A stretch of 62,986 nucleotides of DNA, filler included, from Globobulimina sp. (taxonomy: Eukaryota): assembly GCA_003354225.1 (NCBI GenBank). It is 39 parts of 39 records of this genome, joined end to end, with 100 filler letters (N's around TTAATTAATTAA, not from the genome) between each part and the next. Parts side by side here need not be neighbours in the genome. Positions count along the whole stretch, not along the records: positions 61,471 to 62,986 come from PIVH01015442.1; 38 more parts are not named here. One strand, 5' to 3'. Of this stretch, positions 1 to 62,986 are shown piece by piece (positions within the stretch are counted from its first letter, which is position 1; every line of letters begins with the position of its first letter). The notes beneath the pieces are model-generated. The model was not told the DNA's origin. It saw only the letters and a list, made by a program, of their open reading frames with translations, and did no database searches. The translations under genes were made by a program, and so were the position numbers.

Positions 1-102
1 GTGATTACATTGTGTAATGTATCAAAAAACATGATGAGGCACTGCGCTATAGCAAGTCACTGGGAAAACTTTCATTTTCATCAAAGTTTCAACTTTTTGT
101 AA

Positions 103-841
103 TCAGATTATGCGGTAAGTTTGGTTCATATCGACATTGTTTTCAGTATTAACAAGATCTGGTTCATTTTTATCAATTGCGTGGCGCACAAGTTCCGATT
201 GCGTAAATTCATCATAGTCTCTATCCTTTGGCAAGTGTACATTTATGTAATTCCAATTTTCAATGAATTCTCTCCTTAATATCAATGGTGGTGTCCTTAA
301 ATGCGCCCATTTGTCTTCATCTGTAACAAACCAATCCTTCTCAACCGGTGGCAATGGCGGATGTCCTGCAGATATCATCAATTTATGAGAGTTTATAACT
401 TGTTCACATAATAATGATTCTTCCTGCATTGATAAACAATATATAAATATAGAAATTTCTGATATTTCCATGCAAAAGAATTAAGAATTAAGTCATACCG
501 AACATCTGTTTTCAACTCTTCTCATATCCATAATAATTCCGCCAATCATTCCGGTATAAAACGGACTCATTCGTATCCAAACTCGCTTTGTTTTTGGAAT
601 AAATGTTGTTAATAATACGCCAAATGTAGCACCGTATACTTCCATCATATAATATTTTGTTCGCGATCCATAGTAATTATGACAAAATACGTCCTCCTTT
701 TTTAAACATATAAAATAAGACAACACAAATCTGATAACTATAATTTACCTCATACTTAAGATCGATTCTCATTCGAGATGATGGGTCATTTGTATCATAT
801 TCTTCCCTTCGAACCAAAAATTGTGATAACCACGCTCCCAT
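103..841 (-). CDS. Three-exon hypothetical protein with hydrophobic central segment
   Basis: ATG at 841; GT-AG introns 748-697 (52 nt) and 498-424 (75 nt) join ORFs 493..726 and 103..471 in frame. Confidence 0.6.
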
Positions 842-1048
842 TGTGATAAATACTGATAATCACGTTTTAAGAGCACAAAAAACTACTACACAGCAGAGAC
901 TCTTGCACGGCAGTAAAAGCTGGTGAAAATATCCGAAAAAAATGGTGATTCAGACATGTTATCTCTGTCTATATCTTTGGATAAATATTATATTAGAATA
1001 TCGTAATCTTAATAATGGCACATGTATTAGAAAGTAATTACAAAATAA

Positions 1049-1519
1049 TTATTTTTCAGTGGGTTCACGCTTGGAAATGAGAAGATGTCTATTTTCGGCG
1101 TCTTGAATCAATGCATTCCACGTACTATCACTTTTTAAACAGTTCGCATTCCCAATGATCCACAATGCATATTTTGCTCTTGTAATAGCAACATTTAATC
1201 TTGAATTGTCATTTAAAAATCCAATATTTGAAATATTATTACTTCGAACACAAGAAAAAATAATAATATCTCTCTCTGAGCCTTGGAATTCATCCACGGT
1301 CACACATTCGATTAAAATTCTATACTGAGAAAATAAAAACTTCTTTACATTTATTAATTTATTCTTAATTAATTGTTTATGCGCTAAGTATGGTGTAATA
1401 ATGCCAATATTTTGGATTTCTGCTAAATAGCTTTCATTTTTAATAAACTTATTGATAATATTTTCAATGCAATTCATTTCCGATACATTAATTAATGAAT
1501 TTGATCGTTTTTCTTCTAT
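1049..1519 (-). CDS. SF1 helicase C-terminal domain (UPF1/senataxin/DNA2-NAM7 family, AAA_12), 5'-partial
   Basis: IGIITPY, TVDEFQGSERDIIIFSCVRSN, GFL..SRLNVAITRAK motifs. Confidence 0.92.
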   Translation of the reverse strand: MEEKRSNSLINVSEMNCIENIINKFIKNESYLAEIQNIGIITPYLAHKQLIKNKLINVKKFLFSQYRILIECVTVDEFQGSERDIIIFSCVRSNNISNIGFLNDNSRLNVAITRAKYALWIIGNANCLKSDSTWNALIQDAENRHLLISKREPTEK

Positions 1520-1619
1520 NNNNNNNNNNNNNNNNNNNNNNNNNNNNNNNNNNNNNNNNNNNNTTAATTAATTAANNNNNNNNNNNNNNNNNNNNNNNNN
1601 NNNNNNNNNNNNNNNNNNN
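1520..1619. other. Artificial contig linker (N44-TTAATTAATTAA-N44); first of 38 copies recurring every ~1.62 kb
   Basis: Identical 100-nt spacer with stops in all six frames; contigs between spacers are 1519-1516 bp. Confidence 0.99.
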
Positions 1620-2270
1620 AAAAGAACCATTCTCTAATCTTTTTTTATCTAAAACATAACCTTTTATCGCAAATTGTTTCAAATCACATTGTTACACAGG
1701 TATTTATACAAAATAATACAATTAATACAGCACTATAATAACTATAATTGTATATATTGCAAACAGAGAGCATGGTGATACTGCCACTTCGTATGATGGA
1801 GCAGGGAGTGAATGGCATGATTTTGGTATGCAGGCCAATTCGCGGCAAGTTTTATTAATGCGCACCATGACCAAACAGGCATTATTATGCACAGGGGCAA
1901 TATCATCGCGATTATTTATTGATTTATTAATTTTAAGCGATGAAGTCAAATATCATCCTGTTTGGGACATAAATTTTGCGTTTATAGTTCGCAAACTATT
2001 ATCTGTCATTGCAATATGTTTGCAAATATTGTGTATATATTTAGCACATGATTTCAGTCAACAATTATACAGTCAGTGCTGTTCATGCTGTCATAGGAAA
2101 TGTCAATTATGTGTTGACCAATGCGCGGAAAAAAGAGTTGAAAGGACTTTGGCAAAAAACGTTGCTATGAACTATTTCAAATTAGACAATTTGTAGACAT
2201 TGTAGCTGAGTGTGTATTGTGTATAGAGATTTAATGCAAGGAATCGGAACAATTGTTTGTTGATTGTCAA

Positions 2271-2888
2271 TTAACTCAATCTATTGTGTAATGACTCAAT
2301 TTTGGCATCTTTTAATTGTAACAGTTGCTCTAGTTTTTGTACTTTTAATTCCAAGATTTCCATTTTATCATTTAAGTGTTGAATAACTCTGTCTTTCTCA
2401 GCGACGATTTGCTTTGTAGTGGACGAGATTTCTTGACCATTTATTGGCGCTCCATCATCGTTGATCGGCGATGAATGTGCGCCATTCTCTGATAATTTGC
2501 TTGCTTTGTTGTTGATTTTTAATTTTATTCGATTTTGTCTTTTTTTTTGATATTTTACAAAATTTACTTTGCATAATTTCAAAGCACGTTCGCATGCGCC
2601 ACGTTTACAGGTTACAATATCATTTACGTCTTGCTCTGATATTTGAAAACCAATTTTTCTGAATACTTTTTGATTGATTGTCCTCCAGTTATATGCCTTT
2701 TGCGCCACGGAATTTGTTGTTGAATAATTATGTAATTCAATTAATTTGGGAAAGAAATGGTGGACGATTTCTGAGACTAATACTCCGTCACTGAAATCAC
2801 GCGCGATATTTTTTTTAACACGCGATAAAGGGATCGTATCCACCCATTTGTAAATTTCTTGAAGATCCTCTGATGATAATTGTTGCAT
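2271..2888 (-). CDS. SPEF1: Sperm flagellar protein 1 / CLAMP (CH domain plus coiled coil)
   Basis: WVDTIPLSRVKKNIARDFSDG, IELHNY, KAYNWRTIN; C-terminal LELKVQKLEQLLQLKDAKI. Confidence 0.9.
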   Translation of the reverse strand: MQQLSSEDLQEIYKWVDTIPLSRVKKNIARDFSDGVLVSEIVHHFFPKLIELHNYSTTNSVAQKAYNWRTINQKVFRKIGFQISEQDVNDIVTCKRGACERALKLCKVNFVKYQKKRQNRIKLKINNKASKLSENGAHSSPINDDGAPINGQEISSTTKQIVAEKDRVIQHLNDKMEILELKVQKLEQLLQLKDAKIESLHNRLS

Positions 2889-3092
2889 TGCACTTACAAT
2901 TACAAGACAACGAAATGTGCTGTTCTAATGACGTAATTATACCCAATCATAATTACATCCAAAAATTCCTGGCTCAATAATACTTTAATGACTAAATGAC
3001 TTATCTATTAAAAGTCATCGTTATCCAAAATAGGTTTTATGTGCTTGATGTTTTCAAAAACAAAATCACATACTTTTCTTTAGGTTTAACTT

Positions 3093-3138
3093 AACGATAT
3101 ATTCCAAAAGATAACCCCCCCCCGTTTGGATAACCCCC
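3093..3138 (+). repeat. Dispersed repeat end AACGATATATTCCAAAAGATAACCCCCC (copy 1)
   Basis: Near-identical copies at 14435-14466 (+) and 17817-17849 (-), all at contig ends. Confidence 0.8.
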
Positions 3139-3238
3139 NNNNNNNNNNNNNNNNNNNNNNNNNNNNNNNNNNNNNNNNNNNNTTAATTAATTAANNNNNN
3201 NNNNNNNNNNNNNNNNNNNNNNNNNNNNNNNNNNNNNN

Positions 3239-4757
3239 CTTCCTCTTCGGACGTATCACTTTCCATGTTTGAATTTTCTCCTTCCGGGACTATGCGTCGT
3301 TCCCGGGGAATCATCACTCTTGTTACTTTTGCTGGTATATAATACATGTAACAAAATGATCCAACCGATGCTGTATCTGCATTATAGGTGTCCTTCTGTG
3401 GCATCATCTGACATGGTCTCACTGACATGTAGGATTCTACTCCTTCATCTGATGCAACTACTACATTCCACAACATGATATCTTTTGGAGCATCACTTCC
3501 TTCATAACGTAGATCTGCTTTCTTGTGTTCTGTTGTCTTCACAAAATTTCGAATTACTCCAATTGTTTCTTCCACTTTAATTCTTGCTGTAAATTGTCCA
3601 ACTTCCGCATACATACGACAATGAAGTCCACGGGGCATCAATAATGGGCGCCCTGGTAATCCTTCATTGTTCCATACTTCATATGGTTGATCTTGTATGC
3701 AAATGCGTAATATCACCTGGTCATTTCGCACAAATTGTGTCACATATGGTTGTTTAAAGTCTACTGTGGCTCTGTCGTCATCGCCCCAAAACTTTGCAGT
3801 TTCATTGGGCGCTTTGAACCAACATTTGAGGTACCCTGTCTTCTCAAGTGATTGATCTTTGTAATTACGGATGTAAGATAGCCATCCCATATTTGATATA
3901 TTCATCGTTGTATGACCAGCTGCTCTTCGCAATGCTGTCATTCTTCGCCAGGATCCATCCGTAATACGGAACAATACCAAATTACTGACATGAATTATAA
4001 TTGCCGTCACGTCAAAAGTCGTAGCATCATCTGGTGCTTGATATGCTGTTCCGAATAATGGTGTTCCTGCTTCGATCAAATCTGGATTACCCATTCCCAA
4101 CCCAAAGGAAGTAATCGTATCCCAGTGTTTTCCCGCTTTTGTGATCTCTGAGTCCTGTAACCATTCACTAACTCCACTTGTTCGCAACGTTAGTTCTTCT
4201 GGAGTTCCGTAGTATTCAAGTAATACTGTGTACGGTGAACGTCGCAATTGGGCAAGCTCCTCGTCTAGTAGCAACCGATTGACTAGAGCCATTCTTGCTC
4301 TCTTATTATGGATACCTCCTATCAATTCTTGTATCAATGTTATTTGATACTTGAAAAACAGGGCTTTGGTTCTCTGGAATGCTTGATCCATATTTTCATA
4401 TACCACAGGCAATTCCTCCAGTACTATTTGTTCTTCTGTAATTTGTTTCAGTGCCAATTTCTCTCTTTTGATTGACGGAATTTTCTCTACACATTTCTCC
4501 AACAACTCTGGTTCCCAACCATTCAATATTGTGTACAATTGTCCTTCTGGTACTTTCATCTCAATCATATGCTGAATGTTCTTAATTCGTGCTTCATCTG
4601 AAGCTGTTGAATTCATAGCATATAATGTATCATCATATGTTTCCCAAGTTCGAGTGGCAATCTTCTTATTTCGAGAGGGTATTGTCAACCGTTTTCGTCC
4701 ACATGGTTTCTCCTCTGATTGATTACTAACCACATGCTTTTCTGGTGACCCTTCTGT
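3239..4757 (-). CDS. Intronless hypothetical protein, ~500 aa, partial
   Basis: Open frame over essentially the whole contig; no family recognised. Confidence 0.6.
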
Positions 4758-4881
4758 NNNNNNNNNNNNNNNNNNNNNNNNNNNNNNNNNNNNNNNNNNN
4801 NTTAATTAATTAANNNNNNNNNNNNNNNNNNNNNNNNNNNNNNNNNNNNNNNNNNNNCTCGCGATTCCAGCTAAAAATGAC

Positions 4882-6376
4882 ATGCATGACACACCCCGAG
4901 AACTATCAAATTGTTCATTCAATATCCATGACCACTCAACCTTCAATCTCCACGATAACGACCATGACAATGACGACCACGAAACACCCATTTCACCCGA
5001 AGAGAATTCCAAAAACACCACCAAAGCCACCACCACCTCTCCCTTCATCGCATCGAGTATAAAAAACACAGAAACCATTCAATGTATGGTACGAATCCGT
5101 CCCTTATTGTCCGACATTGAAACTAATGGCCGGATCTGTGTCGATTTAAACGAATCCAATAAAATGATTACCATCGATTGCAAGCCCAAAGAGAAAGCAT
5201 TCACGTTTGACCATGTCGGCGCTATGCAGTCTACGCAAGAGTCCATCTTCCAAACTGTGGGCAAACCCATTTCCAATGCGTGTCTATCTGGGTATAACGG
5301 CACAATATTCGCATACGGACAGACCGGTTCTGGCAAAACCTTCACTATCTTAGGTAAGCACCCTTCCTTTGTCCAACACTGAACATTGATATATGGCAAA
5401 TTCCCGTATCCAATCTCAGGCGACTTGGGAGATAAAAACAGCTCTCGCCGCGGATTAATGCCCCGCATATTTGACTACTTATTCTCTCAAATCCACCGTC
5501 ATCGGCAAAAGATGGGCATGGACCGCGTAGAATATCTGGTCAAATGCTCGTGTTTGGAGATCTACAATGAGCGCATTCAGGACTTGTTGGAACCGGATCG
5601 CTGTAACTTGCAGATCCGCGAAGATATAAAGCGCGGCGTGGTTGTGGAAGGGCTGTCTTATAAAATCTGTGAGACTGCAAACGATGCATTGGATTTGATC
5701 AACGTGGCGGGGCGAAACCGCCGCGTCTCTCAGACCGCGATGAACAAAGAATCGTCGCGCTCGCATTTAATGTTTACGCTGTTGATCGAATGCCGCATCT
5801 CTGACAATAACAACGAGAGCAACGGCAAGAATACGCCGCAAATCATCACGCAAACGCCGATATTTACGCGTACTGCGAAGAAGGGCAATGCTAAGAAATT
5901 GGTCCGTACTCGCACTTCGCGCTTCAATTTGGTGGATTTGGCCGGCTCAGAACGGCAGAAAAACACCCATGTGAAAGGGGAGCGGTTGCGCGAAGCCGGC
6001 AGCATTAACAAATCATTGACGGTGTTGGGCCATGTGATGAAAGCGTTGGTGCAGAGGAACGTGGATGAGAGCAACAACAAACACCGGCATATACATTATC
6101 GCGACAGTAAACTGACGCATTTGCTGAAGGACTCGTTGGGCGGCAACTCATTGACATTCATGATTGCTTGCATCTCGCCGTCGAGTATGAATTTATTAGA
6201 GTCTCTGAGCACGTTACAGTTTGCGCGCAGAGCGAAGTATATTAAGAATAAGGCGCAGTTGAACGAGGACCAAAGTGGCAGTGTTCAGGTGTTGAAGGCG
6301 GAGAATTTGAAGTTGATCAATGAAGTGGAACAGTTGAAGAATGTGATACGGAAACAGAAGATTTCGCTGTCGAGAT
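4882..6376 (+). CDS. Kinesin motor protein (kinesin-12/KIF15-like), 3'-partial
   Basis: VRIRP, AYGQTGSGKT P-loop, NKESSRSH switch I, LVDLAGSER switch II, HIHYRDSKLT; 66-nt intron 5354-5419. Confidence 0.95.
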
Positions 6377-6495
6377 NNNNNNNNNNNNNNNNNNNNNNNN
6401 NNNNNNNNNNNNNNNNNNNNTTAATTAATTAANNNNNNNNNNNNNNNNNNNNNNNNNNNNNNNNNNNNNNNNNNNNAATATCTGGTACACTTCCA

Positions 6496-6750
6496 TTAAC
6501 TGTGTATATGTGCGCGAGTGCAAGGATGTAAGTTATAAAACCACCAACCTGTATGTCTTCTGAATGGCACAATTTCCCTTTTCTTAATCACATTTTTCAA
6601 GAATCGCTTGGCTCGCGCACAGCTCATGCCTTTCAAGCATGAGGCAGTTTCGTGCGTGTTTTTGTAGCTTATTCTGATGCCTTCGCCTTTGGCCTTTGCT
6701 GCCCGGGCCCAGTCTTGACAGCGTGGCTCATTTCGCATATATTTTACCAT
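6496..6750 (-). CDS. RPL17: 60S ribosomal protein L17 (uL22), N-terminal exon
   Basis: MVKY...AKAKGEGIRISYKNTHETA..LKGM...A.RFLKNVI...EIVPFRR; probable GT donor at 6548. Confidence 0.92.
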   Translation of the reverse strand: MVKYMRNEPRCQDWARAAKAKGEGIRISYKNTHETASCLKGMSCARAKRFLKNVIKKREIVPFRRHTGWWFYNLHPCTRAHIHS

Positions 6751-6866
6751 TTTGTTACCGTCTTAGTTTGATTGCAACAGACGATATTGTTTTGATATGA
6801 TATTAAAGCGGGACTAGAAAGTTTTTAATAGCTCCACTATCACAAAATAAAAAGTGAAAGCTGATC

Positions 6867-7795
6867 ATGGACCATCGTCAACAGTTTGAACTACAGCGAG
6901 CAATCTCTGGTCCAGTCTCGGCATCCATACAGACCATGAACGACTCGTCGTTTCTGGTCTTTAGTGATAAAGTGGTGGAAGAAGACTCAGACGAAGAGGA
7001 TTTAGACAGATACACCGATGTCGGTTTAAGAGAGCAATTATTCATCACCTTATCGCGCGCTATACGGAGCACTCAGAATTCTGAACCCAAAATCACCGAA
7101 TCTGCCGTCCCTGAGTCTATAAAAAATAAACGCGGCCCACAACGTAGAAAACTAAACCCTTTGCAGTCACAAACACAAAACCAAGCAAAGGCTAAACAGA
7201 CTGGCAATGCGCCATTGACATTACCCAAACAATCATATTCCAAATACAATGACAGCCACACTAACAACCACAACAACGACCTGCAATATCACGGCCACCG
7301 CACCAACAAACCACCAAAAAACAAGTTGCAATCATACAATGATACTTTGTCCAAAAACGCCGCCTATTTTAAGTACGTATCGCCCATTCAATCATCTCCC
7401 AATCACAGCTCAATCATGAAACACAAAGAAAACAATCACCCACACAAACCCAAGTTGGCCACCGCCACTACCTCAGACCCCTCCACCTTCACTATAAAAG
7501 ACCGAAACTCGCGGTCCAAACACAAAAAAGTACACAAACGCCAACAGTCCAACATACGGCATTACTCCTCGCGTCTCAACGGTGGAAATACTGACGACGG
7601 CACGTATGTGTTCGACGAATATGATAATTATACGCGGTTTTCAGCCGTGCCGGCGTCAGAGAGTACAAATTCGTTTTCACGAAAGCGAAAGTCCAAATCG
7701 CCAAAGATCCACAGCACCCAATGCGACCAGCACATTATCAGTCGCTTGGAACAAGTGCGGAAGGACAAATCGGAGACAATTTTGCAAAATTTGCC
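6867..7795 (+). CDS. Low-complexity eukaryotic hypothetical protein, truncated at chimeric junction
   Basis: Long S/N/K/H-rich ORF; composition shifts abruptly to high GC after ~7795. Confidence 0.55.
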
Positions 7796-7994
7796 GCCCA
7801 CTTCACGCACACCTCGGCGGGATGCAGGCCGTGCGCTGCAGCGATCTCGAGCAGCACCGGATCCTCCAGGTCCACCGTGTCCCCTTCCACGCGGTCACGC
7901 TCGGGACGGCTCGGCGAACCGAGCGGGCAGAAGGCGATCGGCAGCACGTCGTGCGCAACACAGTAGTCGAAGAGCGCCGGCTGCTGGAAGTGCG
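7794..7994 (-). CDS. Bacterial-type aldo/keto reductase fragment
   Basis: PHFQQPALFDYC...PIAFCPLGSP.RPERD...EDPVLLEIAAAHGLHPAEVCVKWA; GC-rich codons. Confidence 0.85.
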
Positions 7995-8463
7995 NNNNNN
8001 NNNNNNNNNNNNNNNNNNNNNNNNNNNNNNNNNNNNNNTTAATTAATTAANNNNNNNNNNNNNNNNNNNNNNNNNNNNNNNNNNNNNNNNNNNNAAACAG
8101 ACTGATAATATAAAAAAGTCGCAAAAATGAATCTGCAGCAGGTTAAATAGGCATAGCAAATGCAAGCTGTGTGATAAGTACGCTGAAAAAAATGAAAAAA
8201 AACTTTTTGAACAGAAAAAAATTTGCAGCATTATCGGAGAGGCCTATTGTTTAGATTGCTGAGAATTTGTTGCTATATGTCCATAACGGTTGTGTGTTTT
8301 TTAATGAACTTTTTGAAGAGATCGAACTCGCTTCGATCATTATTCCGTGCCAAATAATTCGAGATTTCCTTTTGTTTTTTAATGTGTTTATAATTAGCAA
8401 TGAAAAACAAAAGGAAATATTGATGCTATCTATTTTAAATTAAATGTGATCGAGGACAAGAAA

Positions 8464-9343
8464 TCAATAGTAACGATTACCATATCTTCCAAATCTTGGC
8501 ATTCCACCAAAACCTCTTCTTTGTATTCTTTGAGGCTGAGGTCGAGCATTTGCATCATAATTATATGATTGTTGCAGTCTATTAAACGCTGCATCAATTC
8601 CTAACTGATCCACAATCTCAAAAACAGGATTAAATAATCCAATGCAACATAATAAACCAACAAAGATTCCACAAAGATGTCCTAAGAATGACGCGTTTGG
8701 TGTAATCAAACTTATTAACACCAATTCAAACCAACACAAATATTTTGTTGGTATAGAAAACCCCCAATAATTTGTATTTGCATTGCTGCCATGATTTAAC
8801 ACAACCTATGTTCAGACGTGTAACATAAACATAATAAACATATTATATAATTGACAATGATGTGTATTGGAACAAACATACTTTGAGAGCAAATAAAACC
8901 GCACTGAACCCGACTGCGCATGAATGGAAACTGGTGTCATAGTCCCAAATATGGCTCAGTAGCACAGCAACCAACACATAAAACAGTGATGATAGCAAAG
9001 TTGAGATGAGAATAAGCGTAAACAATCGAGCGGATCCAATGTTTCTTTCCAACTTCATTCCTTTCCATAATAATGATACCATATTGTAGTATAAATGCCA
9101 ACTATCCGCATGAAAAAATGCGGACAGAATCAACCTCTCATATTGGCCATGTTGAACGACAGATATTGGGCGAATGCAAACATCTGATAATGGAATGTAA
9201 TCGGCCATGAAATGAACTGCTATGTTGATCGCAAAGAATATTAAAGTCACAGGAGGGAGACGATTGAGTCCAATCTCCTGTAATTGGCCAAATAGTAATA
9301 ATAAGGGAAGGAAGTCATTTCTTCTTCTGTTATTTCGTGGCAT
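8464..9343 (-). CDS. RHBDD1: Rhomboid-family protease (RHBDD1/RHBDL4-like)
   Basis: PPVT, HADSWHLYYNM, catalytic GFSAV and GHLCG; 76-nt intron 8881-8806 gives ALKVVLNH. Confidence 0.88.
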
Positions 9344-9396
9344 TATGTTTCCTGATGACAACCAAAGGTTTTTATTCAAGTAACAGTGCTCTTTAA

Positions 9397-9612
9397 ATGG
9401 CATCAGATTCCAAAACAGCAACAAACAAAAAGACAGACGACAATTCCGACGCATACTTAGGTCAACCAATCGACCGCAGAGGCAAAACCCTGACCGACGA
9501 ACAAGCCGCGATCTTCCACCGCTACAACCAATGGAAAAACAACCTAATGTGTCTGTATAATCACATCGAATCCTACGCCCTGCCATACACGGCGCGGACA
9601 GTCCAATTCCTC
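9397..9612 (+). CDS. Histone-binding RBBP4/MSI1/CAF1-C-like protein, N-terminus
   Basis: YNQWKNNLMCLYNHIESYALPYTARTVQFL resembles the YKIWKKNTPFLYD...ALEWPSLTAQWL N-terminal motif. Confidence 0.7.
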
Positions 9613-9712
9613 NNNNNNNNNNNNNNNNNNNNNNNNNNNNNNNNNNNNNNNNNNNNTTAATTAATTAANNNNNNNNNNNNNNNNNNNNNNNNNNNNNNNN
9701 NNNNNNNNNNNN

Positions 9713-10712
9713 GTGAAAAAAGTAAATAAGAAAATATCAGATGAAAATATTCATCATTCGATGGTAGTAAATTTCGATGAAACGAGTGTGTCAGCCGTGC
9801 CATCGTATGATTATACTATGAATGTGAGAGGGAGAGGCACCATAAAAATTGCTGGGAGAGATATAAAAAGAAACTTAACAGCAATAACCGCCGGGGCGTT
9901 GAATGGGAATAAGTTAGGATGGCAAGTAATTTATGGAGGGAAAACTGAAAGATGTGAGGTTAAGAAAATTCTATTTCCTCCGGATTGGGATATTAAAAAA
10001 ACATTGGTCAACCAATGTGAGTAAAGTGAGATATATATCAAATATTATTGTATTGTATATGGAAGCAATGCGTATTCGGTATGATTTGTATGACGATGCA
10101 AAAGGTTTAATTATTTTTGATTATCATTCGACAAATATTTCAAATCCATTATTTTATCAAACATTGAGGGAAAATTATATTGATTATTGTTTAGTTGATG
10201 CGGGAATGACCGATGATGAGCAACCGATGGATCAAGCTGTGAATAAAAAAACTAAAATGGAATTGCGAAAATGTTTTAATTTATTTTATTTAAACGAAGT
10301 AAATAAGCATATTGAGCGTGGCGGAGTTATTGAGGCATTTAAGTTGGATTTGAGGTGGGGAATAATTAAAAAAAGGCACGCAAAATGGTTAGTGAGTACA
10401 CATAATAAAATAACTGCGAAAGATATTCGCAATTCATTTCGAGTGTGTGGGATTACTGGAATCTATGAAAGTGATGACGACGAAAAGGATAACAATTCAG
10501 AGGAGGAGGATACTGACACAGAGGCGAAGGAAAATGATAATGAATATGACACAGAGGAGGAGGTGGATGCAAATGATACTAATAATATGTGGATGCAAAT
10601 GAGAAATCATAATGTGAATTCTCATAATGTGAATTATCGGTTGGGAGCTAGAGCTGAGCAAGAAAGTGAAGTTGAAGGTGAAAGTGATTCGGATTTAGAA
10701 ATATTAAATTAA
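9713..10712 (+). mobile_element. pogo/Tigger-like DDE transposase, frameshifted
   Basis: VNFDET, LIIFD, QPMDQAVN catalytic motifs and acidic tail; frameshift near the A-run at ~9995. Confidence 0.82.
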
Positions 10713-10756
10713 TATTTGATTGCATTTGAATGTATCTTTCTTGAAATGCATATTAT

Positions 10757-11230
10757 TTAGATTTGTTCTTTCTTCTTTTTTTTAGAAACATAAATTTTAG
10801 ATTTTCTTTCTTTTAAAAAACATTGATTCAGAGTACTTTTAAAAATCTGGAAAACTAAAACGTAAACCTTTCGAACCAATCTACAGGGAAAGTACTCCAT
10901 TTTATTTGTTTTTATGCATTCATTTAACCAGTGATTAAATCCGCCTTCTAACAAATATACATATTGTTTCCCTGAAAATAATTGTTTTGTATGCACATAT
11001 TCTAAATATAATGCAGTACATCGTGGGCCTCTAAATTGACTGTACATACAGTGAATTATAACGTATTTCTTATATTTATAGTTTGAATATAATTTAGATA
11101 AATCTTGTTTGAATTTGTAGGATGGTGTATTTATAGCACCTTTTATGTGTGCACCAAACCAATCACCATTTTTGTCTGATGTTCTTGTATCAAATATAAC
11201 CAAATCATTCAAGTCTTCATCGATATCCAT
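10757..11230 (-). CDS. Rhodanese-fold Cdc25-like phosphatase/arsenate reductase (ACR2/YCH1-like), partial
   Basis: GAHIKGAIN, HCMYSQFRGP active site, YLLEGGFNHW. Confidence 0.88.
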   Translation of the reverse strand: MDIDEDLNDLVIFDTRTSDKNGDWFGAHIKGAINTPSYKFKQDLSKLYSNYKYKKYVIIHCMYSQFRGPRCTALYLEYVHTKQLFSGKQYVYLLEGGFNHWLNECIKTNKMEYFPCRLVRKVYVLVFQIFKSTLNQCFLKERKSKIYVSKKKKKEQI

Positions 11231-11332
11231 NNNNNNNNNNNNNNNNNNNNNNNNNNNNNNNNNNNNNNNNNNNNTTAATTAATTAANNNNNNNNNNNNNN
11301 NNNNNNNNNNNNNNNNNNNNNNNNNNNNNNCA

Positions 11333-11795
11333 GATCCGGCAGCAACAACCGGAACAGTAACAGTACCCACCATTCTTGATACTGCCATTGACGGACAGCC
11401 ACTAAGAGCTGGCGTCATAGGTTGTGGCGGACGCGGATCCGGTGCAGCACTCGATTTTCTGAATGCAGGTCCGAATCTCAGCGTTGTCGCCGTCGCAGAT
11501 GTTTTCCAGGATCGCGTTGATGATTTCAGGAAAAAACTGAAAGAAAAGAAAGATGTTGAATTGGAAGATGCCAATTGCTTTGTGGGATTTGATGGCTTCA
11601 AGAAACTTCTGGAGGTGGACCTGGATTATGTTATTTTAGCTACTCCTCCCTATTTCCGCCCCGAACATTTCCAGGCTTGTGTAGAGGCCAGAAAGCATGT
11701 ATTTATGGAGGAGCCCGTGGCAGTTGATCCAGTTGGAGCACGTGCTGTCATGGCTGCATCCAAGCAGGCAGAGGCTGCGGGTTTATGTGTGATTT
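11333..11795 (+). CDS. Bacterial Gfo/Idh/MocA oxidoreductase fragment (Bacteroidota-like)
   Basis: Frame from 11333: LRAGVIGCGGRGSGAA...ADVFQDR...ILATPPYFRPEH...KHVFMEEPVAVD. Confidence 0.88.
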
Positions 11796-11970
11796 GCCAT
11801 TGAATGCAATTGTTTGTAGTCGATGCTTTCGAAAATACGTGAAACAATGTAGTGGCTGCAAACAAATTGTTTTGAGCAATACCATTGATAGTTTAACAAT
11901 TGATGGCAAGTGGTATTGTGTGCAATCTATTCAATGTATATCTGGATTCAGTAATGACTACATTCATTAA
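11785..11970 (+). CDS. Eukaryotic LIM/zinc-finger fragment
   Basis: CDLPL..CSRC.....CSGCKQ.....DGKWY; AT-rich. Confidence 0.45.
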   Translation: MCDLPLNAIVCSRCFRKYVKQCSGCKQIVLSNTIDSLTIDGKWYCVQSIQCISGFSNDYIH

Positions 11971-12173
11971 TTCATAAGCATCCATTTTTGAGCTAGTTCA
12001 TTCCTACATTTTCTTAAACGGACACAAATCGATAGGACTTGAGTCATGCGCTCATGCCTCAATATTCAACATCAAAATAACGATATAAAATACGATTAAA
12101 TTAGAAAACGCAACAAAAAAAGCTAAACAATGATTGCAAATCCGATCCAGCACAAAAACAAACAAATTCGCAA

Positions 12174-12848
12174 TCATTCAACACTCGCTGCAACGGGCAC
12201 AATTCCTTTCGTGTGTTGCCTTAAAATTATATTCCGAACATCATCAAAAACATTCTCAATATTTTTCTTTTCCATCGCGCACGTGAAGTGCGCATAAAGT
12301 ACCTTATCCGAACGGTTCAATGCATTGTATTTTGCCTTAATATATGCAGCACATTGCTCATAATCATGTTTATCATTTTCGACCACTGTGCTATGCTCAT
12401 CTTTATACTCCGCAAAATCAGTAAACACCGGACAATCGGTAATGGCCACAGTCTTAATTTTCTCTGCAAATAAGTCTTTCTTATTAAAAAACAAAATAAT
12501 ATCAGATTTAGCAAATATTTCATTATTGCACACATCTTCAAATATCTCCATCGAATCTTGCATACAGTTTTTATTTTGCACTTCGAACATTGTCTGATCA
12601 AAACATGACAAACTAACCACAAACAACAATGCAGTCACATTATCAAAGCAATTTATCCATTTCTTCCTCTCTGAGACTTGTCCGCCAACGTCAAAAATAT
12701 GAAACTTCCGCTCATTGACACTAAACCAACGCTGTATAATTCCTGTAAAAAAACGCAATGTAATATCAGATTGCTTTGAATGTAAATGTTTTCGGCGTAC
12801 CTGTTGTTCTATGGTTTACGTGTAAGAAATCCAATTGATTTGGCACAT
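12174..12848 (-). CDS. Heterotrimeric G-protein alpha subunit, 5'-partial
   Basis: RTTG (across 58-nt intron 12800-12743), DVGGQ, NKKD, TCA motifs. Confidence 0.95.
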
Positions 12849-12948
12849 NNNNNNNNNNNNNNNNNNNNNNNNNNNNNNNNNNNNNNNNNNNNTTAATTAA
12901 TTAANNNNNNNNNNNNNNNNNNNNNNNNNNNNNNNNNNNNNNNNNNNN

Positions 12949-14373
12949 GAATTGGAGCGATGATGAGCACGTTTATTTGAACTCAATTGATTTCACTGAT
13001 TCATGTTTTTCAAGTAATGAATTATTGACGGCACCATCAACAAAATCAATGGCCAGAACTCCACCACCTGTACAATACTGGTCTTGTACGCAATGTAATC
13101 AGCTTAACAGTTAATAACTTAATATTTATCTCAATTTCCAAATAAAAATCAAATATATACACATCTAACAGATTTAAAAGATACATTTAGTAAATATGAC
13201 ATGAAATGTTTTCGATGTGATTATCTCTATGATATCACATCAACCGTAATATCTTTAGTGGCTCATCTCTCACAACAAACAATATGGAAATGCACGCAAT
13301 GCACATTTTGCAATCCATTGAATGCAGAACAATGTCAAATGTGTGAGTCGAATAAACCGTTAAGTTTATATATTTTAAATATCGTTTCTCCGAATTATAA
13401 AACATAAAAACAGTCCCTGCGCAATTACACATGGCCCGGCTGAATATGCTGACGACCATCAAGTGTTTAGTTTCATTTTTATGTTCACCAAATGGATAGA
13501 ACCGCACTTATTTGATTGTTGTGCCACATATTTAGCAAATGCAGATTTAATAAGAGATACAATGATAAATATGCAACAATTTTAGTGGTTGGATACTTGC
13601 GAGCGATTTGTAATTATTATTTAGATTTGAATAAAACCGCTTCGTTATGTCCATTCAATTCAAAAATACCCGATATTTTATCGCTTATTGTTCTGCAATT
13701 TTATCAATTTTGTAATTTCTGGAATATGCGATATTTAAATAAATGGCGATTTGATCAGGAAAGAGATGAAAATGGAGACAAAGTGGAGAATAAACGCACA
13801 TTAATACTGAAAGCAGCAGATTCTGATGACGATGACAAGGACGATGATGAATGGATTAATGCATTTTCTTTACAAAAAGTAGAATATTTAGGCGATTATT
13901 CGTGGACGTTGCAGATACAGAATATTGACAAAAATAAATTAAATGACGCATATGTGGACTGTTGGATTGGTGTCATGGAATCTGCACATGTTTGGGCCTC
14001 ATGTTTGCGAGCAAGAAATAACAGATTATTTTGTTCGACGTCATTTGGATTTGGCGTATATGGACATAATGGGAATAAAATGTGGAATGATTTCTCGAAA
14101 TCATTTGGGAGTCCATTTAAAATGAATGATATAATTACGGTTAAATTACAATGTACGCGGAGTTACTATGAATTATTATTTTTGGTAAATGGACAAAATA
14201 TTGCTGCCAATTTGAAACAGAATAATGTCAATAATGTTGCGTATCGATTGCCAAATGAGAAAGTATATGAAATGGTAATTGCGGTAAAAAATCCAACGTA
14301 TAAAATTAAATGTATTTCATTTGAGACTCAACCATATAACTTGTTGTTAAACGACAACTTAGCATTGTTTTAA
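12949..14373 (+). CDS. Multi-exon protein with RanBP2-type zinc fingers and SPRY-like C-terminal region
   Basis: WSCTQC and WKCTQCTFCNPLNAEQCQMCE; C-terminal WIGV...FKMNDIITVKL...LLFLVNG; exon joins not fully resolved. Confidence 0.55.
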
Positions 14374-14434
14374 TTTTTTTGTATTCGTGCGTGTTAATTA
14401 TAATTCATTAGTCGTGCCTCGTGATTAAACTTTA

Positions 14435-14466
14435 AACGATATATTCCATTGGATAACCCCCCTGTT
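14435..14466 (+). repeat. Dispersed repeat end (copy 2)
   Basis: AACGATATATTCCATTGGATAACCCCCC matches 3093-3138. Confidence 0.8.
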
Positions 14467-15827
14467 NNNNNNNNNNNNNNNNNNNNNNNNNNNNNNNNNN
14501 NNNNNNNNNNTTAATTAATTAANNNNNNNNNNNNNNNNNNNNNNNNNNNNNNNNNNNNNNNNNNNNGTATTTTCCCTGAATTTCAGGAGGCCCCGCAAAG
14601 GCTGGCATTAAATCATTAAAAAAAACCTCAGTTTCATTAATTACCACTCTTTGTTTCTGTAAAGGAATACTATGTAACCTTTGCCACCATATCTGATCGC
14701 ATATTAACATGTGATATAAGGTACTTTTGATTGTAAAAAATGGAGCAGCTGTCGTTTTAGCATAATGGTCTTGGTTGTTACCAAAATGTGTTATACTGTA
14801 CTCATTCAATACGTTATATGTCCATTTATTATAACTGGTGAAATATCCAAGTTGACTTTTTAATACAGAAACTTTTGATGCTTGAAGTTTGGGCATGGTA
14901 AAGTACTAGAAACTAGTTCAAATATCTGGAGTCTGGACCACAACATGGATTTACCACATGGATGGGGGTCAGCAACAACTTCTGATGGCAGAGTAGTATT
15001 TTATCAATGATATCACGAGAGAAACTATATTATCCCGCTACTATTTATGCAAACTATATTAATATTTTAGGGAAAGCAATTGTATATTTCATTGCATAAT
15101 ACATCAAAATGTGTGTACGGCTCACACGGTCATTTCTTAAAACATCAGATAACCATGCAAATGGACAAGAACTTCAACAGATGGTATAAGATGTTTGCCG
15201 TTTAAGAGTGAGAAGTCAGGAGTGTAAATAATTTGGTTGGGAGAAATAATTCAAAAACCAACTCCTTTTAGAAATTATGTAAATTTGCATTTGGCACAGT
15301 TGCTCTTTTGCTTTGCATCTATGTACCATCAATAATGTTAATTTAATTCTTGAGGCATTTATGGAGTATAAAATAAATCCCACGTAGCTGATCCAGGATT
15401 GCCATTCATCAACGAGTCACAACCAATATTTGGTGGCTGGCTTCGATTCGCACTTATAATGGGTCAGACTCTCTGCTTTGATTTTAGTGTTGGCTTTCTT
15501 TGCAGTTTCGCTCTTTCACATATTTTTTGTTTAGCGTGGAAGCGGTGAATGTTGGGCGTGACGTTAAATATTACTGTTTCTTCATTGCATATTTATTATA
15601 TCTCCGATTGTCGCATAAAACTGAAACTATCACCATCGAAAGGATCAGATTTAAGTAATCACAGAAACTGATTTGTGTCCGGATGTATTTTTGTTGGACG
15701 CATTGCGAGTTAGCAAATATGATTTATTATGTTTTACAGTTCTCAGTGCTAACTTCACATTTTTCCCACATTACCATCCCCTTTTTTTTTCGTCTGAACT
15801 GGTACTGGAATTTGTATCGTTTCGTGA

Positions 15828-16084
15828 ATGGAGAATCATCATCAAAAACACTCAAACGATGATAAAAGCAGCAACACAGCCAAACCAAGCATTGATTTTA
15901 ATTTTTTTTTAAACACAGAGATCAATGACAGTAAGAACTGCGTAGTAAATGAATGCAAATCAGTCCAAAGAGTGACGAAAGCGTTGATGTATTACGAAAG
16001 CTTAAATAACACAAAACAGGAAAACAGTAACGGACAGGCAATATTCAGTGCGTTTTTAGTGGAAATTTATAAACATTATTTAGA
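15828..16084 (+). CDS. N-terminus of lineage-expanded family (see 42069, 45345)
   Basis: C....C.SVQR...AL.YY motif shared with those ORFs. Confidence 0.45.
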
Positions 16085-16185
16085 NNNNNNNNNNNNNNNN
16101 NNNNNNNNNNNNNNNNNNNNNNNNNNNNTTAATTAATTAANNNNNNNNNNNNNNNNNNNNNNNNNNNNNNNNNNNNNNNNNNNNA

Positions 16186-16303
16186 TTGACTCGAACATAT
16201 GTGTAATCACTTTATGACTAAATAGTTCCCGGAATAATCCTAACCTAAACTGTATTTTTTTCTTGATTGGTTGACTCGAACATATGTGTAATCACTTTAT
16301 GAC
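16186..16303 (+). repeat. 33-bp exact direct repeat, 85-bp period
   Basis: TTGACTCGAACATATGTGTAATCACTTTATGAC at 16186-16218 and 16271-16303. Confidence 0.9.
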
Positions 16304-17328
16304 GCCAGAACACACACCACACGACAGACAAAAGAGCAGACAGAGCTCACGCCACACAAAAGAGCAGACAGAACACACCCCACACACCACACAAAGTTCA
16401 TTGAGCTGTGGAAGCTCTTTGGAATTATTATTTATTGGTGCTTGCTGTTTAGCAGCAACGTTTTGTGCATCAACAATATCATTATTGGTTGTTGTATGTT
16501 GTTGTCATGCAACAAAATATGATCAAGAAATATTATTAAATACTGTCGGATCTAATGCAAACCAATCATATGTACAAAACCAAATGTGTTCAAAACGTAT
16601 TGGTCCATCTGGAACAGTGACAGTTGGAGATTTAATTAACAAACTACAAACATTGCAAGCATTGATTCAACAGCAACAACCACGTAATAATAACAGTATT
16701 GGTCAATCGATCCATGGCCAAAATTCTTTTCATAATTCGCCATGGAACAACATAATTCAACATCAAATGCAATTAACCACATTCCAAAATAGTAACAATT
16801 CAATAAAAAAGCATGATGCTTCTGCTTCTAATAAAATTGGACCTGTCCAAGTCAATACAATTCAATTCATGGAATTTTTAGATTATCAACGCCGAAAACA
16901 AAAACAATATTTAGATCGAATTGCTATTCGCAAGAAATCACGGAGTGATCCAATTCATTATAATGCAGTGCATCAACACAAACCAAATTGTATGTTTTTT
17001 TATTTTTTTTTTTTATTTTTTTTTTTTTATCTTTGTCATCAAAATAAGATAACTTGAAAGTGGAAGATCAAATATCACATAGTGGCTCATCAGAAAATTT
17101 ATTTGTAGAAAAAGTGAGGTCATCACAAAAAAACAGGTCGGGTGAAGACAGTGAGATTTCTATATCAGCCCCGTTGCCAGCTTCAAATCCAACATCAGCG
17201 TCTGAGGAAGAAACAACATTCAGACGTTTCGTTAAACGATAGCTTGCCATTAAATAATAATAAATTCAAAAGAAAAAAATCCCATCATTTTAAAACAATA
17301 AATGTTATGTTATAATTATTTATATCAT

Positions 17329-17702
17329 TTACTCTGTTTCTGCTTCTTTGTCAGCATTTTCATCTTGATTATTTTCATCATTTTCATCTTGTTTTGGTGG
17401 AGCCGGTGGCACTTCTTCTTTTTGTACAAAAAATATTGTTTCTTGTTGATTTTCTTGATTTTGAATTGCAATTTCTTGAAATTCATTAAATTGCGATTGC
17501 ACCGTCAATGGAAGTGTTGGCGTATAATAAGTTTGACGATTTTTAATCCCATTTCCAATATAAATGTTAACAAATGTGTTAGTATGAGATAAATAAATTG
17601 TTTTAGCTCCGCTCCATAATTTATTATTAATCACAACAATTTTATATGGCATATTTTTATTTAATTGACGAATATACCAACAATTTGATGACTCACTTTT
17701 TT
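17329..17702 (-). CDS. Radial spoke head protein RSPH4/6-like C-terminus
   Basis: NKLWSGA...FVNIYIGNGIK...YTPTLPLTVQSQF followed by acidic tail. Confidence 0.72.
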
Positions 17703-17816
17703 NNNNNNNNNNNNNNNNNNNNNNNNNNNNNNNNNNNNNNNNNNNNTTAATTAATTAANNNNNNNNNNNNNNNNNNNNNNNNNNNNNNNNNNNNNNNNNN
17801 NNCAACTTATCGACCA

Positions 17817-17849
17817 GGGGGGGGGGGTTATCTTTTGGAATATATCGTT
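17817..17849 (-). repeat. Dispersed repeat end (copy 3)
   Basis: Reverse complement reads AACGATATATTCCAAAAGATAAC followed by a C-run. Confidence 0.8.
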
Positions 17850-17927
17850 TACTGATATCTTTTTTCTTTTATAATTAAATCAAAGTAAGTTTTTAAAAAG
17901 CTCTGTCCAAACAGATAGCGCAACAAA

Positions 17928-19282
17928 ATGAGAACACTGTTAGCATTTCTCTCAGTAACCATATCACATACATTTGCAACATCTTATGAGGGCTGCAATT
18001 TTGAATTAACAGACACAAGAGGAATAACAGCCGAATATGATTTGACCTATTTTCACCTAGCTTATGATGTATTTCGTGTACGTGATGTGCAAAATGCATA
18101 TTTTACATATATGTTTAATATATGTGGCAGTATTGAAGCACAATTAATGAGCGACAACCAAACCATACCCTCTGCCTGCGCCCATCCCAAAAGCAACCAT
18201 GGTCCATGTACCTCTCCAGCAGCCCTTGAAAATTCATCCATTCCATGTACCAGTTGGGAAACTACCACCGGCAAAAACCCATCGGCCATACAAGTCGATA
18301 CCATTGACAATGACACCACAAGTTGCTATTGGTTAGGAATGGAAGTTCGATCACAAGATCATATGCCTCAGTATAAAATGGAGTTATTACGTCCGAATGA
18401 CGCGGGGAAAGGTGTTATTTTCACCATATTAAATGGCGAATGGTGTGCCGATGTTGGCAGAAATCGGGAATTACGAATTAAATTAGAATGTCCTGATGAT
18501 GATAGAATCGAATTTGAGCCGAGTGTGCATCAAACACACATCAATGCGGAAACTGTGCTAGAAATTGATACTTGCATTTATGAGTTGGCTGTGGTTTCAC
18601 CCAATGCTTGTCCCGTATGCATATATTTATATATATTATGTTTCGGTTTGACGTACACCGCAAAAACAAAACGTATATCCTTGCACATATTTGAGCCAAT
18701 GTTTTTATCCTTGCACTTTGTATTCAGAATAAATGTGTCTCGCGTTTGAATTTGGAGATGTTTGCCGTGTGTGGCACAAATGGAATATGTGAAGCAGATC
18801 CGTACGGGAATGGTGACGACAAATATCCAAATGGCACATTACGGTGTTTGTGTGATGATGGTTATATGGGTGATATTTGCGTAGATATCAATTCTGAGAT
18901 CACAATAATTGATCAGACTCATCCCGGCTTATTAGCGGCAATAATAATATGTATCATATTATTAGGGATAGCCATTGTTTGTGCGGCGGTGTTATGCCAT
19001 AAGATAAGAATGAGAGAATTGGAGGAGACGCAAAGTATGGATCATTTATCTGGCGGCATGTTGCAAGATGCCGAAGATGCACAGTTAGCACAAGTTAAAA
19101 CAGATGCGATGAGTATGAATATCTCCAGTGAGATAAGACAAGTTCGACAACCAACGAGTACCGCTGCTGTGCAATTACAGACTGTCGACGACCAAATGGA
19201 AACGGACAAAGTTGATGATAGGAATGAATTATTGGATGATAATGAGGATGATACCCCGGATGTTGCGGGTACTGAGGATTAA
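17928..19282 (+). CDS. Type I membrane protein: signal peptide, MRH/ATG27-like domain, EGF-like domain, TM
   Basis: YMFNICG...NGEWC....RELRIKLEC...CIYEL...NACP; intron 18615-18727; CLCDDGYMGDIC; hydrophobic TM. Confidence 0.75.
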
Positions 19283-19490
19283 TTATTAAATTTTCTAATT
19301 ATTATTAAATACGTTCTTTANNNNNNNNNNNNNNNNNNNNNNNNNNNNNNNNNNNNNNNNNNNNTTAATTAATTAANNNNNNNNNNNNNNNNNNNNNNNN
19401 NNNNNNNNNNNNNNNNNNNNCGAAATCCCTGAAATCAAAAAATGGATCAAAACGCAAAATAAAAATAACAAAAAATACACAAAACAGATT

Positions 19491-20938
19491 GTGGAGACTA
19501 TTAATAAGTACATTGAAAATAAAAAGGAAAACAGTGCACTTATCCGGCGGTTTGATACCAAGCAATTCGATCCCATTCGGTTTAAAAAGCAGTTGTTTGT
19601 TGACAGTGAGGAAGAAGAGGCGGTGGAGGTTTTGGAAGAGGTCAAACGTGGACATCGCACTCAATTTTCCTTCGAACGGAATACATCATTTGATATCCCG
19701 TCGGATGACGGTGATAATGACGAAGTAGATGGCAATGATAATGATATTACTTTACATCTCAATGACAGTGAGGCCTTGCCGCCATTTTATAGAAAACGCA
19801 CCAAATCGCGCAAGTTGGACGAGGATGAATTTACTTTGTTGTCGCCCAATACAAATAAATTGGACATTGATACGGATGAAGAGGAGCAGCAGCAACAGCA
19901 ACATGAGGAGGAGGATATGGATGCGGTTCCTGCGGAAAATGTGAATATTGGCGATATTGACTTGTTGCGTTTGATAAAATTGAATCAGTCACAGACTGAT
20001 GCATTGCGTATGAAACTGACGGAGTTGAAATGTAATAATTTTAATTTGAAGTCGAAATATGAATATTTAAAATATGATAAACAACTTTTATTGGATCAGA
20101 TTGAAGAACTGAACGAAGTGAATGCGGAGTTGAAGCATAATTGTGTTGAGATGACGGAGAATATGAGAGATGACGGCATATTACGGCAGGAATTGGTGAA
20201 TAAAGAGAGTGAGATCGCAAATAATATGGTGAAATATGATGAGTTATTGGGGAGATATAATGTATTAAAAAAAGATTATAATTCCATGTCGAAAATGTAT
20301 CAGACAATGAAGGGTAGGAAACTTGCGTTGATTGATGATGTAAATAAATATAAACAATTGTTTTGCGACTATTTTATTGAATATTTATGGTCGGAATATG
20401 TACTGATTAATAATGTGACAAATATGTTGAATGATGTTGAAAATATACAAAAATATGATCACAATTCGTTGAAAACCTCATTGCAAAAAACTATTCACAT
20501 AAATAATATTCATTATGCTGCAGAAAAAAATAAAAATCAATATACAAATGGTGATATTTATGATATGGCATTTGATTCAAAATCAAAATTGAATGAATTT
20601 ATAACAGATTTAGATATTTTGCCCGCTTTTACACAGAATGACAATGCCAACGATGGTTATTATCGCATTTCATTGCCGCCAATGTTAAAAAAATTAGAAT
20701 TTATTTTTGTTAAATTATTGTCGAAAATCGATACAAATAACGTATCCTTTTCGCAATTGGATAAAATAAATAGTACAAGTAACGAATGCGATGAATGTAC
20801 TGCATTATCGCTTAAATTGTGCGAATTGAATAATAATTTATTCAGCATCGAGTCTGAAAAAGAAGATATTTATTTGTTATTTAGCAAATATAAAAAAGAG
20901 AGGTTGAATCTGTTAAAAAAGATAAATGAATACCAAAA
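19491..20938 (+). CDS. Coiled-coil protein, partial
   Basis: Long E/K/L/N-rich heptad ORF. Confidence 0.6.
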
Positions 20939-21086
20939 NNNNNNNNNNNNNNNNNNNNNNNNNNNNNNNNNNNNNNNNNNNNTTAATTAATTAANNNNNN
21001 NNNNNNNNNNNNNNNNNNNNNNNNNNNNNNNNNNNNNNATAAAACAAAATGGACTTTAATTCTGACTATGAATAGGAACATACCGT

Positions 21087-22054
21087 ACCTTCCAGCAATG
21101 ATCATATTCATTGCAATATTTTTTAATTGCGTACGATTCAAAGTTTTATCGTGTTTATAAAACAAAGATATTATGTCATTATATTTATCACCAGACTCGT
21201 CACTGATGTTTGCTATATCCGTTTGTCGCGAATCCAATACGCGATCCACAAACGCATTTATTATTTTTATATCTCGTTTAATAGCGCCTTCGTTTCCAAT
21301 TTGCAATGGCAACATTCGCATTGCTTTCCATACCCACGGCGGCGTGACATGCCTCACTGCGAACTGCGCAATTAATCCATCAAATGCTTGTGCAAATTCT
21401 TGAGTGTCTGGATACATTTCAATGGAATGTATAGATTTTCCAAAGGCAATGGCTGTGAAACAATCGAGCGTAAAACGTCCCAACATGTCGTAAATATCGA
21501 TATCATTCAATATGTGCTGATCGCTGTTAATTTTAGCAATTACCCGTTGTGTATAATTGACTGTACATTCAAACATATAATTTTTCAGGTTTCTCATTGA
21601 AAACATTCCATCGCGGAGGGTCTGACGCGAAAATCCCATCACCTAACATCTCTTTCACTTCTTCAGCGATGCGCTCGCCTTTTCTAAATGATTCAAATTC
21701 TGTTTCAAATACCAATCTGGCTATTTCTGGACCCAAAATCAAAATGCCGTACATTGGTCGATATGAAGTCAGTGCTACACATTTGGGAAAACCAGCTTCT
21801 TTCGCCAACTCGTATAGTTTTTCATTTATATTATCCCAATGCTTGATCCATACCAAAAAATGTCCTGTGATTGGACTCCACTCTCCTAAGGTCACTATAT
21901 TGTCATGCTGCCGTGCACGATATTTTGCGAACCAAACTATAAATAATGTAACGGCAATTCCCCATTTTATTAATTTTTTCAGGTGCCGCTTACTTCTTAC
22001 TTTAAGAATTGAGTGTTTTATTACATTTAAAAGCTTTTGCAAATGCGCTGACAT
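21087..22054 (-). pseudogene. Cytochrome P450 (CYP86/704-clan-like) N-terminal part with frameshifting deletion at ~21607
   Basis: N-terminal TM, LGDGIF, RFTLD..IAFG, I-helix NMIIAGR; C-helix WxxxR region missing. Confidence 0.8.
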
Positions 22055-22859
22055 GTGTTAGTTTACTCGCTCGCAAATACTAAAAAACTTTTTCTAACGA
22101 TGGTAACCAACAAGTACTGGTTAATAAAACTCAGAGACACCAGGAAGCTGTTATTATAATAAAATATACAGAGTTTTTAAATGTTTAATAAGAAAAAAAA
22201 TAAGAAAAAAAAGTTTAATACTTAAATATATACAAACATGTACATGTTAAAAAAATAATTTTATTCGTTTTTTTTCGATGTTCCAAGCCTATAATGGCCT
22301 ATGAAAGCAAGATTTAAATTTAATTACACACATACAATAATTCACGTTATTACTTATCCACAGGGGATTTATTAAATACGTAATAACACATATAATAACA
22401 CATAGTTTTGTATGATAACTAAATATTTCATACAGTCATAGGGAAAAACAAAGGGAAACAAAGGAAGAAAAATAGAAAACATATATAATTTTGTGAGTAA
22501 TAAAATAATTATCACCCAATTTAAAAAAGAAAAGAAAATAATAAAAAAAACATTTTNNNNNNNNNNNNNNNNNNNNNNNNNNNNNNNNNNNNNNNNNNNN
22601 TTAATTAATTAANNNNNNNNNNNNNNNNNNNNNNNNNNNNNNNNNNNNNNNNNNNNCAAACTCAAAACAAAGTTATAACAAATCCAACTCAGGTTGCAGT
22701 TGATTCTGAAACACGGGAGAAACAGCTGTCAGCTGCAATTATGAAATGGCAATTATGAAATGGCAATTATGAATTTGATCATTTATTTTTAGATTATTGG
22801 TTTAAAAAACCGTCTACCTCCACTTTCTGTGCTTGCATTTGGGATTATTGTAGCAAATT

Positions 22860-23793
22860 ATGAATGGCTTTCGAACCCGTGTAATCCACTTAATCCGCCA
22901 TGCAGAATCAGAATTTAATGTATTAGCTAACCACCAAACAGAAGGATTTGTTCCTGTAGTAACGAAACTTGATGCCAACTTAACAGAAAAAGGATTTAAT
23001 CAAACCACCTTTTTAGCAGAGAAAATCGAAAACGAAACAGTTAATGGATATCACCCAACACATCCATTAGCACCAAAAAATGCTCAAGTTGTCATTACAT
23101 CGCCACTCTCGAGAGCTATCCTCACGGCATCTCATTCGTTACCATTTGCCAAACATAAGTTAACCAAAAAACACACACTTTACACTTTAGTTACACAGTT
23201 ACATGCAAACAAAATACAAAATTAAAAACAAAAATAATTACAGTTATATTGTCCGCCCTGAGGTATCAGAACAAATAGAGAATACAACAGATATTCCAGT
23301 ATCAAAAAGAGAATTAATGTTAAAATTCCCATGGTTAGAACATCAAATATCCTCTTTACCGGAATGTTGGTGGTATCGGCATCCAAAATATAGAAATCTA
23401 CATTCAAATGAATGGCTTTCGCCACAGTATGATGCAGATTTATTACATTCATATAATGGACAAGAACCAGCGTCTGAATCAAAAGAAATGGTTCGACGAC
23501 GAATAAAATGGTTTTTTCAGTGGTTATGTAATGGCCCACAAAATAGATATAATAATATTGTGGTATATTCACATTGTTGCACCATATTTGAAATGGAAAA
23601 ATATTTAAAAGGATTTGATGACAACATTGAACATCCTGCATCATTATCTATGCCACAAAATACTGAAATTCGATCATTTGAACTGGTGGAAAGTGCAAAT
23701 TATTTTGAAAATTATGATGATAAACATTTATGGAGCAATTTTGACGGATATTATGTTCCGACTGCATTAGCTTCCACTGCTGCGTATGTATGA
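22860..23793 (+). CDS. Histidine phosphatase / phosphoglycerate mutase family protein
   Basis: LIRHAES, D..LT..G, SPLSRA..T, IVVYSH; 85-nt intron 23159-23243. Confidence 0.88.
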
Positions 23794-24834
23794 AATGTCA
23801 AATGTTTGAGTAATTGTGCTGAATTGTGCTGAATTGAATAAATATTGAAATGTATTGTACCGAAATGAGTGACCAGGTCTTTGTTTTTTTTGTTGTTGCA
23901 TGTTTTGTATGTTTTTGGTTTTTGTTTTGTGTAAAAATGAATGATTTGCAATTTATCCTTACACAAACTCCATTTTGTTTTTATTTGATTTGTTGTGTGT
24001 TTTTTATTTACTTCAGTTTGTATCATTAACAGTTGGCAGGTCCGTATCATTTATTTATTAATAATTAATTCAATTGTTGTGTAACCGTAACGTTGATCCC
24101 AAATTAGAAACCATGCAGTTTCTGCACGATAAAAAACTACGTCATGTTGATTATCAAGAAAAAACTTTTACTTCNNNNNNNNNNNNNNNNNNNNNNNNNN
24201 NNNNNNNNNNNNNNNNNNTTAATTAATTAANNNNNNNNNNNNNNNNNNNNNNNNNNNNNNNNNNNNNNNNNNNNTAAACAAAGATTTGCTGTAAAAGGTT
24301 GGACTGTGAATAAAATGGAATATAGTCATCCACGACACCCTGGTAAATGTCCAGATACATTATCAATATAAATTAAAATAAAATAACTTTCCTAATATTA
24401 TTGTGCAATTTAATAGTATTCATTTTCATTTTATGTTTTCAATTCGTGTTTGTGCGATCTGTATAATATTAACACTTTTGATTTGGATATCCATTCAGTC
24501 GTTTTCATCCGTAGCTACTACTTAGTTCGAACAATGCTTTGGTTGTCTGGATAAGATTACGATTAGATTATAAGACAATGCATGCAAATATAGCCATATT
24601 ACATCACCTCGATCCATACGGAGTTACGGACTCAATGTAACATGTTTATGCAGCATATCAATACTGCTAAAGATCTCAAGATTTGATTTATTATTTCAAG
24701 ATTTGTTTTATAATTAATTGCATACATTGCAGCTGCCTTTCAAAGATCACATCGTGCCATGCAATGTTGAATCGCCGCTTTTCTTTTCTAAGTTATTGAT
24801 TTCATCGAATTATTGTGTGGGACGTCCAAACAAA

Positions 24835-25792
24835 ATGGCAATTTATAACGAGAAAAAAGAAAACACCGCCGAAAAATCGATAGAAAAATCAATATTGAAT
24901 GCATTATCAGATATTATCGGAGATATAAAATGTTTTAAATCCATCAACAAGAAAATATTGAATCAATCATCAGTTATCCAACAATTAACCATTCAAACCA
25001 TTGCTGATATGGCATCCCTCGGTGTTATGCACAAACATATGTTGCTAAAATTCAATATCATCGACACACTGCTTTCTTTATGCAAAGCAACAACATATAC
25101 TCCATTATTACACACAATATCTTTAGCATTAAAAGCATTTGATACAAGCTTACCACTCACAGACGCATTATTGGATGCATTGAGTGTCTTAATTCACCAT
25201 CAGAACCAAGAAATATTTATGAATGCTTGCAGTGTCTACAATATTTTAATCGGGCCATCGAAATGGAAACAGATGTCGTATCCCCACAGTTATGGTGTTA
25301 ATTACGTGTTGCATGGCGGTCTCAGCAAGAAAGAAATCATGAAACAATATAAAGATAAAGCAAAACAGGATGGCATTGTCTGCAGTGAAGTGCTGGAAAA
25401 CTGGCAAACTGAAATTAATCTGCAAGTGCCTGATTTAATTATTAATGCGTGCAAACAATATTTTATCATGTTTGACGAAGCTAAAATAAACGATATGGAA
25501 TCTGCTGGAATCACTAAAAGATTGATTGATGAAATTGGCTGTTCGCCATTGAATGTACAGCAAATTGTGCTGGAGACGTTAGGTAATATTTGTATGTTTG
25601 GCACCGACTGTTTGGTTCACGATGCGATCACTTATCAAATGTTGAAAAGATTGAAAGATGCGCAGTATTTATTACATACAAATAGGAATATTCAGAAACA
25701 AAGTCTTTGTGTTATAGCGGGAACATTAAAGAGTATAAATGTATGTTCGTACATTATTGATATTGGAATGATGGAAATGTTGATTCATTTAT
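24835..25792 (+). CDS. Armadillo-repeat (importin-alpha-like) protein, partial
   Basis: LETLGNIC.FGTD, IQKQSLCVI, IIDIGMMEMLIHL ARM-like patterns. Confidence 0.55.
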
Positions 25793-25892
25793 NNNNNNNN
25801 NNNNNNNNNNNNNNNNNNNNNNNNNNNNNNNNNNNNTTAATTAATTAANNNNNNNNNNNNNNNNNNNNNNNNNNNNNNNNNNNNNNNNNNNN

Positions 25893-27047
25893 GCAACCCA
25901 AATATTGCTATAGTTAACAAAATTGATGTGCCAGAAACAAGTGGTCCAAAATAACCACCAATTGTACCAAACGTATCAAGTAAATCTTGATCTTTTTCCT
26001 TAATTATCTTTGTCTCAATTCCAGCACCAGTTGGATTTATATAAAACGCAAATTCATTTATTTGGTTTGGATTGTTAGATAACTTAGATTCAACCCAGAG
26101 CGGTATGGATGTTTTTACATTTGCTGTATAATATGTATTATCAATTTTTTCTACTTTTTTGCCACACCCTACTTCCTTCCAATGATTTACTTTTTTGCTA
26201 AACAATGGTTTGTCCCAAGAATTTATCTCATACGTAACCGACAAAGAGGACATTGTGTAGGAATTATATGCAGAAAATCCATGTTGTAGTACTGACGAAC
26301 CGTTAAATCTGTATCGAACAGCGGCAGTAATATTATCATTATCGGTCTTTTTAAGCGATTTTATTATGCCATCTTCGACAGAATCAACTTTCCAAAATAT
26401 TCCAGGATACGCTCTTGGTTCTGTATGGCTGTCAGTAACTTGTAAATGAATATATAACGTATCTCCTTTATAAATGCAGCTTCCATTTACGTGCGCGTGC
26501 TTGGGTGGAATGATTAACATTTGCGATGTGTTTAAGCTTTGAAAAGAATGAGGTAAAGAAACCACTGCCCATTGTCGATCGCATTCGCAGAAAGTGTTGT
26601 ATGAGAAATCTGACGCCTTGAATGGTACCCGGGGCCAGTGATAATTTGAATAATTTGAATTGTTTTCGGTGCGTATATCTTTATATAATATAATGATATG
26701 TATGTTACATAATCAGAGATCATACCCAGCACAGTAAAATTTGTAGCAGACACTGACTTTACTATGAAATAGAAATATGGCGTATCAATGCATGTAGTGT
26801 CTGCGATTATATCTGTATGTACTGTGATATTCTTGATTTTGCTTCTATGTTCCTTCAACAATATTGAAGCCACTGTAATCATTGCAATTGCAATTACAAA
26901 CCATCGAATTCTTGCTATCCATACTGCGCGGTTATTATCATTATAATTGCAATTACAATTACAACCCATCGAATTCTTGCTAACCATACTGCGTGGTGTA
27001 CCCAAATGTTCTTGTTCTTGAACTGACAAATATGTTTTATCATTCAT
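25893..27047 (-). CDS. Two-TM membrane protein with large loop, 3'-partial
   Basis: 47-nt intron 26725-26679 joins the two ORFs in frame; TM1 WFVIAIAMITVASILL; TM2 LLDTFGTIGGYFG. Confidence 0.7.
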
Positions 27048-27510
27048 AATTTGAGCAAAACAGTCAGTGAGGTCCAAAGAAAAAAACTTAAGCTCCGGCC
27101 GGGGCACCGTGTCCACCCCGCACCTCAATGCTGTGCCGGTCGGGGCGAATCAGGCGATCATGCGCAGGTTGGTTTAAGAAATCAAACTATTTATGGTATA
27201 ATTATAATTAATTTGAATGACAGAAAAATGAAAAAGCGCATTTATTGATTATGTAATTGTTTTCGGTGCCTGTATAAATTCGATTTTGTTGTCAATGATG
27301 CATTGCATTGATTACATTTGAATAATTTCCTTGACTTTCTTTGCAAATGCACATTAAAATGACTCCGTAATTCATCCCTTCTTTTGAATTGTTTACAGCA
27401 TTTTTTACAANNNNNNNNNNNNNNNNNNNNNNNNNNNNNNNNNNNNNNNNNNNNTTAATTAATTAANNNNNNNNNNNNNNNNNNNNNNNNNNNNNNNNNN
27501 NNNNNNNNNN

Positions 27511-27810
27511 GTAGATATTGAGATTTTTATTGATGGTTTAAAGAATGAGGTGGTCTCTGAATGTGAGAGGATTGGACCAATTGAGAAGATTGAGATTTAT
27601 GAGAATAATCCAAATGGTTTTATTAAAATAAAATATAAATATCCGCAACATGCCAAACAGTGCATTGATAAAATGAATAAAAGATACTTTGATGGCAATG
27701 TGATTCGCTGTTTTTATTGGGACGGAAATACGGATTATAAAATATATGAAACTAGTCAACAGCAAGAGAAACGGTTAAAAAACTTTCAAAATGCATTGCA
27801 AAACAGTTAG
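27511..27810 (+). CDS. HTATSF1: Tat-SF1/Cus2 (HTATSF1)-like UHM/RRM C-terminus
   Basis: ECERIG.IEKIEIYENNPNG...MNKRYFDG....FYWDGNTDY...ET..QQEKRL. Confidence 0.8.
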   Translation, partial: VDIEIFIDGLKNEVVSECERIGPIEKIEIYENNPNGFIKIKYKYPQHAKQCIDKMNKRYFDGNVIRCFYWDGNTDYKIYETSQQQEKRLKNFQNALQNS

Positions 27811-27868
27811 AACAAATATTGTATATTGTAACGGATTTTTTGCAATAAAAAGTGTTTTGATTTCTCGG

Positions 27869-27951
27869 CGAGTAACGTGTTTCCGAAAACAAGTTTTTGA
27901 TCTGGGGGGGGGCTCCATCGATCAAAAACGGTTTCGGAAACACGTTACTCG
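27869..27951. repeat. 83-bp inverted repeat (MITE-like hairpin)
   Basis: Perfect 20-bp arms CGAGTAACGTGTTTCCGAAA / TTTCGGAAACACGTTACTCG plus inner 10-bp arms GTTTTTGATC / GATCAAAAAC. Confidence 0.88.
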
Positions 27952-27978
27952 ATCTTCATTTCATCACAGAGCGAAAAT

Positions 27979-29028
27979 ATGCAACGATTATTCCTGTATT
28001 TTGTATTATTGCCAAATTTAATTCAAGCAGCAATAACCGTAATAGATGGAGTATGGACTGATGATTATTCGCAGTCAACAAATAAAAGAGATGGTTGGTA
28101 TTTAGAAAATGAAAGGGATGGAGATTTAGGCAACCCGACGATTCAAGGTGATCCCTATAAATATCATGGCTGGTTTGAAAAGGAAGGTAATAATGTAGAT
28201 GATGGTGGCTGGTATAATCAGATGATGCGATATTTTCAATGTAACAAAACATCCGATGTGTATATCTCATATCTATTTGCATATTGTGACGAAGGAGAGG
28301 GAACTGACAAACTATGGTTATATGTCGATGGTGTACAAATTAGAGTGGATGGTATGGCTACTACTACAAACGATTTGTGGCATATTGAAACAGGCAGCAC
28401 CTTTGACAATAGTATTTATTATTCTTCTGGGATAAATAATGAATGTAATAGTGTAAATGAATGGGAGTATAAGGTAAGACCCAACCTTGCTATCGGGATA
28501 AAAGATGAAGGGGTTGACTTTTTCGTTAAATTTCGATCTTATATGGATAATAATGATGAAAGACATGTTATTGGTGATGTAGAGATAGAATGTATACCCA
28601 CACCCTCTCCAACAACTGTACCTACACTTCAACCAACCAGTGATCCCACAGATAATCCGACAGTGTCTCCCAGTACATCGCCAACCGCACCACCTTCCAA
28701 TGCACCATCATTGCCGCCAAGTTTAAGTCCGAGTATGAGTCCAAGTTTAAATCCATCAAAAGCACCAACTGCTTCACCGACTCAACCACCATCCAATACA
28801 CCTTCCTTTCCGCCAACAGTACATCCAACAATCCAACCGTCCATAAATCCGACTTCAAATCCGACATTATATCCCACCATTATTCCAAGTTCAAATCCCA
28901 CGATACAGCCAACAATAATTCCTAGCCATATTCCATCCTTTTCACCAACCACAAATCCAAGCATCCAACCAACATTATATCCGACTGTGAATCCAACATT
29001 ACATCCAACTGTTACACCAACATCACAC
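27979..29028 (+). CDS. Secreted/surface protein with PT(xx) mucin-like repeats, partial
   Basis: Signal peptide; many P-T/S-x-x repeats. Confidence 0.8.
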
Positions 29029-29525
29029 NNNNNNNNNNNNNNNNNNNNNNNNNNNNNNNNNNNNNNNNNNNNTTAATTAATTAANNNNNNNNNNNNNNNN
29101 NNNNNNNNNNNNNNNNNNNNNNNNNNNNGTATTTGAAAAAATATAAAATTGAGGAAATAAATTAATTCCTACCCAGGAGTCTACGTCGCTTGTCGACAAT
29201 TTTATTTATTATTATATAAACACAAAAAACAAACACAAAACAAATCAAAACATATTAAAACATTAACAAAAAAGACTCAACGCAAATTCGCATTGAAATT
29301 TGCAATCTTATAATTGTTGATAATGAGATTCGTAGCATTTTGAGTTTAATTGCTTGGATTTTGAAGGAAATAATTCGATTGAACCATTATTTATGTCTTG
29401 AATGACTTGAATTTGTATTAATTTGTATATTTACAATCCGATTATAAAATAAATTGAATATTATATAATTAATTATACATAAATTGAGTGATGAAAATTG
29501 AATTCCTAATGAATTTAATATATAA

Positions 29526-30542
29526 TCATAACACAGGTTCTGTTCGTGTGACACCCACAGTCGATATCTTTTGGATATCTATACGTAATTGTACAGATTG
29601 TGAGGCCCCGGGTTTAAATCTAGAGATTGGCCCTATTAATAAACTCAATATTTCCGTTCTCGCTTCATCAAAAATATAATAAATCTGTTTTAATGTCATA
29701 TTATTTTTAATCATAAAATCTTTCATTTCATTAACATTATTTTTATTACCCCTCAAATATCCCAATTTATTCTCTAAAGTTTGCCTGGTTTCATATGATA
29801 TATTTATTTCAAAATAAGAACCATGTTCAATATATTTAAAAAATAAATTAATTGCACCAATAATATATTTAATATTCTCATTAGAATCATCATCCGCTAA
29901 ATCTTTAACAATGGTTGATTGTGGAACATTTTGTGCACAGATAATATGATTAATTTCTGCCAATGCACCATGGCCATGGCCATATGCATAGCCATCATTA
30001 CTTTGATCAGCAACATATTGTACAAATTGCTGCGTTTCAATAAAAAATAACAAGTTCTCAATTGCAAATTCTTTGGTTAACTGCTTTGCAAACAATCTGA
30101 AATATTCTGTCCCTTGTAAAATATCGGACAATTCCAGACGCACTGTTTCTGTTTCAATAGTGTCTCCGTAGCAATTGGTGTTTTCAGCCAAACCAAGTGA
30201 AACTAAGGAGGTAGGAACCCAACAATATAAGATTGGCAATTTAAACGTTTTTAAAAAATAAAATGAACCAACGACCATTGTGAATAAATACAACTCACTG
30301 AATAATTTAGCTAATAACCACTTCCATTCTCCAGGAGACCCTTTTAATACAAATAGGAATACCACAACCAAAGCTACGCACAACGCTGAATATCTGCTCG
30401 TTCTTTCTGTATGCACTCGCAAATAATAAATATCATTAAACTTTGGCATTTTACAACTAATTATGTAAAAAAAACAGATGTTATCTATTGTGTTATCTAT
30501 TTTGGGATGGTTTGTGTTATCTATTTTGTGTGCGGGGAACAT
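29526..30542 (-). CDS. Membrane-anchored RGS domain protein, 5'-partial
   Basis: Hydrophobic helices followed by F.LF...LTKEFAIENLLF, KYI..GSYFEINISYETR, IFDEA..EI..L. Confidence 0.85.
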   Translation of the reverse strand: MFPAHKIDNTNHPKIDNTIDNICFFYIISCKMPKFNDIYYLRVHTERTSRYSALCVALVVVFLFVLKGSPGEWKWLLAKLFSELYLFTMVVGSFYFLKTFKLPILYCWVPTSLVSLGLAENTNCYGDTIETETVRLELSDILQGTEYFRLFAKQLTKEFAIENLLFFIETQQFVQYVADQSNDGYAYGHGHGALAEINHIICAQNVPQSTIVKDLADDDSNENIKYIIGAINLFFKYIEHGSYFEINISYETRQTLENKLGYLRGNKNNVNEMKDFMIKNNMTLKQIYYIFDEARTEILSLLIGPISRFKPGASQSVQLRIDIQKISTVGVTRTEPVL

Positions 30543-30746
30543 TCGTGTGTGCGGGTTATACTTATTTCATGTTCGGGCGGTGTGCGGTTATATTTTTTGC
30601 ATGAATCAAATTGCAAAAAACAAAAACAATTTACTGATAAAAAAATNNNNNNNNNNNNNNNNNNNNNNNNNNNNNNNNNNNNNNNNNNNNTTAATTAATT
30701 AANNNNNNNNNNNNNNNNNNNNNNNNNNNNNNNNNNNNNNNNNNNN

Positions 30747-32264
30747 GAAAGCAGCCAGAAAAAGAAAGTTGTTTTCAACGATGATGATGGAAACTCGCAT
30801 AAATCCAAGGATAAAACTCGCAAAAAAAAGAAGAAAACGCTTGGATATTTGAGTTTTTTTGGTAGGAAAAAATCTAAAAAAAAGCAAAAAGCCGAGCATG
30901 AGTTGACTCCCACTCCAAGTCCGCAAACATCAGCGTCGGATCTGTCCACTCCGATACAGCCAACTCGCAGTCTAAGCATTTCGCAGTCAGACACCGAAAA
31001 TGTGCATGATGACAATTGCAAAGCAGGTACACATATTTTGTTTATAAATTATTTTATGTTACAACAGCATAATCAGTATTATACACGAAATATTTGCCAG
31101 GTTCCGGCAACGCGGATGCACAGAACATGCGTTTAATGGATATCCAAAGCGACCCAATGGTGAAGGCGCCCATTGTGAGCAATAATGATCCCCCAAACAA
31201 ACGGAGTGGCTCAGTGTTCAGTCGCTTGCGTTCGACCTCCAAAGGAGATGAGGTTGTGGAATTGGAGCAGTTGAAAAAGATTCGAAAGCACGAATTGCGG
31301 CAATTGAATAATCTCAAGAAGGAACATAAAAGTTTGCGTGACAAATTCAATAAAGTGACCAAGGAGAAAAAGACGCAAACTGCGCAGATAAAACAGTTGA
31401 AAGACACTGTCAAACGGAAGGAAAGCGAATTGAATGAGATTCAGAAAGATTTGGAACATATGAGGAAGAACAATGGAGAGTTGATCCACAAGTTTAACGA
31501 TTCTGAGACTAAGAATAAAAAGTTGGACAACACGTTGACTGCTAAAAACAATGAGGTTCGCGTCTTGCGGAAGGATGCAAATGAGTACAAACGACAGATT
31601 GTGCAACTGATGGATTTGCAGAATCAAAATGATAAAAAGATATTTGCTTCGTTGCAGACACAGAATGAGTCGCTGCAAGAGGAGGTGCATAAATATAGGA
31701 AAGAGATTGAAGAGCTGAACAATAAACAGATCGATTATGACAATTTGTGCAAAGACAACGCGAAATTGAATAAGGATAAGGACGAAACGAAGAAAAAGTA
31801 TGTGTTCTGTTTCAAACTGCAAAATATTTTGAGTTGGAGTTGTTTAATTTTTGTGTGTTTGCAGGTATTTATATTTCAAGGATAAATTGGATAAAACGAC
31901 GCGAGATAAGAATAATTTTGAGAGTGATTACATGAAAGAAGTGGAAAACAAAGTGTTTTTAGAGAAGGAGTTGAATGATTTGCAGGCGAAATTTGAAATG
32001 TTGCAACGGAAACATTTCGAGCTAGGAAAGAGTATGGAAACGGAAATAAATGTACTACGCGAACAACATGAGTTAGATAAGGAAATGGATCAAAACATCA
32101 TCGCAGAACAACAACGTCAGTTATCCCAATTGGATAGGAATAGAACACAGACACAGCCTCAGCCACAGCCACAGCCACAAGCCATGGGGAGACAGGGCAG
32201 TGTGGCCATGGTCAGACAAGGCAGTGTGGCCATGGGCAGACAGGGCAGCGTGGTCGCAATGGAT
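30747..32264 (+). CDS. Coiled-coil protein, three exons, partial; terminal AMGRQGSV repeats
   Basis: Consecutive ORFs separated by short GT-AG introns; heptad composition. Confidence 0.6.
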
Positions 32265-32384
32265 NNNNNNNNNNNNNNNNNNNNNNNNNNNNNNNNNNNN
32301 NNNNNNNNTTAATTAATTAANNNNNNNNNNNNNNNNNNNNNNNNNNNNNNNNNNNNNNNNNNNNTAAATGATTTATATAATTTA

Positions 32385-32885
32385 TTGCCCGCAAATCCAT
32401 CTCAAATGTGCGAGGAAATGAAAACAGAATCATTTACAAATCGGTTGAAAGAACGGCAAAACATTAAAAATGATATCACGGACTGCCAAACAAAATTAGT
32501 TCGATTACAAAATTCGTTGAAAACATACGAAGACATTAATATGAAACAAAAAAGTCTAAGTGCTTGGCATGTATTTTTAGGAAAATGGAGATTATGGGAT
32601 ATTGACGGATTTTATCATTATTTGAGTCGTGTCGAAAACGGTAAATATAAGCAGTATATTGAAAATAAACAATTGTTTTTACAAAATTGGGATAAATTAG
32701 CAGTGAATGATAATGGAGATAGATTTAATAGCAATAATACATTTTATGGACATTATATATCACAGTTTGAAAGCGATGATCTTCAGGACTTAGGAATAAG
32801 CTCTCGTCAAAGTAGGAGACATATTATGAATAATTTTAGATCATTAATAAGTGACCAATTTGAAGGATTGTTACAGAAATCATAG
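32385..32885 (+). CDS. Protein with C-terminal SAM-like domain, partial
   Basis: W..WD...F..YL; DDLQDLGISSRQSRRHI. Confidence 0.45.
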   Translation: MPANPSQMCEEMKTESFTNRLKERQNIKNDITDCQTKLVRLQNSLKTYEDINMKQKSLSAWHVFLGKWRLWDIDGFYHYLSRVENGKYKQYIENKQLFLQNWDKLAVNDNGDRFNSNNTFYGHYISQFESDDLQDLGISSRQSRRHIMNNFRSLISDQFEGLLQKS

Positions 32886-33173
32886 TTGTGTCGGTTGTGT
32901 GTAATAATAAGTAAGTTGAAGTACGTACTAAACCTAGGATAGGGTTTTGCAACATCCATATATCTATTTACGTAGTGTTAGAGACAAAAATCACAAAACA
33001 TGCTTCAGAACAAATTTATAATCGATCAATTAATATTATTAATGCCTTTTGCCGTGAATTGCGCCATTTCTTTTGTACACATCAATGCATAAAAATCAAT
33101 GAACAAAACAATCAATCAAAAATCAAGTAAATTTATGTAGGTCATTAATACACAGAAATCAACAAAAAATGAT

Positions 33174-33881
33174 TTAAAATAAATGACTATATGCATGTAT
33201 CACAACTAATACATTTGACACTAGAAATAATAGTTTACGTATACCTCCGACTCCAATCACTCCATCAATTTGTTCTGTAACTTCTGTTGGCTGTGATGTT
33301 GGTATATTAGTAATATTACATAATGTTAATGTTTCATTTTCTCCAGAAATCGAAGTGATATCAGTCACTGTAAATATAATATGCGTTGCCAAAATCCATG
33401 ATGTAAACTCGTTTCTATATTGAATGTACGTACATGCGTTGCCAATCATAGCTGATACATCTTTTGAATCATTTGTAATTAATACAAAATCAACATAAAC
33501 AATCGACTCATTTTGTACATCAATAATATGAATAAATTGATCCAATGTCGGAAACATTATGTTTTTTACAGCATAATCCACCCAATTTAATACTGTAATT
33601 CCTGTTCCATTGTATGCATTATAAATAGCATTAAAATCAACATTTATTCTTACTCGAAATGGATACATAATTTTATTATTAAAATATGAATATCCCAAAT
33701 TAGAAACACATTCATTAATTGCATAAAACATAACCTTTGTCATTCGCCATCCAATTCGTTGATCAATATATTCAAATAAAGAGAATAAAACATCCCAATC
33801 TGAGAAATTGTTTATGTCACAAATCGATATGTTATTATGTGATAATCCGGACACAGCAGAAATATTATAATTGAATAAATA
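33174..33881 (-). CDS. Hypothetical protein with hydrophobic C-terminus, partial
   Basis: 226-aa ORF ending in PTSQPT and hydrophobic tail. Confidence 0.45.
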   Translation of the reverse strand, partial: YLFNYNISAVSGLSHNNISICDINNFSDWDVLFSLFEYIDQRIGWRMTKVMFYAINECVSNLGYSYFNNKIMYPFRVRINVDFNAIYNAYNGTGITVLNWVDYAVKNIMFPTLDQFIHIIDVQNESIVYVDFVLITNDSKDVSAMIGNACTYIQYRNEFTSWILATHIIFTVTDITSISGENETLTLCNITNIPTSQPTEVTEQIDGVIGVGGIRKLLFLVSNVLVVIHAYSHLF

Positions 33882-34386
33882 NNNNNNNNNNNNNNNNNNN
33901 NNNNNNNNNNNNNNNNNNNNNNNNNTTAATTAATTAANNNNNNNNNNNNNNNNNNNNNNNNNNNNNNNNNNNNNNNNNNNNTTCAAAATACTTAATACGC
34001 ATTGCAATCAATATTAATAACTAATTGTAGTTCAAATAAGCGTCATGACCATTGGTGGCAAGCAAGTTTGATAAAATATTTAAGTCTTTACATATTTTTT
34101 CTATTCTTTGTAGGTTTTTGTATGCGCGGTGTTGATGATATATTCCGTCGAAGTGACATTGTTTTTGTTTTCGTATTTTTCTATGTTTTTGTCGCATTTT
34201 TCTGGGCGTTTCTCGTATTTGTATGTGTTTCTCGTATTTTTATGACGGGAAATATAATGAGTATTTGTTTAACTATTTAAATTATCAATTTTTTTGCTCA
34301 ACTCTCAACAAATCAATTATCAAACTTGACACCATGGTAATGGTTATCATAGCTTTTTGAACTCAACAATTCGTTCTCAAAATAAG

Positions 34387-35049
34387 TCAACAGAAACACA
34401 TACGTTTGACGTTCGTTGCTGATGGCCCGATCTCTACATTTTGTATTTCAACACCTTTAAATCCATTGAATTGCATTCCAGCTACTTCGAAATCGCGTAT
34501 TTGTACGTTTTCAATGCGTACATTTTGTGCATCATTTGAATGTATTCCGTGATGTGATGACAAACCTAATTTACCATTATGAATATAGATATTTTTCACA
34601 GAGTTTAATGCTCCAAAATTTGTTGGACCAAAACCTTGTAAAAACGGTGCTGTTCCAATTTCAATGAGTGCAAAAAAACGTTGTTCGATATAGAAATATT
34701 CGTGTTGAGATATTTGATGTGTATTTAAATCAATTTCTACATCATCTACTTCGATGGTTATAGCTGCAAAAAAACCTAACGCAAATGCACCATTTTGCAA
34801 TGTATCACATGCCGGATATAGTGCTGTGTTGGTTGGAAACCACGAAAATTTGGAGTTTGGGGTTGATACCTCACCGGGTAATGGATTAAATTCTATATTT
34901 TCGGATAAACAGTATTTCCCAGGTTGGAGTATTCTGTATGTTCCAGGCGAGAAATCTAATGGTGTTAAACAAAAATTGCATGAGATATCACATGATGACG
35001 AGATTAATAATCGTAAACTAAGTGATACTAATATGGACAAAGAGTGCAT
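34387..35049 (-). CDS. Secreted right-handed beta-helix protein, first exon
   Basis: Signal peptide MHSLSILV; GTYRI..PG.YCL.ENI; AAITIE.DDVEIDLN; HHGIHSN..NVRIENV.I.DFEVAG. Confidence 0.6.
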   Translation of the reverse strand: MHSLSILVSLSLRLLISSSCDISCNFCLTPLDFSPGTYRILQPGKYCLSENIEFNPLPGEVSTPNSKFSWFPTNTALYPACDTLQNGAFALGFFAAITIEVDDVEIDLNTHQISQHEYFYIEQRFFALIEIGTAPFLQGFGPTNFGALNSVKNIYIHNGKLGLSSHHGIHSNDAQNVRIENVQIRDFEVAGMQFNGFKGVEIQNVEIGPSATNVKRMCFC

Positions 35050-35157
35050 GGTTGACACGATTTTCCTGAAAGAGTGTTTTGCAGTTTGTGTTGAGTGGAG
35101 ACGAAATGACGAATTCTTACATAAAAAAAATATATTATTCAAAACACAATATATTGG

Positions 35158-35491
35158 TTATACCATAAGTCCTCCCCTGCGTAGATTTGATCGTATAACA
35201 ATATTTTGAACATCCCAAAATACTTTTTGCACAGTATCTTGATCGGTAGCACATGTAACATGGCAAAATATAACTCTATTTTGAAATTGATTAACACAAA
35301 TAAATTCATCTTGTATAAATTTAATAGCAGCCTCATAACAATCATCATAATGTTGTTTATCCGCAGCATCATCACCAATAATTGGTGTATAATTTGGTCC
35401 ATCCCATGGTTTGCCATCCCACCCAACTGCTCGACTAAAACATGTACTTAATGATATTTGACATTTTAACTTTTCCCTAAATAAATCATCC
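35158..35491 (-). CDS. Second G-protein alpha subunit, last exon (absent from ORF track)
   Basis: Own translation: DDLFREKLK...IFCHVTCATDQDTVQKVFWDVQNIVIRSNLRRGGLMV*; AG acceptor at 35493-35492. Confidence 0.88.
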
Positions 35492-37215
35492 CTATTTANN
35501 NNNNNNNNNNNNNNNNNNNNNNNNNNNNNNNNNNNNNNNNNNTTAATTAATTAANNNNNNNNNNNNNNNNNNNNNNNNNNNNNNNNNNNNNNNNNNNNGG
35601 AATTCCACTTATTTTTTATTATATGCCGAATTTCCCCATTTTGTTCCATCATAATCGACACAATAAACATGTAAAATTGCCTATTTGATAATATTTAACA
35701 ATCATTCCAATTGGTACCCCTTCCCCCTCTCATTTCATACGACATGTGATTGGCTATTTTGATTTTGAGGTGACATCCATTGAAAATATTCATTATAAAT
35801 GCTCCATTCTCGACCTTCCCATGAGAGTTTTTGCTTTTAGTTCATTTAATGAATCAACATTTAAATTTTCTAATTTCACTAACATTTGACTGGTTCACTC
35901 TGTAAGTAACTATGATGAGAATGACAGTAACCTATCAAATGTGTATAATAAGTATACACAAATAATATAGTATACAATTGTTATATTAAACTGATATCGA
36001 TTGACACAAACAAAAAAAACATGAATATTTAACAAACATAGTAAAATATAAAAACAATTATATTAATATTATTCACGATAAGTGGCACCTAATATTATAT
36101 ACTTTATGTAAGATATAATACAAAAGCTTTTATAAAACATCTTAACCGTAAATAAAGGTATCATATTACCGGTAAACCAAATATAATCGCCCATAATATT
36201 TGCGGCAAAATTATCAGATATAAACGTTGAAGTATTGATTAATGAATTTGTATATATAAAATGAATACAAACCATTTCCGCCACCATTTATAGATATGGC
36301 CTTCATCAATATCATTTTTATCAAACCACATCATTGCAATACAGACTGGGTATCCTATCCGCTTCCGTCCATTCCGGATGCATATCCTCGGCGAACTGCA
36401 GGCATTCAATCTCGTCTCTTTAATCACAAACAACCACCACGGCAATAACTGCGCCACTAAGCCAATATCATTATTGGTTACACCGCAAAAGATTTTCAAC
36501 AGTCCCAACACCACAATCTTCTGCTTGTAAAACTGTTTAACTTTATTTTTGGCCGCAAACATGCATTCAAATAATTGCTGCATCAAAGTGGCGTTATTCT
36601 CCTTCGCCTGAATGGATTGCAACACTTCCAATGTTCCCGCTGTGTTCGCCAACAATAAGCGGCAAAAAAAACAACATATAATACTCAATCCGCAAATTAC
36701 TATTCATATTATTTGCCACGTTCATAGTCTCCAAAAAATCCACCACCAAATGTTGAATAATGGCAAATAAAACTGCGGCGATTGCTGCGGGAATAATTGC
36801 ACAAAAACACACAAAACATCTGTGATTTTACTAAACGAGTAGTCCAAACCGGTGATATCCGGCACCACCTCATGCGAATGGTACAGCACTTTATGCCGTA
36901 ATTCCAAGCCTTTATCGATTAAACAAATCCGCTGATCGTCTTCAATCGACTCCGGACCGCTGCAATACGCGACGATGGTAGCAATTTGTGCACAGTCTCC
37001 GATTTCATACAGCCCACCAAATGCGTTATACAGTAGTGTTCCGGATAAGAGGTACGCATATTAGTACTAAAATATATATTTTATCTAATCATATATTTTG
37101 TAAATGGTGGAGCTGNNNNNNNNNNNNNNNNNNNNNNNNNNNNNNNNNNNNNNNNNNNNTTAATTAATTAANNNNNNNNNNNNNNNNNNNNNNNNNNNNN
37201 NNNNNNNNNNNNNNN

Positions 37216-37749
37216 CCAACCATTATTGGCGTTGCAATGTCGTCATTATCTGATATGGATTTTAATTTAAACGGATTTATTGCGGCAGTATCAAGCACAT
37301 TAAGTCAAACTATATTAAATATTATGTGTAGAAACACAATAAATAATTCCGATTTGAATGGATCACAATTCCAATTTATTATGGCCTCAATAAATACATG
37401 CATCTCATTACCAGTTTATTTATACACTTCAAATGAAAACAGTGCCATTTACAACGTACCATTGTCATTGCCATGGTCATTTGGATTGGTTGTATTTGTT
37501 GTCACGCCGTTAGCATATCACATTGAATATGTGTTGAATTGTTTACTAGTTTGCAGATTGTCATCGTTGACATTTAGTATGACTGACATTATGCGTAGAT
37601 TATTAATAATTATTTGCGGAGTTATCATGTTTAACAAAACATTAAATGTTTTCAATAAATGTGGCATTTTGCTGGCCTTAGGAGGTGTTGCATCCTATAG
37701 CTACTTGTCGAATAAGGCAAATGAGCCAAAGCCAAAGCAAATGTCATGA
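37216..37749 (+). CDS. Triose-phosphate/nucleotide-sugar transporter family (TPT/SLC35E), partial
   Basis: FNLNGFIAA..ST, LSSLTFSM..IMRRL, GILLALGGV.SY. Confidence 0.8.
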   Translation, partial: PTIIGVAMSSLSDMDFNLNGFIAAVSSTLSQTILNIMCRNTINNSDLNGSQFQFIMASINTCISLPVYLYTSNENSAIYNVPLSLPWSFGLVVFVVTPLAYHIEYVLNCLLVCRLSSLTFSMTDIMRRLLIIICGVIMFNKTLNVFNKCGILLALGGVASYSYLSNKANEPKPKQMS

Positions 37750-37856
37750 TTATGTGAATATGTGGGTAATTATTTAAAGTGTTTTTTATTTTAACTTAAA
37801 CTTCATTATATAAACTAAACTAAAATTGTGTTCGTCTTCGTCACCAACTTTTTGCA

Positions 37857-38732
37857 ATGCCTCTGTCTCTTTGGATTCTCCTCCTCATATTATGCATCAG
37901 TCAAAGCAGAATATTTACTAATATCACCGCAAATATTGTATGTCCATCGGATGAGGAATGTCGTGTGATTTGCGTGGCCGACCAATGCTCTAATATCCAT
38001 ATACATTGTCAAGATAATGACCATGGCTGTTATATACATTGCAGTTAAGCCATCCAGTGTGTTACACACTTTTCTGTCATTAATTAAATATCACACGTAC
38101 AGACACAAACGCATGTACAAACTCAACTTTTTACTTTCTAAACGCAGCTAAATCAGAAATATTATGTCATTTGGAATCTTGCAGATACACTGAGATTTAC
38201 CTGCAGCCAAAAAACAACAATTCCACAGTATTCATAGATATGCATTCCTCAGTATCTATGCATAAAATACACATAAACTATAAAGGAAAGCAACCATTCA
38301 TAAATCACCAACTTACTGACGTCTCACACTTCAATCTATCGATTCCTATCTATCAGATAACACTACTATGTCGGCAAACAAATGCCTGCAAACATACATC
38401 TTTCCAAATATCAGCATTACACTATTTTACGTTATATTGTTTAGCAGATAACAGCTGTGCTGATATGCACATTGACTTCATATCCCACAGTAACAATAAT
38501 CGCGGAGCGTTGGCAGTAATCTGCGACGGCACTGAGTCGTGTTTGAGTGCGAACATAAACGCTATTACAGCAAACAAACTTGGTTTGTCAAATAACATTT
38601 TATGTCAAATATTAAAAACAAATCTGACGCATATATATGTAACACAGAAATGCTTTGCAAACCAGACGCAAATTCCTGCAGTTCAGTGCTGCTCCAATGT
38701 CCAATCAATTTGGATGTGACACTAACAGAAAA
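37857..38732 (+). CDS. Cys-rich secreted protein, multi-exon, partial
   Basis: Signal peptide; repeated C....SC....I.C units. Confidence 0.55.
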
Positions 38733-39374
38733 NNNNNNNNNNNNNNNNNNNNNNNNNNNNNNNNNNNNNNNNNNNNTTAATTAATTAANNNNNNNNNNNN
38801 NNNNNNNNNNNNNNNNNNNNNNNNNNNNNNNNATCTGTGGAAATGGAACAATTGCCGAATAGTAAGGCGGTGGTTTCGATTTCTGGAGTTGTTTAGTTGT
38901 TTGTTAAGACTCAACTATCCCACTTGGCACGGTAATACATGGATGTTAATCATATATAAACTATTATTATACAATAATTTATATTTAATATGTACAAATT
39001 GTTATTTTTTATTTATTGTGTTGAAATTTTACATTTGAATTATGATACAGTAAATTTTGTAATAAACATATTTTTTAGGTTTTCTATTATTTTTTAGGTT
39101 TTGTAATAAAACCTAGAATTATTTCGCCTGTAAAGTCCTGTATTTTGGATCTGTATTATGATCGATATGGAGTGTACGTGTGTTGTTGTAAATAATTTGC
39201 TCAATGCATCTACAGATTATCTTTAGGTGACTGTTTCAAGCAATTCACCTCCCCTTCATATCTGCAAATATTTGAACAAACCCCAAAAGATACATTTAGG
39301 TGAAACATCTCCTTTAAATATTTTATTCACAATTAATATGTGTAGAGAAGAAGTCTAAAGTCAGTCAGGTAATG

Positions 39375-40349
39375 CTATGTTATGTATCTTCCATTAAATG
39401 CATTATCATTCTCCCGTTCATTAATACCGCTGTTTTTATGATTTAAATTTCTCCGTTTCCCCCATGCAATGATACTGAATCTTTCATCATAATTTGCATT
39501 CCCTTTTAAAATGGCATGTTGGTATTTTGTATTTACAATAGAATTAAAGGCAAAACAGTCCCCATTCCTTTGCGGAATATCAAATAAAATTTGTGTTTTA
39601 ACGTGTTTGAAACTTAAAACTCTCTCATATCCAAAAGAGACACCGATGGTAAAGTCTTCCTTCGTATTTTTACTTTTGAGGTAAGCGTGGCTGTCATGGT
39701 GATACGGCTTCCAATCAATACCGTTTCTATAATAATTCAATCGCGACGCAAATACATCCATATCAAAATAGGCTGAAATATATTCAATTATCATATTAAA
39801 TGTGGCCGAAAATGATGGATTCTCATGTTTTAAATGTCTGCTCCAATCAACCATGCCTTGGCTGCATAGTTTAATATCGTTTTTTAATAAATTCAATAAG
39901 CGAAAATCCTTTGGTCTGCAGAAAAAATGTGGAATATAAATACAATTTCCCTGCAATATTTTATTAAAATCTTGCATCAAATTTGTGTTTAGTTTGTTGT
40001 AGGTTGATTTCATTAATTTATTTGCAAATGTTTTGGCCATATTTTCTCGTTTGTTTTTATTCGATAATTGCAATAATTCATTGATTTCTTCTTTTAATGA
40101 TTTCTTTTTGTTTTTTGCGTCTGTAATTTTTAAGTTTGATGGTTTGATTAAAACAATGTCTTTTGTGTCATAAACAAAAACAGGATATCTTTGTTGATAT
40201 TCATTGAATTGACCGATGATGCGAACCGATTTACCATTCATACAAGACATTGATTCTAAGTTTTGTAATAAACATATTGTTGATACTGTAAATTTTGAAG
40301 TATAATTATTTGGTGTAGACGTTTGTAGATTTTTTATGTCAATATTTCC
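39375..40349 (-). CDS. AlkB-like 2OG-Fe(II) dioxygenase
   Basis: RLNYY...PYHHD (HxD), GVSFG..R.L.F, HAI, RFSI. Confidence 0.85.
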   Translation of the reverse strand, partial: GNIDIKNLQTSTPNNYTSKFTVSTICLLQNLESMSCMNGKSVRIIGQFNEYQQRYPVFVYDTKDIVLIKPSNLKITDAKNKKKSLKEEINELLQLSNKNKRENMAKTFANKLMKSTYNKLNTNLMQDFNKILQGNCIYIPHFFCRPKDFRLLNLLKNDIKLCSQGMVDWSRHLKHENPSFSATFNMIIEYISAYFDMDVFASRLNYYRNGIDWKPYHHDSHAYLKSKNTKEDFTIGVSFGYERVLSFKHVKTQILFDIPQRNGDCFAFNSIVNTKYQHAILKGNANYDERFSIIAWGKRRNLNHKNSGINERENDNAFNGRYIT

Positions 40350-40449
40350 NNNNNNNNNNNNNNNNNNNNNNNNNNNNNNNNNNNNNNNNNNNNTTAATTA
40401 ATTAANNNNNNNNNNNNNNNNNNNNNNNNNNNNNNNNNNNNNNNNNNNN

Positions 40450-41838
40450 GGCATTTATTATCAATGCAGATTTAAAGATAGATTCGATGTCACATGGATT
40501 GTACCACATAATTTCACCCATCGCGTGCCAGAAGATGTGGATTATCGCGTTTTGAGTTCGTTTTTAGATTTTTATCAAGCGATGTTCAAATTTGTTATCT
40601 TTAAGTTGTACAAAGAGAGCAATATGAAATACCCTCCTTTTGGTCCCATTGATTACGATTTAACGCAATTGTCGCTCACCAAATTAATCGATCACAAGTT
40701 TGTAGTCAAACGGCGATTAAATTGGTGGAAAACTAAGAAAAGGGAACAGAAAAAAGACAACAGCACAGATAATGATAATAGCGGCGAAAAAGCAGAGGTA
40801 ACCAATGCAAATGGGACGAAACAAAACATTGTGAGTCTCAATTTAAGCAATATTTTAGGTGCAGACTCGACGCATTTTAATGAGGAATTGCCCAACGAAA
40901 ATGGAGAGGGGGCGGAGGGGAAATATTTGCGCAGAAAATGGGATCGAAGCAATTTATTCGAGGATTTTAAGTTTTTGTTAAATCGAGAAACGCCTCAATG
41001 TGAGTTGGAATTTATTATTTTGTGCATGGGCGGAAAGGTAGTATTCCCAGACTCGGATTGTATGAATGATACAGACATAACCCATCAGATTGTGGACAGG
41101 GAAATAAATGAAGCGGATTTGCTGAATACGAGGGAGTATGTACAGCCGCAGTGGGTCTTTGATTGCTTGAATACGGGCACTGTAATACCAACGCAACATT
41201 ATCAGATTGGCATACAGTGTCCACCGCATTTATCACCGTTTGTAGTGTATAACGATCAGTCGCATATTCCATCGCAACACTTTGTATTGGAACATTGGAA
41301 GAAAGTGTCGAAACAGTTTGGTGGCTTTGTGCCATCCAAGAGATTGAGCAAAAAAGATAGTGCAAACACGGAGGAGATTAAGGAGGAGAAAGAGGAGGAT
41401 ATTGTTATGAATATGAACTTAGATATTGCGGATATTATGGACCCGGAGCAGGGCAATGATGAGGAATTGAATGAATTTGTTGGTGATGATGAGGAGGAGG
41501 AGGAGGATGAGGATGAGGTGGTGGTGGATAAGGAAGTGGAGAGTGATAAGTTGGAGAATCGAGAGAGTGTTTTGGAAAAACAGAGGCTTGTGATTGCTGC
41601 GAAGGAGCGGAAGAGAGCGGGTCGGCCGCGAAATAAGCATTCGTTGGAGAAGGATGGTATACCGGGTACTAAGGCGGAATGGGCCAAAGTGCAGTTAGCG
41701 CGAAGTATGATGGCAGGGAAATATAGAAAGACGTATGATAGGATAAGAAGAAAGAAAACAAATCAAAATAAACGTCTTCGATATTTGGATGAAAAAAGAA
41801 AACGATTTGAATGGAATAAAATGCGTTCAAGACATTAA
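40450..41838 (+). CDS. PES1: Pescadillo homolog (BRCT), 5'-partial
   Basis: DVDYRV..FLDFY, LF....F.LNRETP, ITHQIVDR, REYVQPQWVFDC.N, PPHLSPFV. Confidence 0.95.
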   Translation, partial: GIYYQCRFKDRFDVTWIVPHNFTHRVPEDVDYRVLSSFLDFYQAMFKFVIFKLYKESNMKYPPFGPIDYDLTQLSLTKLIDHKFVVKRRLNWWKTKKREQKKDNSTDNDNSGEKAEVTNANGTKQNIVSLNLSNILGADSTHFNEELPNENGEGAEGKYLRRKWDRSNLFEDFKFLLNRETPQCELEFIILCMGGKVVFPDSDCMNDTDITHQIVDREINEADLLNTREYVQPQWVFDCLNTGTVIPTQHYQIGIQCPPHLSPFVVYNDQSHIPSQHFVLEHWKKVSKQFGGFVPSKRLSKKDSANTEEIKEEKEEDIVMNMNLDIADIMDPEQGNDEELNEFVGDDEEEEEDEDEVVVDKEVESDKLENRESVLEKQRLVIAAKERKRAGRPRNKHSLEKDGIPGTKAEWAKVQLARSMMAGKYRKTYDRIRRKKTNQNKRLRYLDEKRKRFEWNKMRSRH

Positions 41839-42068
41839 GTTTTGGTTTGTTGTAATTAGTTTATTGACTTTTGAATTATTTTGATAACTTATTTGTTTAT
41901 TCGATATACGAATTTGTTGCTTCTAATGAATCTTCAAATTGATTCTTGAAGTTATGAAGACTTTTANNNNNNNNNNNNNNNNNNNNNNNNNNNNNNNNNN
42001 NNNNNNNNNNTTAATTAATTAANNNNNNNNNNNNNNNNNNNNNNNNNNNNNNNNNNNNNNNNNNNNAC

Positions 42069-43583
42069 ATGAAAAAGCATGTTTGCGTGGGGAGAGTTGC
42101 AATAATTTTACAATTTTATCATTTATGGATATATAATGTTTGCCACAAACAAGGTATCAGTGAGATAGTGGATAAATTGCCGCACTTTGATTTTATTGTA
42201 TTATTGAATGATTTTTATCATATAATACGTGAGTATCAGGATCAATTTGTATATTTAAAACTATTTTTTTTACAACAAACCAATATAGAAACGGATATGG
42301 AAAATTGTTTAATGTTTCTGCGATGTAATAGAGATAAAGTAAGGATGTCTGTTGATTTTCTATTACGACGGAGTTTATATTTTTTATCCTCGACAAAGAT
42401 TAAAGGAGAGAATGAAAGATACGAAGTTGTATTACAACAAATATTAGATTCAATTTATTGTTTTGTGTTGTATGGCGAATATTTTTCAGCAAACGATAGT
42501 GGGAATAATTTATGTCAAACGATAAATATTTATGAGAAAGGGAGAGGGAGAGAGAAAGAGAAGAAAAAGAGGAAAAACATATTATATAAATATAAATCTG
42601 ACAGAGATTTACAACTCGGAAATAAGTTTTGCAGTTTAATAAAATATGAGAATGAATTGGCAGTAAAAAATGGTAATAATAAGAATAATATCTTTGGTGT
42701 GAACATGCGTTATGGAACACGGATTGAATGGTATTATATGCAGCGTTATCGACCATTTTTTGCTACCATGAAAGAGGAATTAATGAACCATTCCTCTTTT
42801 GAGATATCAACCTTCCAATGGCATGATATGATTTTAAAAGCAGATTTATTTAAAAAAACCTTTATTGGCAAAAAATTATTGGCAAAAAAACCAAATGAAA
42901 ATGAAAGAAATTTATGCGAAAATAGACAGATTTTAGATATACACATTATTGCATTAATATTTTATTCCCATTTCAACAAATTAAAGAAATCGCTGTTAAA
43001 TTCATACCATATGTTACCATCACCAAATACAGCAATGAATGGCGATGGCGATGGCGATATCGATCGCGAAATGCAGTGTCGATTAAAACATTATAATTAT
43101 TTCTTTCATTTTGGACGATTAATATTAGAATCTGTCAAAGTATTTGGCGATAATTTGTATGAAGATGAATGGTGCGCAAATCGTTGTTTTTATCATGGTG
43201 TAAATATGGTTTATGAGAATGTTCTAAAAATGGAGAAGTTTGCCTTTAATACATATGGTGCGATATCTGTCACCTCATTGGCATTGGTCTCATTTCTTTA
43301 CAATGATAATTATCAACAAAGCGTATTGCAGTTGGATTTAAATGGCGGCACATTATTTCAACAAAATATTTACTGTTTGGATTTGTCATTTATCAGTGAT
43401 TGTAATTACGAAAAGGAATATTTATTAGATAATGGCGGATTATGTCTTGGAATTCGTAATATTATTTCATTAAAATTGCATAAAAATGCAAATAATTATT
43501 ATCTTTGGAGTGAATCAATATTTTTATTGCGAATTATTATTGGCGATATCTATTGGAAATTGAGTGAAAAAATTGATAGTTAT
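42069..43583 (+). CDS. Lineage-expanded protein with putative ADP-ribosyltransferase-like C-terminal domain
   Basis: FYHG...ISVTS...SD.NYEKEYLL spaced like R-STS-ExE ART motifs. Confidence 0.55.
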
Positions 43584-43683
43584 NNNNNNNNNNNNNNNNN
43601 NNNNNNNNNNNNNNNNNNNNNNNNNNNTTAATTAATTAANNNNNNNNNNNNNNNNNNNNNNNNNNNNNNNNNNNNNNNNNNNN

Positions 43684-45200
43684 GGTATCTCATATCGGTT
43701 ACAATGGAGTGTAAAGACGGTAAGAAAACCGAAAAGATAATTACACAAAATTTCGTGTCAACAAAGGTCATAGATACAGAAAAATTTGAGCCAGATTTAG
43801 AAAATCTGTGGTTTGTCGCCGAATCAGACACAGATACAGGTTTTACGAATGATGACGAAATCGCTCAAACACACTTCGATAATACAGTAAAATTTAACGT
43901 AGACGAAAAGCGATATGAAGTTCAATATCCATATAAAGATAAAAATAAAGAATTAAATGATAATTATGAAGTCGCACATTTACGTTTACGTTCTCTACTT
44001 AAAAACTTGAGAAAACATCCTGGTATGTTAGAAAAATATGATCAAGTATTTAAAGAGCATTGAAAACTGGGAATTATCGAAGAAGTAACACCTGATATGG
44101 AAAACGGCGAAAAAACATATTATATACCACATCATTGCGTTATTAAACCTGACAGGGCAACAACGAAAATCAGGGTAGTATATGACGCATCAAGTAAACA
44201 AAAACCAGAAGATAATAGTCTAAACGAATTATTGTATAGAGGTCCGGTAGGACTCGAAGATATTGTCGGACTATGGTTACGATTTCGTAAAGAAAATATA
44301 GGAATCGTCGCCGATATAGAAAAAGCGTTTCTACAAATTCTCGTAGCACTAATGGACAGAGATGTAAATAGAATACTTTGGGTACGAGATATAAACAAGC
44401 CACTTACTGCTGACAATCTAATCATATACAGATTTGCAAGAGTCGGTTTTGGAGTAATATGCAGTCCGTTCCTATTGATGGCTACGATAAGACATCATTT
44501 AAAACTCGCCGTCACTAATAAAGATATTGCCGAGAAAATAGCAAAGAATTTGTATGTCGACAATGTGATAGTAAGCGAACCGGACTTAGAAAAAGCATTA
44601 CAATTTTATAAAGTATCCAAAGATATATTCGCACAAGCAGCAATGAATTTAAGAGAATGGAGTTCCAATTCACAAGAATTTATCGATAGTTTACCCCAAA
44701 ATGATAGAGCAAAGGGTGACGTAATAAAAGTTTTGGGAATAAATTGGGACTTAAAAAACGATCTCATTTCATTAGTTGATCCAAAGCTAAACGAGATAAA
44801 AGTAAAAACAAAAAGAAATCTGACGAAAGCAATCGCGAAATTATTCGATCCATTAGGCTTATTTTGCCCATACACCGCAGCTGGTAAATTATTGTTACAA
44901 ACAGTATGGAAAAGCGGTTTAGATTGGGATGAAAATTTGCCGTCTGATATTAAAGAACAATGGGAAAAGATAAAGCATATATTAAACATTGTGCCTACAA
45001 TAAAGTTACCCAGAATCGTAGGGCCAATAAAATCAGAATATACATTAGAATTACATTGTTTCACAGACGCCTCAGAGAAAGCATACGCAGCAGCTATTTA
45101 TTTACGTATAATCAATAATGACAAAATAACCGTAAAATTAGTTTATGCCAAGAACAGATTAGCCCCCATTAAAAGAAAACAAAAACCAATCTCAATACCA
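43684..45200 (+). mobile_element. BEL/Pao LTR retrotransposon pol fragment (RT and RNase H start); in-frame TGA at 44061
   Basis: YIPHHCVIK..ATTKIRVVYDAS, ADIEKAFLQI, FGVICSPF, YVDN, FDPLG, FTDASEKAY, KNRLAP. Confidence 0.93.
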
Positions 45201-45344
45201 NNNNNNNNNNNNNNNNNNNNNNNNNNNNNNNNNNNNNNNNNNNNTTAATTAATTAANNNNNNNNNNNNNNNNNNNNNNNNNNNNNNNNNNNNNNNNNNNN
45301 TCCACATTTCAACATTTCAACATTCTCTGTAGTTTCTGTACGTG

Positions 45345-46817
45345 TTAATGTTTTTGTATATTATTATATAACTTAATGGTCATTATCTGCGTCAATGTGG
45401 CGGCTTTTGTATAGGTCACTTTATGTTTCTTTCTATTCCAATCTGTAGTTTGTTTTTTGGATTTGCGTAAAACTTCGTTCCAATCCACAACGGTCAGTGG
45501 TTGCAGTTTATTCTGTAATACCTCTTCTTTTATGTTACTAAATGTTGGCTTAATATGATTTAAACAGCGTTGGCTTTCGGGTATGGACTGAAAATAAAAT
45601 TTGCCCAATGGCTTGACATGAAAATAATCTTTGTTTTCTTGGTTTTTTTTGTTGTTTAATAGGTTATTTGTCAAATATTCTTGATCAGCATCGTCAACAT
45701 CGTCAACCTGTTGTCCTCTGTATCGTATTCTGTCGCGTTGGCTTTCTTGAATTAAATTTTTTCTTTGTTGGAATTCTTTTTCATTGATATTTGGTATCAA
45801 ATTATATTTACATAATGAATGTAGAAAAAAAGTATGAATTTTTTCTAATTCTGACTCAATATCTAATTCATTTTCGATGTCCTTTGCATGAAAATTGTCA
45901 TTTGCAGAATAAAATGCTTCTAAATATTGATCCTTTTCCAGATCTCGATTGCTTTTGTTCCTGCAATGTCTATCAAATGAAACACAGACTTTGTAGCTCT
46001 TTTTGTTGGCGAATGTTTTCTCTCTATATTTGCATTGCAAACTGATTTCATTTTCAACAAAATCAAACACAGTGATTTTGCCAGCAATAACTTCACGTTG
46101 ATGATGACTCAAAATATGACTGAAATCACTAACAATTTGCTGCAAATTATACTGCATTCCATTTGCATTGAACGTAACAAATGGTAAAATGGGCAATTTT
46201 AACCAATATGGACTGTTTAACAGTGTTTGATATATTTTTAAAATATGTACAATCCGCATCAGGCACTCACAACTTACAAAGGATTGGCATGGATCAGTTG
46301 TATAACGTTGAGCGTCATAGCCGCCTCTGCTATATTTTGTGATCGCCTCTGGCAAATAGTATATGTGTAATAACAAATCGATGACATTTTGTTTTGTATA
46401 ACATGTACGGACTGAACAGAAGCGATCCAATGATGCTGCTATGTAATCTGCAAACATTTTAGCATTGCTATTATTTGGCTGTTCTAGTTTTGTTGCAATT
46501 GGTTTAATATCCAAAAAAATGCTGTCTAATATCTTTATTAATATAACATACATTGAATAATCAGATGCAACATTAACATCAACAATGTTTTCAATTTGAA
46601 AGGACATTGGTGTATCAGTACAAGTGCATAAAATTTCATATTCACTTCCAAACTCACTTATAAATCGACAGTCAAAATATTTTGAAGTGCTTTCATTTTT
46701 AGGCAGCAACGCCAATGAAATACCGTCAGCGGACCCACTGAAATTTAGCGCAACAATGCTGTTCGATGTCAGGCTGACCAATGTGTTAAAACCGACCATT
46801 GTCGATGGCGTCATAGC
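45345..46817 (-). CDS. Member of the same expanded family as 42069, partial
   Basis: CECLMRIVHIL..Y...DFSHILSHH; KPTFSNIKEEVLQN...W; MTIKLY. Confidence 0.55.
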   Translation of the reverse strand, partial: AMTPSTMVGFNTLVSLTSNSIVALNFSGSADGISLALLPKNESTSKYFDCRFISEFGSEYEILCTCTDTPMSFQIENIVDVNVASDYSMYVILIKILDSIFLDIKPIATKLEQPNNSNAKMFADYIAASLDRFCSVRTCYTKQNVIDLLLHIYYLPEAITKYSRGGYDAQRYTTDPCQSFVSCECLMRIVHILKIYQTLLNSPYWLKLPILPFVTFNANGMQYNLQQIVSDFSHILSHHQREVIAGKITVFDFVENEISLQCKYREKTFANKKSYKVCVSFDRHCRNKSNRDLEKDQYLEAFYSANDNFHAKDIENELDIESELEKIHTFFLHSLCKYNLIPNINEKEFQQRKNLIQESQRDRIRYRGQQVDDVDDADQEYLTNNLLNNKKNQENKDYFHVKPLGKFYFQSIPESQRCLNHIKPTFSNIKEEVLQNKLQPLTVVDWNEVLRKSKKQTTDWNRKKHKVTYTKAATLTQIMTIKLYNNIQKH

Positions 46818-46917
46818 NNNNNNNNNNNNNNNNNNNNNNNNNNNNNNNNNNNNNNNNNNNNTTAATTAATTAANNNNNNNNNNNNNNNNNNNNNNNNNNN
46901 NNNNNNNNNNNNNNNNN

Positions 46918-48066
46918 TTCTCAACACAATGATAAATTACTTCTTCCGCACCATCAACACTTATGCCACATTTATCACACTGAATGGAATTATTTCCGTT
47001 ATATGCGAAACGTAATTGAAACTTTTTTAACTCTTTACCACAAACACAAACAGGTTTTGTCCTTTCAGATATTTTAACAATCGCTGCTTCCACATTTGAT
47101 TTTTCTTCACTTTGGCGTTCCACGGCAGATTCTGGCATAATACCACTGTCATCACACCATAATTGATCTTCTTCCGCTTCTTCAAACTCATCATCAGCAA
47201 TATCATATTCATATTTTAAATGTGTTTTTTTTTGCTTTAATGGCACTTGAATAACAATAATAACATTGTCTTGCTTTTCTTGTTGAGATAACTTTTTCTC
47301 GTCGATATTGGTTTGTCCTTTGTTTCTACGAACATCCGACACCCGTTCACCTAAAAAATCTGCTTTTTGGCCATTGTTATTAAATAATAAATATTGTTCT
47401 TTGCCTTCAATAATTTGTGCGGATGAACCTTTTGAGGTTGATATGATAACTAAAACCGATGGATTTCGTATTTGCGATTGATAATTAAATATAGCAACAT
47501 TGAATTTTGTTTCTTCGCCAGATTGAATCGGTAAGAAACAGGTTTGTGCGGACATTATAACATGCGAATCCTTATTTTCTTTCTGTGACATTAAGTTAAT
47601 ATCTTTGTTGATTGTGTTATAATAAGTGTTGCTCATAAAAGCACTGAAGTTTGTTAAATAATCAGATAACGAAATGGTTTGTAATTCTTGTTTTTCATCA
47701 GAGGTTTGATTACCAACAACAATTGGAATGGAATTCATTTTAACGTCCCATGTAATATCTGAATAATTTGGTTTTCGCATCACTGGCATACAGCTGTTGT
47801 TGACTCGTAGTGTCATATCAGAAATACATGGACCCCAACAACTATTCTTATCACGAGCACAATCTTGTTGTTATAGTTTTTTTTTATGTCAGATACATAT
47901 GCTATAAATGGTTATATAAGTTCATGATGGTACCTTCCCAAGAAACATAATTGATTTTTAATCCAGCTTCTTTTGCCAATTTATTTGCATTATTGTCGTA
48001 ACTTACCATATCTGTGACTTTTACAATCACTTGATCTAACGATAATTTATCATTTGGTTGTGCCAT
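46918..48066 (-). CDS. Conserved-looking hypothetical protein with WEDCAR..SCWGPCISDMTL motif and Cys-rich C-terminal segment
   Basis: Short intron near 47866-47933 links MAQPND...VSWE to DCARDKNSCWGP; CVCG...CDKC...YHC. Confidence 0.6.
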
Positions 48067-48793
48067 TGTAGTTGTGTTACTTGTGTAGTTGTGAAGTTTT
48101 TGCATTATTATTTTATGGATCAACGATATTCTTATATACATAACCAACTGAACCACAAATTAATGCCCAACCAACAATAGATGGTGCGGCGGCTGGCGCA
48201 GCTATTATACCCAAAGAAACACCAATGGATCCAAGGATCGTTTAAGGAATTGTTAGAGAAAAAGCTTAAGAAAAACTCTCGTGAAAACCAAGAGTGTGGA
48301 CACTTTCTCAGGGGTTTTAAAATTGTGGGTTGAACATTTGAGTAACATGTTCAACATGTTGTCTAAGAGCTGGCTGCGCCAAATCTAAGATGCCAGCATT
48401 ATGCCTGCATGTTGAACAACATGTGTAACATGCTNNNNNNNNNNNNNNNNNNNNNNNNNNNNNNNNNNNNNNNNNNNNTTAATTAATTAANNNNNNNNNN
48501 NNNNNNNNNNNNNNNNNNNNNNNNNNNNNNNNNNGTGTTGAGCAGAATATGTTTCTTGTAACTTTTTTGCTGTTAACAACTCCTCGCAAACAGCACGTTG
48601 ATTGCTGGCAATACAGCGAGCAACAAATACTTTGCCAAATGCATCTTCTGTTATTGATAAATCTGCTCCATAGCAAGCCAATGTACACGTGGCAAAAAGC
48701 AAAAACAACATTATACAATGTTCTCTCCGATGTTTTTAGTGCGTTTATTTTTTGAGTTAGCAAAGAGTTTTTACAAAGAACATTGCAACAATT

Positions 48794-49678
48794 ATGCTGA
48801 TAGCATTGTTAATTTTATTTCTTTCCACGCCATCATCAGCAACGCAATATTTCAATTCGCAGTATGGTGTTTTGCAACAATCACCAATGCCTTTAAAAGA
48901 CGCAAACACAGTAATTGACTTTTTATTAAAAGTATGTGTGGAACGGTCCAGAATGGACTTTATTGCTTTTATTTGGGATGAATGGATTGTTAACTTTCAA
49001 ATAGAACCATCACAACACGCCACAATTATATTTGTCAATTATTTTGCTGATCAATATGCTAATTATAACAATGCCATAAATCCACATTGGATGAAACATA
49101 AATTTTACCAAATAATCTCAAATCGGACAGAGAACATTTCATCGGATTTTGTTCTAAATTCAATGTTTGTCGTTTTGAATATTGCACCAACAAAAAGCAA
49201 AGAATTTGCTCCATCTGATTATGTTCATTTTATTGAGTTATATGATCCTGTTTGGAATTGGATTGTCGTTGATGCAGTGATCGAAGCATTGCTTATGTCC
49301 GATCGCAACTTTTCTGACGTGTACATTTGGAACGCATTGAATGCGATAATGCTTTATGTTTCTGATAAATTTTCAATTTTTCGAGCAGACACAGTGAAAT
49401 ATCGTAGTCAGTGGAACAGGAATAATAATTCGGATATTCATGGCGCTCCGGTAAACGTTGATTATTTAACATGGTCTCAATTTCGTATTTTGTTGCATAA
49501 AAACTCGTTTTTATGGCATCGGTATCGGAATTATCACTCATTTACAATCAAATTCAGAAGCTACAAACTTCGACAGATTAAAGACTTTCTTATGGCGCAT
49601 GGCATTGAATTCCACGATGTCAGAACCAGAAAAGGATACAAAATGTTTAGATTATTTACCAATACAACAACCACATAA
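48794..49678 (+). CDS. Hypothetical protein with signal peptide
   Basis: 294-aa ORF; MLIALLILFLSTPSSA. Confidence 0.55.
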   Translation: MLIALLILFLSTPSSATQYFNSQYGVLQQSPMPLKDANTVIDFLLKVCVERSRMDFIAFIWDEWIVNFQIEPSQHATIIFVNYFADQYANYNNAINPHWMKHKFYQIISNRTENISSDFVLNSMFVVLNIAPTKSKEFAPSDYVHFIELYDPVWNWIVVDAVIEALLMSDRNFSDVYIWNALNAIMLYVSDKFSIFRADTVKYRSQWNRNNNSDIHGAPVNVDYLTWSQFRILLHKNSFLWHRYRNYHSFTIKFRSYKLRQIKDFLMAHGIEFHDVRTRKGYKMFRLFTNTTTT

Positions 49679-50613
49679 TCAGCAAACGGAAGTGACGGAA
49701 CATTTTAACATTTCATTTATAAAAATCTGTACAAGCCAATTGGTGGAGTTTTATCATAATTCATAAGGTGTGTTTTGTATATGCATTAAATGAATAACAA
49801 TTATTTAAAATGATAAAATCTCCACTAATCTTCAGGACACGTCAGCGGTCCCAGGGAAATTAACAGATTTCTTTCTTTCTTTCATATTTCGAATCCTTTA
49901 CGTATATTATGCTGATATATGATGCTTTGGGAGTCAATTACTTTCAATATTTTTACAGCAAGCTCGACATTCAATTTTTTTGTTCCATTCATCAGATGCT
50001 GCTTTATTACATTTTTTGGTATCACATCTTTGCAGTGATGTTTGTATGATCNNNNNNNNNNNNNNNNNNNNNNNNNNNNNNNNNNNNNNNNNNNNTTAAT
50101 TAATTAANNNNNNNNNNNNNNNNNNNNNNNNNNNNNNNNNNNNNNNNNNNNTAATATTATCAAATACAACTAATTAACACCAATTATAGCAAACAATAAT
50201 ATTCCATGCGATAGTGGGCTAAAATCCTCGCCAAAAGTTAATTTGAGTGTTGTTGAACAAGAGTATGGTGCCTTTGATGTCTGTTTGAATATTGTATTTG
50301 TTTTTGTTGTGTGTAATACGTGGCGTGTAATTAATTTTTGTGGCAATTAAAAAAGAAAATACTTATTGAACAGAATGTTAATCGGAAAGCTTTATTTATC
50401 TTTATTTAATTCAAGGAGATGGGTACTTTAAGGTACGAAATATATTGATGTAGATGTTGATAAGAAGTGCAAAAAATAAGGTTATGATGCATTAAAAGAT
50501 GTTTTTCTGTTGACGCAAAAACATACACAACCAGTTTTTTTTTTGCAATGGCAACTTTTGTATCGTTCTCCATTATGGTATGATATCTTCCCTCATAAAT
50601 TCGAATTCTTGTT

Positions 50614-51264
50614 ATGTTTGAACTTATTTTCCAGAAAAATCTGTTAAGATTGGGTCGTCCAATGAGTTGGCTTTGTTCAACACAAGCCTTGAATCCATTT
50701 CGCTGCATGAATCGTATGAGCGAGGAACATAAACGTATTAAACCAACCATTGAATCATTTGAAAGAATGGTACATAAAATGAAGGAAACGAATAACATAT
50801 CGGAACATGCAGAGGATTTGAATAAATTTATTGAATTTATTATAGAATATAATGGCCATCACCATGCCAAAGAAGCAATGCTATATAGTAAAGTCTTAGA
50901 ATTCGCCGCAACTGGCACAGATTCAGAAGAACGTGACTCATTTTCAAAGATTATCGTAGCTGTTCGAGACGAACATTCCGAAGCACCGGAACTAATGCAA
51001 GAATTGTTTGAAATTGTAAAAAGTGGCGATGTCACAATGGATGATATCGTAGTTAAATCCAATGATTATTTTAAATTAGTAAAGGAACATTTAATTGAAG
51101 AGGATGAGATGTTGTATGGTCAAATAGCAAAACGATTATCTACTTTAGGCGGTGAGTCTGCGATGGAAGAGATGTCGCAAAGTATGGAATATTTGGACAA
51201 AGAAAAAAAAGAAACTATACATGCTATGGAGTTGATTTCAGATGAATTGCAACAAAAATATTGA
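50614..51264 (+). CDS. Hemerythrin/HHE cation-binding domain protein
   Basis: EEH, HHHAKE..LY, DEH, EHLIEEDEMLY. Confidence 0.85.
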   Translation: MFELIFQKNLLRLGRPMSWLCSTQALNPFRCMNRMSEEHKRIKPTIESFERMVHKMKETNNISEHAEDLNKFIEFIIEYNGHHHAKEAMLYSKVLEFAATGTDSEERDSFSKIIVAVRDEHSEAPELMQELFEIVKSGDVTMDDIVVKSNDYFKLVKEHLIEEDEMLYGQIAKRLSTLGGESAMEEMSQSMEYLDKEKKETIHAMELISDELQQKY

Positions 51265-51457
51265 AATGTAGATTGATAGAAATGATCGATGCATATTCAG
51301 ACATTGATTATGAATGACAATCTATTATTTAGAGGTGTTACTTGTATACGTAGTCAAGTGCAAGGATAGTTTCTTTGAAAAGTAAAGTGAAGTTTTTTGA
51401 GTATATGCAAATACACCAAAACTCTAACTTTACTCTCTTTACTTTGCGACTGTTGAT

Positions 51458-51668
51458 ATGGAGCTGAAGTGGTGGTCAAACGAATCGTTACAAAATCAAT
51501 TGATTGAAGGAGTTTGTCAAATGATATTTTGGTTCATTGTATTGACCGCATTTGGTAAATGGGTTTCTGCCAAATCTGAAGGCAAAGATTGGTTTGAAAA
51601 TCGTGTCGCAAAGCAACCAGGCGGAAAAGACGAATTTGTTGTATTTGTTCGTGTATTTCCGCAACATT
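51458..51668 (+). CDS. Membrane protein N-terminus, partial
   Basis: ATG-initiated ORF with TM segment running into linker. Confidence 0.4.
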
Positions 51669-52017
51669 NNNNNNNNNNNNNNNNNNNNNNNNNNNNNNNN
51701 NNNNNNNNNNNNTTAATTAATTAANNNNNNNNNNNNNNNNNNNNNNNNNNNNNNNNNNNNNNNNNNNNGTTGGGATAAGTGGTTTGAGTTCTTAGGTACG
51801 GTATAGAATCGACGCTCCAAAAATGATGTAATCGACGCTCAACTATATAAACGAGGCTTCTGACAGGGAAATAACGCGATATAAACAACGCCCATCCCAT
51901 ATAATAACCACTACGTCGATTCCATGCTACACGATTATTCTGGAGATCGAAGTATGGATTAAATAAGAGGAGGTGAAATTGTTTTAGTTGGTCGTTTGTA
52001 TACAAGGAATCAAAGTT

Positions 52018-52423
52018 ATGGATAAAATGAGAGGTAGTGATATTGTTTTATCCAGTCGTTTGTATGTACGTTCTCAGAGGAAAGTACTTGAGATAAAACG
52101 AAATTTTGAAGAGGTTACATTAACCAATGAAATATTACAAAAAGTAATGGATGAAACAGAATCGATGAGACAAGAGGAATGTGAACCTGGAGATGTTTTG
52201 ATTTGTGACCTTAATAATAAGTTAGTAATATTTATATTATAATAGTGAGTATACCCAAAACTTTAGACTCGAATTTCGTCGTTATTGGGATGAACAGGAA
52301 GAGGAGATTTTGTATTATTTGGGGGACAAATATGATTATACAGAAGGATTGTATTTCACAGAGGAGGATTGGGACAAAACTATGGAAAATATCGAAAAGA
52401 ATTTTTTGATATTTTTTCAGTAA
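52018..52423 (+). pseudogene. PC4-like ssDNA-binding protein, frameshifted near 52230
   Basis: Second frame reads RLEFRRYWDE...EGLYFTEEDWDKTMENI, similar to PC4 IDIREYW...GISL..EQW..L. Confidence 0.5.
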
Positions 52424-52546
52424 TTTAATTATTATTTGAGTATCGTATGTGCTTGTCAACCTAGGACTGAAACTCGGTAAAGGTGAGGGTGTGATACAAA
52501 TTTTATGTGTTTTATAAGGATACTTGATAATAAAATGATATTTCAG

Positions 52547-53107
52547 CTATTTTTTTATCACATATCGCCAACCTCCATTGTTTGCTATCCAATCTGTTAA
52601 TTTGCTGTCCAAAAAGACACCCAACCAATCACCCACATTGACAATTACTTGTGGTATACCGCTGTCTAAACAAGTGATCGAAAGTTTACCGCAAAATGCG
52701 AACAGCATATAAATTTTAGAGCAATCCACACTCCCATGGAACAATTTTTTGTCTACCAAGGACATGAAATCGGGAAAGGCTGTCATCGGAGAAAGGTTGA
52801 GTTCGGTTATCATGTCAAATAATAGTCCATCCATTTTAGTTTCCACATCGAAGCATTTATCCCTCAAAATATAATCGAGGATGTCAGGTTCAGGTAATTC
52901 TGGACATTCAGGGAAATCATATTCCTCCAGAGACACTCTCCATTTGATATATTGCAAAGATATGATGCTGACAAAGGCCTCGGGTAAATCCCCATCGGAT
53001 GCAGGACCAACGCTACCCATCGAAATAGGAGGATGATACAGGAAATCGATAAAACATGTGATCTTATCCATTCGACGCATGATCTGGTCTACACGAAATG
53101 ACACCAA
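52547..53107 (-). CDS. Bcl-2 family protein (BH1 and BH2), intronless, no TM anchor
   Basis: BH1-like F..LVDKKLFHGSVDCSKIYMLFAFCGKL; BH2 LTDWIANNGGW. Confidence 0.8.
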   Translation of the reverse strand: MVSFRVDQIMRRMDKITCFIDFLYHPPISMGSVGPASDGDLPEAFVSIISLQYIKWRVSLEEYDFPECPELPEPDILDYILRDKCFDVETKMDGLLFDMITELNLSPMTAFPDFMSLVDKKLFHGSVDCSKIYMLFAFCGKLSITCLDSGIPQVIVNVGDWLGVFLDSKLTDWIANNGGWRYVIKK

Positions 53108-53387
53108 TTTTTTGGTTGAAATAATAATGTGTGATAATGACCTGCAGTTTTGTTTTTGCGATTATTGCAAAAAATCAAACAAAGTAAAGATCGAAAATTT
53201 GTTCTTTCAAGCTTTGATAAGTCATGTCAAGATTAGCGTTTCAAACATCGAAATAGGAAGTCCTAAATATGGAGAGATTTTGGAANNNNNNNNNNNNNNN
53301 NNNNNNNNNNNNNNNNNNNNNNNNNNNNNTTAATTAATTAANNNNNNNNNNNNNNNNNNNNNNNNNNNNNNNNNNNNNNNNNNNNTG

Positions 53388-54341
53388 CAGCTGGGCGACG
53401 CCAGCATCGCCTCTCCGTTTACCAGCAAAAAATCCAGCATTGAGAGTACAATACACATCATACGACAGGGCCGCTGCACGTTGGTGACTACCTTGCAAAT
53501 GTACAGCATCTTGGCGTTGAATTGTTTGATTTCCGCCTATTCGCTGTCTGTTTTGTATTTGGAAGGCGTGAAATTTGGCGACACGCAAATGACGATTACG
53601 GGGATGATGATTGCCGCTTTATTCTTCTTTGTGACGCAGAGCGAGCCACAGTTTTATTTGTCGGAGCAGCAGCCACATAAATCGGTGTTTAGTTATTATA
53701 TCATTTTGTCGCTGATTGGGCAGTCCGTCACGCATTTGTACACTTTGATGTGTGCCGTGTCGTGGAGTAAGCCGCATACGCCGACGGATGAGGAGACGCG
53801 AGATCCCGAAGGCAAGTTTAAGCCCAATGTGCTGAATACGGTGGTGTTTCTAGTGTCGACCATCCAAATTGTGGGCACCTTTGCCGCCAACTATGCGGGT
53901 TATCCTTTTATGGTTTCATTGTCCGAGAATAAGAAGTTGAACCGAACCATATTGTTGCTGTGCGGCGTGCTCTTTGCCTGTGGCTTAGGATGGTGGCCGT
54001 CCTTCGATAAATTAATGCAAATCGCAGAGTTACCGTCGGATGAGTTTCGCTCCAATTTGTTGATCTTAATGGCAGCGGACTTATCCATTGTGATTGGATG
54101 GGAGAGAATGTGCAGACATTTTTTTAGGAAACACCCAAATCCGATTGTCCCCGTAAACAAACCACCAACGGACGTGATCAAAAAAGCAAAGAAAAAACAG
54201 AGAGAAAAGTATTTGAAAGAAGTGCAAAAACAAAAAGAATTGAGCGCCAAAAGTAGTCCGTGGAGCATGATGAAAAATATGCGGCAACACACTACGCAGT
54301 CAATGCAGCAGCAACCGCAACAGCAACAATCTCGAAGATAA
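53388..54341 (+). CDS. ATP13A1: P5A-type ATPase C-terminus (ATP13A1/Spf1)
   Basis: QLGDASIASPFTSK, IIRQGRCTLVTTLQMY, ALNCLISAYSLSVLYLEGVKFGD.Q, FKPNVLNTVVFL. Confidence 0.95.
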   Translation, partial: QLGDASIASPFTSKKSSIESTIHIIRQGRCTLVTTLQMYSILALNCLISAYSLSVLYLEGVKFGDTQMTITGMMIAALFFFVTQSEPQFYLSEQQPHKSVFSYYIILSLIGQSVTHLYTLMCAVSWSKPHTPTDEETRDPEGKFKPNVLNTVVFLVSTIQIVGTFAANYAGYPFMVSLSENKKLNRTILLLCGVLFACGLGWWPSFDKLMQIAELPSDEFRSNLLILMAADLSIVIGWERMCRHFFRKHPNPIVPVNKPPTDVIKKAKKKQREKYLKEVQKQKELSAKSSPWSMMKNMRQHTTQSMQQQPQQQQSRR

Positions 54342-54440
54342 ATTGAAGAAATTAATGACAGAACAGAATAACTTAAATTTTACTTGACTTGAAAGGTTTT
54401 CACAGACAACTTTTCATCTTTCTTTCTTGCTTTCTTTCTA

Positions 54441-54902
54441 ATGTCCTCTGAGTCGCCACAACCACAAACCTCCGGTTGCGAGTCGCCTGTTCTTCATATT
54501 CATGATGGCAAAACGCCAATGTCTTTCACATTCGTGGTAGGACAACGACTCAATGAGCTCTATGACAATATTTTAGATTCTGCATCGCACCAATTCCAAC
54601 TACAAAAGAATTCGAACGCCAATACAATAACTAAATTATATACATGTAAAAGCCGTAATGGCCACAAATCTTACATTTCAGACTTGGGCGATTTAATTGA
54701 AACACTCGATGAAAACTCCAAGAAAGCTGAATTGCATTTATATTTAGAATATATGTTAGCAGCTAAATCTAAACCAAAACCAAAATTAGCATCTCCTGAT
54801 TCTCCTCATTGTCGAGCCAATGCGTGGTCCATTCAAGAAGATGAAAATTATAAACTTTTTCTATCGCAAAATCAAATTAAAAATGAAGCAAAATCTGAAT
54901 AT
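54441..54902 (+). CDS. Hypothetical protein N-terminus, partial
   Basis: ATG-initiated ORF open to linker. Confidence 0.45.
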
Positions 54903-55330
54903 NNNNNNNNNNNNNNNNNNNNNNNNNNNNNNNNNNNNNNNNNNNNTTAATTAATTAANNNNNNNNNNNNNNNNNNNNNNNNNNNNNNNNNNNNNNNNNN
55001 NNCATCTTAAACTTTTCGATATTTAGTTCCGAAAAGAAGACCGGTTCGCTTACCAGCTACGGCATAAAGCCGGAGCGTATCGAACTCGATACAAGAATGA
55101 TAGCTACGCTCGCTATTATTTTAAACATAAACATGGAAAATGCGGACAATTTAAACATAAACAGAACCCGCTCAAAGCAAGAAAGAGGCAAAGAGGCAAC
55201 AATGACCGTAATGCGAGCGCCTATAATCAAATGTATAATAATTGGAATGCGCCGCAACAGCAATATCCAATGAATGAAGCAGCGAATTTTAAGGCCAATA
55301 TAAAAATATTGATAAACTAACAAACTTTTT

Positions 55331-56210
55331 TTGATCAATATTACACAGAAAAAGAAGTATACAAGTACGCAACCCGCGGTACGTAACAACAAGAAAGTAA
55401 AGGGTTTTTACAGTAAGTGGAAAACTGCAAAAGTCCCTAAGTCGCCACCAAAATGTGAGCTACCAACGGATAGATTTATGGGAGGCATTAAACAATTTAC
55501 CGGATGGAAAAACGGGAAATTAATATTGGCTATCCGGACCAATCGACAAAAGATGCGATGAAAGACTTATTGGACAATGGAGCAAATATCACATCAAATA
55601 CGGATGTAAAATTGAATAGAAATGATGCAGAGGAATACCCTCTGACAATGGAGCAGCATATACAAAGATGTGAAACAATCGAGAAACGTTTGAAAGATAA
55701 AGCGATTTGGGGGCCGCACGAAGAAAATAATATGCCTGAAGGATATGAACAATATCATGTAAATCCAGTATTTTTTAAGGATGAGACCCCATTGGGAGGC
55801 AAAAGAAAGGAAAGGATGATCATTGACTGTACAAATTCATCACAAGAAGGATTTGCGCCAAATGATAATATATTTGATTGGGAAAAAACGTAATTAACTA
55901 TATTTGATAATATATTAACTATAATTCGAATGATAGTAAGCTGTGGATTGAAATGGATGATATCGGCGGATGCCCAAAACGCAAGCAAATTCATACCGTG
56001 GTTCGCCATATGTTGATATTTTTATGGACGGCATTGGTATTTGGAGGAGGCTCAAGTTGTAATATATACACATTATTTGAATCAACGGTCTCATGGATAA
56101 TTGCGAACACTTATCAGTACTTATTTTATTTGGAGGATCTAACATCTGGGAATCAACTTATGCTAAGATTGATTTCACTGACATTGCTAGACTTACAAAA
56201 ACTTCCATAA
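55331..56210 (+). mobile_element. Degenerate reverse transcriptase, DIRS/Ngaro-like
   Basis: IWGP, HVNPVF...KERMIIDCT....APNDNI, MISADAQNA, LVFGGGSSC.IY...WII; stop at 55891 and frameshifts. Confidence 0.62.
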
Positions 56211-56664
56211 ATGAATGGTTTCGTATGTAACTCTAGCTCGATCCTACACCAATTTTTCCTTACGAATCTTCTTCAGCCTTGCGTACGTTTGGGGTACCAC
56301 AGTTCATCCAGCACACGCGATTGGATAGAGAAACGATGTTTTCGAATTCGGAGTTTATAATTATAATTATATATCCAAATTAATAAAATATCGTTTCTTT
56401 ACTGGATTTTCTGACTTACCTGCAAACGCCCAAACCGTTCCAAACCCATATCGACAGCCTTTATATATACTCTCCCACTACATAGATCTACACAAATTAT
56501 TTAATACTCAATTTCATTCNNNNNNNNNNNNNNNNNNNNNNNNNNNNNNNNNNNNNNNNNNNNTTAATTAATTAANNNNNNNNNNNNNNNNNNNNNNNNN
56601 NNNNNNNNNNNNNNNNNNNAATAAACCAAGGGAGTTTTATGATATACAAAGACCTAAAAAACCC

Positions 56665-57741
56665 ATGCAATTGCCTAATGTGCTGAGTGTGGATGAGGTT
56701 AGCAATATATTATCATTTATATCACACAAAGAATTGATAAAATCATGCATTGGAATAAACAAATTATTTAATGCAGCTATATACCATGGTAACTCCTGGA
56801 ATTACACCAGATTATCTTCAAAACAATTATTCAAATGTAAGAATGATGCTATTTTTTTCAATTTTGCTAAATATGCATGGAACTCTCTTACCAGATTTAC
56901 TTTTATGAATTATAAAAAAACATTAAAACAAAAACAAAAACAAATATTACAAAAACGATTAATTATGATATTAAATTCAAGTTATAATTCGATAAAAAGT
57001 TTACAATTACACGGTGTTGACATATCGTTATTCAATGAGAACGTTAATAATATGAAGAAGTTGGATAATTTAAATATTGTATGGATAACCACTCCAAAAC
57101 GAGAGAATATAACCAATGAAAGAGTATGGATGAAATTAATATCATTCTCAAACTTGGTAACATTAGAATTTATGTCTAATTTCCCATTAAATGTGCAGGA
57201 TGTACGGCAATTAAAATCAGCATTTGAGATCAATAAAAATGGGAATAAATATTGCTTAAAAAATATCAAATTAAGCATTGAAAGCAGTATTGAATGTAAT
57301 GGGGAAACTGTGGCAGTAATCGAATTATTATGTTTATCGTTAGAAAGTATATTCTTATCAGGGATGAAATATATTAACCAACAAACATCAATATGTGGAG
57401 TGTTATGTCAATGTACAAAGTTAACGGTGTTAAGTTTAATGTATCGGAATATATTTGATGTGGATGACTTATATTTAGATGTTGATTGTTATAATTTATT
57501 ACATGAATTATCATTTTATTTAAATGGGAAATTAAAAGTGTTATCATTGGAATATGGACCGTTAATTAGTTATGAATGGCAGGATCGATACAAAAATCAT
57601 ATTAATAAATATTTTAAATCGTTAATATATGTGAAAATTGGACAAAATATGATAAAGAATCCATTTGCATCAACTGTAATATCTGACAATGTTAAATGTA
57701 ATCAATTTTGTCTTTCTTTCAATGCAAATCCATCTAAATAA
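56665..57741 (+). CDS. F-box protein with LRR-like region
   Basis: LSVDEVSNILSFI..KEL..SC..INKLFN; repeated LxxLxL. Confidence 0.72.
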   Translation: MQLPNVLSVDEVSNILSFISHKELIKSCIGINKLFNAAIYHGNSWNYTRLSSKQLFKCKNDAIFFNFAKYAWNSLTRFTFMNYKKTLKQKQKQILQKRLIMILNSSYNSIKSLQLHGVDISLFNENVNNMKKLDNLNIVWITTPKRENITNERVWMKLISFSNLVTLEFMSNFPLNVQDVRQLKSAFEINKNGNKYCLKNIKLSIESSIECNGETVAVIELLCLSLESIFLSGMKYINQQTSICGVLCQCTKLTVLSLMYRNIFDVDDLYLDVDCYNLLHELSFYLNGKLKVLSLEYGPLISYEWQDRYKNHINKYFKSLIYVKIGQNMIKNPFASTVISDNVKCNQFCLSFNANPSK

Positions 57742-58464
57742 TTCATTGTACATGTCATGTAAATTTGTTTTTGATATTTCCTATAAAGTTGACAGTCGCG
57801 CGTTGAGCATGCATATATAGCAGTAGTACTGCAGTTAAATAATAAATGGACGGGTGATCATGAAGTATACTGTCTGCATTTGAGCAACACAATATGGTAT
57901 ATTGAATAATTGCTGACATGAATCATGTTTGCATATATCTAACGCAGAAAAATTATTATTTCAAAATTGTATATTCATTGTATCAATCATTTACTTATCA
58001 TATGTATCTGCCAAATAAGTGTGGCTTATTGATAATATTACTAATTTCATTAATATACTCATGTAATGGTAGCACTCATATATGCGATGAAGAGAATCCA
58101 TGCCATGAACAAATAGATTGTTCACCAGATGAAACANNNNNNNNNNNNNNNNNNNNNNNNNNNNNNNNNNNNNNNNNNNNTTAATTAATTAANNNNNNNN
58201 NNNNNNNNNNNNNNNNNNNNNNNNNNNNNNNNNNNNATTTTTATTGTTTCTGAGAAACGAAGGCAAACCTATATTATTTTTACCTTTATCAGTCACCAGA
58301 AACGGTTTGCTTATACCTTACCCCAATAAAAATCTGACGCTGAAGACCGGATGCTTCATGTTTATAAAAACGGATCACGGAATTATTCGAAAAGTTTAAT
58401 GCTGGATGGTCAATCAGGGACCTTTGTAGTTATGGTCAGATCGTTTCTAAAGTTCAAGTTTTTA

Positions 58465-59753
58465 TTACAATTTCGACAATAATGCTTGACTCTGTTTTTT
58501 TGGTTTCTGGATAAATTGTATAAACGATGGTGTTCCGCTTTGAATGGATTGCATAAATTGCAATGCACCATTTTTCTTATGATTAATTTTAAAAATCGAT
58601 ATATTATCAAACGGCGCTCCTTCTTGATTTGCAACAATTAAATAATTATTTGTGGGATCAATATTAAAATGCCTTGGTACTTTTCCACCACATTGAAAAA
58701 AAGCAGCGCCAATATTTTCATTTAATACTCCTGTTTTTTTATCAGTAACATAGCGCACAATACTATCATCTCCGCGGTTTGCACAATAAACAAATGTTCC
58801 TGTTTTATCGCACATTATATGCGAGGTTGTATACATTGAACCTGCATCATTCTTAATGGAGTGTGTCAATTGCAATTAAATAATGGAATGTTTGTACAAT
58901 ACACATTTTTACAATTTTAGCCACACCAATTCGACAAATGCATTTAGCTGCAACCAAAATTATAAAAATATTACATACATTCTATTATTTAATTCCTTAA
59001 TTACTACCTTAACATTATCCGGTAATGTTGGTACTGTTTGAACAACATCCAACAATTTATTTGTTTTATAATCAAACAGTACCACAGATATCGCCGAACC
59101 CATTTCTTGCGATATGTACAATATTCCATTTATAACCGGATTATATGCCATATGCCGCGGACCATCACCACCTCTAAAGTTCAATGACGATATTACTTCC
59201 AAACTGCCATCATTTTTATCCATTTTATAATGATAAATACTGTCTCGTCCTAACAAAGCAAACACAAATATCAATTTTATAAAGTGCTAAACCCCGTACA
59301 TATCCGTTTAAATATGAGAATTGCAATGGATTTTACTTGTATTCTCAGCATTAAATCTGCAGTAAAATCCATTAAGCAATATCTTGAAAGCAAAGTGAAC
59401 CTAAATCATTGGCATAAAATTGTAAAGGATCAGCTAATTTTTTACAAGGCATAATACAATGGATATGCGGCAATGTTTGCCGTGATGGAATTACTTTGCT
59501 TCCGGGCTCAGTCACAATATGCTTAGCAAATGGCACTAAATAATTAGACTTTTCATCAATTTTATAAACCATAATCGAGGCTTTTGCAGTTCCGCCATAA
59601 TTTGCAACATAAATATAATTTTGTCCCCAATCTGAAATGGCGAAACAAGGATCATTGCCGAATGATTTTTGTGTAAATTGTTGAGTGACTTGAAAGTTGT
59701 TCGCTGCATCAAATTGAAATCCTGTTAAACCGGATTGATTGTCAAATTCATTG
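58465..59753 (-). CDS. Lactonase / 6-phosphogluconolactonase (Pgl/YbhE beta-propeller), 5'-partial
   Basis: VANYGG, PHIH, NDLGRD, GDGPRH, CANRGDDSI, GKVPRHF, VANQE; introns 59400-59250 and 59007-58852. Confidence 0.9.
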
Positions 59754-59965
59754 NNNNNNNNNNNNNNNNNNNNNNNNNNNNNNNNNNNNNNNNNNNNTTA
59801 ATTAATTAANNNNNNNNNNNNNNNNNNNNNNNNNNNNNNNNNNNNNNNNNNNNAATCTTTATTGGTATATAGTTCATAAACAATGTTAATCCAATCAATC
59901 AAAAAAAAATAAAATAATAAACTTGTTGCATTAGTCAGACTTCATAGATATTCAATGTACAAACA

Positions 59966-61370
59966 TTACTTCCATAATCTTTTCTGTTTATTATTTTTTC
60001 GAACCTTTATTGTAGATTCATAATATCTATGTTGTGTTAATTTATTTCTATTTTTCAACATTTTTTTCTTTCCAGCAACACTTCCAACTGCTCCGCCATT
60101 ATAACTTTTAAAATTGTATTTTTTTTTATAATGTATCTGTTCAGAATGTGCATCTGTAAAATCTTCCATTTCATGCTCAAATAAAGGTGTCGGTAATCTT
60201 GCGGCATAAAAATCATTGTGAGCAATATCACTATTTGTCCTCTTTAAATATTGGCAATCTGTTTGATCCATCGACACTGGTTTAACTTTAGCAGAATGTG
60301 CCCTTTCTTTGCTTTTTTTAACTGACGATTTGTTTCCATTTCGTTGTTTTTTGAGACAAAATTTTTTAAATAATGATTTAATGGATTTATTCATTTGTTT
60401 GGATGCAATAAAAAATGGTGTTGTTCCATAAGAAGTCATTGTAAACAAATCAGAAATTACACTTTTCTGTAATAATAATTGAATAATATCTTTAAATCCC
60501 TTTTCAGCCGCCACATATAACGGTAATTTGCCCCGACATGATTTCAATCGTACATTAGCTCCAAAAGTGACTAAAATCCGAGCCACATCAAACCAGCCTT
60601 TATCGCATGCCATAAATAATGCAGTTTTACCGGCTTTTGATTGGGTGTTAATATTTGCGCCATTCTCTAACAATAATCTACAAATATTGACGTGCCCATT
60701 TGTAGCTGCATAATATAACAATGCCATTTCATTTTTATCTTTAAAATTCGTATTTGCGCCATGTGATATTAAATATGATGAACATAAATAATTTCCGGCA
60801 ATGGTTGCTGTCATTAATGCGGAATGAAACTTAATTCCATCTTTTTTATCAATATCCCATCGCAATGAATGCTTATATTTGGCGATGCTTTGTAATACAT
60901 TCAAATATCCTTTTAATGCGGCAATATGAGATACGGTGTGGTAATATGAGGAACACAGCTCATTGATTCTTGCATTTGGCAGCAAATATTCAACACTCTC
61001 AATATGTTGTTGTCTGCAGGCCAGATATAAAGGACTTAATCTATGCGAAAAACGTGAAGCTGCAATATTTAATATTCCATTCAAACATAATAATACTTTC
61101 TTATTCTTGACATTTTTAATAAATGTAATATATCCTTTGGATGATGCCCAACATAATATTTTCTTTGCTTTGTCGATATTATCCAGAGCTAAATGTACAT
61201 TTTGTAAAATTCCGATAATTTGTTGGTGTCTTAATTTTGTTGGTGTCACACAACCAAATATATCGCAAAATATATGATATGCGGACTCTTTTAATAGATT
61301 ATAAATCGTATGACTCGTTGCTGCAATTTTCGATTGTTCAGAAGGTAATAAATAATTAAGTGTGGCAAGT
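59966..61370 (-). CDS. Ankyrin repeat protein, partial
   Basis: Repeated TAL..A...G....V.LL..GA.VN units. Confidence 0.92.
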
Positions 61371-61472
61371 NNNNNNNNNNNNNNNNNNNNNNNNNNNNNN
61401 NNNNNNNNNNNNNNTTAATTAATTAANNNNNNNNNNNNNNNNNNNNNNNNNNNNNNNNNNNNNNNNNNNNAG

Positions 61473-61712
61473 CCCATAAAGCAAGTACTTAAAACTAATG
61501 GCCGGGTAACAAAAGTCGAGGACGATCTAAAGGACTTCAAAGAAAAAGAGTACGAAGTATTTAAGGAGGAAACAAAAAAAGACCTAGAAATCTTTTCATT
61601 GCTTAGGCGTAAGAAGTGGATTATATTTGTTTTTGTTCTTGCTGCAGCTCAAGTATATGAAACAATCAATGTTGTGAAGATAGTAAAATGGATAACAGCA
61701 CTTTTTATATAA
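61473..61712 (+). CDS. Phage-like small membrane protein, 5'-partial
   Basis: Own translation: ...KTNGRVTKVE...KWIIFVFVLAAAQV...WITALFI*. Confidence 0.5.
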   Translation, partial: PIKQVLKTNGRVTKVEDDLKDFKEKEYEVFKEETKKDLEIFSLLRRKKWIIFVFVLAAAQVYETINVVKIVKWITALFI

Positions 61713-61715
61713 ACC

Positions 61716-61811
61716 ATGGAAACACTAATAAATTATGCAGCGGCAATAATTACAGTCGCTACCGCTATTGCGATTTACTGGATTTGGATAAAGCGTAAGA
61801 AGAAAAAGTAA
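61716..61811 (+). CDS. 31-aa single-TM peptide
   Basis: METLINYAAAIITVATAIAIYWIWIKRKKKK*, 3 nt after the previous stop. Confidence 0.55.
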   Translation: METLINYAAAIITVATAIAIYWIWIKRKKKK

Positions 61812-61837
61812 ATTCTCTCAATTTTTTATTTGATTTT

Positions 61838-61869
61838 AACCCTCTGATTTTCAGGGGGTTTTTTGTTTT
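61838..61869 (+). terminator. Rho-independent terminator
   Basis: AACCCTCTGA-TTT-TCAGGGGGTT stem followed by T-run. Confidence 0.85.
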
Positions 61870-61904
61870 CAATTAATTAGTCAGTAAATTAAATATAAAG
61901 AAAG

Positions 61905-61935
61905 TTTGTATATATAAAAAAAGTTTATATCTTTG
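61905..61935 (+). promoter_or_regulatory. Bacteroidota sigma-A type promoter (-33 TTTG / -7 TAnnTTTG)
   Basis: TTTG 61905-61908, 19-nt spacer, TATCTTTG 61928-61935; A-rich leader without Shine-Dalgarno. Confidence 0.75.
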
Positions 61936-61965
61936 AAGTGTCAAACAAAAACAAAAATTAGTAAA

Positions 61966-62301
61966 ATGAAAGTATTAGAAAAAACTCCAGAACTAAAAGA
62001 TTGTTATACAATAGCAATAGCACAACAATTCGATGAAAAAACAAGAATTACTACTTCAATTGACAACATTACACCATTTGAAACCAAAGATGGGTATTGC
62101 GGATTTTGCATAGATGCTCACGACTTAGACAAGATTAAAATAATAGCATGTGGGAAGGATTGGGAGTTTAGCGGAATAACTCACAACAACAAAGCATTGT
62201 TTCACAAATATAAGCAATGGTTTTTAATTTCTACAAGTGGAGTATTACAACTCATAAGTACTAATGATGTTGGTGATATTCTGAATGGTAGAGATATTTA
62301 A
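61966..62301 (+). CDS. Phage-like hypothetical protein
   Basis: ATG after promoter and A-rich leader. Confidence 0.65.
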   Translation: MKVLEKTPELKDCYTIAIAQQFDEKTRITTSIDNITPFETKDGYCGFCIDAHDLDKIKIIACGKDWEFSGITHNNKALFHKYKQWFLISTSGVLQLISTNDVGDILNGRDI

Positions 62302-62372
62302 TATACTAATATGTCAGCTCCGCCCCGATGCTTTCGAGTGTCGGGAATTTGGTGGTAAACGAAATAAACAAT

Positions 62373-62528
62373 ATGAAAATCGAAAACACTGCAAAAGATT
62401 GTAATGAATGCGTTTACTTGGTTGATGGAAAATGCACCCACCCCAAACGAACCGAGCAAAACAAAATCGAAGAGGTTTCGATTGATGAAAGCTTTGGTTT
62501 GTGTGGCTGGTTTGAGGAAAACGATTAA
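62373..62528 (+). CDS. Small Cys4 protein
   Basis: CNEC......C...C.WF. Confidence 0.6.
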   Translation: MKIENTAKDCNECVYLVDGKCTHPKRTEQNKIEEVSIDESFGLCGWFEEND

Positions 62529-62550
62529 TTAACAAATAAAAAAAAGACAT

Positions 62551-62853
62551 ATGATAAATATTACAGAACAACAATTAAGAGAGGTAGTGACTCAGGCACA
62601 CATGGCAGGACAACACAACCAAGCGCATTGCGATCCAAGTTACTATGAGGCAGAGGTACATTGGCAAAAGAAAGTTAAAAATAATGCTTGTATAGATAAT
62701 GTTAGCATGAGTGAGCCTATTAACATCTTACTTAAATACATAGTTAATTGCTACAAAGTAATAAATAATGAAGATGATTATCGCAGAGAAATGATAAAAA
62801 TAAGCATGAAAGCAAGTGAGATATTAGAAGAATTTTCTAAACATTCATGCTAA
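62551..62853 (+). CDS. Phage-like hypothetical protein; C-terminal half lies inside a putative cassette
   Basis: 100-aa ORF whose TAA stop falls within the TAAC inverse core. Confidence 0.65.
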   Translation: MINITEQQLREVVTQAHMAGQHNQAHCDPSYYEAEVHWQKKVKNNACIDNVSMSEPINILLKYIVNCYKVINNEDDYRREMIKISMKASEILEEFSKHSC

Positions 62854-62912
62854 CGCTTGGCTAGAAATAAGCGAAGCGACCCGAAGGGTTATTTTTTAGC
62901 CATTTGTTATGT
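62848..62912 (+). mobile_element. Integron attC-like recombination site (65 nt)
   Basis: TGCTAAC...GTTATGT cores; inner arms TGGCTAGAAATAA / TTATTTTTTAGCCA; central ACCC-GAA-GGGT hairpin. Confidence 0.7.
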
Positions 62913-62986
62913 GTATTTATATTAAAAAAAAACAATATTATGTTAGTTATAAAAATAGCAGAAAAAATAAAAGATAAAGATTATCA

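Follow-up and report, generated by a model that had tools for sequence, protein, structure and literature searches.

A putative attC-type system for in-frame exchange of C-terminal gene modules in marine Bacteroidota-type phages

Shufflons (Rci) and the invertases of phage tail-fibre genes invert resident segments that carry open reading frames (ORFs) on both strands. Integrons are known for the shuffling of whole genes, and the attC clusters that were reported recently from phages consist of whole-gene cassettes as well. According to the sections of Qi 2023 (PMC9892861) drawn on here, attC clusters without an integron integrase (CALINs) occur in virulent phages including the Polaribacter phage P12002L, and IntI1 recombined five of six phage attC sites. 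The sole failure among the six was P12002L_attC1, a site detected by HattCI only, and P12002L_attC2 was recombined (PMC9892861). For the bottom strand of attC, which is the recombined one, a G after AAC is given as typical in the part of PMC2727003 used here, where loss of the extrahelical bases is also described to relax strand choice and to move the crossover to the R'' box. In the aadA7 control primers listed in the supplement of PMC9892861, AAC is followed by G on one strand and by A on the opposite one. Clusters of attC sites in phages are thus already published, and the locus described below is best read as a new variant, in which such sites act in frame within genes. A narrow literature search, which is no proof of novelty, returned no paper on in-frame fusion via integron attC gene cassettes. 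Based on sequence comparison, we suggest that the C-terminal half of a small phage ORF is a 154-nt exchangeable module of an attC-type exchange system in phages of the marine Bacteroidota type, a reading to which we assign a probability of roughly 0.6.

The window, i.e., the whole stretch of 62,986 nt that was analysed, consists of 39 unrelated pieces of about 1517 nt each, as seen from the map of its 38 linkers (N44-TTAATTAATTAA-N44). Due to this concatenation, neighbouring pieces are uninformative about one another. Eukaryote-type domains were detected in other pieces (25 ORFs scanned; Table 1), and only the last piece is part of the finding. A preliminary description of this DNA had spoken of a Bacteroidota phage-like contig; its phage-like character stands, but the "contig" is limited to the last 1516 nt of the 39-piece window. 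One public sequencing run contains the piece as a 1482-nt contig that is identical to positions 61478-62959, with nothing longer, and the direct context of the finding is therefore 1.5 kb. Apart from this contig and two short unrelated overlaps, that single run contained neither variants nor joints around the piece, nor recombination products.

A 5'-open ORF and a 31-aa hydrophobic ORF are followed on the piece by a terminator, three small ORFs, a hairpin, and the start of a further ORF. The 31-aa ORF (61716-61811) encodes one predicted membrane helix and then a KRKKKK tail; a strong intrinsic terminator (61838-61866) is situated 3' of it, and an AT-rich stretch comes next, before the ORF at 61966-62301. 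No significant match was obtained for the three local ORFs in Pfam or PHROGs, and none for the piece 61471-62986 by blastn against phage genomes. IMG/VR scans with the window protein, alignment A1, and the neighbouring ORF as queries gave no confirmed match and two genome-contig scans gave no match, while the sole yield of a metagenome scan was a distant family member (L001).

Table 1. Features of the window with their positions, strand, and the basis of assignment
Feature	Position	Strand	Basis or remark
Kinesin motor	5386-6432		Window piece outside the finding
Rhomboid	8843-9586		Window piece outside the finding
Pescadillo/BRCT	40525-41838		Window piece outside the finding
Pao retrotransposon peptidase/RT	44097-45248		Window piece outside the finding
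Ankyrin repeats	59966-61249		Window piece outside the finding
Phage-like fragment, 1516 nt	61471-62986		Last piece; sole part of the chimeric window in the finding
ORF, 100 aa: conserved N-domain, linker, variable C-terminal module	62551-62853	+	ORF map, family alignment
N-domain coding part, residues 1-44, motif AH[MR]AGQHNQ.HCDPS.YEA	62551-62682	+	Matched by 34 proteins at E ≤ 1e-3
Linker NACIDN, translated; semi-conserved among family members	62683-62700	+	Protein and DNA alignments
Core GTTAGCA (Val51-Ser52); switch point from conserved to variable	62701-62707	+	Alignment of window and L002
Putative mini-module, 154 nt, inverted cores at both ends, codes for the C-terminal 50 residues	62701-62854	+	End complementarity
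Inverse core TGCTAAC, includes stop TAA (62851-62853), followed by G	62848-62854	+	Sequence
attC-like imperfect palindrome: TGCTAAC, spacer GCT, stem TGGCTAGAAA/TTTTTTAGCCA, spacer TTT, GTTATGT	62848-62913	+	Folds
Terminator-like inner hairpin GACCCGAAGGGTT, then T run, in the palindrome loop	62878-62899	+
Core GTTATGT, closes the palindrome at its right; putative beginning of the following unit	62907-62913	+	Sequence, parallel in L006
5' part of the following ORF, truncated at the piece border	62940-62986	+	ATG at 62940

The sequence GTTAGCATGAGTG (62701-62713) is complementary to CATTCATGCTAAC (62842-62854) at 12 of 13 positions, including an exact run of 10 nt. This match, on which the preliminary description was built, was reproduced by recomputation, as were the stop of the ORF within the inverse core, the start of a new ORF after the site, and the reading of the module in frame as the C-terminal half. 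The two ends of the module are complementary over 10 exact nt, whereas pairing with the second GTTAG (62942) extends to only 5 nt. Taken on the window piece alone, however, the 12/13 match is within chance, since Markov simulations of the 1516-nt piece (n = 60) contained on average 1.3 comparable inverted repeats within 300 nt and at least one in 38% of the cases. Its significance therefore derives from recurrence in relatives and not from the piece itself. A translated remnant resembling the right arm of a site had also been proposed to precede position 62701; judged by eye, the linker DNA (62683-62700) indeed resembles the right (L') arm of the hairpin sites. An AF2 model of the 100-aa protein (pLDDT 79) consists of two helical hairpins (helices 6-20 and 31-43, then 55-70 and 74-98), with the pLDDT of the linker dropping below 50 exactly at residues 49-51. 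Foldseek gave no match in the PDB at E ≤ 0.001 and the best score of a protein atlas search was an uninformative 0.78, so that neither fold nor atlas search pointed to a function.

Among 1.84 billion representatives, 34 relatives at E ≤ 1e-3 match only the first 41-80 residues of the window protein; clustering of this database at 50% identity favours seeing diversity. P0025 (1094 aa, matching in six short stretches) was excluded from all alignments as likely spurious. The common part is a domain of about 44 residues (AH[MR]AGQHNQ.HCDPS.YEA...VK[KN]) plus a short semi-conserved linker, which usually ends in Val or Val-Ser. Homology among the relatives ends at residue 52 or thereabouts and the sequences beyond are unrelated. 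Including the window protein and L002, the family has 35 members, of which nine are short forms stopping at the linker and 26 carry long tails (at least 15 aa) that fall into 26 different clusters. Homologs that are always colinear in both halves, named in the preliminary description as the observation that would speak against a module, were hence not encountered. A few longer proteins carry the N-domain centrally or C-terminally. No Pfam family was matched by any of the 34 members scanned. The distant members L001, L003, and L004 show domain shuffling without GTTAG-type cores. On the higher-GC phage contig L004 (10001-10550), the N-domain gene and its downstream neighbour both terminate in the same module of about 45 aa (QQLKAEIAA...RQLSAV), with similar DNA after both genes and again no GTTAG-type cores.

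DNA is available for two members of the low-GC group of the family, the window and an IMG/VR contig of 4001 nt (L002). Both align through GTTAAAAATAATG...TGTTAG, followed by complete divergence. The core of L002 is a perfect GTTAGGC, the ORF stop is located within GCCTAAC, and the module ends of the N-domain gene are complementary over 10 exact nt and at 13 of 14 positions overall. GTTAGGC occurs in L002 in four copies of alternating orientation (317, 560, 674, and 827) at an expected number of 0.17, and none of 200 shuffles reached four. An imperfect palindrome of 121 nt connects the first inverse core to the next core; its R stem comprises 8 bp and its L stem 16 bp, and it folds with -16.3 kcal/mol (0 of 200 shuffles as good). 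The loop of this palindrome contains the start of a second small ORF, which reads the core as Val-Arg and stops again in GCCTAAC. A stand-alone gene of the Cellulophaga phages phi19:1 and phi10:1, which has its own start and its own terminator and lacks cores, shows 54% identity to the tail (residues 56-131) of the L002 protein.

Two further observations concern L002. When inverted, its modules 317-566 and 674-833 are open throughout (83 and 53 codons), which is not the case for the homologues in L006 and L007. Moreover, an inverted repeat surrounds the N-domain part (133-308); its left half, AAAGAAC-GT-AATTTTTAAC, precedes the start, its right half, GTTAAAAATA-AT-GTTTCTT, falls within the linker, and the N-domain ORF itself may lie in the loop of a hairpin site. 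This arrangement is plausible in L002, but the equivalent pairing is weak in the window, and it was not adopted.

For the second ORF of L002, 14 homologs were found. Its C-terminal module (SLPSHIDAG...GNEA, termed M_B) stands behind at least four unrelated leaders, and the L002 leader, near-exact in two proteins, precedes modules that are only 46-48% identical. M_B is present in five further IMG/VR loci (L006-L010); in case of L010 it is fused to another N-terminus and truncated. The ends of the module, situated 160 nt apart, read GTTAGGCTT...AAGCCTAAC in L002, GTTATGCCT...AGGCATAAC in L006, and GTTATACCT...AGGTATAAC in L007, L008, and L009. They are complementary over 9 nt in all three alleles, with changes on both sides. 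Exact matches comprise 8-10 nt between the own ends of a module, compared to 5-7 nt for cross pairs within a locus. The preliminary claim that end complementarity is specific for the individual cassette is thus confirmed in the three M_B alleles, and we consider this second-ORF family the strongest evidence for the proposed exchange.

The loci L007-L009 contain a 119-nt module, GTTAGCAG...CTGCTAAC, which uses the window core GTTAGCA and adds 34 Zn-ribbon-like residues in frame to a DNA methyltransferase ORF. Compared with tails of the N-domain family, these residues gave no match to P0008 and a weak one to P0003 (E 0.01, single comparison). Just upstream of this module, the methyltransferase of L007 (2895-3574) appears to be distributed over two frames that overlap (2895-3254 and 3167-3574), for which a frameshift, an error of sequencing, and a programmed event are conceivable reasons. 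Larger modules of L006 encode DNA methyltransferase as well. Furthermore, L007 contains one extra hairpin-plus-module unit with a whole ORF (3869-4227) relative to L006; the three-way junction of this indel is exactly at TAAC, and the flank is homologous in L006. The observed indel unit runs from TAAC to TAAC and comprises a whole ORF plus hairpin, so that the 205-bp cassette 62702-62906 of the preliminary description was not upheld as the unit. The L006 site at 783-885 has the pair TGCTAAC...GTTATGT as in the window, and the next module starts with GTTATGTGT in both. In L010 (13475-14072 and 16170-16626), a chain of small units with another core pair, GTTGTAT/ATACAAC, was noticed, with hairpins of 53 and 96 nt between the units; 16170-16298 is a further site of the L002 type.

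Folding confirmed the attC-like palindrome that starts at the ORF stop, with the extent given in Table 1. As single-stranded DNA it reaches -10.8 kcal/mol, compared to -6.2 ± 1.9 kcal/mol for shuffled sequences (3 of 200 as good); the z-scores are -2.4 for the plus strand of the DNA, -1.95 for the minus strand and for RNA, and -1.4 in a 120-nt context. Its R-box pairing is 4/7, and an Rfam search returned 16 weak rows, all far below the gathering scores, and no family. Relative to the consensus RYYYAAC/GTTRRRY, TGCTAAC, GTTATGT, and GTTAGCA of the window match at 5, 6, and 5 of 7 positions, respectively, while GCCTAAC and GTTAGGC of L002 match at 7 of 7. The same core variants are in use at the phage attC sites already in print.

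One asymmetric layout is common to eleven palindromic sites (window 1, L002 1, L006 3, L007 2, L010 3, and P12002L_attC1). An inverse core ending in AAC is followed by G, a spacer of 3-6 nt, a long stem, and a loop, then by the return stem, a spacer of 1-4 nt ending in T, and a core starting with GTT. The loop often houses the start of the next ORF. All eleven sites including that of the window possess R and L boxes with unpaired spacers and a variable terminal structure, an architecture as in attC sites. The G after AAC was found in 11 of 12 palindromic sites examined, always on the coding strand, with P12002L_attC2 as the exception. Whether the window site is an ordinary terminator had been posed as a counter-test; the eleven sites have the attC layout R''-spacer-L''...L'-spacer-R', though a terminator-like element lies inside the window palindrome. 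Canonical attC sites are defined by two or three extrahelical bases on one arm, which direct strand choice. These bases, which folding was expected to reveal, are mostly absent from the L stems: neither the G in L'' nor the T 6-8 nt further on was found in the 16-bp L stems of L002, L006 (2686), and L007 (3585), and the stems of the window site and P12002L_attC1 contain one additional T in the 3' arm as their sole bulge.

P12002L_attC1 follows the design of the window site, i.e., TGCTAAC, a spacer, a GGCTAAA-type stem with one extra T, ATT, and GTTAGGC. The 7-mer TGCTAAC is common to the window, the left end of P12002L_attC1, and the sites of L006 (783) and L007 (3585); in a MAFFT alignment of the window, L006, and P12002L sites only TGCTAACG is common. 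In P12002L, the gp35 methyltransferase is flanked by GTTAGGCAC...GTGCCTAAC, which match at 9 of 9 positions and delimit a 775-nt unit. The search for further attC-like sites was thus successful, yielding sites or cassette chains in L002, L006-L010, and P12002L. With a CALIN taken as at least two clustered attC sites without integrase, L006 (3 sites), L007 (2), and L010 (3) qualify by architecture alone; the window piece has one palindromic site and one orphan core. Because of the 4/7 R-box pairing, a generic attC-like scan missed the window site, at a background of about 1-2 matches per locus, and inverted GTT..AAC pairs of at least 8 nt are about as frequent in the long loci as in simulations. 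A chain statistic was reached by 0 of 100 simulations for L006 and L007, but it is also raised in the control loci L003 and L004. Generic scans and chain statistic are not discriminating and were not relied upon.

No match to an integron integrase (IntI) was found in any of seven related records. Six of these records lack a match to the tyrosine recombinase family PF00589, and the complete genome of P12002L is without one. The exception is L010 with a 437-aa tyrosine recombinase (7614-8927; PF00589, 29.6 bits), located 0.9 kb upstream of the fused gene. It gave no NCBIfam integron-integrase match and, as far as its sequence tells, is a generic recombinase and no identifiable integron integrase.

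We tentatively propose, at somewhat less than even odds, that these phages harbour an intragenic integron, in which near-symmetric hairpins would be recombined at both ends and genes or half-genes would be exchanged in frame. The comparison directly shows how the sites are built, that end complementarity is module-specific and accompanied by compensatory changes, that the proteins are mosaic, and that one unit differs as an indel. In the reading favoured at the outset, a module would start at a core such as GTTAGCA and end at the inverse TGCTAAC, which supplies the stop codon, with the attC-like hairpin next. Hairpin sites of attC architecture would separate the units, and crossovers could occur at either hairpin end. 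The sites appear to be inverted relative to the genes, so that a canonical crossover would fall between TAA and C, right after the stop codon, where it would move whole genes with the upstream hairpin; the L007/L006 junction at TAAC agrees with this position. The swaps between leaders and modules require crossovers at the other hairpin end, too. Crossovers between G and TTA, inside the reading frames, would re-pair leaders or N-domains with C-terminal modules in frame and could give rise to families such as the one with a single N-domain and at least 26 different tails. The near-perfect unbulged stems might allow the use of both strands, and such relaxed strand choice might permit the second-end crossovers. 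A tyrosine recombinase would act on the folded sites. It is probably Xer-like or integron-like and probably encoded by the host, because the complete phage P12002L has none. The small two-domain proteins of this system are plausibly counter-defence factors. The attC-type shuffling put forward in the preliminary description is thus in agreement with mosaic tails, site layout, and end complementarity, while the lack of an integrase, the scarcity of bulged bases, and the fact that no recombination was seen speak against it, as does the failure of IntI1 to recombine P12002L_attC1, the most similar site in print.

The same mosaic pattern could have arisen by rare homologous or illegitimate recombination at short linkers and subsequent selection, with no dedicated recombinase involved and the hairpins being terminators or regulatory elements. 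Phage genes are notoriously mosaic, a terminator-like element is present in the window hairpin, no recombinase for the sites was found, the module of the L002 protein exists as a core-free stand-alone gene in Cellulophaga phages, and L001, L003, and L004 shuffle domains without these cores. Ordinary mosaicism nevertheless leaves unexplained why end complementarity is module-specific and kept by compensatory changes in three alleles, why eleven sites have the asymmetric hairpin layout in common, and why the indel junction falls exactly at TAAC; we regard it as an unlikely explanation. Still less can be said for a chance resemblance in an AT-rich fragment, i.e., an ordinary gene plus terminator. 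The frequency of comparable 12/13 repeats in the simulated pieces and the weak fold z-scores would fit, but independent contigs and the genome of a phage isolate show the same cores, layout, and junction, and the junction lies where conserved sequence gives way to variable sequence throughout the family, which makes mere chance scarcely credible.

Inverted repeats of 8-10 nt around each module would also be expected if recombination between the cores flipped the module and switched the C-terminus in the manner of a shufflon. By symmetry, TAA stays in frame after flipping, and both L002 modules are open in the inverted frame. The flipped window module, however, stops after 5 codons, the flipped M_B modules of L006 and L007 contain two stops each, and all six M_B copies have one orientation relative to their leaders. 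As inversion furthermore does not need hairpins between modules and does not explain the unit indel, it is very improbable. Compensatory changes are a classical sign of RNA pairing, and the complementary ends could form a long-range mRNA stem that loops out the module and controls translation or stability, the mosaicism being unrelated. The window hairpin indeed folds better as RNA (-20.1 kcal/mol), but with a z-score of only -1.95 and no Rfam match. An RNA stem alone does not predict that the breakpoints between relatives coincide with the cores, and in P12002L the cores flank a 775-nt methyltransferase unit; pairing in the mRNA thus appears about as improbable as inversion.

If the proposed exchange takes place, intragenic cores at the border where one conserved domain meets its unrelated tails, at least 26 in number, would represent natural site-specific domain shuffling in viruses, a combinatorial generator of small two-domain proteins. 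It would account for the sharpness of mosaic borders within small early genes of phages. Accessory genes of phages, among them those for DNA methyltransferases, would thereby be linked to cassette systems of the flavobacterial hosts. The short portable sites might also be of use for in-frame cassette exchange.

Similar to shufflons, one invariant N-terminal part is combined in frame with alternative C-termini at short intragenic repeats; here, however, the inverted frames are not conserved and units differ between genomes rather than flip. With the canonical integron, as described in the part of PMC2727003 used here, the sites have in common the inverse core and core, the imperfect palindrome, the unpaired spacers, and the G after AAC; likewise, a unit begins with bases complementary to its own inverse core, which includes the stop codon. 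Unlike in the canonical integron, an IntI was not detected, the stems are largely unbulged, the side resembling the bottom strand is the coding strand, exchange apparently takes place at both hairpin ends, and ORFs start in the loop and read through the core. The closest relatives are the phage CALINs: as far as the sections of PMC9892861 drawn on here describe them, they share the occurrence in marine Bacteroidota phages and the cores TGCTAAC, GTTAGGC, GTATAAC, and GCATAAC. DNA methyltransferase cassettes are found in L006, L007, and P12002L alike, and a phage integrase in none of them. Whereas whole-gene cassettes are reported in those sections, the cores described here lie inside reading frames, and the modules comprise 119-250 nt and encode C-terminal halves only. 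Leaders and modules appear to be recombined in frame, and the end complementarity with its compensatory changes goes beyond what the same sections of PMC9892861 report. Judged from the sequences, some marine phages may recombine parts of proteins in the way in which integrons recombine whole genes.
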